The notes below the pieces were generated by a model. It saw nothing but the letters and a program-made list of their open reading frames with translations, was not told where the DNA came from and did no database searches. Shown here piece by piece: positions 1 to 64,000 of a stretch of DNA of 64,000 bases. How positions within the stretch are numbered: the first letter of the stretch is position 1; the number at the start of each line of letters is the position of its first letter. The position numbers were made by a program, and so were the translations under genes. Origin of the DNA: Candidatus Segetimicrobium genomatis (GTDB lineage: Bacteria; Sysuimicrobiota; Sysuimicrobiia; Sysuimicrobiales; Segetimicrobiaceae); the NCBI GenBank assembly GCA_005882275.1, contig VBAK01000137.1, positions 5,363 to 69,362 of the forward strand. The letters are read 5' to 3'.

Positions 1-1284
1 GACCCGCCGGACGTCCACGCCGTCGATCAGCACCTCTCCCCGCTGCGGGTCGTGGAACCGCATCAGCAGGTTGATGATCGAGGTCTTCCCGGCGCCGGTG
101 TGACCGACCACCGCAACGGTCTGCCCCGGCTCGATGGCGAATGACAGCCCCCGCAGCACCCACCCCTCGTCCTCTTCGTAGGCGAACCAGACGTCCCGGA
201 ACTCGATTCGCCCCTGCACCCGAGGCAGCGGGACGGGATCGGGGGGGTCCCGCAGCGTGATCGGCTCGTCGACCAGGCGAAAGATGCGCTCCGAGGAGGC
301 CATCGCCGCCTGGAAGAGGTTGAACTTGTCCGAGATGTCCCGGATCGGCTCGAAGAAGCGGTCGGCGTACTGGAGCGCCGCGACCAGGATCCCGAGCGTC
401 ACGGCCTGCCGGACGACCTGGCCGCCTCCGTACCAGAGCAGCAGCGCGATGGCGATCGTCCCCACCACCTGGATCTCCGGGTAGAATCGCGAGAAGTTGC
501 GCTGGGCGGCGAGGCTGGCCTGCAGATAGTCGTCGTTGCGCGCCTCGAACGCGCGCAGGCTCTGCCGCTCACGGGTGAACAGCTGGACCACCGTCATCCC
601 CATGATCTGTTCGTTCAGGTAGGCGTTGATGCGCGCCAGGCGGGTGCGCACCGCCCGGTAGGCGTCCCGCGCCCGCACCCTGAATCGTTCGGTGATGAGA
701 TAGACGAGCGGCAGCACGGAGAACACCACCAGCGCCAGCCGCCAGTCCATCCACAGCATCACGGCGGTGATGCCGACCAGGGTGGCGATGTCCCCGAAGA
801 TCGCGACGACGCCCGAGGTGATCAGTTCGTTGAGGGCGTCGACGTCGTGCGTGACGCGCGTGAGCAGCCGGCCCACGGGCCAGCGGGCGAAGAACGCCAC
901 CGGCAGCGCCTGGACGTGCCCGAAGATGTGCATCCGCAGATCGGTCATCGCGCGCTGCCCCACGAACTGCATCAGGTAGCTCTGGAGCCACCGGGCGCCA
1001 AACCCGATTCCGAGGATGAGCAGGTAGAGCGCCGCGATCCGCGCCACGCCCCGCAGGTCCGCGGCGGCCGGCCCGGCGTTCACTGACCCCGGTAGGATGT
1101 ACCGGTCGATCGCGATCCGGTAGAGCGAGGGACCCACCAGGTCGGTGGCCGACGCCAGCAGCAGGAGCGCGATGGCCAGCCCCGTCGCGCCGCGGTAGGG
1201 ACGCACGTACCGGAGAAGGCGCCGGATCAGGCTGGCGTCGTAGGTCTTGCCGAGAATCTCGTCTTCCTGGAAACGGACGCTCAT
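1..1284 (-). CDS. ABC exporter, fused permease/ATPase subunit (MsbA/YheH-like), runs off the left window edge
   Basis: Not in the ORF track (no stop in window). Read manually from ATG at 1284 (ATGA overlap with upstream stop): MSVRFQEDEILGKTYDASLIRRLLRYVRPY..., several TM segments, Walker A GHTGAGKTS near position 100. Confidence 0.92.
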   Translation of the reverse strand, partial: MSVRFQEDEILGKTYDASLIRRLLRYVRPYRGATGLAIALLLLASATDLVGPSLYRIAIDRYILPGSVNAGPAAADLRGVARIAALYLLILGIGFGARWLQSYLMQFVGQRAMTDLRMHIFGHVQALPVAFFARWPVGRLLTRVTHDVDALNELITSGVVAIFGDIATLVGITAVMLWMDWRLALVVFSVLPLVYLITERFRVRARDAYRAVRTRLARINAYLNEQIMGMTVVQLFTRERQSLRAFEARNDDYLQASLAAQRNFSRFYPEIQVVGTIAIALLLWYGGGQVVRQAVTLGILVAALQYADRFFEPIRDISDKFNLFQAAMASSERIFRLVDEPITLRDPPDPVPLPRVQGRIEFRDVWFAYEEDEGWVLRGLSFAIEPGQTVAVVGHTGAGKTSIINLLMRFHDPQRGEVLIDGVDVRRV

Positions 1285-3074
1285 CCCTTGGGTTCCTCGA
1301 TCAGGTCCTCGGCCTCGAGGGCTTCCTGGATCAGCTGCTTCTCGTAGAGGTCCGCGTAGAGCCCGCCGGCGGCGAGCAGCTGCGCGTGCGCGCCCTGCTC
1401 GACGATGCGCCCCTCGTTGAGCACCACGATCATGTCGGCGTCCTGGATCGTGGAGATCCGGTGCGAGATGATGATGCAGGTCCGCGACGCCCGGACCGCT
1501 CTCAGGCCGGCGAGGATCTCCGCCTCGGTGTGGGTATCCACGCTGCTCAGCGCGTCGTCGAGGATCAGGATCCTGGGGTCGCGGATCAGCGCCCGGGCGA
1601 TCGCGGTCCGCTGCTTCTGGCCGCCCGAGAGAGTCACGCCGCGCTCGCCGACCACCGTCGCGTACCGGTGGGGGAACTCCTCGACATCCCTGGCGATGCC
1701 GGCGATGGCCGCGGCGCCCGCGATCGCCGCATCGCCGGCGGGGGCTGCGGCGCCGGGGATGGCCCATCCGTCCGCGCCGTCGAAGCCCAGCGCGATGTTC
1801 TCCGCCATCGTGTCGGAAAACAGGAAGGTCTCCTGCGGGACGATGCCGATCGCGCGCCGCAGCGACCCCAGCGAGATCTCCCGGACATCGTGGCCGTCGA
1901 CCAGCACCTGCCCGGAGGAGGCATCGAAGAGGCGGGGGATCAGGTGGACCAGGGTGCTCTTGCCCGCCCCGGTGGGCCCGACGATGGCCACGGTGCTGCC
2001 GGCCGGGATCGTCAGGGTGATCTGGCGCAGTACCGGCGCGGGTCCGTACGCAAACGTCACGTTCCGGAATTCGACCCGGCCGCGCGGGGCCTCGAGCACG
2101 ACGGGGTGGGGGGCGTCCGTGATCTGCGGCGCGCGGTCGAAGATCTCGTCCAGCCGCTCCATCGAGGCCCGCCCCTCCTGCCAGAGGGTGGTGACCCACC
2201 CCAGCGCGATCATGGGAAAGCTGAGCCTGGCCAGGTAGTAGGAGAACTGCACCATCTGTCCCAGCGTGATGCGTCCCCGGATGACATCGCCGCCTCCCTG
2301 CCACAACAGCACGACCGCCGCGACGCCGAGGATCAGCCCGATCACCGGCCAGAGGGCCCCCTGAATCCGCGCCAGCGTCAGGTTGGCCGCGACGAGCTTC
2401 TCGCTCTCGGCGCGGAAGCGCGCGATCTCCGCGTCCTCCTGGGCGAAGGCCTTGACGACGCGGATCCCGCTGAAGTTCTCCTGCGCGCGGGCGGACAGCG
2501 CGCTGAACTGCGCCTGGACCCGGTCGAACCGGCGATGGATCTCCCGCCCCAGGGCCACGAACAGCACCGAGACCAGGGGGAGGATGACCATCGTCCACAG
2601 CGTGAGCCGGACATCGATCGAGAGCATGAAGGCGACGGACACGATCAACATGACGACGGTATGACAGGACCGCATCAACCCCACCCCGGCGAAGCGCTGC
2701 ACGGCCCGGATGTCGTTCACCGCCCGGGCCATCAGGTCGCCGGTCCGCGCCCCCTGAAAGAACCCGAGGTGCATGCGCTGCAGGTGCACGAAATAGTCGC
2801 GGCGGAGCTCCGCTTCGATCTCGAGCGCGGCCCCCAGGATCTGGATCCGCATCGCGTAGCTGAACGCCGCCTCGAGCGCAGCGATGACCACCAGGGCGCC
2901 GGCGTACACGAGCAGCCGCCGGCTCGACGCGCCCCCCCGGATGCCGTCGATGGCCAGCTTGAGCGCCCACGGGGACAGCTGCGTCATCAGGATCGACGCA
3001 AGCACCGCCGCGTACCCCCACACATACGCGCGCCGGTGCCGCCGGATGTATCCCCAGAACCTTCGGCTGAGCAT
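1281..3074 (-). CDS. ABC exporter, fused permease/ATPase subunit (YheI-like), heterodimer partner
   Basis: N-terminal TM domain; Walker A GPTGAGKST, signature LSGGQKQR, Walker B ILILDD (non-canonical D in place of E, typical of heterodimeric exporters), ISHR switch. Confidence 0.95.
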   Translation of the reverse strand: MLSRRFWGYIRRHRRAYVWGYAAVLASILMTQLSPWALKLAIDGIRGGASSRRLLVYAGALVVIAALEAAFSYAMRIQILGAALEIEAELRRDYFVHLQRMHLGFFQGARTGDLMARAVNDIRAVQRFAGVGLMRSCHTVVMLIVSVAFMLSIDVRLTLWTMVILPLVSVLFVALGREIHRRFDRVQAQFSALSARAQENFSGIRVVKAFAQEDAEIARFRAESEKLVAANLTLARIQGALWPVIGLILGVAAVVLLWQGGGDVIRGRITLGQMVQFSYYLARLSFPMIALGWVTTLWQEGRASMERLDEIFDRAPQITDAPHPVVLEAPRGRVEFRNVTFAYGPAPVLRQITLTIPAGSTVAIVGPTGAGKSTLVHLIPRLFDASSGQVLVDGHDVREISLGSLRRAIGIVPQETFLFSDTMAENIALGFDGADGWAIPGAAAPAGDAAIAGAAAIAGIARDVEEFPHRYATVVGERGVTLSGGQKQRTAIARALIRDPRILILDDALSSVDTHTEAEILAGLRAVRASRTCIIISHRISTIQDADMIVVLNEGRIVEQGAHAQLLAAGGLYADLYEKQLIQEALEAEDLIEEPKG

Positions 3075-3102
3075 GATCGTTCTATGGATATTTCTACAGA
3101 GA

Positions 3103-3133
3103 GGACAACGAAATTGTCCCGGCGATTATACCA
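3103..3133 (-). promoter_or_regulatory. Extended -10 promoter (TGGTATAAT) for the ABC pair with an adjacent inverted repeat
   Basis: Reverse complement of attatacca at 3125-3133; palindrome GGACAA-N5-TTGTCC at 3103-3119. Confidence 0.55.
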
Positions 3134-3172
3134 CAGGGTTTCTGCCCAGCAGCCGAGAACACGAGACCGTCG

Positions 3173-3763
3173 ATGAGAGGAAACGCCGTGGTCGTGATCC
3201 TGGTTCTCGCGGTCGGGGGGATCCTGCCGGGGACTGCCGGCGCGGCGCCGTCCTCCCGTTCTGTGGGCGTGGTCGACTTCTATGCGCCGACCCCGCTCGG
3301 GACCTTCTCCGGCCTGGTGCCGGAGCGGTTCGCCGCCGACGAGTTCTCCAAGATGCTGAGCGGCGCAGCCGCGGGGCGGTTCACCGTGATTCCCCGCAGC
3401 GCCATGGGACAGGCGGAAGCGGCGGTGGGCTGGCGGGATGGGGATGTGCTCCACTTCGACCGGCTGGGCGCGCTGGCCCAAGCCGCGGGGGCCGACCGGC
3501 TGGTGGTGGGATGGATCTCGCACCTGGTCGTCGTCACGGGCGCCACCGGAACGAACACGCCCCCCGACGACAGCGGCCCGCCGATGGCGGATGCCTCGCT
3601 CGTGCTTCAGGTCTTCGATGCCGCGCGGGGGCGGCTGGTGGCGGAGACTCAGCGTTCGGCGAACGAAATCGGCGGCAGCCGCGCCATCCTCGCCGAGCGG
3701 ACGCTGCACCACGCCCTGGAGCCCGCGCTCCTCCCAATCGTCGGCGCGCTGACGACCCCGTAA
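3173..3763 (+). CDS. Secreted hypothetical protein, possibly CsgG/TolB-N-like alpha/beta fold
   Basis: Signal peptide MRGNAVVVILVLAVGGILPGTAGA; pattern VGVVDF...GRFTVIPR...GADRLVVGWI...LQVFDAARG. Confidence 0.65.
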   Translation: MRGNAVVVILVLAVGGILPGTAGAAPSSRSVGVVDFYAPTPLGTFSGLVPERFAADEFSKMLSGAAAGRFTVIPRSAMGQAEAAVGWRDGDVLHFDRLGALAQAAGADRLVVGWISHLVVVTGATGTNTPPDDSGPPMADASLVLQVFDAARGRLVAETQRSANEIGGSRAILAERTLHHALEPALLPIVGALTTP

Positions 3764-3811
3764 GCCTGCGATCCCAACGCCCGAGCCCTGCCTGCGGCCG
3801 CCGGCGGATCC

Positions 3812-4639
3812 TTAGTCCCGGTTTCCGAGCCCCATTGATCGCAAGTGGGCGGAGACGATCTCGGCCAGGCGGTCCACCTCGGCGTTGAGGACCTTCCGGC
3901 CCAGGTCGGGGGCGGCATCCCGGGGATCGGCCTCCCGGCGCAGGGTAAAATCCGGTGTCGGGTTCCCGTCGAACGCTTTGCCGTCGACGACGCCGTAGTC
4001 CCGGTACCGCAGCGGAACGTCCGTCGGCGGGAGCGAGGCCACATCGACGAGCTCGGGGCGCATCGCCATCATCAGGGACGTTTCGATTTTCTCGGCGTGC
4101 CCGGGATCGGAAAGCGGCGGCGCGCCCGGCAGGAAGGCCATCGTGTACTCGACCCGGACGGTGGGGCGCTCGGACTCCTCCGCCGCCAGGCGCCGCAGCG
4201 TCCGCTGGTGGTTGACGGCGCCGTGTCCGTTGACGATCACCACGAGCTTGTAGCCATCCGCTTTGAGCAATCGCAGGATCTCCCGGACGGTCACCGCGAA
4301 CACGCCTTCCTCGAAGTAGAGGCTCTTGACGGGGAACTCCGGGAAATCCATCCCGACGACCCGCTCGGTGCCGTTGAACCCCAGGACGGCGAGCCCCTGC
4401 GCCTGCTGATCGTTGAGCCGGACGGTTTCCGTCCCGACAAAATAGGTCGGCAGCACGATCCCGCCGATCCGCCGCGCGACCTCCACGGCCACTTCGTGGG
4501 CGTGCAATCCGTCCGTGCCCAGCGGAAGGTGCGGTCCGTGCCACTCCAGCGGCCCGATGGGCACGAAGGCGAGCGGGACCCGGTCTCGCTCCTTCACGAT
4601 GTCCGGCGGGCGCATCAATTCGTACTCGATCCTACGCAT
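3812..4639 (-). CDS. Creatininase-family amidohydrolase
   Basis: Motifs PIGPLEWHGPHLPLGTD, VNGHGAVN, GHAEKIETS. Start reassigned to ATG 4639 (MRRIEYELMRP) downstream of GGGGAGG. Confidence 0.9.
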   Translation of the reverse strand: MRRIEYELMRPPDIVKERDRVPLAFVPIGPLEWHGPHLPLGTDGLHAHEVAVEVARRIGGIVLPTYFVGTETVRLNDQQAQGLAVLGFNGTERVVGMDFPEFPVKSLYFEEGVFAVTVREILRLLKADGYKLVVIVNGHGAVNHQRTLRRLAAEESERPTVRVEYTMAFLPGAPPLSDPGHAEKIETSLMMAMRPELVDVASLPPTDVPLRYRDYGVVDGKAFDGNPTPDFTLRREADPRDAAPDLGRKVLNAEVDRLAEIVSAHLRSMGLGNRD

Positions 4640-4700
4640 CAGGCATGCCTCCCCGTTCGATCGGCCCCGTCGGCGTTGCCGTTGATGATCAGCGCGCCGC

Positions 4701-6152
4701 TCACAGCGCCGTCGGAGAGCCAAGGCTGGCTGCGCCCTGAGGGGATGCCGGGCCCCCAGGTTCGTAAAACAGCACGGCCCGCTGCTCCGTGAGCGCGTGG
4801 TGGACCGCGGCGATGTCCACCCGGCGCGGGGCGACGCCCTCCCGGCAGCTCAGAGCGGCGATCGTGCCGGCCGCGTGCCCGGTCGCCATGCACACGGCCT
4901 GTCCGCGCACGGAGCCGGCGGCCTCATGGGAGGCGGAGATCGCCCGGCCCGCCACGACGACCCCATCGATCTCCGCGGGGACCAGGCAGCGAAACGGGAT
5001 TCCGTACGCCCGCTCGATCCGGCGCAGCGTGACGCCGCCGCCGCCCACCGTCGTCCCGAGCACCTCCGCCCCGGCGTGGACGTCGTGGAGATCCACCGGG
5101 TAGGCCCCGCGGGCGACCGTGTCCGGAAAGTCGCGGCCGGACAGCACGTCGTCGAGCGTCAGCGTGTACCCGCCGAGGATGTGCCGCGTCTCCCTGACGC
5201 CCAGCTGATAGGCGGAGTCGAGCAGCCAGGCGCGCTCGAACCCGGGAACGCGTCGACGGAGGAACCAGAACACTTCGAACATCTGCCGCTGCGTCTCGAT
5301 CTCGGCCCGGCTCACCGCATCAGGATCCGTTCCGTCGACCCCGTGCACCCGTGTGGCGTTGATCGTCACCACCCCGGGAACCGGGCCGGTCTCCACGCCG
5401 ATCCGATCGCGGGGCACCGTCAGCTCCCCGGCGGCGCGCGACCGCGCCACGAGCGACGGGAACGCGTCCATGACCACGGAGGTGGTGCGCAGGTCTTCCG
5501 CCGTGTATCCGGAACCGTCCCAGCGCTCCGGCAGGTCCATCTCCTCGGGGTGCGCCCGCAGGTAGGCGAACATCGTCTCGATGTCGACGCCGGCCACGCG
5601 GAAGATCCGGGTCGCCGGCTGCATGACGCCGTCGCGCCCGCGGCCGAGCACGAATCGGGCGCCCGCCCGCGCCGCAACGTCACCATCGCCCGTGGCGTCG
5701 ACGATCGCCCGCGCGGGCAGGAGCTCGATCCCCGCCTTGTTGGCGAGGACGAGACCCCGTACCCGCCGTTCCTCGACCAGCGCGTCCGCGCAAACGGTGT
5801 GCAGCAGGAACCGCACCCCGGCCTCCACCAGCATCGTGAGGAGCACGTGCTGCAGCGCGAGCGGGTCGGCCACGGTCACCGAGCCGACCTGTTTGTCCGG
5901 GCGATCCGCGAACGCCGCGCCGAGCGTTTGGAGGCGCTCGAACATCTCGGCGCCGATCCCCCCGAGCGCCCGCCGGCCGCCCGCGTCGCTCACGCCGAGG
6001 AACGACATCCCGGTGGACGCCATCCCGCCGACGCGGCCGTACTGGTCGACCAGGAGGGTTCGGGCCCCCGTGCGCGCGGCGGCGATCGCCGCGATTGCGC
6101 CCGCGGTGCCTCCTCCGCAGACCACCACGTCCGCCTCAGCGCGCGTGCGCAT
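4701..6152 (-). CDS. FAD-dependent oxidoreductase (FAD_oxidored/PF12831-like)
   Basis: VVVCGGGTAG dinucleotide fold, IVDATGDGDVAARAG, GVRETRHI, YGIPFRCLVP, GRAISASHEA. Confidence 0.9.
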   Translation of the reverse strand: MRTRAEADVVVCGGGTAGAIAAIAAARTGARTLLVDQYGRVGGMASTGMSFLGVSDAGGRRALGGIGAEMFERLQTLGAAFADRPDKQVGSVTVADPLALQHVLLTMLVEAGVRFLLHTVCADALVEERRVRGLVLANKAGIELLPARAIVDATGDGDVAARAGARFVLGRGRDGVMQPATRIFRVAGVDIETMFAYLRAHPEEMDLPERWDGSGYTAEDLRTTSVVMDAFPSLVARSRAAGELTVPRDRIGVETGPVPGVVTINATRVHGVDGTDPDAVSRAEIETQRQMFEVFWFLRRRVPGFERAWLLDSAYQLGVRETRHILGGYTLTLDDVLSGRDFPDTVARGAYPVDLHDVHAGAEVLGTTVGGGGVTLRRIERAYGIPFRCLVPAEIDGVVVAGRAISASHEAAGSVRGQAVCMATGHAAGTIAALSCREGVAPRRVDIAAVHHALTEQRAVLFYEPGGPASPQGAASLGSPTAL

Positions 6153-6236
6153 GCCGTCCCCCGCGCGGCCGCTGCGGCCGCCTCACCCCGTTCGCTTCGC
6201 CGAAGATGCCCCGGCGCCCGCCGGTGCCGGTCCGGC

Positions 6237-7679
6237 TCATTCCAGGCGTTCGGGCGATGGCCCGAGACGGCTTAGCAGATCCAGATCGACGCCGAGGGCC
6301 CTGAGCGCGGCCTGGACGGCCCGGACATCGACCTGCCGCGGCGGCGCACCGGCCCGCGCCGCCAGCGCTCCCGCGACGCCGGCGGCGACCCCAGAGGCCA
6401 TCGCGGTGCCCTGGTTGCGGGTGTAGACGTCGGCGTGGTGATCCACGGACAGGCAGCGGCCGGCCACGAGGAGACCTTCGATGTCCCGGGGAACCAAACA
6501 GCGGTATGGGATCTCGTAGACAAACATGCGGGCGATGAGGTGCCGCGCCTCGACGTCCTGCGGTCCGCCCTCCTTGCCGTCCGGAGGGTGGCCGCCCTGC
6601 TGGCGCGGATTCTGCTGGTTGGCGTCGACCCCCACCGCGTCGTCGTAGTGGCGGCCGGCGAGAATGTCGTCCTCGGTCATCACGTACCCGCCCCGGATGC
6701 GGCGTGTCTCGCGGACGCCGATCGTGCTCGCGGAATCGAGGATGAACGAGTGCTCGAACCCCGGGATGTCCCTGCGGGCGAACGCGGCGAGCTGGATCAT
6801 CTGATGCCGGGTTTCGATCTCGGCCCGGGACAGGTCTTCCCCCCTCGTCCCATCGACGCCGTAGACGCGCGTGGCGTTCACGGTGAGCACGCCCCGCTCG
6901 GGCAGCACCGACTCGACCCGGAAGTAGTAACAGTCCGGCCAGAGCTCGCCGCGGACCTTGGCGTCTTCGACCAGCTTGAAGAAGCCGAACACGCGGATCA
7001 TGTGATGGTCGAGGTCCAGCATGCACTGGAGGGGATCGGGCGAGAAGTCGTCGGGATGGGACTTCACGTAGTCGACCAGCCGGGGGACATCGACGCCCCC
7101 CATGCGGAAGATCAGCGTCATGGGCCGCATCTTGCCGTCTTCCTCGCGACCCTTGACGAAGGGGGCGCCCGCGCGGGCGGCTACGTCGGCGTCGCCGCTG
7201 GCGTCGATCGTCACGCGGCCGAGGATGGCCTGGCGCCCCGACTTGTTCTCCACCACGATGCCGCGCAGCACCGCCCCGTCGAGGATGACGTCGCTCACGA
7301 GCGTGTGCAGCAGGACGTTGACGCCGGCTTCCGCCAGCATCTCGAGCGCCGTGATCTTGTACAACTCGGGATCGTAGACGACGAACTCACCCGGGATCGC
7401 CCCGCCCCTGGCGATGAGGCGGTCGAACAACTCGCGCACGAGTCCCCGGGACGCCGCGTACGGGACGTAGAAGAGGTTCATCATCGCGGCGGTGCCCGTT
7501 CCGCCGAGGGATCCGAAGCGCTCGACGAGCAGCGTCGGCGCCCCGCTGCGCCCGGCCGCGAGGGCGGCCATGACGCCCGCGATGCCGCCGCCCACCACGA
7601 GCACGTCCGTGGTCAGCGCCACCGGGATCTCCCGCGCCGGCTCCGCGACCCGCCCGGCCTGGTCGATCACCGCCGCCAC
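6237..7679 (-). CDS. FAD-dependent oxidoreductase (PF12831-like), paralogue of 4701-6152
   Basis: VLVVGGGIAG, IDASGDADVAARAG, GVRETRRI, YEIPYRCLVP. Start set at GTG 7679 after GGAGGT. Confidence 0.9.
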   Translation of the reverse strand: MAAVIDQAGRVAEPAREIPVALTTDVLVVGGGIAGVMAALAAGRSGAPTLLVERFGSLGGTGTAAMMNLFYVPYAASRGLVRELFDRLIARGGAIPGEFVVYDPELYKITALEMLAEAGVNVLLHTLVSDVILDGAVLRGIVVENKSGRQAILGRVTIDASGDADVAARAGAPFVKGREEDGKMRPMTLIFRMGGVDVPRLVDYVKSHPDDFSPDPLQCMLDLDHHMIRVFGFFKLVEDAKVRGELWPDCYYFRVESVLPERGVLTVNATRVYGVDGTRGEDLSRAEIETRHQMIQLAAFARRDIPGFEHSFILDSASTIGVRETRRIRGGYVMTEDDILAGRHYDDAVGVDANQQNPRQQGGHPPDGKEGGPQDVEARHLIARMFVYEIPYRCLVPRDIEGLLVAGRCLSVDHHADVYTRNQGTAMASGVAAGVAGALAARAGAPPRQVDVRAVQAALRALGVDLDLLSRLGPSPERLE

Positions 7680-7772
7680 TGCGACCCACCTCCGCATGCG
7701 CCGGGATGCCTGCCGGCCGCACACCCGCAGGAGACCGTCTGCGGGCCGCGCGCGTCGCGCCGCAACACGCCC

Positions 7773-7837
7773 ATGCTAACAACCGGCCGGAGCGAATGTC
7801 AAATCGGTTTGACACTGCCGCCGTTCGCCGTCACAAT
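7773..7837. promoter_or_regulatory. Back-to-back sigma70 promoters with a LacI-type operator
   Basis: Palindrome TGTCAAATCGGTTTGACA at 7797-7814 with central CG. Plus strand: TTGACA(7809-7814)-N17-CACAAT. Minus strand: TTGACA(7802-7797)-N18-TAGCAT with an extended TG. Confidence 0.75.
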
Positions 7838-7899
7838 GTGTCACAATATATCCGTGTCATACGCGTGAAGGGACGGCGCGGCTGACCGGGGGGACCTTG

Positions 7900-8925
7900 A
7901 TGCCAAAGTCTGTAAACCGCCTTCGAGACGTAGCGCGCCTCGCCGGCGTATCGGTGCCGACGGCGTCCCAGGCGTTGAACGGACGGGCGAGGATCAGCGA
8001 CCAGACGCGCATGCGCGTGGCGGAAGCCGCGCGCCGGCTCCGGTATGCGCCGCACGCCGCCGCCCGCCGTCTCATCCTGGGGCGCTCCAACTCGGCGGCC
8101 ATCGTGCCCGGCTCCAACATGACCGGCATCTTCTCGGACCTCTTCTACCGCGCCGTCCTGGCCGGGGTCGGCGGCGTCTTCGAGGCAGCGGGCTACCGGA
8201 TGCTGATCACCCCGCCGCTCCGATCGGCGTTGCAGCCGCCTCAGTTCGTCGAGATGGCGAGCGCCCGCGAGATCGACGGCGTGCTCATCGCGGGCGACGT
8301 CGACGGCCGGTGGGTGAAGGACACGATGGACACCGGGACGCCGGTCGTGCTGCTTGACAACTACCTCCCGGGCAAACCGGTTCCCGCGGTCGTGAACGAC
8401 AACACGGGGGGAGCCTACGGCGGGACCCGCCACCTGGCCGCGCTGGGACACACCCGGATCGGCTTCGTGGGCGCCGCCGTCGACTACCCATTCGGGGGCG
8501 AAACGCACGACGGATACCGTCGCGCGCTGGCAGACGCCGGCCTCCCGGTGGATCCCGCGCTCGAGATCAACGTTCCCATCGATGCGGAGGCCGCGCGTGA
8601 AGGCGCGGGCGTGCTGCTGGCGCTGGCCGATCCGCCCTCGGCCATCTTCGCCGTGACCGACATGCTGGCGCTGGGTGTGACCACCGCGGCCCGGGAGCGC
8701 GGCCTGGCCATCCCCGCCGAGCTCTCGGTCGTCGGGATGGACGACATCGACCTGGCCGTGGTCACCAACCCGCCCCTGACCACCGTGCGCATCGCGAAGG
8801 AGGAAATGGGCCGGCGGGCCGCCCGGATGCTCCTCGATCTCATTCGCGGGGACGACGTCGACCCCAGAGTAGTCATCCTGCCCACTGAGCTCGTCGTCCG
8901 GGGCACGACCGGAGGACGCCGATGA
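7900..8925 (+). CDS. LacI-family transcriptional regulator
   Basis: HTH LRDVARLAGVSVPTASQALNG, hinge YAPHAAARRL, C-terminal periplasmic-binding-like domain (SVVGMDD, PPLTTV). Confidence 0.95.
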   Translation: MPKSVNRLRDVARLAGVSVPTASQALNGRARISDQTRMRVAEAARRLRYAPHAAARRLILGRSNSAAIVPGSNMTGIFSDLFYRAVLAGVGGVFEAAGYRMLITPPLRSALQPPQFVEMASAREIDGVLIAGDVDGRWVKDTMDTGTPVVLLDNYLPGKPVPAVVNDNTGGAYGGTRHLAALGHTRIGFVGAAVDYPFGGETHDGYRRALADAGLPVDPALEINVPIDAEAAREGAGVLLALADPPSAIFAVTDMLALGVTTAARERGLAIPAELSVVGMDDIDLAVVTNPPLTTVRIAKEEMGRRAARMLLDLIRGDDVDPRVVILPTELVVRGTTGGRR

Positions 8926-10199
8926 CACGAGGCACGGGGGAACGGCTGGCCATCGACGGCGGCACGCCGGTCCGCACCCAACCGCTCCTGCCCGGCTACC
9001 CGGGCGGCCTGCTGATCGGCGAGGAAGAGAAGGCCGCCGTCATGGAGGTGCTGGACAGCCAGAGCCTGTTCCGCCACTACGGGCCCAGGCCGCTGCGCAA
9101 AGTCGCGCAGTTTGAGCGCGCGTTCGCCCAGGCCGTGGGCGCCCGCCACGCCGTGGGGGTCACCTCCGGCACCGCGGCGTTGATGACCGCGCTTGCCGCG
9201 CTGGGGGTCGGGCCGGGCGACGAGGTGATCGTTCCCACGTACACCTGGGTGGCCACGATCAACGCCGTCGTGCACCTCGGCGCGGTGCCCGTCTTTGTGG
9301 ACATCGACGACAGCCTCACGATGGATCCCGCGAAGCTCGAGGCGGCGGTCACGCCGTGCACGAAGGCGATCCTCCCCGTGCATATGCGCGGCGCGGGGGC
9401 GGACATGGGCCCGATTCTGGACCTCGCGGCCAGGCACCACCTCTACATCGTCGAGGACACGGCCCAGGCGGTCGGCGGGCGCTACCGGGGGCGCCGTCTG
9501 GGGACCCTTGGCGCCATCGGCGCCTACAGCCTCCAGTACCACAAGGTCATCACGACGGGGGAAGGCGGCATGGTCGTCACGGACGACCCGGCGCTCTGGG
9601 AACGCGCCGTCCGGTACCACGACCAGGGGTCGGCCCGCATGGAGGAGCTGGACGAGACGATCCCCGCCGGCAACCCGCTGATGATCGGGATCAACTTCCG
9701 GATGAACGAGATCACGGGCGCGATCGGGCTGGTGCAGCTCGGCCGGTTGGACTGGATCATCGAGCGGATGCGCGCGCACAAGGCGGCGGTCCTCGACGGC
9801 ATGCGGGGGCTGCCCGGCGTGACGATCCGGCGGCTGCCCGACCCGGAGGGGGACACGGGGGCCACGCTGATGTTCTTCCTGCCGACCGACGGGCAGGCGA
9901 GCGCGTTCAGCAAGGCGCTGTCCGCCGAGGGGATTCGCACGGAGGTGGCGTGGAACAGCGGCCAGCACGTGTACTATCATTTCGACCAGATCATCGAGCG
10001 GCGGATGTTCGCGGAGCGTCACTGTTCGTGGGAGTGCCCCTACTACAAGGGGCGCGCGCGACTCGAGAAGGGCATGTTCCCCCAGACGGACGACCTCCTG
10101 CGGCGCGCGCTGCACATCGACCTCCACCCGCTCCTGACGGAGCGCGACGAGTTCGATATCGTCCGCGGGATGCGCAAGGTCGCCTCCGCGCTCCTGTAG
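8922..10199 (+). CDS. DegT/DnrJ/EryC1/StrS PLP aminotransferase
   Basis: TSGTAAL, GPGDEVIVP, IVEDTAQA, YSLQYHKVITTGEGG (PLP Lys), NFRMNEI; ATGA-coupled to the LacI gene. Confidence 0.93.
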   Translation: MTRGTGERLAIDGGTPVRTQPLLPGYPGGLLIGEEEKAAVMEVLDSQSLFRHYGPRPLRKVAQFERAFAQAVGARHAVGVTSGTAALMTALAALGVGPGDEVIVPTYTWVATINAVVHLGAVPVFVDIDDSLTMDPAKLEAAVTPCTKAILPVHMRGAGADMGPILDLAARHHLYIVEDTAQAVGGRYRGRRLGTLGAIGAYSLQYHKVITTGEGGMVVTDDPALWERAVRYHDQGSARMEELDETIPAGNPLMIGINFRMNEITGAIGLVQLGRLDWIIERMRAHKAAVLDGMRGLPGVTIRRLPDPEGDTGATLMFFLPTDGQASAFSKALSAEGIRTEVAWNSGQHVYYHFDQIIERRMFAERHCSWECPYYKGRARLEKGMFPQTDDLLRRALHIDLHPLLTERDEFDIVRGMRKVASALL

Positions 10200-10220
10200 C
10201 CCCGGCGCGCCCGCGCCGCC

Positions 10221-11486
10221 TCACACGCCCCCGGCAGACGCCCGGGGGCCCAGTCCCTCGAGATCGAGGCCCGGCCGCCGGCCCATCACCAGGTCGGCGA
10301 CGGCCCGGCCGGACCCGCAGGCCATCGTCCATCCCATGTGCCCGTGGCCGGTGTTGAAAAACAGATTGGGATGCCGGCCGGCCCCAAGGATGGGCGCGCC
10401 GTCCGGCGTCATCGGCCGGAGGCAGGCCTGATACCGGCCTTCCGCTTCTTCGATCGCGTCGGGAAAGATGTCGCGCGCGAACCGCTTGATATTGTTGAAG
10501 TCCCGGGGCGTCCACCGCCAATCGTATCCGGCGAATTCTGCGGTCGACGTCATCCGGAGCCGGTCACCCTGCCTCGACCAGGCGACCAGCCAGGCTTCAT
10601 CAACCCCGGGGACCGTGGGCGCGAGGCCCCCCTGCTTCAAGGGGAACGTCGACGAGTAGCCCTTGGCCGGATAGATGGAGAGCCGGACTCCCACCGTGCG
10701 GGCCACGATCGGGCTCTGGACCCCGAGGGCCAGCACATAGGCGTCGGCCGCGAGCACGCCGCGATCCGTGACGGCGCCGGTCACACGGCCGCGCTCGGCG
10801 CGCAGCGCCGCGACCCGGGTCCCGGACTGAACGCGCAGGCCGAATTTTTCCCGGCAGGTCCGCTCCAGGCTGAGCGTAAAGAGTCTCGCGTCGCCGCTGG
10901 AATCTCCGAGATCCCGGACGGCCCCGGCGATCTTGTCCTTCACCGGCTCGAAGGCGGGATCGAGCGTCGCGACGCCGGTCGCATCCAGGATCTCCTGGCG
11001 CTGACCGTGCTCCGCCATGAGCGCCATTTTCTTGGCGCCGAGCTCCAACTCGACCGGGTCGCGGTACACGTAGAGCGCTCCCTGCCGGATCGCATGATAT
11101 TCGATCCGCTCTCCGCGCACGAGCTCGGTCAACAATCCCTGACTGTACTGGCACAGGCGGAGCTTGACCAGCGTGCTGCGTCGTGAGCGCTCGGCCGTAC
11201 ACTCGCGCAGAAACCTCAGCCCCCACGTGTACAGCCGGGGGTCCGGCTTGAGTTTGACCCGAATGGCGGTCTCCTGACCGAACAGCGACCGGAACAGCTG
11301 CCGCGGCGCCCGGGGAGAGGCCCATGAGAACGAATGGCCGGTGGCCAGGATGCCCGCGTTGCTCGCGGTCGCTTCCTGTCCGAGTTCCTGGTTCGCCTCG
11401 ACCACGGTCACCTCGCAGCCGTCCTTGGCCAGGTAATAGGCCGTCGTGATTCCCGCGATCCCACCGCCCAGGACCAGCACTCTCAT
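10221..11486 (-). CDS. dadA: D-amino acid dehydrogenase (DadA-like)
   Basis: MRVLVLGGGIAGITTAYYL, ATASNAG, YPAKGYS, CLRPMTPDG, NTGHGHMGWTMACGSG; start ATG 11486. Confidence 0.88.
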   Translation of the reverse strand: MRVLVLGGGIAGITTAYYLAKDGCEVTVVEANQELGQEATASNAGILATGHSFSWASPRAPRQLFRSLFGQETAIRVKLKPDPRLYTWGLRFLRECTAERSRRSTLVKLRLCQYSQGLLTELVRGERIEYHAIRQGALYVYRDPVELELGAKKMALMAEHGQRQEILDATGVATLDPAFEPVKDKIAGAVRDLGDSSGDARLFTLSLERTCREKFGLRVQSGTRVAALRAERGRVTGAVTDRGVLAADAYVLALGVQSPIVARTVGVRLSIYPAKGYSSTFPLKQGGLAPTVPGVDEAWLVAWSRQGDRLRMTSTAEFAGYDWRWTPRDFNNIKRFARDIFPDAIEEAEGRYQACLRPMTPDGAPILGAGRHPNLFFNTGHGHMGWTMACGSGRAVADLVMGRRPGLDLEGLGPRASAGGV

Positions 11487-11614
11487 CGGCCGCGATGCCC
11501 TCCTCCGCCTTAGCGGCGTTGGAGTGATTGCAGATCCGTCCGGCGACTCCCTGCCGCCTGGCATGGAGGCGTGCGCCGGGCGGCGGGGCTCAGCCTCTAT
11601 CTATGGTAGACATC

Positions 11615-11652
11615 TTGACATATAGATATATCACTGCTAAGATATATGTAAA
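11615..11652 (+). promoter_or_regulatory. Near-consensus sigma70 promoter upstream of ssb, inside an AT-rich inverted repeat
   Basis: TTGACA(11615-11620)-N17-TAAGAT(11638-11643) with extended TG; arms TTGACATATA / TATATGTAAA. Confidence 0.75.
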
Positions 11653-11783
11653 AGCAAGAACGGCAACCGGTCGCAGGCCGCTGGCGGCGACGGGGCTGCG
11701 TCGGGCGACCCACCGCGGAGCCTTGACGGCACGGACAGTAATGTTGCGCGAGAGGCAAGCATGCCACACGATGGGGGTGACAG

Positions 11784-12266
11784 GTGTTGAACCGTATTCA
11801 GTTGATCGGGCGTCTCACCCGGGATCCGGAGTTACGCTACGTGTCCAACGGACACCCGATGGCCCAGTTCACGCTCGCGGTTGATCGGGACTTCAAGAAT
11901 GCCGCGGGGGATCGCGAAGCCGACTTCATCAAGTGCGTCGCCTGGAGGAAACTCGCCGAGCAGGTGGGGCAGTACTGCGCCCGCGGCCGTCTCGTGGCGG
12001 TGGAAGGCCGGCTGCAGAGCCGGGCGTACGAGGCCTCGGACGGGGCGCGCCGGCGCGTCACCGAGGTGGTGGGAGACCGCGTCTGGTTTCTCGACAGCCG
12101 GCGGGCCGAGGGCGAGGCCGTCCCCGAAGCCGCCTCCGAAAGCACGGCTGAGGCGGCGCCGGCGGACGGGCAACCTGAGGTGATCGAGGACGCCGAGGCC
12201 TCGCCGGAGGAAGACCATCGAAGTCCGATCGAAGCGAGGAGTAGAACCGAGGTAGGCGAGGAGTAG
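11784..12266 (+). CDS. ssb: Single-stranded DNA-binding protein with a non-canonical C-terminus
   Basis: LNRIQLIGRLTRDPELRY, FTLAVDR, ADFIKCVAWRKLAE, VAVEGRLQSR; acidic tail without the terminal DDxPF tip. Confidence 0.95.
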   Translation: MLNRIQLIGRLTRDPELRYVSNGHPMAQFTLAVDRDFKNAAGDREADFIKCVAWRKLAEQVGQYCARGRLVAVEGRLQSRAYEASDGARRRVTEVVGDRVWFLDSRRAEGEAVPEAASESTAEAAPADGQPEVIEDAEASPEEDHRSPIEARSRTEVGEE

Positions 12267-12276
12267 AACCGAGGTA
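12234..12276 (+). repeat. Perfect tandem 21-bp direct repeat (period 22)
   Basis: GCGAGGAGTAGAACCGAGGTA at 12234-12254 and 12256-12276. Confidence 0.95.
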
Positions 12277-12277
12277 A

Positions 12278-12627
12278 CCCATAATCCCGACGGCCGACCC
12301 GCACGGACGAGGCGCCCACGTGGTGGATGCTTCACACCCCCTCCGAAGCGTCGGGCGTTGTCGCGCCCCCTCGTCCTTGCGGTCGGGCCGCAGCCCGGCT
12401 TGATGGGAGAGTGTCCCTCGCCGTCTGCGGTGTGAAGATATCGTAGTCCCGGCGTCTTCCCCGCGACGCCGGACCCAACCGGATGCTCCCACGCCCCACG
12501 GCGGGTTGCTCCTCCCACGGTCCGCCTGAGTTCTCGCCCGCGAGATTCACCGGTTCACCCATAGGATCCACTCGATAGGGCAACAAGCCGGAGGTACCAC
12601 CGGCCGCGGCCGCCGTGCGGTCGCGGC
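12278..12627. other. Structured intergenic spacer (long imperfect hairpin plus smaller stems); candidate oriT or single-strand signal
   Basis: Nested arms: CCCAT/ATGGG (12278/12403), GGACGAGG/CCTCGTCC (12305/12369), CGCCC/GGGCG, GATGCTTC/GAAGCGTC. Further hairpins at 12449-12472 and 12603-12627. The function is inferred. Confidence 0.45.
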
Positions 12628-12648
12628 TATTCTATTGAAGGAAAGGGG

Positions 12649-13572
12649 ATGATCGAGATGGCGAAGGACCCCGCGGCGGCGCTGATGCGGCTGACCCGGC
12701 GCGATCGCGCGCTGATTGAAGTGCTCGGGGAAGTGCGGTATCTGACGGCGGCGCAGATCCAGCAGGTCTGCTACCCGTCCGCGTCCGCGGACACCACCAG
12801 GCACCGCCTGTCACTCCTGAAAAAGCGCGGGGTCCTGACCTACCTCGCGCACCGGGCGTTTGAGGACCGGCGCGCGTTCTGGGGGCTGTCGCCGGCCGGC
12901 AGGACCGCGGCGGAAGCGGTTGCGGCGGCGGAGCAGGGCGCGCCCGCCGCGGCAGCGCCGCGCGCCGTCGCCGTCGCCGCGCTGCAGATCGAGCATCTCA
13001 TCGCGACCAACCAGGTCTTCTGTGACCTGTGCGGGCAGCACCGGGCGGGCCGGCTGGGCGCCTTCCGGTGGCTCGGCAGCCACCACGCCCAGGTTGATCT
13101 GGAAGACACCCGCCTGGTGCCCGATGCCCTGATCCTGATGGGGACACCCGATGGGGGCGTCTGGATGTACTGCCTCGAGCTCGATCAGGGGACGATGGCG
13201 CCGCTGCAGTTGTCGGCAAAGTTCGCCCGCTACCGCCGCTTCCACGACATCGCGAACCTCCGGCGGGACGAGCCGGTCTGGGGGATCCGGGCGTCGAGTT
13301 GGGTGGTGTTCGCCTGCAAGGATTCCGCGCGTGCCGCATGCGCCGCGCAGCTGGCGGTCCGCGCCGGCCTGGAACGGATATGGGCGGGCACAGCCGCGGA
13401 GGTGGCCGCGGGCCTGGCGGCCTCGGTGGGCCCCGAGACCGTCATCCGGCTCGGGGACCTGCCGCCGGGGCTCACCGGAGGGATCGTCCCTCCGTGCATG
13501 GGCGGTGCGCTGCCGGTGGATGAGCGAGAGACAAGGGATGACCGCGAGACAAGAGAGGAGGGATCTCAATGA
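12649..13572 (+). CDS. Replication-relaxation (Replic_Relax, MOBC-like) family protein
   Basis: N-terminal wHTH-like RLTRRDRALIEVLGEVRYLTAAQIQQ...RLSLLKKRGVL; HLIATNQVF; PD-(D/E)XK-type LVPDALI...CLELDQGTM...KFARY; strong RBS AAGGAAAGGGG. Confidence 0.82.
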   Translation: MIEMAKDPAAALMRLTRRDRALIEVLGEVRYLTAAQIQQVCYPSASADTTRHRLSLLKKRGVLTYLAHRAFEDRRAFWGLSPAGRTAAEAVAAAEQGAPAAAAPRAVAVAALQIEHLIATNQVFCDLCGQHRAGRLGAFRWLGSHHAQVDLEDTRLVPDALILMGTPDGGVWMYCLELDQGTMAPLQLSAKFARYRRFHDIANLRRDEPVWGIRASSWVVFACKDSARAACAAQLAVRAGLERIWAGTAAEVAAGLAASVGPETVIRLGDLPPGLTGGIVPPCMGGALPVDERETRDDRETREEGSQ

Positions 13573-15176
13573 GCCTGAGACAGATCGGTGTGGCCGCGGG
13601 GCTCGGCATCGCCCTCGGCGGCATGATGCTGCTCCACCAGCGTCCGATATTCTGGGTCGATCTTGCCTGCGCGGCGGCGCTCGTCGCGGTCCTCGGCCGC
13701 ATCGGCGCCCGCGCGCGGGTCTACGGTCCGCTGATGGGGGCGCGATGGGCGGGGCGGGCGGACGCCGGCCCGTTGATGACCCCGGGGCCATTCCTGCTCG
13801 GCCTGTGGGGGGAGTCGCGGACCCCGCTGTACCTGACCGAGGAGCGGCTCTCAGGGCACGTCATGGTCGTGGGGCCGTCGAGAAGCGGGAAAACCGCCGG
13901 CGCCATTGCCCCGAACCTCCTCCTTCGGGACCCCGGGCGGGAGAGCATTGTGGTGCTGGACGTGAAGACCGGACCGCGATCGCTCTGGAACGTGACGGCG
14001 GGGCGCTACGGCCCGCGGGCCCGCCTCTTCTGCCCGTTCTTCGAGGAATCCGTCGGGTACAACCCTCTGGCGCGCGTCGATTCGATCGGCGCGGCGCAGC
14101 GGAAGGCCGCGCTCCTCGTGCAGAACACCACGCCCCGCGGCCTTTCGGGGGACGCGCGGGTGTACGCGGCGGCGACCTGCGATCTCGCCGCGCTGTTGTT
14201 CCTCCACGTGCAGCAGGACCGTCCGGCCGGCGGACACACCGTCGGAGCCGTGTACCGGTTGGCGATGGGCGGGCCCGCGCTTGTGCGCGAGGTGCTCAGG
14301 TCCAGCCGGGTCGCCGAGGTGCGGGAGCGCCACGGGATCTTTTCGGCGCGCGAACGCCGGGTGCAGGAGGCCGCCGTGACCGGTGTGCTGGAGCGCCTGT
14401 CGCCGTTGGCGGACCCGCTGGTGGGGGAGGCGACATCGCACGACTTCGACCTCGGCCGGATCGGCCGGGAGCCCACCGCCTTCTACATTCTCCTGCCGGA
14501 GACCGACGGGCCGCGGCTCCAACCGCTCGTCGCGTGGCTGGTCGCCGATCTCCTCGACGAGCTGGTTGAGCAGTCAGACCGCGAGGGCCTCCGCTGCCCG
14601 GTGCGGGTCTACCTCGATGAATTCCGGCAGTTCGGGTATCTCCCCGGGTTGAGCGAGACGCTCCCCACCCTGCGGGAACGGGGCATCAGCGTCCTGCTCG
14701 GCGTGCAGGTGTTGAGCCAGATCGAGGAGATCTACGGGCCGGCCGAGGCCCGCACGTTGCTCGGGAACATGGAGACGAAGCTGCTGTTCCGCGCGGGAGA
14801 TCTTGAGACCGCGCACATGATCAGCGCCTGGCTCGGCCGGACCACGGTGCCGGCGGTTTCGGTGACGACCCGGGGCCGGGACCGCAGCACGACCGTCTAC
14901 CCGTACGTGCGTCCCCTCATGCCGCCCGAGGAGCTCACACGTATTCCGGACGGCGCGGTGATCGCGCTGGCGGGAGCGTCCCCGCCGCTGGCCCTGTGGC
15001 AGGCCCGCTACTTCGCGGTCCGCGGGCTGACGGTCTCGCCTCCTCCGTTTCCGCTCCGCCGCCGCGCGCCCCGCCCCATCGCCGTTGCGGCCCCGCGCGA
15101 GCCCACGCTGTCACCGGCCCGGCGGCCGGCGCCGAGACCGGCCGGCGGGGTGGCGGTTCGGCCGCCGACCGCGTGA
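13569..15176 (+). CDS. Type IV coupling protein, VirD4/TraG family
   Basis: Two N-terminal TM segments; Walker A HVMVVGPSRSGKT; VVLDVK; YNPL; Walker B VYLDEF; GVQVLSQIEEIYG; ISAWLG; RPLMPPEEL; ATGA-coupled to the relaxase. Confidence 0.92.
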   Translation: MSLRQIGVAAGLGIALGGMMLLHQRPIFWVDLACAAALVAVLGRIGARARVYGPLMGARWAGRADAGPLMTPGPFLLGLWGESRTPLYLTEERLSGHVMVVGPSRSGKTAGAIAPNLLLRDPGRESIVVLDVKTGPRSLWNVTAGRYGPRARLFCPFFEESVGYNPLARVDSIGAAQRKAALLVQNTTPRGLSGDARVYAAATCDLAALLFLHVQQDRPAGGHTVGAVYRLAMGGPALVREVLRSSRVAEVRERHGIFSARERRVQEAAVTGVLERLSPLADPLVGEATSHDFDLGRIGREPTAFYILLPETDGPRLQPLVAWLVADLLDELVEQSDREGLRCPVRVYLDEFRQFGYLPGLSETLPTLRERGISVLLGVQVLSQIEEIYGPAEARTLLGNMETKLLFRAGDLETAHMISAWLGRTTVPAVSVTTRGRDRSTTVYPYVRPLMPPEELTRIPDGAVIALAGASPPLALWQARYFAVRGLTVSPPPFPLRRRAPRPIAVAAPREPTLSPARRPAPRPAGGVAVRPPTA

Positions 15177-15350
15177 GCCGGTTCAGCCGAGGTCTAACCC
15201 CCCCGCCGTCTTCGATGACTCTCACAGGCAAAACCGACCCCTCGTGGAAGCAACAGGATGGTGTAAATAGTCTAGTCCTAAGGGAGGCATGGTCACAGGA
15301 GACTATGCGGATTGTCGTGAGGGCGTCGCCTCCCAGAGGAGGAGGATGAC

Positions 15351-15545
15351 ATGCGAGTCTTCTTGGCGATCCTCGGCGGAGCGATGATGATCGTCGGCGT
15401 GGTCTGGTTTCTTCAAGGCATTCGCGTCATTCCCGGAAGTTTCATGACCGGGTCGACCTTCTGGGCTGTTGGGGGCGCGATCGTCGCCCTCGGCGGATTT
15501 GTGATTCTCCGGGCCGTGCGTGCGGGAGCACCGCGGTCGGCGTAA
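15351..15545 (+). CDS. Small two-TM membrane protein
   Basis: Strong SD AGGAGGAGG; hydrophobic 64 aa with GVVWFLQG...PGSFMTG pattern. Confidence 0.8.
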   Translation: MRVFLAILGGAMMIVGVVWFLQGIRVIPGSFMTGSTFWAVGGAIVALGGFVILRAVRAGAPRSA

Positions 15546-15620
15546 TGCGCCGTGTGGTGATCTGACGCCGAACGCGGCGGCCGGAGGAGACGCCCCCAGC
15601 GCGGAGAACCCGACCTGGGC

Positions 15621-16409
15621 ATGTGGGTGGACGCGCATCTGCATCTGGACGCCCCCGAGTTTGACGCCGACCGCGAGGCGGTGATCGCTCGAGCCATCGC
15701 GGCCGGCGTGGGGTTGATGGTGTCCGCGGGAACGTCCGTTGAGGGCAGCCGGCGCGCCGTGGCGCTGGCCGAGCAATATCCCAACGTGCGGGCCGCGGTC
15801 GGGATCCACCCCTCGGCCGCCGGGGATGCCACGCCCGGCGGGTTGGACGCGCTCGCTGCGCTGGCCCGCCATCCCCGCGTCCTGGCGGTCGGCGAGGTCG
15901 GGCTCGATTACTATCGAGAGGGGGTCGAGCGCCGGCGGCAGATCGACGCCTTCCGCGCGCAGATTCGGCTGGCGCGTGAGGCGGACCTGCCGCTGGTGGT
16001 GCACGATCGGGAAGCGCACGCCGATGTGGACCGGATCCTGGAAGAGGAGGGCGCCACCAAGGTCGTCCTGCACTGCTTCACCGGGACGCCCGAACGGGCG
16101 CTGCGCTGCGCGGCGGCCGGGTGGATGCTCTCGCTCGCCGGTCCGGTGACCTTCGCGAATGCCGGCGCGCTGCGGGAGGTGGCGAAGCGCATTCCCATCG
16201 ACCACCTGCTGCTGGAGACCGATGCCCCCTATCTGGCTCCGGCGCCGGTGCGGGGACGCCGGTGCGAGCCGTCGTTCCTGGTGCACACCGCTTGCCTCGT
16301 GGCCGCGGTGCGGGAGATGGACGGCGACGCCCTCGCCTCGCGTATCGGAGACAATGCCAGACGAATCTTCTCCGTTGATGGATCGCCGGAGCGTCCGGCG
16401 GGACGGTGA
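15621..16409 (+). CDS. tatD: TatD-family hydrolase/DNase
   Basis: DAHLHL, AVGIHP, GEVGLDY, VVHDRE, LHCF, LLETDAPY. Confidence 0.95.
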   Translation: MWVDAHLHLDAPEFDADREAVIARAIAAGVGLMVSAGTSVEGSRRAVALAEQYPNVRAAVGIHPSAAGDATPGGLDALAALARHPRVLAVGEVGLDYYREGVERRRQIDAFRAQIRLAREADLPLVVHDREAHADVDRILEEEGATKVVLHCFTGTPERALRCAAAGWMLSLAGPVTFANAGALREVAKRIPIDHLLLETDAPYLAPAPVRGRRCEPSFLVHTACLVAAVREMDGDALASRIGDNARRIFSVDGSPERPAGR

Positions 16410-17106
16410 TCCACGCCCCGGGCCTCATCGAGCCCTCGCGTGGGGGCTCGCGATTGGCGCCGTCTATCTCGGCGTGGTCGTGTTCTCGTGGCCTCCCACC
16501 GTCCGACTGCTCTACGACGGGTTGGTCCCCCTCCCGCCGTACCGATGGGTGACTCCGCCGCCGGAACGGGCCAACGACAATCAACCTCCCCGGCCTGGCG
16601 CGGACACACTCGTGTTGGGCCCTCAGGGATCGCCCGCCGCCGAGGTCGCGACCGAAGATGATCAGGCCCTGGTCACCTTTCCCGCGGCGGCGCTGGCGCC
16701 GCGGCCGGGTGAGTCATCGGTGAAGGTCAGACTCACCCCGTTAGACCCGCTTGCTCTCGGCACCGTCCCGGCGGGCCGCCGGTTCGACGGGAACGCCTAC
16801 CGGATCGAGGCCACCTACGCCGCTTCCGCGGCCCCGGTCGTCCTCACGGCACCTGTGACCGTGGTCCTCCGCTACCCGGCGCACGCGACGCTTCTGCTCC
16901 GGGCTCAAGACGCCGGGTGGCAGGTGCTCCACACGACGCGCTTCGATGGAAGCCAGCAGGTGCTCGCTCCTGCGAACGATCTGGGGGTCTTTGTCGCCGC
17001 CTCGCCGTCGGCACGCCGGGGCACGCCCACGGCGGCGAGGCGGTCTCTCGCGGGCGGCTTCCTGCTCGCGGCGATCCTGACCGCCCTGGCGGCGCGGTGG
17101 AGATGA
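16378..17106 (+). CDS. Hypothetical membrane-anchored extracytoplasmic protein
   Basis: N-terminal hydrophobic stretch, LYDGLVPLPPYRWVTPP, beta-rich middle, C-terminal TM plus basic tail (LAGGFLLAAILTALAARWR). Start uncertain. Confidence 0.65.
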   Translation: MDRRSVRRDGDPRPGPHRALAWGLAIGAVYLGVVVFSWPPTVRLLYDGLVPLPPYRWVTPPPERANDNQPPRPGADTLVLGPQGSPAAEVATEDDQALVTFPAAALAPRPGESSVKVRLTPLDPLALGTVPAGRRFDGNAYRIEATYAASAAPVVLTAPVTVVLRYPAHATLLLRAQDAGWQVLHTTRFDGSQQVLAPANDLGVFVAASPSARRGTPTAARRSLAGGFLLAAILTALAARWR

Positions 17107-17182
17107 GCCGCTCGCCGCTGTGGACTCTAGATGTGAGTCGTGGCGGATCCCGATCGGGGGAGAGTATAATGAGAATCGAGCG

Positions 17183-18328
17183 ATGAGCCGATCTCACAGC
17201 ACCTCGGGACCGATTCGCAGGGTGGGCGTTGCCTTCGTCGGGATCGCGATCTGCGGACTCCTTCGCAGTCCCCCCGCCGTCAGCGCAGATGAGACCGCCG
17301 ACGAGATCCGGCTCGGCGCGCAGATCGCCAAGGAGATCGAGTCTCACTATAGGGTCGTCACCGATCCGGCCATGGTCGACCGGCTTGCGCGCGTGGGGGA
17401 TGCGCTCGTCCCGGTCGTGGACCGCAAGGATCTGACGTATCATTTCCGGGTCATCGACATCCCCGGGGTGAACGCCCTGGGCGTCCCGGGTGGATGGGTC
17501 TACGTCACCCGCGGCATGATGAAGTTTGTGCGCTCGGACCACGAGCTGGCGGCGGTGCTGGCGCACGAGCTGACCCACGTCGCCCACCGGCATTACTACA
17601 TCCAGCAGGCACGGGAAAGCCGCATGGCGCCGGCGCTCATCATCGCGGCGGCGCTGTCGGTGCTCGCGCGTTCCGCGGCGCCCATCGTTGGCGTCTCGCT
17701 CGCCACTCAGGGGGCGATGGCAAACTACCAGCGCGATCTGGAGAAAGAGGCCGATCTTACGGGAATCTCCTACCTGACGAAGACAAGCTACTCTCCCGTG
17801 GCGATGCTGACCCTGATGGAGCACCTCGCCCAGGCGGATAAGCTGACCGGCCGCCCGGATCTGGGCCCGCTCTACCAGGACCACCCCGTGCCGGACGAGC
17901 GGGTCGACTATATTCGCGACGCTCTGATCGCGCGGGGCTTTCCCATCGTGCGCCGGATCCCGGAGGGGTATCTCAAGATCACGCTCGATCCGCCGGACGG
18001 GTCGGACGGGCAGCCGGTCACGGTGCTGGTGGACGGGCGGCCGATCATCCGGCTGGGCGCAACCGTGGCGGGCGAGGACCCCTCCCGCCGCGCCCATGCG
18101 CTGGCGGCTAGGCTCAATGCTTTCTTCAACACCGACCCCGCGCCGTACGATGTCCGCGATGTGATCTCTCCGGGCCGGTGGACCGTCATTGGCGGCCAGA
18201 CGCAGTTGTTCGAAGTCACCACGGAGGACGCTGCGTATGCGAACGGCTCTCCCAAGGCCGTGGCCGAGGGGCTGCGGGCCCGGTTGGCCGAGGCGCTGGC
18301 CGAAGCCCCGTACTATAGGAAGTTTTAA
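17183..18328 (+). CDS. M48-family zinc metallopeptidase
   Basis: Signal peptide; VNALGVPGG, ELAAVLAHELTHV (HExxH), EKEAD, HP; TATAAT at 17165-17170. Confidence 0.92.
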   Translation: MSRSHSTSGPIRRVGVAFVGIAICGLLRSPPAVSADETADEIRLGAQIAKEIESHYRVVTDPAMVDRLARVGDALVPVVDRKDLTYHFRVIDIPGVNALGVPGGWVYVTRGMMKFVRSDHELAAVLAHELTHVAHRHYYIQQARESRMAPALIIAAALSVLARSAAPIVGVSLATQGAMANYQRDLEKEADLTGISYLTKTSYSPVAMLTLMEHLAQADKLTGRPDLGPLYQDHPVPDERVDYIRDALIARGFPIVRRIPEGYLKITLDPPDGSDGQPVTVLVDGRPIIRLGATVAGEDPSRRAHALAARLNAFFNTDPAPYDVRDVISPGRWTVIGGQTQLFEVTTEDAAYANGSPKAVAEGLRARLAEALAEAPYYRKF

Positions 18329-18333
18329 GGCCC

Positions 18334-19062
18334 GTGGAGTTGCATGTGGCGTTCCTCCCCCAGGAGGCCGGGCCGCTCCACGGCCGGACCGCCGTGGTTG
18401 TCGACGTCCTCCGCGCCACGACATCGGTGCTGGTCATGCTGGAGCAAGGGTGCGCCGAGGTGCTGATCGCCCCCTCGATCGAAGCCGCCCGGCGATATCA
18501 TCGGGCCCATCCGGATGTGCTGCTGGCGGGGGAGCAGCGCGGTCGCGCCCCGGCGGGGTTCGACTTCGGGAACAGCCCCGTGGCCTTCGCAGCCGCCGCC
18601 CTGGCCGGCCGCCGCGTCGTGTTCGCGACCACGAACGGAACCCGGGCGGTGCATCTGGCGCAGGAAGCCTCCGTGGTGTTACTCGGCTGCCTCCGCAACC
18701 GCTCCGCGGTCGCCCGTGGGGCGCTGTCCTTCGCGGCCCGGGACGGGCTTGGCCTCTCCGTGGTGTGCGCGGGCCGAGAAGGGCGGTTCAGCCTTGACGA
18801 TGCCTACACCGCGGGCGCCATCGTCGCCGCCGCGCTATCGGTTCGCGAGGGTGCCGGGAGCGTTGACCTGACCGATGCCGCGATGGCGGCGCTGGAGCTC
18901 TACCGGGGCACCGCACAACCCGCGGCGCTCTTCCGCCGGACCCGGGCGGGGCAGAACGTCATCGCGATCGGGCTCCCAGAAGACCTCGACTACTGCGCCG
19001 ACCCCGACCGCTCCGAAACGGTGCCGAGACTGGGGGACCGCGTGCAGGTGGTGGCGCGGTGA
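18334..19062 (+). CDS. comB: 2-phosphosulfolactate phosphatase (ComB) family
   Basis: VVVDVLRATTS, GFDFGNSP, FATTNGT, VVCAG, FSLDDAYTAG. Confidence 0.9.
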   Translation: MELHVAFLPQEAGPLHGRTAVVVDVLRATTSVLVMLEQGCAEVLIAPSIEAARRYHRAHPDVLLAGEQRGRAPAGFDFGNSPVAFAAAALAGRRVVFATTNGTRAVHLAQEASVVLLGCLRNRSAVARGALSFAARDGLGLSVVCAGREGRFSLDDAYTAGAIVAAALSVREGAGSVDLTDAAMAALELYRGTAQPAALFRRTRAGQNVIAIGLPEDLDYCADPDRSETVPRLGDRVQVVAR

Positions 19063-19069
19063 AGCCACT

Positions 19070-19702
19070 TCAGGCTTTGGCGCGCCCGATGCGGCCGCTC
19101 CATTTGGCAATTTGCCAGGTCGCTTTGAACTTCGCCACATAGCCGCGGAGGAGTCCGTGCTTTTCCTGCTTCGGAACGTGGGTGAGGTGACCCAGCGAGA
19201 CGGTGCAGGCGTGCAGGCCCGACCACTTCAGGTGCCGGCTCAGGACGGCCTCGACGCCGAACCCGGTGTTCTCGAGGTTGGGGATCGCTTCGAGAACCTC
19301 GCGGCGAAGGGCGCGCTGGCCCGAGAAGTTCGGGAACAAGGCTTGGATGAAGTCGCGCTTGATCCGGCCGATGCTGACCGCCGCGGTGCCGGCGAGCACC
19401 GGCCTAAGGAGATCTTCAACGTGCTGCCTGGTCAGCCCGACGAGGTCGCCGTCGAGGAGGAGAATGAACTGCGCGCTCGTGGCTCCCAGTCCGGCGGCGA
19501 TCGCCCCGCCCTTGCCCAGATTTTCGAACAGCTCGATGACCCGGGCCCCATGCTGCCGGGCCGCCCAACCGGTTGCATCGCGGGACCCGTCGCTGACCAC
19601 GATCACATCGTCGACCAGCGGGCACCGTCTCACGGCGCCGACGACGTCGCCGATCGTCCGTTCTTCATTGAACGCCGGGATGATCGCTGCGACTCGATCC
19701 AT
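19070..19702 (-). CDS. Glycosyltransferase family 2
   Basis: AIIPAFNEE, VVSDGSRD, NLGKGGA, LLDGD (DxD), FSGQRA. Confidence 0.9.
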   Translation of the reverse strand: MDRVAAIIPAFNEERTIGDVVGAVRRCPLVDDVIVVSDGSRDATGWAARQHGARVIELFENLGKGGAIAAGLGATSAQFILLLDGDLVGLTRQHVEDLLRPVLAGTAAVSIGRIKRDFIQALFPNFSGQRALRREVLEAIPNLENTGFGVEAVLSRHLKWSGLHACTVSLGHLTHVPKQEKHGLLRGYVAKFKATWQIAKWSGRIGRAKA

Positions 19703-19813
19703 ATTCCCCCCTCGGCCGCCGTCTAATTCAGCGATGCGATGGGAATTCCTGCTGATGTCGTGGATCAGGACGCTGGGTCGATGCGCGGGCGCACCGCTGT
19801 GACGGAGAAGCGT

Positions 19814-20782
19814 ATGCGCTTCATCCTTGGTCTCGGCCTCGGTGCCGTTGTGCTGTTCGGCAGCGTCACGCCGTCTTGGGCCGCGGCCTTTCTTCTACGC
19901 GCCGGCGATCTGCAGGTGCCCGCCGGAACGGTCGTGCACGGCAGCGCCATCTCAGTGGGCGGCAACGCATATATCACCGGCACCGTCGAAGGTGATGCGA
20001 TCGCCTTCGGCGGCGGCGTCGAGGTGACCGGCCGCGTCGAAGGTTCCGCGCGCGCCGTGGGAGGGAACGTGATCCTCCGCTCCACCGCGGTGGTCGACCG
20101 CGGGGCGAGCGCCGTGGGTGGAACCGTGTATTCCGAGCCGGGGGCGTCGGTCGGCGGAGCCCGGGCCCAGCCGTACCTGCCCCCGCCCGGTCCGCCGAGT
20201 CACTGGGGCGGGGCGATGCCGTTCCCATGGGTCCATCATTTTCCCGTCGAATCCTGGCCCTGGGGGCCGGTCCCGTTCTTCATGCTGCAATGGCTGCTGT
20301 TGGGCTTCTATCTCGTGGTCCTGGCCAGCTTCGTGGCTTCCGCATGGCTTGTCGCCGTGCTGTTCCCCGTGCTGACCGCGCGGCTTGCCCAGTTGATCGA
20401 GCGCGATCCGGTCGGGACATTGATCGCCGGGATCCTGGGGTGGCCGCTGACGGTGGTGCTCATGGTCCTCCTCGTCTTCAGCGTAGTTGGGATACCGCTG
20501 GCGATGCTGGTCCCGCTGGCCCTTCTCGCGGCGCTGCAGTTTGGGACGACCGCCGTCGCGCTCCTGGTGGGGCGGCGTGTTCGACGCTCCGGGATGGCTC
20601 AGGAAGTTCTGGTGGGAGCGGTGATCCTGGCCATCATCTTCGGTATCCCGCATACGGTGGGAACGCTGGCGGTACTGGGCGTTTCGACCTGGGGGCTTGG
20701 GGTGGTGCTGCTGGCGCTGCTTGAAGCGCGCCGCTCCCGGGCGTCTCCCTCCGCCGGACCTCCGGCGTCCCCGCCGGCATGA
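19814..20782 (+). CDS. Membrane protein with polymer-forming (bactofilin-like) beta repeats
   Basis: Signal peptide, Gly-rich repeats (GSAISVGG / GDAIAFGG / GSARAVGG / GASAVGG), then multiple TM helices. Confidence 0.7.
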   Translation: MRFILGLGLGAVVLFGSVTPSWAAAFLLRAGDLQVPAGTVVHGSAISVGGNAYITGTVEGDAIAFGGGVEVTGRVEGSARAVGGNVILRSTAVVDRGASAVGGTVYSEPGASVGGARAQPYLPPPGPPSHWGGAMPFPWVHHFPVESWPWGPVPFFMLQWLLLGFYLVVLASFVASAWLVAVLFPVLTARLAQLIERDPVGTLIAGILGWPLTVVLMVLLVFSVVGIPLAMLVPLALLAALQFGTTAVALLVGRRVRRSGMAQEVLVGAVILAIIFGIPHTVGTLAVLGVSTWGLGVVLLALLEARRSRASPSAGPPASPPA

Positions 20783-20857
20783 AGGCCGGGTCCGGCAGGG
20801 AGCTTGGGGGAACCGGAGCGTGCTGAGGCGCGTCCTTTGTTATAATAGGAACGGAGC

Positions 20858-20933
20858 GCGCCCGTAGCTCAGCGGATAGAGCGTCGGCCTCCGGAGCCGT
20901 AGGTCGGGGGTTCAAATCCCTCCGGGCGCGCCA
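20858..20933 (+). tRNA. tRNA-Arg(CCG)
   Basis: Acceptor GCGCCCG/CGGGCGC, D arm GCTC...GAGC, anticodon loop CTCCGGA, T loop GTTCAAATC, encoded CCA; upstream TGTTATAAT extended -10. Confidence 0.96.
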
Positions 20934-21122
20934 GATTTACTGTCCCCTACCTGTCGCCAGCAGCCGGCCGCCATCAGTTTCGGCGGCCTCGGTGCCCGTC
21001 CCTCAGAGACGATCCCTCCAACCCCTGCAGGTCCCTCTTCATGGTCTATGAGCCGGTCCGAGTGGGCATGATGATTATCACAGGCTGCCACGCCGGAGCA
21101 GGGACGTGTTGGAGGGACGATC

Positions 21123-22376
21123 ATGCGAAAGACGCTGGCGCTAGTGGCCATCCTACCGTTTCTCCTGGTGTCCGTGCCGTCCCCGACCAGGGCCGCCACG
21201 GCGCAAGACGTTGGAGCCGCCGGGAGCGCCGCGACGCCCAGTGTCGGCGTCGTGCTCGCGGAACGCCCGGGCGGGAAGGTGTCCGGGACCGCGTTCGTGG
21301 TCGCCGACCGGATTGCGCTGACCGCGGATCACGTGGTCCGCGGGGCGCGACGGATCCAGATCAAATTCCCCAACCAGTCCCCCGTGGAGGCCAAGGTCCT
21401 CGGCGGCAACGAGAAGGATGACGTTGCGACGCTGTCGATCCCATCGCTTCCGATCCGCCCGCTGCCTCTCGGGGACAGCCGCAGGGTCTTTGAGAGCCAA
21501 CGCGTCGTGGTGATTGGATACCCTCGGGTCGGCGCGCTCGGCAACCCCACGCCGACAGCCACCTTGGGCGTCGTCACCGCGGTTCAGCCCGTCCTGCTGC
21601 ACATGGATACCCCCGTCAATCCGGGGAACGCCGGGGCCCCCGCGCTCAATCGCGGCGGTGAGGTGATCGGCATTCTTCGTGTGGTCCCGGGAGGCGAACA
21701 GGAAAGCATCAACTTCGCGACAGACATCGACGCGGCGAAGCTCCTCGTGGGTCCGGCGGTCGCGGCGCTGCCGCCGGCACCCGCCGGTTCCCCGGGCAGC
21801 CCCCCGGGCCCGGACGCGTATAGGATTTTCCCGGGCGAGGGGATCGGGCCGATCAAGCTCGGCATGGATATGACCACCGCGATCAAACTCATTGGCAGCC
21901 CGAAGTCCACTCATCCGAATACGGCCGACTCCACCGTCGACTTCTACTGGTACGATCCGGCACGCGCTCAGGGCGGCTATCTGCTGACCGCCCGCTCGGG
22001 CATCATCACCGGCGTCGGAATATGGCTGGACTCACGGTATGTGACGGTCGGCGCGCTGCACACACGCGGCGGCGGTGACGGGGGGCAGTCGGGCGCGTCA
22101 CAGGGCAGGGTCGAAGCGGTGATGGGCCGTCCGACGAGGACGGAGACCCGCAGGGGACCGGAGGGAGAGCCACTCGCCCATGGGCTCGTCTACGAGAGCC
22201 GCGGGGTGACGTTCTGGATCGTCGATGACGCCCGAACGGTTGGGAATCCCCCCACGTCGTACCTCGAACTGACGATGAATACGCTTCACCCCGCCACGGT
22301 AAGCACCCTCACGCTGCTGCACCTGCACGACGAGGTGGTGGAAATCGTGGTCCACAAGGCGCACGGATCCGCGTAA
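21123..22376 (+). CDS. Secreted trypsin-like (S1C/HtrA-type) domain protein with catalytic Ser replaced by Ala, plus a C-terminal domain
   Basis: SGTAF, LTADHVV (His), DDVA (Asp), IGYP, but NPGNAGAP instead of NPGNSGGP; Pro-rich linker; IFPGEGIGPIKLGM-type domain. Confidence 0.8.
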   Translation: MRKTLALVAILPFLLVSVPSPTRAATAQDVGAAGSAATPSVGVVLAERPGGKVSGTAFVVADRIALTADHVVRGARRIQIKFPNQSPVEAKVLGGNEKDDVATLSIPSLPIRPLPLGDSRRVFESQRVVVIGYPRVGALGNPTPTATLGVVTAVQPVLLHMDTPVNPGNAGAPALNRGGEVIGILRVVPGGEQESINFATDIDAAKLLVGPAVAALPPAPAGSPGSPPGPDAYRIFPGEGIGPIKLGMDMTTAIKLIGSPKSTHPNTADSTVDFYWYDPARAQGGYLLTARSGIITGVGIWLDSRYVTVGALHTRGGGDGGQSGASQGRVEAVMGRPTRTETRRGPEGEPLAHGLVYESRGVTFWIVDDARTVGNPPTSYLELTMNTLHPATVSTLTLLHLHDEVVEIVVHKAHGSA

Positions 22377-22405
22377 GCTCCCCGCGGGTGAGGGCGGCGA
22401 CGGGG

Positions 22406-23179
22406 CTAGCGCTTCACCCCCAGGATCACGATCTCGTCCCACGCAAAGCGCAGCGTGTCGCCCTCGAGTCTGATCCGAAACGCCGAGCGCGCGTCCGCGG
22501 ACGCCCCGAGCAGGCTGGCGCGCAGGGCCGCCGCCTCCGCCGCCGCCACCCCGCTCCGCCGGACCCAGTCCGCGAACTCGAGCGGGACCTGGGTCATGAC
22601 GGCGGCTTCGACGCGAAGGCCGCTCTGGTCTACGAGTGCCACGAGTTCGCTCGGCGGACGGTTGGTCACGTGCGATGGGTCGCGCCGGAGCTCCCACTCG
22701 TTCATCGCTCGGGCCAGCGCGGGGTTCTCCGGGGCACACGTGTCGTTCAGGACGACCCGCCCTCCGATCTTCGCGACGCGGCCCATCTCCGCGAGCGCCC
22801 GGGGAAAATCCGGGAAATGGTGGGCCGCGTGGCGGCAGGCCACGATGTCGAAGGCGCGGTCCGGGAACGGCAGCGCTTCGGCGTCGCCCAGGCACAAGAG
22901 GAAGTTGGGCACCCCGCGGTCGGCGGCGAGGCGCCGGGCCTCGCGGACCATGTCCGGCGTCAGGTCGACCCCGACAACCTGACGGCACCGCGCCGCGAGG
23001 GCCAGGCCCGTAAATCCGGTCCCCGTCGCGACATCGAGCGCGCGCGCCTCCGGCAGGGGAGCGGACAACCGCAGCAGTTCCCCGAGGCTCGCGGACCCGC
23101 GGTGGACCGCGCTGGCCGTATACCACCGCGCCTGGCGCCCGAACTGGGCCCGGACCGTCCGCTTCGTCTCGTCGGTCAT
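22406..23179 (-). CDS. Class I SAM-dependent methyltransferase
   Basis: LDVATGTG, GVDLT, GDAEALPFPDRAFDIV, AAHHF, GGRVV. Confidence 0.92.
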   Translation of the reverse strand: MTDETKRTVRAQFGRQARWYTASAVHRGSASLGELLRLSAPLPEARALDVATGTGFTGLALAARCRQVVGVDLTPDMVREARRLAADRGVPNFLLCLGDAEALPFPDRAFDIVACRHAAHHFPDFPRALAEMGRVAKIGGRVVLNDTCAPENPALARAMNEWELRRDPSHVTNRPPSELVALVDQSGLRVEAAVMTQVPLEFADWVRRSGVAAAEAAALRASLLGASADARSAFRIRLEGDTLRFAWDEIVILGVKR

Positions 23180-23238
23180 CGTCGGTGTCTCTGAAGGAGT
23201 GCGGGGCGGGCGCGCGAACCCTGCCGTGTGATCCCACC

Positions 23239-23652
23239 GTGAGCCTCGCGCGCTGGCACGCCTCGCTCGTTCTCCCGGTCCTCACGCTCGCGGGGGACAC
23301 ACTCTGCATCGCCCTGGCGTTGTTCGGCGATCTGACCCGCCGCTACCACATGCCGTACCTCTTCTGGTGGATTCTGTGGCTGGCCCAGATCCCCCTGGGC
23401 CTTCAAGCGGCGGTGGGGGTGGGGCTCCTCGCGCGCGGCGCGCATCCCCGGACCGGTTATCATATCATGTACGGCGGACTGATCGTGCTCACGCTCGCGG
23501 CGCTGTACGGCCTCAGGCCCGGGGGCGGGCTCCGGCGGGCGTTCATCAAGGACGATGGGGGCTACCGCGAGTCCCGGTGGATGCTGCTGCTCTGCTTGTT
23601 CCTCGCCGGGCTGGTGGCCCGGGCCTACATGACCGGGGTGCTGGGACGATAG
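23239..23652 (+). CDS. Hypothetical four-TM membrane protein
   Basis: Four hydrophobic segments, H..YG and RAYMTG patterns; start uncertain (GTG 23239). Confidence 0.7.
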   Translation: MSLARWHASLVLPVLTLAGDTLCIALALFGDLTRRYHMPYLFWWILWLAQIPLGLQAAVGVGLLARGAHPRTGYHIMYGGLIVLTLAALYGLRPGGGLRRAFIKDDGGYRESRWMLLLCLFLAGLVARAYMTGVLGR

Positions 23653-23675
23653 GCAACAGGTGTTCGCCATCCGCA

Positions 23676-23704
23676 TTGACAAAGCCCAGGGGGTTTGTTA
23701 AAGT
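23676..23704 (+). promoter_or_regulatory. Sigma70 promoter of the ilv-leu operon
   Basis: TTGACA(23676-23681)-N17-TAAAGT(23699-23704) with extended TG. Confidence 0.8.
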
Positions 23705-23724
23705 TTCCCAAAGTCTACACGCAC

Positions 23725-23979
23725 GCGATGAAGAGAGCAGGACGCGGCACTCCGGATCCGAGAGAGCTGGGCGGGGTGTGAGCCAGTATCCGGCGCTGCG
23801 AACTCTCCTCTCCGAGCCGCGGGAGCCAAGGGCGCGCATCAAGTCCGCCGAGTAGCCCCCGCCGGAACCCACCGAGACCGGGGATGAGCGCCGCCCGGGA
23901 CCACGCCGTCCGGGGCCGGAACTAGGGTGGTACCGCGGGGAGTCCCGTCTCTAGAGGACTCCGCGCGGTTTTTGTTTTT
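23725..23979 (+). ncRNA. T-box riboswitch (Leu specifier CUC) with intrinsic terminator
   Basis: Stem I start GCGATGAAGAG, AGAGA and GGTGTGA motifs, specifier GAA-CTC (23803-23805), T-box AGGGTGGTACCGCG (23924-23937), terminator CCGCGGGGAGTCC...GGACTCCGCGCGG followed by TTTTTGTTTTT. Confidence 0.93.
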
Positions 23980-24032
23980 GGCGAGAAGATTTTGCTGTCA
24001 GGCCCGATCTCGCGGGAAGAGGGGACGTGAGG

Positions 24033-25766
24033 ATGATGGCCCGACCGACGGTCTCCGGAGCAAAGCCGGTGCCGGCCGGCACGATCAAGCGGATGTCCGG
24101 GGCCCGCGCGCTCATCGAGTGCCTCAACCGGACCGGGGTCGAGGTGATCTTCGGGCATCCGGGAGGGGCGGCGCTCCCGCTGTACGATGCCCTCTACGAC
24201 GCCCGCGAAATCCGCCACGTCCTGGTCCGGCACGAGCAGGTGGCGGCGCACGCCGCGGTCGGCTATCACCGGGTCACCGGGAAGATCGGGGTCTGCATGG
24301 CGACCTCGGGCCCGGGGGCGACGAACCTCCTGACCGGGATCACCGACGCGATGATGGACTCGGCGGGCATCGTCGCGATCACCGGCCAGGTGAGCACCCT
24401 CTCCATCGGGACGGACGCGTTTCAGGAGGCCGACGTGATGGGCCTTACCACGTCCATCACCAAGCACAACTGGCTCGTGCAGACGCCGCAGGATCTCCCG
24501 CGCATGGTGCTCCAGAGCTTCCTCATCGCCGGCATGGGCCGCCCGGGCCCGGTGCTGGTGGACATCCCCCGGGACATCGCCCAGACCGAGACGGAGTTCG
24601 AGTTTCCCGAGCAGGTGACGCTGCGCACCGGGAAGGTGCCGCCGGCCGTCCCCAGCCCCAACCAGATCGCGGCCGCCGCGGCCCTGTTGAGCGGGGCGTC
24701 CCGGCCCATCGTGTACGCGGGCGGGGGCGTCCTCAGCAGCAACGCGGCGGCGGAGCTGACCGCGTTCGCGCGGAAGACCCGCATCCCCGTCACCACGACG
24801 CTGATGGGCAAAGGCGGCTTCCCCGAGACGGACCCGCTCTCGCTGGGCATGCTGGGCATGCACGGCACCGCGTACGCCAACTACGCGATCAATGCCGCGG
24901 ATGTGATCCTGGCCGTGGGCGTGCGCTTCGACGACCGAGTCACGGGCCGTCTCAAGGACTTCGCGCCGCACGCGCGGTTCATCCACATCGACATCGATCC
25001 GGCGGAGATCGGCAAGAACAAACCGGCCCACGTCCCGATCGTGGGAGACGCCAAGGAGGCCCTGCGCGTGCTCGCCGCGCAGGTGACCGCGCCAGACGGC
25101 GAGGCCTGGCACCGGCAGATCGCGGAGTGGAAGGAGCGCTATCCGCTCCGGTACCGGCAGGAGGGGGAGGTGATCCTCCCCCAGTTCGCCATCGACGAGA
25201 TCTACCGCCTCACCCAGGGGAAGGCGATTGTCGCAACCGATGTCGGCCAGCACCAGATGTGGGCCGCGCAGTTCTACCGTAGCACCGAGCCGCGCACGTG
25301 GGTGACCTCGGGCGGGCTGGGGGCGATGGGGTTCGGATTCCCGGCGGCGATCGGCGCGCAGATCGGGCGCCCGGACGCGCTGGTCTGCGCGATCGTCGGC
25401 GACGGCGGCTTCCAAATGACGATGCAGGATCTTGCCACCGCCGTGGAGTGGGGCCTGCCGATCAAGATCTACATCATCAACAACAAATCGCTGGGCATGG
25501 TCCGGCAGTGGCAGCAGCTGTTCTACCGGGAGCGGTACTCGCACGTCTGGCTGCAGAACCCGGACTTCGCCAAGCTGGCGGAGGCGTTTGGGGCGGTCGG
25601 GATCACCGTCCGCCGCCCCGAAGAGGTTGCCCCGGCGATCGAGCGGTCGCTCGCGGTCACCGACCGGCCGTGCCTCGTCGATTTCTTCTGCCGGCCGGAG
25701 GAGAACTGCTACCCGATGATTCCGTCCGGACAGTCCATCAAGGAAATGATCGTCGAGGGAAAGTGA
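24033..25766 (+). CDS. ilvB: Acetolactate synthase large subunit
   Basis: [60 protein letters not shown]. Confidence 0.97.
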
Positions 25767-26305
25767 GTACCGCCGTTACGGACCTGCCGGCCGGCCCGCG
25801 GGGCGCCCCCCACCGGAGCACGAAGCATACCATCTCGGTGCTCGTGGAGAACAGCCCCGGGGTCTTGATGAAGGTGGCCGGGCTCTTCCGGCGCCGCGGC
25901 TACAACATCGACAGCCTGGCCGTGGGAGTGACCGAGCAGCCGACGGTCTCGCGGATGATCATTATCGTGGGGGGCGAGCCCGAGATCCTCGAGCAGATCA
26001 TCAAGCAGCTCAACAAGCTCATCGAGGTGATCAAGGTCAACGACGTGACCGGGTTCAGCACCGTCGACCGGGAGCTCGCCCTGATCAAACTCAACGCCAC
26101 CCCGTCGACGCGCATGGAGATCATGGAGATCTCCAACGTGTTCCGGGCCAACGTCGTGGACCTCACCGAGAAGACGATGACCCTGGAAGTGACGGGGCGC
26201 TCGGACAAGATCGACGCGATCCTCTCGCTCGTGCAGAAGTACGGGATTCGCGAGATGGTGCGGACGGGCCAGGTCACCCTGGTCCGGGGCACCCAGCCGA
26301 CATAA
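25763..26305 (+). CDS. ilvN: Acetolactate synthase small regulatory subunit
   Basis: [51 protein letters not shown]; GTGA overlap with ilvB. Confidence 0.96.
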
Positions 26306-26316
26306 GGAGGGGGCCG

Positions 26317-27423
26317 ATGCCCGCGAAAGTCTACTACGAACAGGACGCCAACCTGAGCATCCTCCGCGGCAAGCGCGTGGCCGTCATCGGCTACGGCAGC
26401 CAGGGGCACGCCCAGGCTCAGAACCTTCGGGACAGCGGGGTCTCGGTGGTCGTCGGCCTGTACAAAGGCAGCCGCTCCTGGGAGCTGGCGGAGCGGGACG
26501 GGCTCGAGGTCGACACCGTCCCGCAGGCCGTCGGGGGGGCCGACGTCGTCCAGATCCTGATCCCCGACGAGATCCAGGGACGGGTCTACCGGGAGGACAT
26601 TCAGCCTCAGATGGCCCGCGGGAAGGCCCTCGGGGTCTCCCACGGGTTCAGCATCCATTTCCACCAGGTCGTCCCCCCACCCGACGTGGACGTGTTCATG
26701 ATCGCCCCGAAGAGCCCCGGCCATCTGCTGCGCCGGATGTACGTCGAGGGCAAGGGCGTGCCGTCGCTCCTGGCGCTGCATCAGGATTTTACCGGCAAGG
26801 CCAAGGCCATCGCGCTGGCCTACGCCCACGGGATCGGCAGCCTGCGCGCCGGCGTCATCGAGACCACCTTCCGCGAGGAGACCGAAAGCGATCTGTTCGG
26901 GGAGCAGACCGTGCTCTGCGGCGGGATCTCCGAGCTGATCAAGGCGGGGTTCGAGACGCTGGTCCAGGCCGGGTACGCCCCGGAGATCGCCTACTTCGAG
27001 TGCCTCCACGAGATGAAATTGATCGTGGACCTCATCTACGAAGGCGGGCTGGGCCTGATGCGCTACTCGGTGAGCAACACGGCGAAGTTCGGGGATTTCA
27101 CCCGCGGCACCCGCATCGTCACCGACGGGACCCGCGCCGAGATGCGGCGCATTCTCGGCGAGATCCAGAGCGGGGCGTTCGCCAAGGAGTGGATCCTGGA
27201 GAATCAGGCCGGCCGGCCGCTCTTCAACGCCCGATACCGGCAGGAGACGGACCATCCCATTGAGGAGATCGGACGCCAGCTGCGCGCCATGATGCCCTGG
27301 CTGCAGCGGGACGCCGGCGCCGCGGGCGGGCCGGGGGGCGGCGGCCCCAAGCCTTCCCCACGGCCGGCGGAGGCACGGAGCGGGGCGGAGGGACGGAAGT
27401 CCGAAGCCAAAGCCAAGCGGTGA
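26317..27423 (+). CDS. ilvC: Ketol-acid reductoisomerase
   Basis: [34 protein letters not shown]. Confidence 0.97.
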
Positions 27424-27450
27424 GCAGCGTCATCCAGGGAGGACACGACC

Positions 27451-28986
27451 ATGGACGAACGAATCCGGATCTTTGACACCACCCTCCGGGACGGCGAGCA
27501 GTCTCCTGGGTTCACCATGAACACCGAGGAGAAGCTCGAGGTCGCCCGGGCGCTGGCGGCGATGCGGGTGGACGTGATCGAAGCCGGATTCCCGATCAGC
27601 AGCCGGGGGGACCTGGAGGGCGTCCAGTTGATCGCCCGGGAGGTGCGGGGCGCTACGATCGCCGGCCTGGCCCGCGCCAACCGCGCCGATATCGATGCGG
27701 TGGTCGAGGGGATCCGTGAGGCGGAGCGGCCGCGCATCCACACCTTCATCGCCACGTCCCCGATCCACATGGAGCACAAGCTCCGGATGACACCCGACGA
27801 GGTGTACGAGGCCACGGTCGACGCCGTGCGCCACGCGCGGCGGTTCGCGGCCGACGTGGAGTTCTCCGCCGAGGACGCCAGCCGGTCGGACCCCGAGTTC
27901 CTCTGCCGGGTGTTCGATGGGGCGATTGCGGCGGGGGCGGGTACGATCAACGTCCCCGACACCGTCGGCTACGCCACCCCGGAGGAGTATGCGGCGCTGA
28001 TCCGGTCGCTGATCGAGCGGATCCCCAACAGCGACAAGGTGGTCTGGAGCGTGCACTGCCACGACGATCTCGGGCTGGCCGTGGCCAATTCGCTCGCGGC
28101 CGTGCAGGCGGGGGCCCGCCAGGTTGAATGCACGGTGAACGGGATCGGCGAACGGGCCGGCAACGCGTCCCTCGAGGAGATCGTGATGGCGCTGCACACG
28201 CGCCGCAACTACTACCGGCACGAGACGGCGATCGACACGACGAAGATCTACCGCACGAGCCGCCTGATCAGCGCGATCACCGGGATCCCCGTCCAGCCCA
28301 ACAAAGCCGTGGTGGGCGACAACGCCTTCGCCCACGAGGCCGGGATCCATCAGCACGGCGTGCTGGCGAATCGCGAGACCTACGAGATCATGACCCCGGA
28401 GACGATCGGCGTCCCCGGCAACAAACTGGTCCTCGGCAAGCACTCCGGCCGCCACGCCCTCAAGAACCTCCTGGAAACCAACGGGGTGCATCCGTCGGAA
28501 GCGGAGCTGCAGCGGATCTTCGAAGAGTTCAAGGCGCTGTGCGACAAGAAGAAGCAGGTGACGACCGAGGAGATCCTGGCCCTGGTGGAGGGAGAGCTGC
28601 GCACCGTTCCCCACACCTACGCACTCATGTCCTTCCACATCTCGACGAGCAGCACGCTCCCGCCGAAGGCGTCGATCACGCTGATGCGCGGACGCGAGCT
28701 GGTCACCCAGGAGGCCACCGGGGACGGCCCCGTGGACGCCTTGTACAACGCGATCAATAGAATCGTCGGCCTGACTCCGTCGCTTGCCGACTATGCCATC
28801 AAGGCGGTGACCGGCGGGACCGACGCGGTGGCGGAGGCCACGGTGAAGGTCCGGGACGGGGACGGGCTCTTCATCGGGCGCGGGACGAGCACGGACGTGA
28901 TCGAAGCCAGCACGAAGGCGTACCTGGTGGCGGTCAACAGGATCGTCCACGAGCGCCAGCACTGGATGACCGACGTGTACGGGTAA
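27451..28986 (+). CDS. leuA: 2-isopropylmalate synthase
   Basis: [50 protein letters not shown]. Confidence 0.96.
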
Positions 28987-28990
28987 ACGC

Positions 28991-30568
28991 GTGGCCGCCG
29001 GGCGCATCGCCCTGTACGACACGACTCTCCGGGACGGCACCCAGGGGGCCGGGATCACCCTGTCCGCGCAGGACAAGCTCAGGATCGCCGAGCGCCTGGA
29101 CGAGTTTGGCATCGATTATATAGAGGGCGGCTGGCCGGGGAGCAACCCCAAGGACCTGGAGTTCTTCGCGCAGGCGCGATCCCGCCCATGGCGGCACGCC
29201 AGGATCACCGCGTTCGGGAGCACCCGGCGGGCCGGGGTCGCGCCGGAGCAGGACGACAATCTGCGGATGATCCTCGCGGCCGGCACCCCCGCGGCGGCGG
29301 TGTTCGGGAAATCGTGGGACCTCCACGTGCGCGAGGCGCTGCGGACGTCCCTGGACGAGAACCTCAGGATGATCGAGGACTCGGTCCGGTACCTCAAGAG
29401 CCGGGGTCTGGAGGTCATCTACGACGCGGAGCATTACTTCGACGGGTGGAAGGCCAACCCGGAGTATGCGCTGGCCACCCTGGCCGCGGCCCGGCGGGGC
29501 GGAGCCGACGTGGTGGTCCTCTGCGATACGAACGGCGGCAGCCTGCCCTTCGACATCCGGGATGGGGTGAAGGCCGCGCAGGGCGCCGGCCCCTTGGGCA
29601 TCCATACGCACAACGACAGCGACGTCGGGGTCGCCAACGCGATCGTGGCGGTGCGTGCGGGGGCCGTCCACGTGCAGGGGACGATCAACGGGATCGGCGA
29701 ACGCTGCGGCAACGCCAACCTGATCTCCCTCATCCCAAACTTACAGCTGAAGCTGGGGTACGAGTGCGTGCCCGCCGCCTCGCTGCGCCGGCTGGGGGAA
29801 CTCTCCCGGATCGTGAGCGAGCTGGCCAACATGGCGCCCAACGAGTACCAGGCGTTCGTGGGCAAGAACGCCTTCGCCCACAAGGGCGGGGTCCACGTCA
29901 GCGCCGTCATCGCGCACCCCCCGACGTATGAGCACATCCCGCCGGAAGCGGTCGGCAACGAGCGCCGCGTGGTGGTGAGCGACCTCTCGGGCCGGGGCAA
30001 CGTGCTCTACAAGGCCGAGGAGATGGGCCTGGACCTCAGCAAGGACAGCCCGCAGGTCCGGGAGATCCTGGCGCGGCTCAAGGAGCTGGAGCATGCCGGT
30101 TTTCAGTTCGAAGGCGCGGAGGCGTCGTTCGAGCTCCTGGTGCGCCGCACCATGGGTCAGCACCGTCCCGCGTTCACGCTCAAGGGGCTGCGCGTGATGG
30201 TCGAGAAGGGGCCGCACGGCGCCGCCGCGGCGGAGGCGAGCATTCGCGTCGCCGTGGACGGTCAGGAGGAGCATACCGCCGCGGAGGGCAACGGTCCCGT
30301 GCACGCGCTCGACCGGGCGCTCAGGAAGGCGCTGGAGCGCTTCTACCCCGAGATCCGCCAGGTCCGCCTGGTCGACTACAAGGTGCGGGTGCTGGACGCC
30401 GATGCCGCGACCGCGGCCAAGGTCCGCGTGCTGATCCAGTCGACGGACGGCCGGCGGACGTGGGGGACGGTGGGCGTCTCGGAGAACGTGGTCGAGGCGT
30501 CCTGGCAGGCGCTCGTGGACAGCCTGGAGTACGTCCTCTTGGGCGAGCGGGCCGGCGTGGCTCCTTGA
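28991..30568 (+). CDS. cimA: Citramalate synthase
   Basis: [70 protein letters not shown]. Confidence 0.92.
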
Positions 30569-31647
30569 GCGCCGCCCGCCCGCGGCGGATCGCCGTCATC
30601 CCGGGGGACGGCATCGGCCGGGAGGTCATCGCCGAGGCCGTTCGCGTGCTGGCCGAGGTCGATCGGCGGCATGAGCTCGGCCTGGAGTTCGAGGAAGGGC
30701 TCGCCGGGGGCGCGGCCATCGACGCCGTTGGGCATCCCATCCCCCCGAAGACCGTTGAGCTCTGCCGGCGGTCCGATGCGATCCTGCTGGGGGCCTGCGG
30801 CGGTCCAAAATGGGACCGCGGCCCGCGGGAGCTCCGGCCGGAGCAGGCGCTGTTCACCCTGCGCAAGACGTTTGGGCTCTACGCGAACCTGCGCCCGGCG
30901 ATCGTCCCCCCGATGCTCCTCGGCGCCTCTCCGCTCAGGCGCGAGATCGTCGAGGGTGCCGACCTCCTCATCGTACGGGAGCTCACGGGCGGTCTCTACT
31001 TCGGGGCGCAGTCCCGGACCGGGGAGCGGGAGCATGCCGCCGCGCTGGACACGCTGCCGTACTCGGCCGTCGAGGTCCGCCGGGTCGTGCGCAAGGCGTG
31101 CGAGATCGCCCGCCGGCGGCCCCGCCGCAAGGTCACCTCGGTGGACAAGGCCAACGTCCTCGAGACCTCCCGCCTCTGGCGCGAGGTCGCGACCGAAGTC
31201 GCGCGGGAGTTTTCGGATCTCACGGTCGAGCACATGCTGGTCGACAACTGCGCCCTGCAGCTGGTCTACAACCCCAAGCAGTTCGACGTCATTGTGACCG
31301 AGAACATGTTCGGGGACATTCTGAGCGACGAGGCCGCGGGCGTGATGGGCTCGCTCGGGCTGATGCCGTCCGCGAGCCTGGGCGACCGGCCGCCCGGGCT
31401 CTTCGAGCCGGTGCACGGCACCGCGCCGGACATCGCCGGCAAGGGCATCGCGAACCCGCTCGCGGCGATCCTGACCACGGCGCTCCTGTTGCGCTACGGC
31501 CTGGGCCAGGAGGCGCCCGCCGCGGCGATCGAGGCCGCGGTCCTCCAGGCGCTGCAGGACGGATGCCGGACCGCCGACCTCGCCGGGGGGCGGCCCGCGC
31601 TCGGCACGGCGGCGATGACCGACGCGGTGCTCGCCCGCCTGCACTGA
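30565..31647 (+). CDS. leuB: 3-isopropylmalate dehydrogenase
   Basis: [54 protein letters not shown]; TTG start overlapping the cimA stop. Confidence 0.96.
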
Positions 31648-31712
31648 TCGTTTTCAGAAGTCCCACGGATATGCTGCGCCGGATCCGAACCACCGGCGAG
31701 AGGGTGGGTCGC

Positions 31713-32063
31713 GTGGGCAATCCAAAACTTCGGAGTCCGCTGGCCGATCATCTCTTTCGGGCGGTCCTGCAGCTCCGCACGGTGGAAGAGTGCTACCGGT
31801 TCTTCGAGGACCTCTGCACCATCGGCGAGGTCAAGGCCCTGGCCCAGCGCTTCGAGGTCGCCCGGATGCTGGATGCGGGAAAGACGTACGACGAGATTGC
31901 CGCGCGAACCGGGGCGTCCTCGGCGACGATCAGCCGCGTCGGCCGCTTCCTCGATTACGGCGCGGATGGGTACGCGCTCGTGCTGAAGCGCATGGCAGGC
32001 GTGGCGGCCTCCGAGACCCGAAGACGGGACCGGCAGGGGCGCCGCAGGCGGCGCGGGGCGTGA
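31713..32063 (+). CDS. yerC: YerC/YecD TrpR-like regulator (HisR)
   Basis: LFRAVLQLRTVEECYRFFEDLCTIGEVKALAQRFEVARML...TYDEIAARTGASSATISRV...YGADGY. Start is GTG 31713 or ATG 31671. Confidence 0.92.
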   Translation: MGNPKLRSPLADHLFRAVLQLRTVEECYRFFEDLCTIGEVKALAQRFEVARMLDAGKTYDEIAARTGASSATISRVGRFLDYGADGYALVLKRMAGVAASETRRRDRQGRRRRRGA

Positions 32064-32455
32064 TCCGGCCCGCGGCTCTCGTGCTCCTGGCGTGTCTGTG
32101 CCTGGCGGCGGGGGCCGGGGCGGAGACGCTGGACGACCGGGTGTACGCGGTGGCCCGCCAGCTCATGTGTCCCGTCTGCGTGGGGCAGACGGTGGCCGAA
32201 AGCGACTCTCAGCTTGCGCGCGAGATGAAGGCGATCATCCGCCAGAAACTGGAGGCGGGGGAGACCCCGGGTCACATCCTCGACTACTTCGTGGGGCAGT
32301 TCGGAGAGCGCGTGCTGGCCGAACCCCGCGCCGGGGGCGCGGCGTTCTTCCTCTATGCGGGACCACCGCTGGCGCTGATCATCGGCGTGGGGATCGTCGC
32401 GGTCTACATCCGCCGGTGGCGGAGGTCGGGGCAGCATGGCGCCGATCGCGCCTGA
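32060..32455 (+). CDS. ccmH: Cytochrome c biogenesis CcmH/CycL-like protein
   Basis: Signal peptide, LMCPVCVGQTVAESDS.LA.EM, YFVGQFGERVL, C-terminal TM. Confidence 0.85.
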   Translation: MIRPAALVLLACLCLAAGAGAETLDDRVYAVARQLMCPVCVGQTVAESDSQLAREMKAIIRQKLEAGETPGHILDYFVGQFGERVLAEPRAGGAAFFLYAGPPLALIIGVGIVAVYIRRWRRSGQHGADRA

Positions 32456-33695
32456 ATGGTTGATCGTCCGCGCGTCCCGCCTGATCGATGGGACGGACGC
32501 TCCGTCCATCGACCGCCCCACCGTGGTCGTGCGCCGGGGGGTGGTCGACGCCATCTATGCCGGCTCCGCTCCGCGCGGGAACTGGCCCGCGGACGCTCCC
32601 GAGCTTGACCTGACCGGCCACACGCTCTTGCCGGGCCTGATCGACGCCCATGTCCACCTTGTGCTGCCGGGCGACGGGACCCCGTTTGAGGATTCCGTGC
32701 GGGAACCGGACGGGGTGTTGCTGGCGACCGCCATACGCAATGCGCAAATTGCGCTCCGCGCGGGGATCACAACGCTCCGAGACTGCGGAGGGATGCGCGA
32801 CACGACGCTTGAGTTGCGGCGGGCGCAGCGCCTCGGCTATGCCGTCATCCCCCGGCTGCGCCTGTGTCGCTGTCCTCTCACCATCACAGGCGGCCATTGC
32901 TGGTACTTCGGCGGCGAAGCCGACGGCCCCGAGGAGATGCGCCGCGTCGTGCGTGGGCTGGTGAAGGCGGGGGTGGACTACATCAAGATCATGGGCAGCG
33001 GCGGTGGGACCCTCGGCACCTACGCGTCGCGCCCATCATACACGATCGAGGAGCTCAGCGCTGCCGTCGAGGAAGCGCACCGGCTCGACCGCCGCGTCGG
33101 CATCCACTGCACCTGTGCTCAGGCGACCCGGAATGCCATCGCCGCGGGGGCAGACCACATTGAGCACGCGATGTTCCTCGCCGACGAGGAGGGGCATCAG
33201 CGGTTCGAGGCGGACGTCGCCGATGCGGTGGCGCAGCGGGACGCCGCGGTCACATCGACCCTGTGCGTGGGCCATTTCCTGGTCGAGGCGCTCTCGGCGA
33301 GGGAGGGGACGCCGGACGCCCGCTCCGCCGTAGAGCGGTGGCGGCGGATGAACGACAGCAACGTGGACAACGCCCGCCGCATGCGGCAGGCCGGCGTCCG
33401 CTACGTCGCCGGGACCGACGCCGGCTGGCGCTTCACGCCGTTCGATGGCCTGGTGACCGAACTCGAGCTCCTGCGCCGGACTGGTGCGACCGCGGCCGAG
33501 GCGATCGTTGCGGCGACGTCGGCGGCGGCCGCGGCGATGGGCATCGCCGGCGAGGTGGGCGCCCTCCGGGCAGGCCTGCAGGCGGATCTCATCGCCGTCG
33601 CCGGCGATCCGCTCGCAGATCTGGCGGTCCTGCGCCATCCCGCGATGGTCATGCTCGGCGGCGCGGTCGTCGCGCGGAACGGGCACCCCGTTTGA
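32436..33695 (+). CDS. Metal-dependent amidohydrolase (Xaa-Pro dipeptidase-like)
   Basis: PGLIDAHVHL, IKIMGSGG, GIHC, IEHA, AGTDAG, ADLIAVAGDPL. Confidence 0.9.
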   Translation: MAPIAPEWLIVRASRLIDGTDAPSIDRPTVVVRRGVVDAIYAGSAPRGNWPADAPELDLTGHTLLPGLIDAHVHLVLPGDGTPFEDSVREPDGVLLATAIRNAQIALRAGITTLRDCGGMRDTTLELRRAQRLGYAVIPRLRLCRCPLTITGGHCWYFGGEADGPEEMRRVVRGLVKAGVDYIKIMGSGGGTLGTYASRPSYTIEELSAAVEEAHRLDRRVGIHCTCAQATRNAIAAGADHIEHAMFLADEEGHQRFEADVADAVAQRDAAVTSTLCVGHFLVEALSAREGTPDARSAVERWRRMNDSNVDNARRMRQAGVRYVAGTDAGWRFTPFDGLVTELELLRRTGATAAEAIVAATSAAAAAMGIAGEVGALRAGLQADLIAVAGDPLADLAVLRHPAMVMLGGAVVARNGHPV

Positions 33696-33758
33696 CACCC
33701 GGCCCGGACGTGTGTTATGCTGAACTTCACTACTTTATCGGTTTAGCGTGATAAAGGA
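33692..33758 (+). promoter_or_regulatory. his operon promoter and candidate HisR operator
   Basis: TTGACA(33692-33697)-N18-TATGCT with extended TG; TTTA-N6-TAAA palindrome at 33742-33755 overlapping the AAGGAG SD. Confidence 0.75.
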
Positions 33759-33769
33759 GCCGGTCGGGT

Positions 33770-35050
33770 ATGGCGCGGCGTGAGCGGTGGCAGCAGCTTC
33801 CTCCCGGGATGCGGGATCTCCTGGCCGATGAGTCGGCCCGGGCGCGGGCGGTCACCGGCCGCATCCTGTCCTGCATGCGCCGGTGGGGCTACCGGGAAGT
33901 GGTGACCCCGACGATCGAGTACTTCGACACCCTCGTGCGCGGGGAGGGGACGGAAGCCGGGGACCGGCTGTTCAAGCTGGTGGATCGCGGCGGCGAGTTG
34001 CTCGCGCTTCGCCCCGAGATGACGACCCCGGTGGCCCGGCTGGTGACCACCCACCTGCGCGGCCGGCCGCTGCCGCTGCGGCTCGCCTATGCCGGGCAGG
34101 TGTTCCGGGGCTCGGAAACCGGCTCGGGACGTCTGCGGGAGTTCCCGCAGGTGGGGTGTGAGCTGATCGGGGCGGACACCCTCGAGGCCGATGCCGAGAT
34201 CGTCGCCCTCGCGGTCGATGCCCTCGCCGCCTCCGGCGCGGCGGAGTGTTCGGTCAGCCTGGGCCACGTCGGTTTCCTTCGGGGGATGCTCGAGGGGCTG
34301 GGCCTGCCGGAGGAGGGAGCGCTCGAGGCGCGCGCCCTCCTGTACCAGAAGGACTTCGTCGGACTCCGCGCGGTGCTCGATCGCGCCGGGGCGCCGGCGG
34401 CGCGCGGCGAAGCCCTGACGGCCCTGCCGGGACTCCGCGGTCCGCAGGCGATCCGGGAAGCGCGGCGGCTGGCCGACACGGCGGAGAGCCGCCGGGTGCT
34501 GCGCGATCTCGAAACCCTCATCGGCATCCTGGAGACGTACGGCGTGGGCGGCGGGGTGAAGGTGGACCTCAGCATCATCCGGGACTTCGATTACTACACC
34601 GGCATCGTGTTCGAAGGGCACACCGCCGCGCTGGGCTTTCCGCTGCTGGGCGGCGGGCGGTATGACCGGTTGTTCGAAGGATTCGGGGCGCCGCACGCCG
34701 CGACCGGGTTCGCGGTGCGGGTCGACCGGGCGCTGGCCGCGTCCGCCGGCGGGGACGGCGGGGGGGAGGCGCCCGATGTGGCGGTGGCCTTCGCCGACGG
34801 CGCCCGCGGCGAGGCGCTGCGGCTGGCCCGGTCGCTCCGGCAGCAGGACCTGTCCGTGACCGTGGAGATCCTCGGGCGTCCGTGGGACGAGGTGGCGCGG
34901 GGGGCGCTCGCGGCCGGCGCCCCGCGGGCGGTGCTGGTCACAGGCAGCCGGGCCGTGGTGCGGGAGGCCGACGGCCGGGAGCGCTCCGCCGCGCTGGCGG
35001 ATCTGCTCCGCGGGGGCCCGGGGCACGGAGGCGGACCGTGCCCCTCGTGA
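33770..35050 (+). CDS. hisZ: ATP phosphoribosyltransferase regulatory subunit
   Basis: PPGMRDLL, ALRPEMT, REFPQVGCELIG, DFDYYTG, GGGRYD, ATGFA. Confidence 0.95.
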   Translation: MARRERWQQLPPGMRDLLADESARARAVTGRILSCMRRWGYREVVTPTIEYFDTLVRGEGTEAGDRLFKLVDRGGELLALRPEMTTPVARLVTTHLRGRPLPLRLAYAGQVFRGSETGSGRLREFPQVGCELIGADTLEADAEIVALAVDALAASGAAECSVSLGHVGFLRGMLEGLGLPEEGALEARALLYQKDFVGLRAVLDRAGAPAARGEALTALPGLRGPQAIREARRLADTAESRRVLRDLETLIGILETYGVGGGVKVDLSIIRDFDYYTGIVFEGHTAALGFPLLGGGRYDRLFEGFGAPHAATGFAVRVDRALAASAGGDGGGEAPDVAVAFADGARGEALRLARSLRQQDLSVTVEILGRPWDEVARGALAAGAPRAVLVTGSRAVVREADGRERSAALADLLRGGPGHGGGPCPS

Positions 35051-35691
35051 CGGTGGCCGTGGCGTCCGGACGGCTGCTCGACGACTCGATGCGCACGCTC
35101 GAGGCCGCCGGGTATCTGACCGCGGCCGCGTGGCGGTCGACCCGCCGCCTGATCCTCCCCTGCAGGGAGCCGGACGTCCGGGTCCTGATCGCCAAGCCCG
35201 GGGATCTGCTGACGTACGTCGAGCACGGGGCCGCCGATCTCGGCATCGCCGGGAAGGACGTGCTGCTGGAGCAGGGGCGCGACGTCTACGAACTGGTCGA
35301 TCTCGGGTTCGGCGCCTGCCGGGGCGTGGTGGCGTTCCCCGAGGCGCGGGCGGCGGAGTGGGAGTCGCTGAGCCCGATCCGGATCGCGACGAAGTACCCG
35401 CGCGTGACCGAGCGCCACTTCTGGGGCCAGGGGCGGCCGGTGGAAATCATCGAGCTGCGCGGCACGGTCGAGCTCGCGCCCCAGGTGGGCCTGGCCGACG
35501 GCATCCTCGATCTCGTGATGACCGGCCGCACGCTGGCGGCGAACCACCTGGTCGAGGTCGCGGAGGTGTTCCGGTCCACCGCCCGCCTGGTCGTCAACCG
35601 GATGAGCCTGCGGACCCGCGCGGAGGCGGTGCAGGCGGTCGTGGAGCGGATGCGGGCCGCGGCCGCAGCGCGGGACCCGTCGTCGGTGTAG
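35047..35691 (+). CDS. hisG: ATP phosphoribosyltransferase, short form
   Basis: ADLGIAGKDVLLE, DLGFGAC, IATKYP, GTVELAP, DLVMTGRTL; lacks the C-terminal regulatory domain. Confidence 0.95.
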   Translation: MTVAVASGRLLDDSMRTLEAAGYLTAAAWRSTRRLILPCREPDVRVLIAKPGDLLTYVEHGAADLGIAGKDVLLEQGRDVYELVDLGFGACRGVVAFPEARAAEWESLSPIRIATKYPRVTERHFWGQGRPVEIIELRGTVELAPQVGLADGILDLVMTGRTLAANHLVEVAEVFRSTARLVVNRMSLRTRAEAVQAVVERMRAAAAARDPSSV

Positions 35692-35707
35692 AGGGAGAGG
35701 TCGCCGC

Positions 35708-37018
35708 ATGGAGATCCAGCGGTTGAGCCAGGTGGCCCCCGAGCGGCTGCGGCAGATCCTGCAGCGGTCGCGGGCCGAGGTGTTCGACGACGAGCGCGCG
35801 GCGCACGTGCGCGGCATTGTCGAGGACGTGCGGCGGCGCGGCGATGCGGCCATCGTGGAGCACACGCAGCGGCACGACGGCGTCGCCCTCTCGCCGGACC
35901 GGCTCCGGGTGGACCGGCAGGAAGTGACCCGGGCGTACGACGCGCTGGACGACGGGCTGCGCACGGCGCTGGCGACCAGCATCGAGCGGGCCCGGCGGTA
36001 CAACGAGTGGCTCCGCCCCCCCGCGCTCCAGCTCGAGGAGATGGAAGCCGGCCTCACGGCCGGCGTGAAGTTCACGCCGGTGGAGGGCGTGGGGGTGTAC
36101 ATTCCCAGCGGCAAGGGCGCGTTTCCGTCCACGTGCATCACCCTGGTCACCCCGGCGGTCGTCGCCGGCGTCGAGGAGATCGCCGTGGTCCTTCCGCCGC
36201 GCAGGGACGGCAGCGCCGACCCCGCGGTGCTCGTGGCCGCCGATCTGCTGGGGGTGTCGCAGGTGTTTCGCTGCAACGGCGTGGCGGGCATCGCCGGGCT
36301 GGCGTTCGGGACGGCGACGCTGCCTCGCGTGCCGCTGCTCGGCGGACCCGGCAATCCCTACGTCACGGCCGCCCAGATGGCCGTGCAGGCCCACGGGGTG
36401 CGGCTGCTCTCCTTCCTCGGCCCCACGGAGTCGATGATCATCGCCGACGCGTCGGCCGATCCCGACCGCCTCGCGCTCGATCTCCTCAACGAGGCCGAGC
36501 ACGGGACGGATTCCGCGGTGATCCTCTTGACGGCCGCGGAGGGGGTGGCGGCCGAGGTCGTGGAGCGCCTGCCGCGGTATCTGGCGCAGCTGCCCGCGCG
36601 GCGGCGCGAGTTTGCCGAGGCCGCGTTGAGCCGCTACGGCGGCGCGTTCGTGACCGACACCCTCGAGGAGGCCGTGGCGTTTGCGAACCTCTACGCGCCC
36701 GAGCACCTCCAGATTGCCACCCGCGATCCGTATGCGCTTCTCGAGCGGATCCGGAACGCCGGCGAGGTCCTCCTCGGCCAGGACACGCCGTTTTCCGCGG
36801 GCAACTACGCGATCGGCGTCCCGGCGGCGCTGCCGACCGGCGGGTTCGCGCGGGTGGCGTCGGGTGTGACGGTCCTCAGCTATCTGAAGGCGACCTCGGT
36901 GGCGCGCCTCGATGCCGCAGGGCTGGCCCGCGTCCGGCCGGTGGTGGAGCGGCTCGGGGAGTACGAGGATTTTCCGGCCCACGTCCTGGCGGTCCGGGAG
37001 CGGGGGGAGCCCGGATGA
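35708..37018 (+). CDS. hisD: Histidinol dehydrogenase (divergent active site)
   Basis: GVYIPSG, GPGNPYV, GPTE, EAEH, APEHL, LPTGG; position in the his operon. Confidence 0.85.
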   Translation: MEIQRLSQVAPERLRQILQRSRAEVFDDERAAHVRGIVEDVRRRGDAAIVEHTQRHDGVALSPDRLRVDRQEVTRAYDALDDGLRTALATSIERARRYNEWLRPPALQLEEMEAGLTAGVKFTPVEGVGVYIPSGKGAFPSTCITLVTPAVVAGVEEIAVVLPPRRDGSADPAVLVAADLLGVSQVFRCNGVAGIAGLAFGTATLPRVPLLGGPGNPYVTAAQMAVQAHGVRLLSFLGPTESMIIADASADPDRLALDLLNEAEHGTDSAVILLTAAEGVAAEVVERLPRYLAQLPARRREFAEAALSRYGGAFVTDTLEEAVAFANLYAPEHLQIATRDPYALLERIRNAGEVLLGQDTPFSAGNYAIGVPAALPTGGFARVASGVTVLSYLKATSVARLDAAGLARVRPVVERLGEYEDFPAHVLAVRERGEPG

Positions 37019-37605
37019 GCCGCGTCGGCCGCCTGGCGCGCGCGACGACGGAAACGAGCACCGACGTGGTCTGGGAGCTGGACGGCGCCGGGCGCTTTGC
37101 GGGCACCACGCGGCTGCCGTTCTTCGACCACATGCTCGCCCAGCTGGCCCGCCACGGGCGGTTTGATCTGAGCGTCAACGCGGCCGGAGACCTCGAGGTC
37201 GACGCGCACCACACCGTGGAGGATGTGGGCATCGCCCTGGGACGGGCGCTGCGCGACGCGCTCGGGGAGGGGGCCGGGATCTTCCGCTACGCCTCCGAGT
37301 ATGCGCCGCTGGACGAGGCCTTGGTGCTGGCGGTCGTCGACGTGAGCGGGAGGGCCTACCTGCACTACGCCGTCCCGGTGGTCCGCCAGCGGCTGGGCGA
37401 CTACGACACCGACCTCACCGAGGAGTTCTTCCGCGCCTTCACGATGAACGCCGGGATTACGCTGCACCTCCTGCTCATCCACGGGCGGAACGCGCACCAC
37501 ATCATCGAGGCGGCCTTCAAAGCCACGGCGCTCGCGCTGGACCGGGCGACGCGGATGGACCCGCGGGTGCAGGGGGTCCCCTCGACCAAAGGGACCCTCG
37601 CATGA
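37015..37605 (+). CDS. hisB: Imidazoleglycerol-phosphate dehydratase (monofunctional)
   Basis: FFDHML, DAHHTVED, PLDEAL, NAHHIIEA, PSTKG. Confidence 0.96.
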   Translation: MSRVGRLARATTETSTDVVWELDGAGRFAGTTRLPFFDHMLAQLARHGRFDLSVNAAGDLEVDAHHTVEDVGIALGRALRDALGEGAGIFRYASEYAPLDEALVLAVVDVSGRAYLHYAVPVVRQRLGDYDTDLTEEFFRAFTMNAGITLHLLLIHGRNAHHIIEAAFKATALALDRATRMDPRVQGVPSTKGTLA

Positions 37606-38228
37606 TCGCGGTGGTCGATTACGGCGCCGGCAACCTCCGCAGCATCCAGAAGGGGTTGGAGCGGCAGGGCCTCGAGGTCCGCATCATCGATGCGCCGCGG
37701 GCGCTCGACGAGGCGGACGCGCTCGTCGTCCCCGGGGACGGCGCGTTCGGGCCGGCGATGGCGCGCCTGCGCGCCACGGGGTTCGCGGACCGGATCCGGG
37801 CCTATGTCGCCTCCGGGCGGCCGTTTCTCGGGATCTGCCTCGGGATGCAGTTGCTGTTCGAGGAGAGCGAGGAGGACGGTGTGCACCGGGGGCTCGGCGT
37901 CCTGCCCGGCCGCGTGGTCCGCCTCTCCGGCCGGGTGAAGGTCCCGCACATGGGCTGGAACGCGCTCAGGGTGCTCCGGCCGTCTCCGCTCCTCGCGGGG
38001 GTGGAGACCGGCACGCACGCGTACTTCATTCACTCGTACCACGCGATCCCCGCGGACCCAGCGCTGGTCGCGGCCGCGGTGGACTACGGCGGAGAGGTGG
38101 CCGCCGTCGTCGGGCGCGGCAATGTCTGGGCCACGCAGTTCCATCCGGAGAAGTCGGGCGCGGGGGGCATGCGGATGCTCGCCAACGCTGCCCGGTGGGC
38201 CGTCGGTGCTGGTGCTTCCGGCCGTTGA
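37602..38228 (+). CDS. hisH: Imidazole glycerol phosphate synthase, glutaminase subunit
   Basis: DYGAGNL, GICLGMQ, PHMGWN, YFIHSY, QFHPEKS. Confidence 0.96.
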   Translation: MIAVVDYGAGNLRSIQKGLERQGLEVRIIDAPRALDEADALVVPGDGAFGPAMARLRATGFADRIRAYVASGRPFLGICLGMQLLFEESEEDGVHRGLGVLPGRVVRLSGRVKVPHMGWNALRVLRPSPLLAGVETGTHAYFIHSYHAIPADPALVAAAVDYGGEVAAVVGRGNVWATQFHPEKSGAGGMRMLANAARWAVGAGASGR

Positions 38229-38928
38229 CGTGCGGGGCGGCCGGTGCGTCCGCCTCATCCAAGGGGCCGCCGGCCGCGAGCGGGTCTACGGCGACGACCC
38301 GGCCGCCGCGGCCCGGAGGTGGGAGGCGGAGGGGGCCCCTTGGGTGCACGTGGTCGACCTCGACGGCGCATTCGCCGGCGCCCCGGTCAACGCGGAGGCC
38401 ATCCGCCGGATCATCGAGGCGGTGCGCATTCCCGTTGAGGTGGGCGGGGGGCTGCGCGATCTTCCCGCGGTCGAGCGGTGGCTCGGCCGGGGCGCGGCGC
38501 GCGTGATTCTGGGCACCGCCGCGCTCAACGGCGGGGGCGTGCTGGAAGAGGCCTGCCTCCGGTTCGGCGACCGCATCGCGGTGGCGATCGATGCGAGGGA
38601 CGGCGAGGTGCTGGTGGACGGCTGGGTCACCTGCACCGGGGAATCCGCGGCCGCTGCGGCGGCCCGGGCGGTCCGGGCAGGCGCCCGGCGGATCATCTAC
38701 ACGGATATCGGCCGGGACGGAATGCTGGGCGGGCCCAACGTCGCCGCGATCGAGCAGTTTCTGCGACACGTGGACGTGCCGGTGATCGCCTCCGGCGGGA
38801 TCGCCTCCGCCGATGACGTCGCGCGCCTGCGGCGCATCACACCGCGCGGGCCCGAAGGCGTGATCGTCGGCCGGGCCCTGTACGAGGGGCGGACGCGGCT
38901 CGAGGAACTCCTGGCCGCCGCCGCGTAG
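38206..38928 (+). CDS. hisA: ProFAR isomerase
   Basis: LPAVDVRGGRCVRL.QG, HVVDLDGA, VGGGLR, YTDIGRDGML.GP, IASGG, VGRALY. Confidence 0.95.
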   Translation: MLVLPAVDVRGGRCVRLIQGAAGRERVYGDDPAAAARRWEAEGAPWVHVVDLDGAFAGAPVNAEAIRRIIEAVRIPVEVGGGLRDLPAVERWLGRGAARVILGTAALNGGGVLEEACLRFGDRIAVAIDARDGEVLVDGWVTCTGESAAAAAARAVRAGARRIIYTDIGRDGMLGGPNVAAIEQFLRHVDVPVIASGGIASADDVARLRRITPRGPEGVIVGRALYEGRTRLEELLAAAA

Positions 38929-38931
38929 CCG

Positions 38932-39690
38932 ATGCTCGCCCGCCGGCTGATCCCCTGCCTCGACGTCGCCGCCGGCCGCGTCGTCAAGGGCACCAGTTTC
39001 GTGAACCTCCGCGACGCGGGCGATCCCGTCGAGCTGGCCGTCCTGTACGATCACGAGGGCGCCGACGAGATCGTCTTCCTGGACATCACCGCCAGCCACG
39101 AGCGCCGGGGGATCATGGAAGACGTGGTCCGCCGGACGGCCGAGGCGCTGACGATCCCGTTCACGGTGGGGGGCGGCCTGCGCACCGTCGAGGATCTTCG
39201 CCGGATGCTCAACGCCGGCGCGGACAAGGTGGGCATCAACACCGCGGCGGTGGAGCGGCCGGAGCTGATCCGCGAGGCCGCCCTGCGGTTCGGCCGCCAG
39301 TGCGTCGTCGTGGCGATCGACGCGCGCCGGACCTCCGCCGATCGGTGGGAGGTGTACATCCGCGGCGGGAGGACGCCCGCCGGCCGTGACGCCGTGGCCT
39401 GGGCGCGCGAGGCGGCGGAGCGGGGCGCGGGCGAACTCCTCGTCACCAGCATGGATCAGGACGGGCACGAAGACGGCTACGATCTGGCGCTGATTCGGGC
39501 GATCACCCGGGCGGTCGGGGTGCCGGTCGTGGCCTCCGGGGGCGCGGGCCATCCCCGGCACTTCGTGGAGGTCATCCAGCAGGCCGACGCGGACGCGGTG
39601 CTCGCCGCCTCGATGTTTCACTTCCGGCGGCACAGCATCGCGGAGGCCAAGGCGCACATGGCGGCGGCCGGAGTCCCGATCCGCCTCTGA
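38932..39690 (+). CDS. hisF: Imidazole glycerol phosphate synthase, cyclase subunit
   Basis: [42 protein letters not shown]. Confidence 0.97.
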
Positions 39691-39747
39691 GCGCCCGCGG
39701 GTTCGAGTCCAGGGCGTCCTGGGGGCGTCCGGGGAGGATGGCAGGCG

Positions 39748-40443
39748 ATGCGGGAGACCGACACCATACGCTATGATGCGAGCGGGCTGATCACCGTGGT
39801 GGCGCAGGACGCCGGCAGCGGCGACGTGCTGATGGTCGCGTACATGAACCGCGAGGCGCTGGGGCGGACCCTGACGACCGGGCAGGCCTGGTACTGGAGC
39901 CGCAGCCGGGGGCGGCTCTGGCGAAAGGGCGAGGAGTCGGGACACACCCAGCGGGTGGTGGGGATGCAGGTCGACTGCGACGGCGATGCGCTGCTGCTCC
40001 GCGTCGAGCAGACAGGGCCGGCGTGTCATACCGGACGGCGGTCGTGCTTTTTCCGCACGGTGGTCGCGGGGAACGGGGACGCGGTCGTTGCGCCCGAGCC
40101 CGGGGCGGCCGAGCCGGGAGCTCCCGCGCGGCCCAACGGATCGCCTGTGGGGGCCGACGGCGCCGCCGAGGTGCTGAACGAGGTCGCGGCGGTCCTCGCC
40201 GACCGGCGCGCGCACCCGCGTGAAGGATCGTACACGACCCGGCTGTTCGCGGACGGCCTGGCCCGTCTCAATGAGAAGATCATGGAAGAGGCGGCCGAGG
40301 TGACCCGGGCCGCCCGGAAGGAAACGCGCGAGCGGCTCGTTGAAGAGACCGCCGACCTCTGGTTCCACTCCCTGGCCCTCCTGGTGTTTCTCGGGGCGAG
40401 GCCGAACGAGGTGCTTGCCGAACTGGCCAGGCGCCGGCGTTAG
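39748..40443 (+). CDS. hisIE: Bifunctional PR-AMP cyclohydrolase / PR-ATP pyrophosphatase
   Basis: WSRSR..LW.KGE.SG, DCDGD, ACHTG..SCF; [17 protein letters not shown]. Confidence 0.96.
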
Positions 40444-40461
40444 CCCTGGGCCATTCTCTCC

Positions 40462-41196
40462 GTGCGATACGCGGTGTTCTCAGATGTCCACGGCAACGTC
40501 GAGGCGCTGGACACCGTGCTGGCCGACGCGGGGCGGCAGCGCGCGGACGTCTACCTGTGCCTGGGTGATACCGTCGGGTACGGGCCCGATCCCAACGAGT
40601 GCGCATCCCGCGTGCAGAAGCTCGGCGGTCCCGCCCTCGTGGGCAACCACGATCTGGCCGCGCTCGGCGCCCTGGATACCGGCGCGTTCTCCCCGCTGGC
40701 CCGCGAGGCGATCGAGTGGACGATCAGGGTGGTGACCGGCGAGACCCGCGCGTGGCTGGGCAGCCTTCCGCAGCGCATCGAGGATCGGTCGTTTCTCGCG
40801 GTCCACGGGAGCCCCCGGGACCCCATCGAAGAGTACATCCTTGACCTCCCCACGTCGCTCGCGATCTTTTCCGAGTATCCGTTTGCCCTCTGCCTCGTGG
40901 GGCACTCCCACATTCCCGGAGCCTTTGTCCTCGAGACCGACGGGTCCCTGAGCGCCCGGTCGCTGCCGGCGGGGGAGCCCGTCCGGCTCGCGCGGACGTC
41001 CCGGTACATCGTCAACGTCGGAAGCGTCGGTCAGCCGCGGGACGGAGATCCCCGCGCCAGCTATCTCCTGATGGAGACCAAACCCCGGACGGTGACGCTG
41101 CGGCGTCTTGCCTACCCCGTCGCCGCGACCCAGGAGAAGATGGCGGCGCGGGGGCTCCCGGCGCCGCTGGCGGAGCGGCTCGCCCTGGGCCGCTGA
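40462..41196 (+). CDS. Calcineurin-like metallophosphoesterase
   Basis: SDVHGN, LGDTVGYG, GNHD, HGSP, GHSH, NVGSVGQPRDG. Confidence 0.92.
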   Translation: MRYAVFSDVHGNVEALDTVLADAGRQRADVYLCLGDTVGYGPDPNECASRVQKLGGPALVGNHDLAALGALDTGAFSPLAREAIEWTIRVVTGETRAWLGSLPQRIEDRSFLAVHGSPRDPIEEYILDLPTSLAIFSEYPFALCLVGHSHIPGAFVLETDGSLSARSLPAGEPVRLARTSRYIVNVGSVGQPRDGDPRASYLLMETKPRTVTLRRLAYPVAATQEKMAARGLPAPLAERLALGR

Positions 41197-41336
41197 CCCC
41201 CCCCGGAGGGAGGCGAGCGGCCGCCGAAGAACCAGGACGGCGCGATCCTTGCGCGCCGGCGGCCCTCCCGCGTGAGCCAAGATGTCCTCGGAGCCGCGCG
41301 GCCGCGTCTAGATCCGGGAACACAGGAGGAGCCACC

Positions 41337-43415
41337 GTGACGAGCCCCCGTGACGCGCGCGCCCCCGCGGGGCGGCCGATCACGATCGAGGACCTGCTGG
41401 CCGTGAAGATCGTCAACGACCCGCAGCTGGCGCCCGACGGATCCCAGGTGGTGTGCACGGTCACCACCGCGGATGCGGTGGCGAACGCGTACCAGACCCA
41501 CCTCTGGATCGTGCCGGCCGACGGGCGGGCGGCGTGGCAGCTTACCTCGGTGCCGGGTAAAGACACCAACCCCCGATGGTCCCCGGACGGCGCCTGGATC
41601 GCCTTCATCTCCGACCGCAGCGGGGAGAAACAGGTGTGGGTCATTGCCCGGGACGGCGGGGAGGCCCGCCGGCTCACGTCCGGAACGCTCGCGCCCACGG
41701 AACTGGCCTGGTCGCCCGACGGCCGATGGCTTGCCGTCGTCGGAAAGCCCCAGCCGAGGCCCGGGCCGGACGAGAGCGATGTCCGCGTGATCTCGCGGCT
41801 GCGCTACAAACTCGACGGCGAGGGGTTCTGGGACGGGCGCTGGAAGCAGGTGCTGGTGTTGCCCGCCGGCGGGGGCGAGCCGCGGCCGCTGACGAGCGAG
41901 GAGTGCGATCACAACAACCCGGCCTGGTCGCCCGACGGCCAATGGATCGCGTACGCGGCCAACCCCGATCCGGACGCCGATCTCACCAATGTCGCCGACG
42001 TGTGGGTGGTGGCCGCCGCTGGCGGGGCGCCGCGCCGGGTGACCCGCGGCGCCGGCCCGGCGGCGCTGCCCGCCTGGTCCCCGGACGGGACCCGGATCGC
42101 CTACGTCGGCCACGACAATGCCTGCCGGGGCGCGACCAACAATGCGGTGTGGGTGGTGCCCGTCACCGCGGGCGAGCCGGTCTGCGTGTCGCGGGCATTC
42201 GACCGCAGCGCCGGCCATCACATCATCTCGGACATGCGCGCCCATCCCAGTTCGGGAGGACTCACGTGGGCGCCCGACGCCCGGCGGGTGTACTTCCTGT
42301 ACGCCGACGGGGCCAGCACCCAGATCGGATCCGTCGCCGTCGCGGACGGGTCGGTCCACCCTGAGACGGTGGGTGATCACGAGCTGATCGGGTGCTCGCT
42401 CGACCGCCTCGCCCGGCGGGTGGCGTGCGTGGAGAGCGATGCGCTGAGCCCCGGCGAAGTGGCGATCCGGGATCTCGGGCGGGACGCGGGACCCCTCCGC
42501 CGGCTCACGGACTGGAACGGCCCGCTGCTTCGAAGCGTCGCCCTGGCCGTCCCGGAGCGGTTCCAGTTCTCCGGCGCGGACGGCTGGCCGATCGAGGGAT
42601 GGGTGATTCGCCCGCCGGGAGCGCAAGGCGCTCATGCGGCAGCATCGCCGGGGGCGCGCGTGCCGGCGGTGCTCGAGATCCACGGCGGGCCGCACGCGGC
42701 GTACGGAAACGCCTTCTTTCACGAGTTTCAGCTCCTGGCCGCCGCCGGGTACGGGGTGATCTACATGAACCCCCGCGGGAGCCAGGGGTACGGGCAGGCA
42801 TTCACCGCGGCGACCCGGCACGATTGGGGCGGCAAAGACTACGAGGACCTCATGCGCGGGGTGGATCACGCGCTGGCCGCGTATGACTGGATCGACCCCG
42901 ACCGGCTCGGCGTCGCCGGCGGCAGTTACGGGGGATTCATGACCAACTGGGTGGTCGGCCATACCCGGCGGTTCAAGGCCGCCGTGACGATGCGCAGCAT
43001 CAGCAACGCGTACAGCCAGTGGGGGACGTCCGACCTCGCCTACCAGAAGGGCTTCTGGGAGTATCCGGGCGATCCATGGGAATCCCCGAAGTTCTACCTG
43101 GAGCGCTCACCGATTACCTACGCTCCCCAGATGCGGACCCCGCTGCTCATCCTCCACAGCGAGAACGATCTCCGGTGCCCGATCGAACAGGGGGAGCAGC
43201 TCTTCGTCGCGCTCAAGAAGCAGGGCACGCCGACGCTGTTCGTGCGGTTTCCCGGCGAGAGCCACGACCTCTCGCGCAGCGGCCAGCCGAAGCACCGGCT
43301 CGAGCGGCTCCGGCACATCATGGCCTGGTTCGCCGCCCACCTGGCTCCCCCGCGGGACGCGGGCGCGGCCGCGGCGCCGCCTCGCCGGCGCGAGGGGGCG
43401 CTCGCCGACGACTAG
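41337..43415 (+). CDS. S9-family peptidase (acylaminoacyl/dipeptidyl peptidase, YuxL-like)
   Basis: WSPDG propeller repeats, IHGGP, GGSYGG nucleophile, HSENDLRC, GESH. Confidence 0.95.
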   Translation: MTSPRDARAPAGRPITIEDLLAVKIVNDPQLAPDGSQVVCTVTTADAVANAYQTHLWIVPADGRAAWQLTSVPGKDTNPRWSPDGAWIAFISDRSGEKQVWVIARDGGEARRLTSGTLAPTELAWSPDGRWLAVVGKPQPRPGPDESDVRVISRLRYKLDGEGFWDGRWKQVLVLPAGGGEPRPLTSEECDHNNPAWSPDGQWIAYAANPDPDADLTNVADVWVVAAAGGAPRRVTRGAGPAALPAWSPDGTRIAYVGHDNACRGATNNAVWVVPVTAGEPVCVSRAFDRSAGHHIISDMRAHPSSGGLTWAPDARRVYFLYADGASTQIGSVAVADGSVHPETVGDHELIGCSLDRLARRVACVESDALSPGEVAIRDLGRDAGPLRRLTDWNGPLLRSVALAVPERFQFSGADGWPIEGWVIRPPGAQGAHAAASPGARVPAVLEIHGGPHAAYGNAFFHEFQLLAAAGYGVIYMNPRGSQGYGQAFTAATRHDWGGKDYEDLMRGVDHALAAYDWIDPDRLGVAGGSYGGFMTNWVVGHTRRFKAAVTMRSISNAYSQWGTSDLAYQKGFWEYPGDPWESPKFYLERSPITYAPQMRTPLLILHSENDLRCPIEQGEQLFVALKKQGTPTLFVRFPGESHDLSRSGQPKHRLERLRHIMAWFAAHLAPPRDAGAAAAPPRRREGALADD

Positions 43416-43424
43416 GCGGGCACG

Positions 43425-43982
43425 ATGACGCGCATCTACACCCGGACCGGGGACACGGGAGAGACCGCCCTCTTCGGGGGACAGCGCGTCTCGAAAGACG
43501 ATCTCCGCGTCCGCGCCTACGGGACGGTCGATGAACTGAACGCCGTGGTGGGGGTCGCGCGCGCCGCCGGCCCGACCCACGAGATCGACGCCGTCCTCGA
43601 GCGGGTGCAGCACCACCTGTTCGATCTCGGCGCGGAACTGGCCACTCCCGGGGGGACGTCCCCCGCCGCGGCGCGCGTCCCGCGCGCGACGGCGGAACGC
43701 GTGGCCGGGCTGGAGCAGGAGATCGACCGGTTCGATGCGCGCCTCCCGCCGCTCCGCGAGTTTGTCCTGCCCGGCGGCGTGCCCGCGGCGGCCGCGCTGC
43801 ACCACGCGCGCACCGTCGCCCGGAGGGCCGAGCGGCAGATCGTCCGGCTCGCCGCCCGCGAGCCGCTCAATCCCGAGGTCCTCAAGTACGTGAACCGGCT
43901 CTCCGATCTGCTCTTCGTGCTCGCCCGCGCGGCCAACCAGGGCGCCGGGCGTCCGGACGTGGCCTGGAAGCCGGACCGCTAG
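43425..43982 (+). CDS. pduO: Cob(I)alamin adenosyltransferase, PduO type
   Basis: IYTRTGDTGET, AYGTVDELN, RRAER, YVNRLSDLLF. Confidence 0.93.
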   Translation: MTRIYTRTGDTGETALFGGQRVSKDDLRVRAYGTVDELNAVVGVARAAGPTHEIDAVLERVQHHLFDLGAELATPGGTSPAAARVPRATAERVAGLEQEIDRFDARLPPLREFVLPGGVPAAAALHHARTVARRAERQIVRLAAREPLNPEVLKYVNRLSDLLFVLARAANQGAGRPDVAWKPDR

Positions 43983-44001
43983 GCCGGGCCGGCCGGGAGG
44001 T

Positions 44002-44856
44002 TTACTTGCGCTCCCGGTCGTGCGGGAGCGGTGTGGCCGGCGTCCGGTAGGGCATGGGCACGTACTCCACCGAGGGCCGCCGCCGGCCCGCCTGCGGGTA
44101 CAGCTGCATCAGATCGTAGATCGGCCTCGGCATCTCGGTCGACACCGCGAACCCGAGGGTGCGCGCTTCCGCCACGGTAATCGGATAATCGTGGGTCCAC
44201 GATCCCCCGGTCAGGCTGTTCGCCAGCGCCTCAGCTTTGTCGGCGGGGAGGCGGCGCGAGGCCAGCTCGACGACCACCTCGCGGACCTGATGGAGGGCCT
44301 TCTCGGCAATGTTGGCCAGGATCAGCGTTTCGTCGTCGACCCGCTCCACGGGCTTGCGCTCCACGGCCGCGAGGATCGAGACGGCCGGATGGTTGCCCAG
44401 CTGGGGGTCGACCGGGCCGAGCACGGCGTGCGGGTCCATGATGATCTCGTCCGCGGCCAGGGCGATGAGCGTGCCCCCCGACATCGCGTAGTGCGGGACC
44501 AGCACCGTCACCTTGCCGCGGTGATCGCCGAGCGCCCGGGCGATCTGCTCCGCCGCCAGGACCAGCCCGCCGGGCGTGTGGAGGATGACGTCGATGGGGT
44601 AGTCGTCCGGCGTGAGCCGGATGGCCCTGAGCACTTCTTCCGAGTCCTGGATGTCGATGTAGCGGACGATGGGGAACCCCAGGAGGCTCATCGTCTGCTC
44701 GCGGTGGATCAGCGCGATCACCCGGCTCCCCCGGGCGCGCTCGAGCGCCTGGAAGATCCGGAGGCGGGCCACCTGCTGCCACTGCTGCGAGAGCAGCGGC
44801 TGCAGGAACGAGATGATGAAGAAAACCCACAGCAGATCGGAGATGTTTACGTGCAT
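44002..44856 (-). CDS. SDH-family Clp-fold serine protease
   Basis: LHTPGGLVLAA, PHYAMSGGTLIALAADEI, LGPVDPQ, WTHDYP; start ATG 44856. Confidence 0.9.
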   Translation of the reverse strand: MHVNISDLLWVFFIISFLQPLLSQQWQQVARLRIFQALERARGSRVIALIHREQTMSLLGFPIVRYIDIQDSEEVLRAIRLTPDDYPIDVILHTPGGLVLAAEQIARALGDHRGKVTVLVPHYAMSGGTLIALAADEIIMDPHAVLGPVDPQLGNHPAVSILAAVERKPVERVDDETLILANIAEKALHQVREVVVELASRRLPADKAEALANSLTGGSWTHDYPITVAEARTLGFAVSTEMPRPIYDLMQLYPQAGRRRPSVEYVPMPYRTPATPLPHDRERK

Positions 44857-44873
44857 CGTCCCCCCTCCCCGCG

Positions 44874-46298
44874 CTACGCCCGGGTTTTCCCCTTCCCCGG
44901 AATCCCCGGCTCGGTCATCGCGCGCACCGAGAGGATCTCGTTGAGCTGGGCTTCGGCGAGGAGCCCCCGGTCCAGGACGATCTGCCGGATCGGCCGGCCG
45001 GTGCGCACGAACTCTTTGACCACTTCCGCAACGGCGCTGTAGCCGAGGTACGGGTTCAGCGCGGTGGCCAAGGCGGCGCTGTGCTCGACCCAGTGGCGGC
45101 ACCGCTCCTCGTTGGCCGCGATCCCGCGCACGCACCGCTCGGTGAACGCCCGGACCCCGGTGGTGAGGATCTGGATCGACTGCAGCAGGTTGAGCGCGAT
45201 GACCGGCATCATCACGTTGAGCTCGAGCTGGCCGGCCTGCGTGGCGAGCAGCACGGCGAGATCGTTGCCCATGACGTGGAAGCACACCATGTTCAGCATT
45301 TCGGCCATCGAGGGGTTGACCTTCCCCGGCATGATCGACGACCCCGGCTGCACCGGCGGGAGGCGAATCTCGTCGAGGCCGGTGTTCGGGCCGGATGCCA
45401 TCAGGCGCAGGTCGTTGGCGATGCGGGTGAGGGTGGCCGCCAGCGTCCGCAGCGCGGCCGAGCACTCCAGCGCGTCCCCCATGTTCTGCATCGATTCGAA
45501 GAGGTTGCCGGAGCTCCGGAGCGGCAGGCCGGTCAGCTCCGAGAGGCGCCGCACCATCCGGGGGTGGTACTGGGGGTCGGCGTTCAGCCCGGTGCCGGTG
45601 GCGGTCCCCCCGATCCCGATGTAGAGGAGCCGCTCGCGCGCGTTCTTGACGCGCTCGATGTCGTTGGCGACCGCCTGGGCGTAGGCGCCGAACTCCTGCC
45701 CGAGCCGGACCGGCACGGCGTCCTGGAGGTGGGTGCGGCCCGCCTTGACGATCCCGTCGAACTCGTGGGCCTTCTGGCCCAGGGCTTCCACCAGGTTCTC
45801 CAGGACGGACAGGAGGTCCCCGAGCGTCATCAACGCGCTCAGGCGGATCGCCGTGGGCGTGACGTCGTTGGTGGACTGGGCCATGTTCACGTGGTCGTTG
45901 GGGTGGACGAGCGCATACTCGCCGCGGCGGCCGCCGAGCAGCTCGATCGCGCGGTTCGCGATCACCTCGTTCGCGTTCATGTTCTGCGCGGTGCCGGCCC
46001 CCATCTGGAACGCATCGATCGGAAACTGCGCATCCCACGTTCCGTCGACGACCTCCTGAGCCGCGCGGGCGATCGCCTGGGCGGTCTTGGGCTCGAGCAG
46101 GCCGAGGGCGGCGTTGACCTCCGCGGCGGCGCGCTTGATCGTCGCGGTGGCCGCGATGAACGCGCGGGGAAGCCGGAGGCCGCTGATGGGAAAGTTTTCG
46201 ATCGCGCGGACGGTCTGGGAACCGTAGTAGGCGTCGGCCGGGACCCGGACGTCCCCCAGGGCGTCGCGCTCGATCCGGTGTTGTCCGTCGGTGCTCAT
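44874..46298 (-). CDS. Class II fumarate hydratase / aspartate ammonia-lyase family
   Basis: YYGSQT, HPNDHVN, GRTHLQDA, GSSIMPGKVNP, QLELNV. The TCA context favours fumarase. Confidence 0.9.
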   Translation of the reverse strand: MSTDGQHRIERDALGDVRVPADAYYGSQTVRAIENFPISGLRLPRAFIAATATIKRAAAEVNAALGLLEPKTAQAIARAAQEVVDGTWDAQFPIDAFQMGAGTAQNMNANEVIANRAIELLGGRRGEYALVHPNDHVNMAQSTNDVTPTAIRLSALMTLGDLLSVLENLVEALGQKAHEFDGIVKAGRTHLQDAVPVRLGQEFGAYAQAVANDIERVKNARERLLYIGIGGTATGTGLNADPQYHPRMVRRLSELTGLPLRSSGNLFESMQNMGDALECSAALRTLAATLTRIANDLRLMASGPNTGLDEIRLPPVQPGSSIMPGKVNPSMAEMLNMVCFHVMGNDLAVLLATQAGQLELNVMMPVIALNLLQSIQILTTGVRAFTERCVRGIAANEERCRHWVEHSAALATALNPYLGYSAVAEVVKEFVRTGRPIRQIVLDRGLLAEAQLNEILSVRAMTEPGIPGKGKTRA

Positions 46299-46437
46299 CG
46301 CTATCCTCCGGTCTGGGTTTCTCGGGGCGATCTCAGTATACCGCGCCCGGCGCCGCGCCAGGGCCGGTGGGGGAGGAAACTCCTTTCGCCGGGCGGAATA
46401 CAGGCGCGGGTCCCGACGTGGGTCCCGAGCAGAGCCC

Positions 46438-47166
46438 ATGGCCGATCACGCCGCAACGCATCCGTCCGCCCCGTCCATCCCCTGGTGGCTCCAGCCCGCC
46501 GCAACCGTCATCATCCTGTCGGGGTTCGTCGTCTACGCCACCTGGGTGGCGCTCGTGGGGTCCGGGAAGTTCGGCGCGTACCTCTCGCCGTTCTACTCGC
46601 CCGAGGTGAAGATCGGGGGCATCCCGATCTCCCCCGCGTTCTGGGTCCTCTGGGCCCCCGCGGGGTTCCGGGCGACCTGTTACTATTACCGCAAGGCCTA
46701 CTACCGGTCCTACTTCGCGGACCCGATCTCGTGCATGATCGGCGAATCCCGGCGCCGGTACGCGGGCGAGACGATCTTCCCGTTCGTCCTCAATAACCTG
46801 CACCGGTATCTCCTGTACGCCGCGGGCGTCGTGCTCGTCTTCCTGTGGATCGATGCCGTCAAGACATTTTTCGCCGGCGGCCGTTTCGGCGTCCACCTGG
46901 GCTCCCTGATCTTCCTGGTGAACGTCGTCCTCCTCTCGGGCTACACGCTCGGGTGCCACGCGTTCCGCCACATGGTGGGCGGCAACCTCGACTGCTACTC
47001 CTGCGCCCGGGGCGGCCGTCTGCGGTTCCGGCTGTGGGAGTGGGTGAACCCGTTCAACCATCGCCATGCCTGGTGGGCGTGGGCCAGCCTGTTCTCGGTG
47101 GTCTCCGCCGACGTCTACGTCCGGCTGCTCATGGCCGGCGCGATCGCGGACCCCCGGCTCCTCTAG
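46438..47166 (+). CDS. Succinate dehydrogenase membrane anchor, mycobacterial Sdh1 (Rv0249c)-like
   Basis: YLSPFYSP, FRATCYYYRKAYYR, NLHRY, YTLGCHAFRH, H..WAW; immediately upstream of sdhAB. Confidence 0.82.
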   Translation: MADHAATHPSAPSIPWWLQPAATVIILSGFVVYATWVALVGSGKFGAYLSPFYSPEVKIGGIPISPAFWVLWAPAGFRATCYYYRKAYYRSYFADPISCMIGESRRRYAGETIFPFVLNNLHRYLLYAAGVVLVFLWIDAVKTFFAGGRFGVHLGSLIFLVNVVLLSGYTLGCHAFRHMVGGNLDCYSCARGGRLRFRLWEWVNPFNHRHAWWAWASLFSVVSADVYVRLLMAGAIADPRLL

Positions 47167-47185
47167 GGATCCCCGGAGGCGGGTC

Positions 47186-48916
47186 GTGGCGGGGCGGGTT
47201 GAGGCGGGGCGGTACGAAACGTTTGACCAAGACGTTCTGGTGATCGGAGCGGGGGGCGCCGGCCTGCGCGCGGCGATCGCCGCGGCCGCCTCCGGGCTGT
47301 CGGTCACCCTGGTCTGCAAGTCGCTGCTCGGCAAGGCCCACACGGTCATGGCCGAAGGCGGCATCGCCGCCGCCCTGGGCAACGTCGACCCCAAGGACAA
47401 CTGGCAGGTCCACTTCGCGGACACCTCGCGCGGCGGGCAGATGATCAACGACTACCGGATGGTGGAGATCTTCGCGAAAGAGGCCCCCGACCGCGTCTAC
47501 GAACTGGAGCGCTGGGGCGGGCTGTTCGACCGGACCGACGATGGGAGGATTTTGCAGCGGCCCTTCGGCGCCCACACCTACCGGCGCCTCTGCCACGTCG
47601 GCGACCGCACCGGCCTCGAACTGATCCGTACGCTTCAGGACCGGGCGGTCCACAGCGGGATCACGGTGCACATGGAGGTCACGGTCACCCGCCTGCTCAA
47701 GGACGCGGAGCGGATCGCGGGGGCCGTCGGCTACCGGCGCGAGGACGGGCGGTTCCTGCTCTTCCGCGCGAAGGCCGTGGTCCTGGCCACCGGCGGCTGG
47801 GGCAAGGTGTACAAGGTCACCAGCAATTCGTGGGAGTGCACCGGGGATGGGTGCGCGATGGCCTACGAGGCCGGGGCCGAACTGATGGACATGGAGATGG
47901 TGCAGTTCCACCCCACCGGGATGGTCTGGCCGCCGGGAGTGCGCGGCATCCTGGTCACCGAAGCCGTCCGGGGCGAAGGGGGAATCCTCCGGAACGCCAA
48001 GGGCGAGCGGTTCATGGAGCGCTACGATCCCAAGAAGCTGGATCTCAGCAGCCGGGACGTGGTGTCCAGGTCGATCTACAAGGAAGTGCAGGCCGGGCGG
48101 GGGAGCCCGCACGGCGGCGCGTTCCTGGACATCACCCACCGCGGCGCCGAGTTCATCAAGAAGAAACTGCCCAGCATGTACGAGCAGTTCCGTTCTCTGG
48201 CGGACATCGACATCACGAAGTCCCCGATGGAGGTCGCGCCGACGGTCCACTACGTGATGGGGGGCGTCCGGGTGGAGGCCGGGACCGGGGCGAGCAGCGT
48301 GCCGGGGTTGTTTGCCGCGGGCGAGGTGGCGGCGGGGCTCCACGGCGCGAACCGGCTGGGAGGCAACTCGCTCTCGGATCTCCTGGTGTTCGGCCGCCGG
48401 GCCGGCGAGCACGCGGCGGCGTACGTCAAGGGGCTGAGGATGACGCCGCGGGTCGACGAGCGCCAGGCCGACGAGGAACGGGCATTGCTCCTCCGGCCGT
48501 TCGAAGGCGACGGGCGCGAGAGCCCCTTTGCGCTCCACGAGGAGCTCCAGGAGGTGATGGGCGCCTGCGCCGGGATCGCGCGCACCGGGGCCCAGCTGGC
48601 CGAGGGGCTCGCGAAGATCGAGGCGCTGCAGCAGCGCGCGGAGCGGCTGCGGGTGGCCGGGTCGCTGCTCTTCAACCCCGGCTGGCACGCCTGCCGCGAC
48701 GTGCACTTCATGCTGACCCTGTGCGAGGCAATCTTCAGATCGGCGATCGAGCGCAGGGAAAGCCGCGGGGCGCACTGGCGGTTGGACTTCCCCGATCCCG
48801 ATCCCTCCTGGGGAGCCAAGAACCTCGTGGTGTCCAGGGACGGCGAGGCCATGAGGGTGGCGACGCGTCCGGTGCCGCAGATGCCGGCGGAGCTCACCGC
48901 TCTGGTCAAGGCATAG
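47186..48916 (+). CDS. sdhA: Succinate dehydrogenase / fumarate reductase flavoprotein
   Basis: IGAGGAG, AHTVMAEGG (covalent FAD His), QFHPTG, EAVRGEG, HYVMGG, HGANRLGGNSL, RESRGAH. Confidence 0.95.
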   Translation: MAGRVEAGRYETFDQDVLVIGAGGAGLRAAIAAAASGLSVTLVCKSLLGKAHTVMAEGGIAAALGNVDPKDNWQVHFADTSRGGQMINDYRMVEIFAKEAPDRVYELERWGGLFDRTDDGRILQRPFGAHTYRRLCHVGDRTGLELIRTLQDRAVHSGITVHMEVTVTRLLKDAERIAGAVGYRREDGRFLLFRAKAVVLATGGWGKVYKVTSNSWECTGDGCAMAYEAGAELMDMEMVQFHPTGMVWPPGVRGILVTEAVRGEGGILRNAKGERFMERYDPKKLDLSSRDVVSRSIYKEVQAGRGSPHGGAFLDITHRGAEFIKKKLPSMYEQFRSLADIDITKSPMEVAPTVHYVMGGVRVEAGTGASSVPGLFAAGEVAAGLHGANRLGGNSLSDLLVFGRRAGEHAAAYVKGLRMTPRVDERQADEERALLLRPFEGDGRESPFALHEELQEVMGACAGIARTGAQLAEGLAKIEALQQRAERLRVAGSLLFNPGWHACRDVHFMLTLCEAIFRSAIERRESRGAHWRLDFPDPDPSWGAKNLVVSRDGEAMRVATRPVPQMPAELTALVKA

Positions 48917-48930
48917 CGCAGAGGGTGGTC

Positions 48931-49683
48931 ATGGCGGACGCGACATTTCAGGTGTTCCGGGGCGATGCCGAGGGCGGGCAGCTCGTCCCCTACCAGGTGC
49001 CCATCACGGAGGGCATGGTCGTCCTCGATGGGATCCACTATATCCAGGGACACCTGGACGGGACCCTGGCCTGCCGCTGGAACTGCAAGGCGGCGAAGTG
49101 CGGCTCGTGCAGCGCAGAGGTGAACGGCCGGCCGCGGCTGATGTGCAAGACCCGGGTCGACGAGTTCGCCGGACCGATCAGCGTGCGGCCGATCAAGGTG
49201 TTCCCCCTCATCAAGGATCTCGTGACGGACGTCTCCTGGAACTTCCGGATGAACGAGCAGATCCCGCCGTTCACGCCCGGCCCGGACGAGGCGCCGGGGC
49301 CGTGGCGGATGTACCGGGAGGACGTCGAGCGCCTCTTCGAGTTCCGGAAGTGCATCGAGTGCTTCCTCTGCCAGGACGTCTGCCACGTCCTGCGGGAGCA
49401 CGACGGGCTCGACCGGTACATGGGCCCGCGGTTCATGGTGCGGATCGCCGCCCTGGAGATGCATCCGAAAGATTCCCTCTCCCGCACCGACCTGCTGCGG
49501 GGCCGGGGCGGGATCGGATTCTGCAACATCACGAAGTGCTGCGAGGACGTCTGCCCCGAGCACATCCACATCACCGACAACGCGATCATCCCGCTCAAGG
49601 AGCGGATGGCGGACGACTATTTCGATCCCTGGCGGGCGCTGCTGAGAATGTTCGGCAGGAAGAAGGAGCCCCGGGGGACCTAG
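48931..49683 (+). CDS. sdhB: Succinate dehydrogenase iron-sulfur subunit
   Basis: CRWNCKAAKCGSC, CIECFLCQDVC, CNITKCCEDVCP. Confidence 0.95.
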   Translation: MADATFQVFRGDAEGGQLVPYQVPITEGMVVLDGIHYIQGHLDGTLACRWNCKAAKCGSCSAEVNGRPRLMCKTRVDEFAGPISVRPIKVFPLIKDLVTDVSWNFRMNEQIPPFTPGPDEAPGPWRMYREDVERLFEFRKCIECFLCQDVCHVLREHDGLDRYMGPRFMVRIAALEMHPKDSLSRTDLLRGRGGIGFCNITKCCEDVCPEHIHITDNAIIPLKERMADDYFDPWRALLRMFGRKKEPRGT

Positions 49684-49686
49684 ACC

Positions 49687-50931
49687 ATGGCGACGCCGAA
49701 AACACTGACCCCGCCCAAGGAGGGCGAGCGGATCGAGGCCCGCGGCGGCCGGCTCGCCGTGCCCGACACCCCGATCATCCCCTACATCGAAGGCGACGGC
49801 ACCGGTCCCGACATCTGGCGGGCCACCGTGCGCGTCCTGGACGCGGCCGTCCGGAAGGCCTACGGCTCGAAGCGGCGGATCGTCTGGTTCGAGGTGTTCG
49901 CGGGAGAGAAGGCCCACGCCCGCTTCGGCACCTGGCTTCCGGAGGAGACACTGCAGGCGTTCGAGCACTACGTCGTCGGGATCAAAGGGCCGCTGACGAC
50001 GCCGGTCGGCGGCGGATTTCGGAGCCTCAACGTGTCGCTGCGCCAGCAGCTCGACCTGTACGCTTGCGTCCGCCCGGTCCGCTACTTCGAGGGGGTCCCC
50101 AGCCCCGTGTGTCACCCGGAGCAGGTGGACGTCGTGGTCTTTCGCGAGAACACGGAGGACATCTACGTCGGCTACGAGTGTGCGAGCGGGTCGCCGGAGG
50201 CGAAGCGGTTGATCGAGTTCGTGGGACGGGAGTTCAAGTGGAAGATCCGCGAGGATGCCGGGGTCGGCCTCAAGCCGATGAGCCCGTTCGGCACCAAGCG
50301 GCTGGTCCGCAAGGCCATCCGGTTCGCGATCGACCACGGCCGCCGCAGCGTCACCCTCGTCCACAAGGGCAACATCATGAAGTACACGGAGGGCGCCTTC
50401 GCCCAGTGGGGCTACGAGGTGGCGCGCGAGGAGTTCGCCGCGGAGACGATCCCCTGGGCCGATGTGGAGAAGCACCACCGCGGTGTGGTCCCGCCCGGGA
50501 AGATCCTGATCCAGGATTACATCGCCGACGTGACGTTCCAGCATGTGCTCACCCGGCCCCGCTCCTTCGACGTCATCGCCACGGGCAACCTGAACGGGGA
50601 CTACCTCTCCGACGCGATCGCCGCCCAGGTCGGGGGAATCGGCATGGCCCCCGGGGGGAACATCAGCGACGTCCACGCGGTGTTCGAGGCGACGCACGGC
50701 ACCGCGCCCAAGTACGCCAACCAGGACAAGGTGAACCCGGGGTCGCTGATCCTGTCGGGCGTGATGATGCTCGAGCACCTCGGGTGGCGGGAGGCGGCCG
50801 GCCTGGTCATCCGCGGGATGGAAGCGACGTTCCGGAAGAAGATCGTGACCTACGATCTGGCGCGCCTCATGGAAGGCGCCCGCGAGGCGCGCACAAGCGA
50901 GTTTGCCTCGGCCGTCGTCGACAATATGTAA
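49687..50931 (+). CDS. icd: Isocitrate dehydrogenase (NADP, homodimeric)
   Basis: [47 protein letters not shown]. Confidence 0.97.
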
Positions 50932-50983
50932 GGCCGATCGAAGCGTGGAGTGGAGCCAAGGTAACGTCCTGGAGGGCTGCCGG

Positions 50984-51922
50984 GTGGGGAGAACGCGCGC
51001 GAAGGTGACGATCGTGGGAGCCGGGAACGTCGGCCACTCGGCGGCCCAATGGATGCTCTCGCACCGGCTCGCCGACGTGGTGCTGGTCGACGTCATCGAA
51101 GGCATGCCGCAGGGCAAGGCGCTGGACCTGCTCGAGGCCGAGCCGATCGAGGGGGTCGACGTCCGGATCACCGGGACCAACGGGTACGACGAGACCGAGC
51201 AGTCGGACATCGTCGTGATCGTGGCCGGGATCGCCCGGAAGCCGGGGATGAGCCGGGAAGATCTCCTCGCGACCAACGCCGGCATCGTGCGGGGCGTCAC
51301 CGAACAGGTGACGAAGCGGTCGCCCAACGCGCACCTGATCGTGGTCACCAATCCCCTGGACGTCATGGTGTACCTGGTCCACAAGATCAGCCGCTTTCCC
51401 CCCGAGCGGGTGATGGGCCAGAGCGGCGCGCTCGACAGCACCCGGTTTCGGACCTTCATCGCCCAGACGCTCGGCGTCTCGGTCCAGGACGTCTCCGCGA
51501 TGGTGATCGGGGCGCACAGCGACACGCACATGGTCCCGCTGGCGAGCCTCGCCACGGTGGGAGGGATCCCGCTCCGCCGGTTGCTGTCCCCGGATCGGAT
51601 CGCCGCCCTGGTCGACCGCACCCGCAAGGGCGGCGCGGAGATCGTGAGCCTCCTCAAGACCGGCAGCGCCTTCTTCGCTCCGGGCGCCGCCATCGCGCAG
51701 ATGGTGGAGGCGATCCTGCTGGACCGCAAGCGCGTCCTGCCGCTCTCCGCCTATCTGTCCGGCCAGTACGGCGTGCGCGATCTCTACGTGGGCGTCCCGG
51801 CGGTGCTCGGCGCGGGAGGGGTGGAGCGGATCCTCGACGCGCCCATGGACGACGGCGAGCGCAAGGCGTTCGACGCGGCCGTCGCGAGCATCCGCGAGAA
51901 CGTCGCGCTCCTCAAACTCTAG
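50984..51922 (+). CDS. mdh: Malate dehydrogenase (LDH-like)
   Basis: IVGAGNVG, GKALD, ARKPGMSREDL, VTNPLD, LDSTRF, GGAEIV; GTG 50984 after GGAGG. Confidence 0.95.
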   Translation: MGRTRAKVTIVGAGNVGHSAAQWMLSHRLADVVLVDVIEGMPQGKALDLLEAEPIEGVDVRITGTNGYDETEQSDIVVIVAGIARKPGMSREDLLATNAGIVRGVTEQVTKRSPNAHLIVVTNPLDVMVYLVHKISRFPPERVMGQSGALDSTRFRTFIAQTLGVSVQDVSAMVIGAHSDTHMVPLASLATVGGIPLRRLLSPDRIAALVDRTRKGGAEIVSLLKTGSAFFAPGAAIAQMVEAILLDRKRVLPLSAYLSGQYGVRDLYVGVPAVLGAGGVERILDAPMDDGERKAFDAAVASIRENVALLKL

Positions 51923-51933
51923 ATCGCGGGCTC

Positions 51934-53049
51934 ATGAAGCTGCACGAGTTCCAGGCCAAGGAGGTCTTCGCCAGGTACGGGCTCCCCGTGCAGCAGGGGG
52001 CCGTCATCGAACGGCCCGCGCAGATGGCGGGGCTGACCCTCCGCTACCCGGTCGTCGTCAAGGCCCAGGTGCTCGTGGGCGGCCGCGGGAAGGCCGGCGG
52101 CATCAAACTGGCCGCGACCCCGGCCGAGGCGGAATCCTCCGCCCGGGCGATCCTGGGCATGACCATCAAAGGGGAGCGGGTGGAGCGGGTGCTGGTCGTC
52201 CCGGCCGCGGACATCGGCGCCGAGTACTACCTCGCCTTCGTGACCGACCGTGCCAGACGGCGCGCGGTCGCCGTGGCCTCCGCGGCCGGCGGGGTCGAGA
52301 TCGAGGCCGTCGCCAGGACGGCCCCCGAGAAGATCGTCACGGTGCCCATCGACCCGTGTCTCGGGTGCCCGCCGTTCCAGGCCCGCGCCATCGGCCGGCG
52401 GCTGGGGTTCGCCGGCCCGCTCCTCGACGCGTTCGCCGGGATCGCCGGCAACCTGTACCGGCTCTACTGGACCGAGGATGCCGACCTCGCGGAGATCAAC
52501 CCGCTGGCCGTCGTCGGGTCGACCCTGCTCTGCGTCGACGCCAAGCTCGTCCTCGACGACAACGCGGCGTTCCGGCACACGGACCGTCCCCCCTCGGAGG
52601 AACTGACGGCGCTCGAGCGCGAGGCCCGGTCCCACGGGCTGTCCTACGTGGAACTGGACGGGGACATCGCCGTCATCGGCAACGGGGCGGGCCTGGTCAT
52701 GAGCACGCTGGACCTCCTGGCGCACTTCGGCGGGCGGGCGGCCAACTTCCTGGACATCGGGGGCGGCGCGACGGCGGACGGGATGCGGGCCGCCCTGGAC
52801 ATCGTCCAGCGAAAGTCCGGGATCCGGGCGATCTTCATCAACATCTTCGGCGGCATCACGCGGTGCGACGAGGTTGCCCGGGGGATCGTCCAGGATCCCC
52901 CGCGGGTCCCCGCCAGCATCCGCCTGACCGGCACGAACGAGGAGGAAGGGCAGCGCATCCTCCGCGGGGCCGGCATTTCGGCGACATTGGATCCCGACCA
53001 GGCGGCCCAAGACGCCGTCGCGCTCGCCCGCGCGGCCCCGCGTCCATAG
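51934..53049 (+). CDS. sucC: Succinyl-CoA synthetase beta subunit
   Basis: MKLHEFQAK, KAQVLVGGRGKAGG, EINPL, GNGAGL, NFLDIGGG, NIFGGITRCD. Confidence 0.96.
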   Translation: MKLHEFQAKEVFARYGLPVQQGAVIERPAQMAGLTLRYPVVVKAQVLVGGRGKAGGIKLAATPAEAESSARAILGMTIKGERVERVLVVPAADIGAEYYLAFVTDRARRRAVAVASAAGGVEIEAVARTAPEKIVTVPIDPCLGCPPFQARAIGRRLGFAGPLLDAFAGIAGNLYRLYWTEDADLAEINPLAVVGSTLLCVDAKLVLDDNAAFRHTDRPPSEELTALEREARSHGLSYVELDGDIAVIGNGAGLVMSTLDLLAHFGGRAANFLDIGGGATADGMRAALDIVQRKSGIRAIFINIFGGITRCDEVARGIVQDPPRVPASIRLTGTNEEEGQRILRGAGISATLDPDQAAQDAVALARAAPRP

Positions 53050-53051
53050 CG

Positions 53052-53951
53052 ATGGCCATCATCGTGGGACGCGACACCCGCCTCCTGGTGCAGGGCATCA
53101 CCGGCTACCAGGGGGCGTTTCACACCGGGCTGATGCTCCAGGCGGGCACCCGGGTCGTCGCCGGCGTCACGCCCGGCAAAGGCGGGGCGAAGGTCCACGA
53201 TGTCCCGGTCTTCGAGACCGTGGACGAAGCCATCCGCGCGACCGGCGCCGGGGCCAGCGTGATCTTCGTGCCGGCGCGGCTCGCCCGCGACGCGGCGCTG
53301 GAGGCGATCTCGAGCCGGCTCAATCCCGTCGTCATCATCACGGAGGGCATGCCGGTCCACGATGCGATCGAGGTCGTGACCTACGCCGCGCAGCAGGGCG
53401 TCCGCGTGCTCGGTCCCAACGGCCCGGGCGTGACGACGCCGGGGGAGTGCCGGGTGGGGATCATGCCCACGCACCTGTTCAGCCGCGGTCACGTGGGGAT
53501 CGTCTCCCGCAGCGGCACCCTCACCTACGAGATCGTGGCGGGGCTTACCCGCGCGGGGCTCGGGCAATCGACGGCCGTGGGGCTGGGCGGTGATCCCGTG
53601 GTGGGGTTGAGTTTCGTGGACGTGCTCCAGCTCTTCAACGCCGACCCGGACACCCACGCCATCGTCCTGATCGGCGAGATCGGCGGCGCGGGCGAGGAAG
53701 AGGCGGCGCGCTACATCGGCGAATCCGTCAAGAAACCGGTCGCCGCCTACATCGCCGGGCGGACCGCGCCGGAAGGCAAGCGGATGGGGCATGCCGGGGC
53801 GGTGATCTCCGGCACCGAGGGGACCGCCGAGCACAAGATCCAGGCCCTCGAGGCCGCCGGAGCGGCGGTCGCCAGGCTGGTGAGCGGGATCCCCGCGCTG
53901 CTCACCGCGCGCCTGGGAGCCGGGGAGCGGACGCGCCGGTCCTCCCGCTGA
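53052..53951 (+). CDS. sucD: Succinyl-CoA synthetase alpha subunit
   Basis: [40 protein letters not shown]. Confidence 0.96.
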
Positions 53952-54059
53952 TCGCTCCGCGCCCGATTCCCGCCGCCGGCCCACCGGATCGATCTGTCGT
54001 CACGCGCCTGCTCCCTATGCCCGGCCGCCGGGACCTGCTATAATTTCGAAGATAGACCG

Positions 54060-54398
54060 ATGGGATTTGTGATCCGGTGGTTCATCAATGCCGTCGCCCT
54101 CTACGTGACCACCTTGATCGTTCCCGGGGTCAAAGTTCCGGATTTCGGCGCGCTCCTTGTGGCCGCGCTCGCCCTGGGCATCGTGAACGCGGTGATCCGG
54201 CCGGTGGTCCTCCTCTTCACCCTTCCGCTGAACATCATGACGCTCGGCGCGTTCACGTTGGTCGTGAACGCGGGGATGCTCTCCCTGGTGGCCGGCGTGA
54301 CGCACCGCCTGCGCCTCGAGAGCTTCTGGTGGGCGCTGCTCGGAGCGATCGTGCTCAGCGTCGTCAGCGCCGTCATCAGCCGCCAGGTGGAAGACTGA
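54060..54398 (+). CDS. YvlD-like phage-holin family membrane protein
   Basis: LGIVNAVIRPVVLLFTLPLNIMTLGAF pattern, four TM; TGCTATAAT at 54036-54044. Confidence 0.88.
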   Translation: MGFVIRWFINAVALYVTTLIVPGVKVPDFGALLVAALALGIVNAVIRPVVLLFTLPLNIMTLGAFTLVVNAGMLSLVAGVTHRLRLESFWWALLGAIVLSVVSAVISRQVED

Positions 54399-55303
54399 TG
54401 GTCCGCCGGCAGCCTGTCGCGGGCGCGCGCGCCGATCCCGTCGACGAAGAAATGGAGTTTCTCATCATCACCGGCCTCAGCGGCGCCGGGAAATCGCTCG
54501 CCATCCAGTCCCTGGAAGACCTGGGGTTCTTCTGCGTCGACAACCTGCCCCCCGCGCTCATCCCCAAGTTCGCGGAGATCATCAAGGAGTCCCAGGGGCG
54601 CATCCGGCGGGTGGCGCTCGTCATCGACATCCGGGGCGGCGAGTTCTTCGACGCGCTGGGGGCGGCGCTGGCCAACCTGGACGCCAGCGGGATCCGGTTC
54701 CAAATCCTCTTCCTGGACGCCTCCGATGAGATCCTGGTGCGGCGCTTCGAAGAGACGCGGCGCAAACATCCGCTCGGCGGGAGCGTGCTCGACGGCATCC
54801 GCGAGGAGCGCCGGCGCCTGCAGCCGCTCAAAGAGCGGGCGAGCCGGATCATGGACACCAGCACGCTGACGGCGCGGGAGTTCAAGCAGGAGCTCGCCGA
54901 TGCGTTCCTGCGCCCGGACGGCCGCCGCGCGCTCACCGTCGACGTCATGTCCTTCGGCTACAAGTACGGTATCCCGCTGGACGCCGATCTGGTCTTCGAT
55001 GTGCGCTTCCTGCCCAACCCCTATTACGTGGAGGCGCTGCGCGCCCTGCCCGGGAGCAGCCCCCAGGTTCGCGAATTCGTCCTGCGCGCGGAGCAGACCG
55101 TGGAGTTCCAGCGGAAGCTGCACGACATGCTGTCCTTCCTCCTGCCCCAGTTTACGGCGGAGGGAAAGACCCACCTCACGATCGCGATCGGGTGCACAGG
55201 CGGCAAGCACCGCTCGGTGGTGGTCGCCGAGGATCTCGCCCGCTACCTGGGCGCGAGCGGGTACACCGCGCGCGTCAAACACCGGGATGTGAAGAAAGAA
55301 TGA
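54398..55303 (+). CDS. rapZ: RNase adaptor / P-loop protein RapZ (YvcJ)
   Basis: IITGLSGAGKS, CVDNLP, SFGYKYG, DVRFLPNP, GCTGGKHRS. Confidence 0.96.
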   Translation: MVRRQPVAGARADPVDEEMEFLIITGLSGAGKSLAIQSLEDLGFFCVDNLPPALIPKFAEIIKESQGRIRRVALVIDIRGGEFFDALGAALANLDASGIRFQILFLDASDEILVRRFEETRRKHPLGGSVLDGIREERRRLQPLKERASRIMDTSTLTAREFKQELADAFLRPDGRRALTVDVMSFGYKYGIPLDADLVFDVRFLPNPYYVEALRALPGSSPQVREFVLRAEQTVEFQRKLHDMLSFLLPQFTAEGKTHLTIAIGCTGGKHRSVVVAEDLARYLGASGYTARVKHRDVKKE

Positions 55304-56664
55304 GCCTGAACGGGAGGCGCAACGGGCAGCTGCTCGATCGGTTCCGGCTGTGGCTGCGCTGGCTTGAGCCCGGGCTCGGCGTGAAGCGCTGGATCGCGCT
55401 GATGGGGGGCGGGATCTTCCTCGTCAGCGTGGGGGCCGTGCTCATCGTCAACTTCAAGCTGCTCGATGTCCTCGGCGTCGCGGTCGTCCGCGCGATCGAC
55501 ATGGTCTATATCGTCACCGGCCACGTCATCTCGCCGATCTTCATCGGGATCGTCCTGCTCCTCCTCGGCACCGGCGTCATCGTCTACGGGATGCGCGAGA
55601 CCATCGGCGCCATCGTGGACGTCTTTCTCCCGCGGGGGGATCCGCGGCTGGTGGAGATGATCCTCAAGCAGCGCCAGCTCCAGCGCGGGCCGCGGATTGT
55701 CGTCCTCGGCGGGGGCACGGGCCTCAGCACCCTGCTGCGCGGCCTGAAGAAAGTCTCGACGAACCTCACGGCCGTAGTGACCGTGTTCGACGACGGCGGA
55801 TCCTCCGGACGGCTGCGGCGGGAGCAGGGGATCCTGCCGCCCGGCGATATCCGCAACTGCCTCGTCGCGCTCGCCGAAGCCGAGCCCCTCCTGACGAAGC
55901 TGTTCACGCACCGGTTCAAGGGCGGCGATCTGGACGGGCACAGCTTCGGCAACCTGTTCATCGCCAGCATGTCGCAGGTGACCGGGGATCTGGAGACCGC
56001 GGTCAAGGAGTGCAGCAAGGTGCTGGCGATCCGCGGCCGGGTGCTGCCCACGACGCTTCGGGACGTCGTCCTCTGCGCCGAGATGGCCGACGGCGCCGTC
56101 GTGGAGGGGGAGTCGGCGATCACCCGAGCGGGCGGCGCGATCCGCCGGGTGTTCTTGACGCCGGCCCGGGTGCCGGCGCTGCAGGACGTCCTGGAAGCGA
56201 TCGCCGAGGCGGATCTCATCGTCCTCGGGCCTGGGAGCCTGTACACCAGCGTGCTGCCCAACCTCCTCGTCGACGGGGTCGTGGAGGCCCTGCGCCGGTC
56301 CCCGGCGCTCAAGGTCTACGTCTGCAACGTGATGACGCAGCAGGGAGAGACGCGGGGGTTCCGCGCCTCCGACCACGTCCGGGTGCTGCTGGAGCAGGGG
56401 GGCAAGGGGCTGTTCGACTACGTCCTGGTCAATACCCGGCGGCCCCGCAACCAGGCCCTGCTGGCGCGGTACAGCCAGGAAGGCGCCGAGCCGGTCGAGC
56501 CCGACGTCGAGGCGATCCGCGCGCTGGGCCCGCGTCCGGTGTCCGAAGACCTGATCAGCGAAGAGGAGCTCGTCCGCCACGACCCGCGCAAGATCACCGC
56601 GGCGCTGCTGCAGCTGGTCGCCTCGGTGTCACCCGAGGCGCGCCGGGTCGGGGTCCCCCTGTAG
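55300..56664 (+). CDS. yvcK: YvcK/GlmR-family protein with an N-terminal membrane extension
   Basis: PGLGVKRW plus two TM, GGGTGLS.LLRGLK, DDGGSSGRLR, PPGDIRNC, GPGSLYTS. Confidence 0.94.
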   Translation: MSLNGRRNGQLLDRFRLWLRWLEPGLGVKRWIALMGGGIFLVSVGAVLIVNFKLLDVLGVAVVRAIDMVYIVTGHVISPIFIGIVLLLLGTGVIVYGMRETIGAIVDVFLPRGDPRLVEMILKQRQLQRGPRIVVLGGGTGLSTLLRGLKKVSTNLTAVVTVFDDGGSSGRLRREQGILPPGDIRNCLVALAEAEPLLTKLFTHRFKGGDLDGHSFGNLFIASMSQVTGDLETAVKECSKVLAIRGRVLPTTLRDVVLCAEMADGAVVEGESAITRAGGAIRRVFLTPARVPALQDVLEAIAEADLIVLGPGSLYTSVLPNLLVDGVVEALRRSPALKVYVCNVMTQQGETRGFRASDHVRVLLEQGGKGLFDYVLVNTRRPRNQALLARYSQEGAEPVEPDVEAIRALGPRPVSEDLISEEELVRHDPRKITAALLQLVASVSPEARRVGVPL

Positions 56665-56669
56665 GAAAC

Positions 56670-56699
56670 TTGACACGCTCCGGCAAAGAGTACTACCCT
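56670..56699 (+). promoter_or_regulatory. Candidate promoter of the nuo membrane-arm operon
   Basis: TTGACA(56670-56675)-N18-TACCCT. Confidence 0.5.
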
Positions 56700-56733
56700 G
56701 CGCGGGGGACGGCACGCCTGCGGGGTGGACGGG

Positions 56734-57090
56734 ATGCTGCTCGACTGGGGCTACGTCGCAATCTTCGCCATCGTCGGCACCCTGCTCGCGGCGATGCCGC
56801 TCTTCGTGATCTGGCTGATCAGCCCCCGCAGCGACTACCCGCAGAAATTTGAGACGTACGAATCCGGGGTCCCTGCCATCGGGCAGGCCTGGGCGCAGTT
56901 CAACGTCCGGTATTACCTCTTCTCGCTGGTCTTCGTGGTCTTCGACGTCGAGATCATCTACCTCTACCCGTGGGCGGTCGTCTACCGCAAGGCGGGAGCC
57001 GTCGCGTTCTACGATATGCTGGTCTTCCTCGCGATCCTGACCCTCGGCCTCGTCTACGCCTGGCGCAAGGGCGCGCTCGAGTGGGTCTAG
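56734..57090 (+). CDS. nuoA: NADH-quinone oxidoreductase subunit A
   Basis: K.ETYESG, FNVRYY, FVVFDVE, YPWA, YAWRKGALEW. Confidence 0.95.
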   Translation: MLLDWGYVAIFAIVGTLLAAMPLFVIWLISPRSDYPQKFETYESGVPAIGQAWAQFNVRYYLFSLVFVVFDVEIIYLYPWAVVYRKAGAVAFYDMLVFLAILTLGLVYAWRKGALEWV

Positions 57091-57104
57091 CGGAGGCGGC
57101 GGCG

Positions 57105-58085
57105 GTGTCCTGGTCTCACGAACTGTGGCGGGCGATCGAGGGGACGGTCCTGATCTTCTCCGGAGTCGCCGTCCTCGCGGCGATGTTCGGCGTCCTCCTG
57201 GAGCGCAAGATCAGCGGCTGGATGCAGAGCCGGCTCGGCCCCAAGCACGTCGGTCCCCAGGGGCTGCTCCAGACCATCGCCGACACGATCAAGCTCCTCC
57301 AGAAGGAGAACATCGTCCCGCGAAACGCCGACGCCACGATCTTCGCCTCGGCGGTGCTCGTCGTGCCGCTGGCCGCGCTGCTCGATTACGTCGTGATCCC
57401 CTTCGGGACGACCCGCTTTGGGCCGCTGATCTTCCGCGATCTCAACATCGGCGTGCTCTACTTTGCCGCGACCTCGTCCCTCGTCGTCGTCGGGATCCTG
57501 ATGGCCGGATGGGGGTCGAACAACAAGTACGCCCTGGTCGGCGGGCTGCGCTCCGCCTCGCAGATGGTCAGTTACGAGATCCCGATGGGGCTGGCCCTGA
57601 TCACGGTCGCCCTGCTGGCCGGCTCGCTGTCGACGGTCAAGATCGTCGCCGCCCAGGCGCGCTGGTGGTACGCGGTGGAGCAGCCGCTGGCCTTCCTGAT
57701 CTTCCTCACCGCCGCCGTGGCCGAAGTGAACCGGGTGCCGTTCGACCTCGTCGAGGCCGAAAGCGAGCTGGTGGCCGGCTACTTCTCGGAGTACACCGGG
57801 ATGCGGTTCGCCCTCTTTCAGCTCGGGGAGTACGGCGAGATGTTCGCGATGGCGGCGATGGCGGTCACCCTGTTCCTCGGGGGGTGGCGGGGACCGGTGC
57901 TGCCGCCGGTGCTCTGGTTCGTCATCAAGCTCTACGCGCTGATCTTCGTCTTCATCTGGGTCCGCTGGACCTATCCCCGGTTCCGCATCGATCAGCTGCT
58001 CAACTTCGCGTGGAAGGTGCTGATCCCGGTGGGACTCGCGAACCTCGTGGCGACGGCGTTCTTCGTCATGGTGGTCCGGCGATGA
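57105..58085 (+). CDS. nuoH: NADH-quinone oxidoreductase subunit H
   Basis: ERKISGWMQSRLGP, ADTIKLLQKE, SNNKY, QMVSYE, RVPFDLVEAESELVAGY, YPRFRIDQ. Confidence 0.96.
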   Translation: MSWSHELWRAIEGTVLIFSGVAVLAAMFGVLLERKISGWMQSRLGPKHVGPQGLLQTIADTIKLLQKENIVPRNADATIFASAVLVVPLAALLDYVVIPFGTTRFGPLIFRDLNIGVLYFAATSSLVVVGILMAGWGSNNKYALVGGLRSASQMVSYEIPMGLALITVALLAGSLSTVKIVAAQARWWYAVEQPLAFLIFLTAAVAEVNRVPFDLVEAESELVAGYFSEYTGMRFALFQLGEYGEMFAMAAMAVTLFLGGWRGPVLPPVLWFVIKLYALIFVFIWVRWTYPRFRIDQLLNFAWKVLIPVGLANLVATAFFVMVVRR

Positions 58086-58576
58086 CCGGGGAGGCCATCG
58101 CCTTTTACGCCCTGGCCGCGGTCATCCTGGTCTCCGGTCTCGTCGTGGTCAGCAGCCCCAACATCGTCCACAGCGCGGTGGCGCTGGTCCCGGCGTTCCT
58201 CGGGATCACCGGGATCTACATCCTCCTCGGCGCGGAGTTCGTGGCCGGGATCCAGGTGCTGATCTACGCCGGCGCGATCACCGTCCTCCTCCTGTTCGTG
58301 ATCATGCTCACCGAGGGCGGCACCGGGCTCAGGCTGCAGCAGCGGAACGAGCAGGGGCCGGTCGGCGCGTCCGTGGCGGTCGCCATCGCCGTGCTGCTGA
58401 TCGCCGGGGTCACGCACACCACCTGGGGCCGGGGGGCGGGGACGCTGCCGGCCTACACGCCCGGCGCCATCGGCCAGAGCTTTCTCGGCACGAACCTCCT
58501 GGCATTCGAGGGAACCTCGATCGTCCTCCTGGTGTCCCTGATCGGCGCGGTCATCATCGCCCGGAAAGAGGAGTAG
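58082..58576 (+). CDS. nuoJ: NADH-quinone oxidoreductase subunit J
   Basis: NIVHSA, AEFVAGIQVLIYAGAITVLLLFVIML, FE. Confidence 0.95.
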   Translation: MTGEAIAFYALAAVILVSGLVVVSSPNIVHSAVALVPAFLGITGIYILLGAEFVAGIQVLIYAGAITVLLLFVIMLTEGGTGLRLQQRNEQGPVGASVAVAIAVLLIAGVTHTTWGRGAGTLPAYTPGAIGQSFLGTNLLAFEGTSIVLLVSLIGAVIIARKEE

Positions 58577-58578
58577 GG

Positions 58579-58887
58579 ATGGTCCCCCTGGCCGACTACC
58601 TCGTGCTGAGCGCCGTCGTGTTTGCGCTGGGCCTGTACGCCGTCCTCACCCGCCGCAACGGCGTGGCGATCCTCATGGGGATCGAACTGATGCTGAACGC
58701 CGCCAACATCAACCTGGTCGCCTTCAATAAATACGCGGCCCCGGGGGCGGTGCAGGGTCAGATCTTCGCCCTGATCGTCATCACGCTCGCCGCCTGCGAG
58801 GCGGCGGTGGGCCTGGCCCTGGTCCTGGCCGCCTACCGGAGCCTGGAGACGATCCACGTGGACGAGATCAATGTGATGAGATGGTAG
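58579..58887 (+). CDS. nuoK: NADH-quinone oxidoreductase subunit K
   Basis: RRN, MGIELMLNA, GQIF, AACEAAVGLAL. Confidence 0.96.
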   Translation: MVPLADYLVLSAVVFALGLYAVLTRRNGVAILMGIELMLNAANINLVAFNKYAAPGAVQGQIFALIVITLAACEAAVGLALVLAAYRSLETIHVDEINVMRW

Positions 58888-58897
58888 CCCTCTCCCC

Positions 58898-60769
58898 GTG
58901 ACCCCATACGCCTGGCTCATCCCCCTGCTGCCGCTGCTCGCCTTTGTCCTGGTGATCTGGCGGGGCGACCGGCTGCCCGGGCGCGGGGCCACCATCAGCA
59001 TCGCGGGCATCGCCCTGGCCGGGCTCTGCGGGCTGGCGCTGCTCGGGGAGACGGCGGCCGGGCGGCGCGCCGACCTGACCTATCAGTGGGTCGTGCTCGG
59101 CGGCCGGCCCCTCACCGTCGGCTTCGTCGTCGATCCCCTCAGCGCCGTGATGACGGCGATGGTGGGCGTCGTCGCCTCGCTGATCACCATCTACTCCGTC
59201 GGGTACATGGAGGGGGATCCCCGCTTCTCGCGCTTCTTCGCCTACCTGTCCCTGTTCCAGTTCTCGATGCTCTTCCTGGTCCTGGCCGATAACTTCCTCT
59301 TCATCTACGCGGGATGGGAGCTGGTGGGCCTGTGCTCCTACCTGCTGATCGGGTTCTGGTTCGAGCGCCCGGCGGCGGCGCGCGCGGCGCTCAAGGCGTT
59401 CGTGACGACGCGGGTGGGCGACTTCTCGATGATGATCGGCATCCTGATCCTGTTCCTGCACACCGGGACGCTGAGTTTCACCGGGGTCTTCCACGGGATC
59501 GCCGCCGGCCGCATCGGCGGCCCGCTGCTGACCCTGGCCGCCGTTCTCGTCTTCGGCGGGGCGGTGGGCAAGTCGGCCCAGATTCCCCTCCACGTCTGGC
59601 TGCCCGACGCGATGGAGGGCCCGACCCCGGTGAGCGCCCTGATCCACGCGGCCACGATGGTGGCCGCCGGCGTGTACCTCGTCGCGCGGACCTACCCGCT
59701 GTTCCTCCAGTCTCCCGGACACCAGGCGCTGACGGTCGTCGCGTACATCGGCGGGATCACAGCCCTCTTCGCGGCGACGATGGGGGTGGTGGAGAACGAC
59801 ATCAAGCGGGTGCTGGCCTACTCGACGGTCAGCCAGCTGGGCTACATGTTCTTGGGACTGGGCGTGCTCAGCTACTCCGCCGGCATGTTCCACCTGATCA
59901 CGCACGCGTTCTTCAAAGCGCTCCTCTTTCTCGGGGCCGGCAGCGTGATCCACGCCGTCGCCACCAACAACATGAAGGAGATGGGCGGGCTGGCCCGGGC
60001 GATGCCGGTGACGTTCTGGACCTTCCTGGTGGCCACGCTGGCCCTCACCGGGATCCCGCCGTTCTCGGGCTTCTTCAGCAAGGACGCGATCCTGCTGGCG
60101 GCCTACGCTCATGACAAAACCCTGTGGCTGCTCGGCGCCGCCGGCGCGTTCGTCACGGCGTTCTACATGGGGCGGCTCACCTGGTACACGTTTGCCGGGT
60201 CCTACCGGGGCGGGTCGCCTGCGGCGTCGCAGGGCGCGCACGGCGGGGCCCACGGCGGCGGGCATCCGCACGAGAGCCCGCGGGTGATGACCGTTCCGCT
60301 CGTGATCCTCGCCGCCGGCGCGGCCGGCCTGGGCTTTTTGGAGTCTCCGTTCGATCGCTACGTCCGCTTCCCCGGGGTGGAGGCCCCCGCGTCCAGCGCG
60401 CCGCTGCTTGTCGTGTCGGTCCTCGTCGCGCTGGCGGGCTGGGCGGCCGCGGGCGCGATCTACTACTGGCGGATACTCCCGTCCGCTGTCCTCCGCCGGT
60501 ACCTCCGCGCGCCTTACACCCTGCTCGTTCACAAGTACTACGTCGACGATCTCTACGGTTGGGTGTTCCTCAGGGCCGGCGGGCTGGTGGTCCTGCTTGC
60601 CGGCGCCTTCGACCGGTACGTCGTGGACGGCATCGTCAACGCCGTCGGGTGGCTGACCGGCCGGCTGGGGTGGGCCCTCCGGTTCCTGCAGACCGGCCGC
60701 GAGGAAAATTATCTCCTGCTCATCTTCCTCGGCCTGGTGGTCATCGTGGTGGTGAGGCTGGTGCGGTGA
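58898..60769 (+). CDS. nuoL: NADH-quinone oxidoreductase subunit L
   Basis: GWELVGLCSYLLIGFW, GKSAQIPLHVWLPDAMEGPTPVSALIHAATMV, THAFFKALLFL. Confidence 0.96.
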   Translation: MTPYAWLIPLLPLLAFVLVIWRGDRLPGRGATISIAGIALAGLCGLALLGETAAGRRADLTYQWVVLGGRPLTVGFVVDPLSAVMTAMVGVVASLITIYSVGYMEGDPRFSRFFAYLSLFQFSMLFLVLADNFLFIYAGWELVGLCSYLLIGFWFERPAAARAALKAFVTTRVGDFSMMIGILILFLHTGTLSFTGVFHGIAAGRIGGPLLTLAAVLVFGGAVGKSAQIPLHVWLPDAMEGPTPVSALIHAATMVAAGVYLVARTYPLFLQSPGHQALTVVAYIGGITALFAATMGVVENDIKRVLAYSTVSQLGYMFLGLGVLSYSAGMFHLITHAFFKALLFLGAGSVIHAVATNNMKEMGGLARAMPVTFWTFLVATLALTGIPPFSGFFSKDAILLAAYAHDKTLWLLGAAGAFVTAFYMGRLTWYTFAGSYRGGSPAASQGAHGGAHGGGHPHESPRVMTVPLVILAAGAAGLGFLESPFDRYVRFPGVEAPASSAPLLVVSVLVALAGWAAAGAIYYWRILPSAVLRRYLRAPYTLLVHKYYVDDLYGWVFLRAGGLVVLLAGAFDRYVVDGIVNAVGWLTGRLGWALRFLQTGREENYLLLIFLGLVVIVVVRLVR

Positions 60770-62274
60770 GCGTGGTGCTCAGCCTGATCCTCTGGGTGCC
60801 GGTGGCCGGCGCCGCGGCGCTCTTGTTTGTGAGCCCGGACCGGGTGGGGATGATCCGGCGCGTGGCGCTGGCCGCCTCGCTGCTGGCGTTCGCGGCCTCC
60901 CTGGCCGCCGGGCTGGCGTTCGACCGCGCCCACGCCGGGGTGATGCAGTTCGTGGAGGTGCGGCCCTGGATCCCCTCGATCGGCGTCACCTACCATCTCG
61001 GCGCGGACGGGTTGAGCCTGCCGCTGGTCATCCTGACGACGCTGCTGACGGTCCTGTGCGTCATTTACTCCTGGCGTGTGGACGTGCGTCCCAGGGACTA
61101 CATGATGCTCTTCCTCCTCCTCGAGACCGGCATGGTCGGGGTCTTCCTGGCGCTCGACTTCTTCCTTTTCTACGTGTTCTGGGAGATCAGCCTGATCCCG
61201 ATGTACTTCATCATCGCCATCTGGGGGGGGCCGCGCCGGGCCTACGCCGCGATCAAGTTCTTCCTGTACACGCTCGTGGGGTCGCTCGCGATGCTGCTGG
61301 CGATCCTGATCGTGTACTTCCACTCGTCGCCCCCGACCTTCGACATCCTCGCGCTGATCCGGCAGCAGCCGCTGGGCCGCGACCTGCCGCTGGCGATCCT
61401 GGCGTTCTGGGGATTCTTCCTCGGCTTTGCGATCAAGGTGCCGATGTTCCCGTTCCACACCTGGCTGCCGGACGCGCACGTCGAGGCGCCGACGGCCGGG
61501 AGCGTTCTGCTGGCGGCGGTGCTCCTGAAGCTGGGCACCTACGGGTTCGTCCGCATCGCCCTGCCGCTGCTCCCGCAGGCCTTCGCCCATCTCGCCACCT
61601 TCGTCGCCGTCCTCGCGGTGATCGCGGCGGTCTACGGCGCGCTCGTCGCGATGGCCCAGACCGATCTCAAGAAGCTCGTCGCCTACTCGAGCGTCAACCA
61701 CATGGGCTACGTCATGCTGGGGATCGCCGCGGCGGCGGCGGCGGCCGGGCGCAGGGACCTGGCGGCGGCGGCCACGACCGCGCTCAACGGGGCGACGCTG
61801 CAGATGCTCGCCCACGGGGTCATCACCGGCGCCCTGTTCTTCCTGGTCGGCGTGATCTACGATTACCGGGCGCACACGCGGGGGGTCGATGACTTCGGCG
61901 GGCTCGGGCTCCGGCTGCCGGTCTACACGGGCCTGACGATGCTGGCGATGCTCGGCTCCCTGGGTCTGCCGGGCCTGATGGGGTTCGTGGCCGAGTTTCT
62001 GATCTTCCTGGGATCCTTCCAGATCTACCCGACGCTGACCGTCGTGGCCCTGGTCGGCGTGGTGATCACCGTCGCCTACTTCCTGTGGGCGATCCAGCGG
62101 ATCTTCTTCGGGCCGCTCAACGCGCGCTGGGCCGCCCTGCCGGATCTCGACCTCCGCGAGGAGTGGGCGCTCGTCCCTCTGGCGGCGCTGATGGTGCTCG
62201 TCGGCGTCTATCCGCGGCCGCTCGTCGATACGATCAACAAGGCGATGGTCGCCATCCTGGGAATGGTGCGATGA
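60766..62274 (+). CDS. nuoM: NADH-quinone oxidoreductase subunit M
   Basis: GADGLS, FYVFWE, IKVPMFPFHTWLPDAHVEAP, LLKLG, AYSSVNHMG, GFVAEF. Confidence 0.96.
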   Translation: MSVVLSLILWVPVAGAAALLFVSPDRVGMIRRVALAASLLAFAASLAAGLAFDRAHAGVMQFVEVRPWIPSIGVTYHLGADGLSLPLVILTTLLTVLCVIYSWRVDVRPRDYMMLFLLLETGMVGVFLALDFFLFYVFWEISLIPMYFIIAIWGGPRRAYAAIKFFLYTLVGSLAMLLAILIVYFHSSPPTFDILALIRQQPLGRDLPLAILAFWGFFLGFAIKVPMFPFHTWLPDAHVEAPTAGSVLLAAVLLKLGTYGFVRIALPLLPQAFAHLATFVAVLAVIAAVYGALVAMAQTDLKKLVAYSSVNHMGYVMLGIAAAAAAAGRRDLAAAATTALNGATLQMLAHGVITGALFFLVGVIYDYRAHTRGVDDFGGLGLRLPVYTGLTMLAMLGSLGLPGLMGFVAEFLIFLGSFQIYPTLTVVALVGVVITVAYFLWAIQRIFFGPLNARWAALPDLDLREEWALVPLAALMVLVGVYPRPLVDTINKAMVAILGMVR

Positions 62275-63719
62275 CGGCCAACCTCGGCGCGATCACGCCG
62301 GAGCTGCTCATCGCCGCGCTCGGCGTCGTGCTCCTGGTCGTCGACCTCGTGACCGCGCCCAGCCAGAAGCGCCTCGCCGGCTGGATCGGGGTGGGGGGCC
62401 TGCTGGTCGCGCTCGTGCCCACCGCCGAGCTGCTGGGGGGGCCGCCGCACTTTGCGTTCGCCGAGACCTACGCGATCGACGCGTTCGCCGCGTTCTTCAA
62501 GGGGATCGCGATTCTGAGCGGCGTGCTCGTGCTGCTCGCGGCCATGGAGTTTTTCCAGGGCCGGAAGACGCGCTACGAGGGGGAGATCTACAGCCTGATC
62601 GTCTTCATGGTCCTCGGGCTGGCGATGATGGCGGCCGCCGCGGACCTCATCCTGCTCTTCCTGGCGATCGAGTTCGTCTCCCTCATCTCCTACGTGCTGG
62701 CCGGAGCGCTGAAGGGCGACCCGAAGAGCAACGAGGCCGGCATCAAGTACTTCTTCTTCGGGGCGGCGGCATCCGCGGCGATGCTGTACGGGTTTTCGTT
62801 CCTGTACGGCGCCGCGGGCACCACGAACATCTACCGCCTGATGCAGCACACGGCCTTCCTCAACTCCGGGTTCCTGGGGCTCGCGGTGATGCTCGTCCTC
62901 GCCGGACTCGGGTTCAAGATCTCCATCGTCCCGTTCCACCAGTGGACGCCGGACGTCTACGAGGGGGCGCCGACGCCGATCACCGCGTTCCTCTCGGTCG
63001 GCAGCAAGGCGGCGGCGTTCGCGGCCCTCCTTCGCGTGTTTTCCGTGGCCCTGCCCACCTATGGGTGGGTGACGATCCTGGCGGGGCTGGCGGCGGTGAC
63101 GATGACCCTGGGGAACCTCGTGGCGCTCTCCCAGCAGAACATCAAGCGGATGCTGGCGTACAGTTCCATCGCCCACGCCGGCTACATGCTCATCGGCGTC
63201 GTGGCGCAGGGGTCCAACCCGGCGGGTCCCTGGTCGGGACAGGGCGCCGTGCTCTTCTACCTGTTCGCGTACACCTTCACCAACATGGGGGCCTTTGCCG
63301 TGGCGATCGGCGTTGAGCGGGCGCTGGGCTCGGATGCGATCCCCGACTACGCGGGACTGTCCAGCCGCGCCCCGTTCTCGGCGTTCGCGATGGCGGTGTT
63401 CATGCTGTCGCTGACCGGCATTCCTCCCACCGCATTGTTCTTCGGCAAGTTTTTCCTGTTCGCCGCGGCGATCAACACCGGATTCCTCTGGCTCGCCGTC
63501 GTGGGGATCCTTAACAGCGTGGTCTCCCTGTTCTACTACGCCGGCGTGATCCGGGCGATGTACCAGATGCCGGCGCCCGACGGCGCGCCGGCGCTTCCGG
63601 AGACCTCCCTGGTCCGCACGCTGCTCACGGTCACCGTGGCCGTCACGGTGTTCATCGTGTTCTTCCTCGAGCGCGTGATCAGCGTGGTGACCGGCGCGGC
63701 GACCCTCGGCAGATACTGA
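62271..63719 (+). CDS. nuoN: NADH-quinone oxidoreductase subunit N
   Basis: EAGIKYF, FKISIVPFHQWTPDVYEGAP, KRMLAYSSIAHAGY, GIPP..FFGK. Confidence 0.96.
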   Translation: MTANLGAITPELLIAALGVVLLVVDLVTAPSQKRLAGWIGVGGLLVALVPTAELLGGPPHFAFAETYAIDAFAAFFKGIAILSGVLVLLAAMEFFQGRKTRYEGEIYSLIVFMVLGLAMMAAAADLILLFLAIEFVSLISYVLAGALKGDPKSNEAGIKYFFFGAAASAAMLYGFSFLYGAAGTTNIYRLMQHTAFLNSGFLGLAVMLVLAGLGFKISIVPFHQWTPDVYEGAPTPITAFLSVGSKAAAFAALLRVFSVALPTYGWVTILAGLAAVTMTLGNLVALSQQNIKRMLAYSSIAHAGYMLIGVVAQGSNPAGPWSGQGAVLFYLFAYTFTNMGAFAVAIGVERALGSDAIPDYAGLSSRAPFSAFAMAVFMLSLTGIPPTALFFGKFFLFAAAINTGFLWLAVVGILNSVVSLFYYAGVIRAMYQMPAPDGAPALPETSLVRTLLTVTVAVTVFIVFFLERVISVVTGAATLGRY

Positions 63720-63807
63720 CCGGCCGGAGCGCGCCGCGGCCTGGAAAGCGTTCGATCCGGCGCCCAGGGGCGACTGCGAACGAGAGCGCTCCCGCCGGAG
63801 CGAGCCC

Positions 63808-63837
63808 TTGACAGTCATTTTCGTCCTTTGCTACCAT
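63808..63837 (+). promoter_or_regulatory. Sigma70 promoter for the next operon
   Basis: TTGACA(63808-63813)-N18-TACCAT with extended TG. Confidence 0.7.
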
Positions 63838-63928
63838 GAGGCGAGTTTGCGGCCCGATCGTCCGCGGGCGGCGGCAGACTGAACAGATCGGGATCGCGGG
63901 CGATATTTTTTTGCCCACGGGAGCGTTC

Positions 63929-64000
63929 ATGGCTCACCCCGAACCCTCGAAGGCTCCATCCGGCGACGAAATTCTGCGAAAGATCGCTCAAAAAGAACGG
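63929..64000 (+). CDS. 5' end of a CDS running off the right window edge (MAHPEPSKAPSGDEILRKIAQKER...)
   Basis: GGGAG SD, ATG 63929, open to the window end; too short to identify. Confidence 0.55.
   Translation, partial: MAHPEPSKAPSGDEILRKIAQKER

Follow-up and report, generated by a model that had tools for sequence, protein, structure and literature searches.

A probable chromosomal MOBC relaxase and coupling-protein module inherited across a family of uncultured soil bacteria

In the CONJscan naming, as given in PMC5357655, the Pfam family Replic_Relax (PF13814) is MobC. A MOBC relaxase encoded with its own coupling protein (T4CP) is the arrangement described for the CloDF13 type, in which the T4CP is said to aid relaxation as well (PMC7431656), and the origins of transfer (oriTs) of MOBC systems are described as lying near the relaxase gene and containing nic (PMC12857230). 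T4SSs have also been described in other DNA traffic, serving DNA secretion in the gonococcal genetic island (PMC6736028) and DNA uptake as Helicobacter ComB (PMC12857230).

Here we analyze a 64,000-nucleotide stretch of DNA (the window) that carries a trio of genes encoding a second single-strand binding protein (ssb2), a MOBC-type relaxase and a VirD4-type coupling protein (T4CP1). The preliminary description likened the pairing of relaxase and coupling protein to the CloDF13 unit, in agreement with the account in PMC7431656. Our best reading is that the trio is a MOBC-type module for DNA processing and export that has become fixed in its host and is passed on vertically. Plasmid-type DNA-transfer genes would then have come under stable chromosomal inheritance throughout a family of uncultured soil bacteria, with a matching secretion machine encoded elsewhere in the same genome.

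The trio and its proteins

The trio comprises three intact open reading frames, all on the + strand and spanning 11784-15176, in a window given over to core metabolic genes (for leucine/isoleucine-valine and histidine biosynthesis, the TCA cycle, NADH dehydrogenase) (Table 1). The preliminary description of three co-oriented, intact genes behind a strong promoter and flanked by tatD holds: the consensus-like ssb2 promoter is the sole match within 11400-15700 (4.3 kb; shuffles expect 0.2), and a comparable promoter lies 5' of ssb2 in the related genomes G001 and G012. Composition is host-like, as first judged from overall GC, with GC3 values of 0.82 for ssb2, 0.87 for the relaxase gene and 0.90 for T4CP1 against 0.78-0.94 in neighboring genes. 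A Pfam scan of the 51 distinct window ORFs likewise bore out the reported lack of mobile-element genes, giving 0 matches to integrase, transposase, plasmid Rep, VirB4 or VirB6 families. No att-like direct repeats bracket the trio, where only imperfect pairs of 14-33 nt (70-93% identity) were found, and the nearest tRNA gene lies 5.7 kb downstream.

Table 1. Coordinates of the trio, its putative control elements and its flanking genes in the window
Feature	Position	Strand	Family or description
DAO-type FAD oxidoreductase (putative dadA)	10221..11564	-	PF01266, E 2.2e-63
Sigma-70-type promoter of ssb2	11615..11643	+	TTGACA, 17 nt, TG-n-TAAGAT; AT-rich island
ssb2 (second SSB, 160 aa)	11784..12266	+	PF00436
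R1 three-way-junction element	12293..12394	+	Paired core ~12299-12382; covarying alignment; candidate oriT or leader RNA
Terminator-like hairpin, weak T-tail	12602..12628	+	Directly 5' of relaxase ribosome-binding site
MOBC-type relaxase (Replic_Relax), 307 aa	12649..13572	+	PF13814; predicted winged helix + PD-(D/E)XK
T4CP1, VirD4/TraG-type coupling ATPase, 535 aa	13569..15176	+	PF02534, PF12696, PF10412
TatD	15621..16409		Pfam E 8.9e-79

Each of the three family assignments made at the outset (ssb, Replic_Relax, VirD4) was recovered by profile searches. The relaxase matches PF13814 with an E of 5.9e-24 (85.6 bits; cut-off 25.3). In its AF2 model (pLDDT 83.7), residues 1-72 resemble winged-helix regulators (Z about 6) and residues 111-262 resemble restriction-endonuclease-fold chains (Z 5.8-7.7); the nuclease matches of the model are middling (Z <8), and a Foldseek search with it returned nothing at E <=0.001. 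Residues D159, E177, D179, K191, R194 and Y195 are invariant in 36/36 sequences. From the model and the alignment, the protein appears to join an N-terminal winged helix to a C-terminal PD-(D/E)XK nuclease domain with an intact active site. Searches of this genome (93% complete, 5.9% estimated contamination) with six Pfam families of other relaxases (PF03432, PF03389, PF08751, PF02486, PF01076, PF07514) found none.

T4CP1 matches T4SS-DNA_transf PF02534 (E 3.4e-49), TraG-D_C PF12696 (5.1e-27) and TrwB_AAD_bind PF10412 (6.2e-19). It retains Walker A (GPSRSGKT) and Walker B (VYLDEF) motifs and has a hydrophobic segment at residues 25-47, and is probably a membrane-anchored VirD4-type ATPase. The relaxase stop and the T4CP1 start overlap as ATGA, as had been noted before, and the two genes appear to be translationally coupled. 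The protein ends in a conserved C-terminal tail, R..P.P.GGV. A model of the T4CP1-relaxase complex scored 0.68, against 0.00 for the best of 3 controls, and at least 69% of contacts are shared between its runs, with a partner pLDDT of at least 74. That mark was reached by 58/80 solved complexes and 2/110 mismatched pairs, counts that apply only roughly here because our own alignments were used for the complex model. The modeled interface places T4CP1 residues 516-533 against relaxase residues 164-174 and 216-260, and it includes positions invariant in the alignment on both the T4CP1 side (R518, P522, P524, G526, G527, V528) and the relaxase side (W172, Y174, W245, G247, L256). The T4CP1 tail (residues 516-533) is thereby predicted to dock on the relaxase.

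ssb2 matches SSB PF00436 (E 1.7e-33, 115.2 bits) and TIGR00621 (125.5 bits; cut-off 53.95). Over 107 residues its product shares 67% identity with the housekeeping SSB of the same genome, which is encoded in an rpsF-ssb-rpsR operon on contig C169 and ends in ..DEDVPF. ssb2 therefore appears to be a paralogue of the host's housekeeping ssb that has lost the canonical C-terminal ..PF tip. The preliminary description had missed both this paralogy and R1 as a discrete element.

Distribution, selection and ancestry

A relaxase profile finds a single copy in this genome and in 21/22 other genomes of the family, and 0/71 among genomes from the six remaining families of the small phylum; all genomes compared are metagenome bins. 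T4CP1 lies directly 3' of the relaxase gene in 20/20 loci, ssb2 is the adjacent upstream gene in 15 of the 18 loci whose upstream sequence reaches 1 kb or more, and tatD-M48-ComB come next in all 14 loci that reach past T4CP1. None of 50 upstream neighbor proteins from 13 relatives has an integrase or transposase domain. Trees of relaxase+T4CP1 and of tatD+M48+ComB (13 genomes) contain the same supported clades. Across the trio dN/dS is 0.06-0.33 at dS up to ~1-2 (ssb2 0.06-0.26, relaxase 0.18-0.33, T4CP1 0.11-0.22), like that of the flanking housekeeping genes (tatD 0.19-0.29, M48 0.11-0.28, ComB 0.12-0.21, GT2 0.05-0.08), whose dS is similar.

These comparisons show that the trio is under purifying selection across six genera and that the locus has been inherited with its housekeeping neighbors since the ancestor of one bacterial family. 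The proposal of a domesticated module thus fared well on synteny, ancestry and dN/dS, and of the findings named beforehand as damaging to it (strain-specificity, relaxed selection, no Replic_Relax match) none was made; the trio is neither strain-specific nor decaying. We consider it highly probable that the trio is a domesticated, functional MOBC relaxase/T4CP module.

The relaxase and T4CP1 stand apart from mobile elements. In a search of 1.84 billion representative proteins, scores of the relaxase profile fall from 418, 345 and 310 to 94 bits, with 7 proteins at E 1e-30 and 1179 at 1e-3. The relaxase has no tblastn match at 1e-3 in the 72,556 plasmid records of PLSDB, and T4CP1 matches 2430 plasmid records, each at <60% identity and, among the 15 matches listed, at no more than 30.8%.

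Some features would also fit an ancient ICE or IME in decay, its remnant surviving by chance and serving no function today. There is no integrase, the relaxase and T4CP genes stand apart from T4SS genes, R1 is absent from G003 and G004, and T4CP1 shows damage in G005, where 27 residues are deleted and Walker B has a D-to-A change, and in G019, where it is split into two ORFs. Either genuine decay or errors of assembly may explain this damage; 11 of the 13 T4CP1 orthologues evaluated have both Walker motifs (A and B) intact, and tatD is split too, in G022. Against a remnant stand dN/dS values equal to those of the flanking genes, intact frames whose catalytic and Walker residues do not vary across six genera, the congruence of the two trees, and a locus that is single-copy and syntenic in 21/22 genomes. 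A remnant, already disfavored, is very improbable.

R1, a candidate origin of transfer or leader RNA

A cis site had been proposed in the spacer at 12267-12648. A candidate element does lie within it, but is confined to ~12293-12394 and does not take up the whole spacer. In the R1 alignment (14 genomes), compensatory changes occur at 10 of the 29 pairs; 95.5% of the paired cells are complementary, as against 43-53% with partners slid, a value matched by 0/500 shuffles. The fold has a z-score of -3.4, folded as RNA or DNA. Its loop is C-rich and invariant (CCCCCTCC), and the invariant loop segment CCCCCUCC is anti-Shine-Dalgarno-like. A covariance model finds exactly one copy in this genome and in 19/22 family genomes, and none in 18 genomes from other families. 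All copies that share a contig with the relaxase gene lie just 5' of it; in G011 and G019 R1 is on a different contig from the relaxase, and in G003 and G004, which keep the trio, R1 was not found.

The oriT of pAD1 holds its nic in a large inverted repeat. That R1 is an oriT rather than an RNA leader is a tentative reading, to which we give slightly less than an even chance. The alternative, which concerns R1 only, is that it serves the relaxase-T4CP1 operon as a leader RNA regulating in cis, whose CCCCCUCC loop could work via the ribosome-binding site or via the terminator-like hairpin that lies 3' of R1. R1 always lies on the sense strand and 3' of a promoter, and one of its pairs is G-U in 8/14 sequences; with G-U pairs this common, the fold exists on the sense strand only. 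This suits a leader RNA no less than an oriT. Both here and in G001 the ribosome-binding site of the relaxase gene has a terminator-like hairpin 5' of it, at the same position but of other sequence in G001, and the R1 loop, as read off the sequence, is complementary to GGAGG-type ribosome-binding sites. A leader RNA is harder to reconcile with a distance from R1 to the relaxase start that varies from ~90 to ~430 nt over unconserved sequence, which is unusual for a translational leader, and Rfam holds no family matching R1. Covariation is also possible for hairpins of a transferred DNA strand, and MOBC oriTs are described with nic near the relaxase gene (PMC12857230). We regard a leader RNA as a real possibility, though one that falls short of even.

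A second locus and known DNA-transfer systems

The trio had been called stand-alone, without a T4SS. That absence is true of the window only. A locus on contig C175 of the same genome, unlinked to the trio, encodes VirB2-like (pilin), VirB4-like (VirB4/TraC-like ATPase) and VirB6-like proteins, a second coupling protein (T4CP2) and possibly a VirB10-like protein. The cluster, traced through its VirB4-like gene, is present with conserved gene order in 18/22 family genomes, and it occurs without the trio in 6/71 genomes of other families; co-occurrence of trio and cluster inside one family is not independent evidence. The C175 locus has no relaxase of its own and this genome has no other relaxase of the families searched, so the two loci are complementary. 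With such a cluster resident, the outside helper or unknown channel of the preliminary description is not needed to explain the module.

In the reading we prefer, the relaxase would bind by its winged helix and nick one strand at or near R1, SSB2 would coat the displaced single strand, and T4CP1 would hold the relaxase through its conserved C-terminal tail and pump the DNA. The channel would be the family's own conserved T4SS-like machine at C175, and chromosomal single-stranded DNA would be exported, to a recipient cell or outside; from this we infer that flanking chromosome may be mobilized in an Hfr-like manner. That the module works via the C175 machine is plausible but a little short of an even bet. 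The whole chain, a domesticated, split conjugation-like DNA-export system of relaxase, R1, SSB2, T4CP1 and C175 channel, is in our estimate evenly balanced between true and false.

In G017 (96% complete, 20 contigs) the trio and R1 are intact, and neither the VirB4-like gene nor T4CP2 was found with two queries, so the trio's link to the C175 machine is not obligatory. This genome, the lack of linkage between trio and cluster, and their differing distributions outside the family favor a domesticated module that is independent of any T4SS, with relaxase, T4CP1 and SSB2 repurposed for single-strand DNA processing or translocation, such as releasing DNA through the cytoplasmic membrane or serving in repair or segregation, with no T4SS or an unrecognized channel. 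Bacillus phages described with a MobC-like relaxase and T4CP and no full T4SS offer a precedent (PMC3357382). However, G017 is one case and a draft genome, while the cluster is present in 18/22 family genomes and complements the trio. To our knowledge, moreover, no VirD4-type ATPase moves DNA through the envelope unaided. We judge T4SS independence unlikely.

G017 would also be accounted for if a CloDF13-like unit fixed in the chromosome, comprising an oriT, a relaxase and a T4CP of its own, hitched onto the T4SS of a visiting conjugative plasmid or ICE instead of the family's machine and mobilized the chromosome. MOBC1 plasmids with their own T4CP are described as using a helper T4SS even if the helper has no T4CP (PMC7431656), and extra divergent VirB4-like/Replic_Relax genes that look strain-specific occur in relatives (G011:C11, 35% identity; G006:C520; G018:C15). 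Yet purifying selection as long as the family's history would be hard to sustain on occasional helpers, and the resident conserved cluster without a relaxase is the simpler partner. Reliance on visiting machines is less probable still.

Among described systems, CloDF13 (MobC and MobB, MOBC1) likewise pairs a non-HUH MOBC-type relaxase with its own membrane-anchored T4CP, encoded away from any mating-pair machine (PMC7431656). CloDF13 is a small mobilizable plasmid of Enterobacteria, whereas here the pair is single-copy in the core chromosome, inherited vertically throughout family history, and accompanied by an SSB paralogue, and the genome has its own conserved T4SS-like locus. pAD1 TraX/oriT2, the prototype MOBC system from Bacillota, is described with the same winged helix and PD-(D/E)XK domains, conserved acidic, Lys and Arg-Tyr residues, and a cis site close to the relaxase gene (PMC12857230), a site for which R1 is the candidate here. 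The relaxase is related to TraX by sequence at the Pfam family level only. TraX is encoded on a conjugative pheromone plasmid with a full T4SS adjacent, and its binding sites are five direct repeats that lie 70-120 bp from nic, a series with no counterpart found beside R1.

Streptococcal IME_Class_8 (MobC and VirD4) is similarly a compact chromosomal pair in a Gram-positive-type lineage, described as carrying a serine integrase on strain-variable mobile islands (PMC5357655); the locus here is fixed and syntenic, with no integrase in the window or in the neighborhoods of 13 relatives. The 'DNA translocation operon' of Bacillus phages 0305phi8-36 and SPO1 also sets a MobC-like relaxase beside a VirD4-like ATPase outside plasmids, but in a phage genome and often without a transmembrane domain in the ATPase, as described in PMC3357382; here a cellular genome encodes both a probably membrane-anchored ATPase and a T4SS-like cluster.

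In the use of a T4SS for the host's own DNA traffic, the proposed system would resemble the gonococcal genetic island (secretion) and Helicobacter ComB (uptake). Helicobacter ComB has neither T4CP nor relaxase, and the gonococcal genetic island, whose relaxase is of the MOBH type, is variable. In the present case the parts, a MOBC relaxase and two T4CPs, are divided between two loci conserved family-wide.

Trio locus and its inheritance across the family

The window lies on contig C83 (74 kb) in a metagenome bin (G000; 3.70 Mb, 200 contigs, 92.95% complete, 5.89% contamination, GC 0.69), which we compared with a phylum sample of 94 species genomes from one order and seven families. Within the window, three co-oriented genes encode a single-stranded DNA-binding protein (SSB2), a MOBC-type relaxase and a coupling protein (T4CP1); we refer to them as the trio. 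The preliminary description of these ORFs, their families, their promoter and their host-like GC, with no mobility or T4SS genes, is borne out for the window. The relaxase and T4CP1 genes overlap by ATGA, the codon-position GC of the trio resembles that of neighbouring genes, and the promoter is the sole match in 4.3 kb, where 0.2 would be expected. By Pfam, a DAO-type FAD oxidoreductase gene flanks the trio on one side and tatD on the other; the remaining window is core metabolism. None of the 51 distinct window ORFs scanned against Pfam matched integrase, transposase, Rep or T4SS families, and no repeats bracketing the trio were found in the window. The integrase and att sites, or the replication gene, that would mark a mobile replicon or bounded island of the CloDF13 or IME type are thus lacking at the trio locus. 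A role as a defence system was considered and rejected: PADLOC returned nothing for ssb2 and the relaxase, and for T4CP1 only a weak P-loop match to mad8 (2.2e-11).

Features of the trio locus, its surroundings and the T4SS-like cluster. Bare coordinates are those of the window; L017, L027 and L050 are fetched loci of genomes G005 and G019 and of G000 contig C175. dN/dS was computed by Nei-Gojobori for G000 against six congeners.
Feature	Location	Strand	Evidence or description	dN/dS
FAD_oxidored pair	4701-6152, 6237-7724		PF12831	
Promoter	11615-11643		extended -10, consensus-like, TTGACA-17-TGcTAAGAT; AT-rich island	
ssb2	11784-12266	+	SSB PF00436, E 1.7e-33, 115.2 bits	0.06-0.26
Tandem duplication	12225-12268		22 nt, imperfect	
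R1	12293-12394	+	conserved three-way-junction element	
Relaxase gene	12649-13572	+	Replic_Relax PF13814, 85.6 bits (cut-off 25.3)	0.18-0.33
T4CP1 gene	13569-15176	+	VirD4/TraG-type; PF02534 3.4e-49, 168.4 bits; PF12696 5.1e-27, 94.7 bits; PF10412 6.2e-19, 68.6 bits	0.11-0.22
64-aa ORF	15351-15545		hydrophobic	
tatD				0.19-0.29
ORF after tatD	16159-17106			
M48				0.11-0.28
ComB				0.12-0.21
GT2				0.05-0.08
T4CP1 of G005	L017:6563-8089		deletion, altered Walker B	
T4CP1 of G019	L027:7565-9174		split	
Second Replic_Relax, G006	G006:C520:23794-24585			
Second Replic_Relax, G018	G018:C15:872-1657			
C175 cluster	L050:1256-13763	-	outside the window	
TrbI/VirB10-like, 420 aa	C175, 1st in order	-	lead only: protein-atlas features, score 0.94, 25/30 hits in family set	
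TrbC/VirB2 pilin, 107 aa	C175, 2nd	-	PF04956, 32.3 bits (cut-off 27.9)	
VirB4/TraC-like ATPase, 840 aa	C175, 3rd	-	P-loop_TraG 93 bits; TraC-F-type 180.8 bits full length, below equivalog cut-off	
Unknown protein, 349 aa	C175, 4th	-		
VirB6/TrbL-like membrane protein, 367 aa	C175, 5th	-	weak, E 8.4e-4	
PIN/antitoxin-like pair	C175, 6th; L050:5925-7075	-		
T4CP2, 758 aa	C175, 7th	-	31% identical to T4CP1	
Helicase, 848 aa	C175, 8th	-	passes NCBIfam TIGR03817 'helicase/secretion neighborhood'	

A protein search with the relaxase gave one strong match in each of 21 of the 22 other family genomes, at identities that fall from 91% to 47% with taxonomic distance, and no match in the 18 genomes searched from other families; a profile built from 36 homologues recovered the same 21/22 versus 0/71 in the rest of the phylum. 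Among the 20 fetched loci of our synteny table, which does not include that of G014, T4CP1 is directly 3' of the relaxase in every case, and tatD, the M48 peptidase gene and ComB follow in all 14 that reach that far. Of the 18 loci that include 1 kb or more upstream, 15 have ssb2 next to the relaxase gene and three (G008, G009 and G016) do not; synteny upstream of ssb2 is kept only in the two closest relatives. No integrase or transposase domain occurs among 50 proteins near the trio in 13 relatives.

Across the trio, dN/dS values of 0.06-0.33 are in line with those of flanking genes and indicate purifying selection, and trio dS is similar to flank dS. A relaxase plus T4CP1 tree of 13 genomes has all supported clades in common with a tatD, M48 and ComB tree; the sole difference is the position of G011, unsupported in either. 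Soil metagenome contigs (four DNA runs from four studies, over 9500-17500) have similar depth over trio and flanks and no credible excision or deletion joint, which is weak evidence. The joints listed have low depth and sides of 20-25 letters, apart from one with a 99-letter side that skips 105 nt inside the spacer; we read none of them as an excision or deletion form. Taking distribution, synteny, dN/dS, congruent trees and neighbourhoods together, we consider the trio locus to be vertically inherited and selectively maintained. The preliminary description had asked whether the trio is syntenic and inherited vertically across the lineage, and synteny at 20 loci with congruent trees indicates that it is. 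Its alternative, a strain-specific module under relaxed selection or a protein that does not match Replic_Relax, is contradicted by the 21 of 22 genomes, the low dN/dS and the PF13814 match.

In G005, T4CP1 has lost 27 residues by deletion and has Ala for Asp in Walker B (YLAEF); in G019 it is split into two overlapping ORFs. These lesions could be real single-lineage decay or errors of bin assembly; housekeeping genes in bins are broken likewise, such as tatD in G022. Assemblies often break within T4CP1, at window ~15054-15084: contigs of G002, G006 and G007 end at T4CP1 residues 493-505, just before the conserved tail, three further bins end at residues 129-239, and unitigs from three soil runs stop at window 15065. 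The breaks suggest strain variation or an assembly-graph repeat there.

Other features of the window were also recorded. The 64-aa ORF between T4CP1 and tatD has no Pfam match and is conserved (89%) in G005 only; in most relatives a 375-aa FAD oxidoreductase gene, additional to the G000 layout, takes its place. The ORF between tatD and the M48 peptidase gene, also without a Pfam match, is 50-92% conserved in relatives; because the start listed for it falls within the end of tatD, the true start is probably later. The adjacent, paralogous FAD_oxidored genes (42% identical) adjoin a creatininase-family gene and a LacI-type regulator, and represent ordinary metabolism.

The relaxase is also remote from known mobile elements. 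A tblastn search of 72,556 plasmid records at 1e-3 gave no match to it. In a word-indexed protein collection it has 66 homologues at E ≤1e-5, all of them from metagenomes or bins and with identities of 49-100%. When 1.84 billion representative proteins were searched exhaustively with the profile, three full-length clusters scored 418, 345 and 310 bits and the next match 94 bits, with 7 proteins at 1e-30, 76 at 1e-10 and 1179 at 1e-3. For T4CP1, 2430 plasmid records give a match, none of which reaches 60% identity; the highest value among the 15 matches listed is 30.8%. These comparisons make the relaxase/T4CP1 pair a deep, closed branch of its families, which fits long residence in a single lineage. 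Second, divergent Replic_Relax genes (27-29% identical to that of the window) occur in G006 and G018, and a second VirB4-like gene (35-38% identity) on contig C11 of G011; these extra genes are probably strain-specific mobile elements.

Proteins of the trio and the R1 element

The match to PF13814, the family that the preliminary description had named, covers residues 25-200 of the relaxase (positions 3-177 of the 191-position profile) and scores 86.9 bits in a whole-genome scan. The PD-(D/E)XK residues D159, E177, D179, K191, R194 and Y195, which we take to correspond to D152, E170, E172, K176, R180 and Y181 of TraX, are invariant in all 36 aligned sequences, as are H116 and T120-N121; E28 is nearly so. 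In an AF2 model (pLDDT 83.7), a winged helix forms the N-terminal part and an alpha/beta domain the C-terminal part. In a VIA wide search, residues 111-262 resemble restriction-endonuclease-fold nucleases at Z 5.8-7.7 (values below 8 being middling), with Cdn1, Bax1, BstEII, Cfr10I and PspGI as top look-alikes (Z 7.1-7.7), and residues 1-72 resemble ArsR/MarR/Lrp-type winged helices at a middling Z of ~6-6.7; Foldseek of the model against the PDB returned nothing at E ≤0.001. PF13814 is given as the family named MobC in CONJscan (PMC5357655), and the PD-(D/E)XK pattern is described as the defining mark of MOBC relaxases (PMC3424549, PMC12857230).

T4CP1 matches both T4SS-DNA_transf and TraG-D_C, the models proposed for it earlier, and scores 169 bits against NCBIfam conju_CD1115, below the equivalog cut-off of 250. 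Walker A (GPSRSGKT, residue 102) and Walker B (VYLDEF, residue 347) are both kept in 11 of the 13 orthologues evaluated for motifs, a set that excludes G011 and G018; only G005 and G019 depart from them. In motif form the two are GPSRxGKT and YLDEF, and T4CP1 also has a conserved C-terminal tail. Hydropathy alone (Kyte-Doolittle, 19-residue window) places an N-terminal membrane anchor at residues 25-47 (>1.6) and a second, weaker hydrophobic stretch at residues 6-22.

A model of the T4CP1-relaxase complex scored 0.68, versus 0.00 for the best of three controls. Among solved complexes 58 of 80 attain this mark, as do 2 of 110 mismatched pairs; because our own alignments were used, both counts apply only roughly here. 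At least 69% of contacts agree between runs, partner pLDDT is at least 74, and the modelled interface, which includes residues invariant in both alignments, lays T4CP1 tail residues 516-533 on relaxase residues 164-174 and 216-260. Because we know of no solved MOBC-T4CP complex, this score is unlikely to reflect memory. The model supports binding of the relaxase by the T4CP1 tail.

G000 has two SSB genes. The housekeeping ssb sits in a classical rpsF-ssb-rpsR-DUF2232-rplI cluster on contig C169, and its product ends in ..SSDEDVPF; the acidic C-terminal tip of bacterial SSBs, ..(I/V)PF, recruits partner proteins. SSB2 has the OB-fold SSB domain (TIGR00621 125.5 bits, cut-off 53.95) and ends in ..RSRTEVGEE, with no PF tip; the tails of its orthologues are acidic and likewise lack that tip. 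Because SSB2 is 67% identical across the OB fold to the host's own housekeeping SSB, we regard it as a lineage-internal paralogue, not obviously foreign. The duplication at the 3' end of ssb2 (82% identity between copies) may be the source of the longer SSB2 C-terminus of G000 (160 aa versus ~143 aa in several relatives).

No conserved ORF was found between ssb2 and the relaxase gene. This spacer holds R1, a ~100-nt block conserved across genera whose proteins share only ~50% identity, which folds as a three-way junction (z = -3.4, RNA or DNA alike) around an invariant central hairpin loop, CCCCCTCC. In an alignment of 14 sequences, 10 of the 29 predicted pairs have compensatory changes, 95.5% of cells are paired (43-53% in slid controls), and 0/500 shuffles reach the observed covariation, a control that kinship of the sequences can inflate. 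Searches with a covariance model gave a single copy in G000 and in each of 19 of the 22 family genomes, whereas 18 genomes from other families gave none. On the relaxase contig R1 is always just upstream of the relaxase gene, ~90 to ~430 nt from its start, and this includes G009 and G016, although ssb2 does not adjoin the gene there; G011 and G019 have R1 on a different contig. With filters off, R1 was absent from the trio loci of G003 and G004 and from the C175-type loci of G000 and G001 (best 14.9 bits, E 0.21); G003 and G004 keep the trio though they lack R1.

R1 may be an origin of transfer or a leader RNA. In published accounts, the oriT of a MOBC system is close to the relaxase gene and its nic site is separate from the binding repeats (PMC12857230); a search beside R1 for TraX-like short direct repeats found only unconvincing two-copy families of 8-12 nt. 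The fold is sense-strand-specific because of its G-U pairs, a second strong promoter lies between ssb2 and R1 in G012, and a terminator-like hairpin precedes the relaxase ribosome-binding site in G000 and G001. Rfam, searched over 11400-12800 at E up to 5, returned only two matches, to one miRNA family and one lncRNA family, both due to chance and well under their gathering scores. Should R1 be a hairpin in the strand that is transferred, we would infer that this is the + strand and that the relaxase-T4CP1-tatD side leaves first.

T4SS-like locus on a second contig

PF02534 has a second match in G000, on contig C175, where a second coupling protein, T4CP2, belongs to a T4SS-like gene cluster. 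The earlier statement that the trio has no T4SS is therefore true of the window only: C175 encodes VirB2-, VirB4- and VirB6-like and possible VirB10-like proteins, and the genome-wide check proposed for VirB4 and VirB6 leads to its VirB4/TraC-like ATPase, which a PF03135 (CagE_TrbE_VirB) search had missed, and its weak VirB6-like protein. T4CP2 has no R..P.P.GGV tail and, by our reading, carries HKT instead of GKT in Walker A. Family members share the gene order of a five-gene core, as do three genomes from other families. The VirB4-like gene is present in 18 of the 22 family genomes and sporadically outside the family (f5 2/34, f6 1/1, f2 2/22 at 33-34% identity, f7 1/1, f4 0/12, f3 0/1), and T4CP2 has a strong match in 17 of the 22.

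The C175 locus has chromosomal flanks that are syntenic in part and hold glycogen genes, one LonC-like gene and one GGDEF-EAL gene; no integrase was found among the ORFs scanned there. An ICE would hold relaxase, coupling-protein and mating-pair genes contiguously with an integration module; here the T4SS-like genes are on a separate contig. Pfam models for six other relaxase families (MOBP, MOBQ, MOBF, MOBT, MOBV and MOBH) gave no match in G000, a genome 93% complete. Because one locus has the sole recognisable relaxase and the other the sole recognisable channel, the trio and C175 loci are complementary.

The ORF upstream of the PIN-domain gene has a C-terminal part that resembles a Phd/YefM-type antitoxin, and the pair, between the VirB6-like gene and T4CP2, looks like a toxin-antitoxin insertion into the cluster; in G001 just ~0.5 kb separates the VirB6-like and T4CP2 matches, with no match to the PIN query. 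The nearest unnamed atlas clusters to two unknown proteins of the C175 cluster are mostly from Deinococcota.

Other genomes speak against a link between the loci. In the best assembly, G017 (96% complete, 20 contigs), the trio is intact and R1 is present, and neither the VirB4-like gene nor T4CP2 was found when looked for there. The P-loop_TraG match is absent in G014, G020 and G022, which are fragmentary or, for G020, also without the trio, and G010 has the channel genes without T4CP2. Co-occurrence of the two loci itself proves little because genomes of one family are not independent samples.

We hold with high confidence that the trio is domesticated, and with moderate confidence that it partners the C175 machine; from sequence, we read the two as a domesticated, split conjugation-like system that would export host DNA. 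A bolder proposal is tentative and, in our judgement, rather doubtful: that these loci form a core-genome host conjugation apparatus of the whole family, in which R1 would be a chromosomal oriT served by a dedicated MOBC relaxase, with a coupling protein and an SSB encoded at the same locus, and a minimal channel of VirB2/B4/B6/B10-like proteins would be encoded elsewhere together with another coupling protein. Its selected function would be host chromosome transfer between cells, making it a domesticated Hfr-like sexual system, not a selfish element.

Comparison with known relaxase and coupling-protein pairs

Relaxase/coupling-protein pairs are treated as markers of mobile elements, and genome scanners count them as signs of a plasmid, an ICE or an IME. 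Across six genera, the pair of the trio has the properties of a housekeeping locus, with a complementary secretion machine conserved elsewhere, which calls for caution in annotating mobile elements in metagenome bins. If functional, the two loci would be a candidate system of the host's own for exporting DNA or exchanging chromosomal DNA in a lineage of uncultured soil bacteria, and they offer as handles a ~100-nt candidate origin of transfer, an invariant relaxase active site and a predicted interface between T4CP1 tail and relaxase.

In the open-access literature searched, we found no description of a fixed, domesticated or vertically inherited relaxase/coupling-protein module. That MOBC relaxases can be paired with a coupling protein of their own is already known, having been described for CloDF13 (PMC7431656) and pAD1-like plasmids (PMC12857230), as well as for streptococcal IMEs (PMC5357655) and even Bacillus phages (PMC3357382). 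What is unusual is the status of the trio as a single-copy, syntenic, co-diverging and constrained core locus of a whole family. It is further set apart by an SSB paralogue that derives from the host, by a dedicated cis element that is conserved, by the interface predicted between tail and nuclease, and by a T4SS-like machine that lacks a relaxase and is conserved at a second locus.
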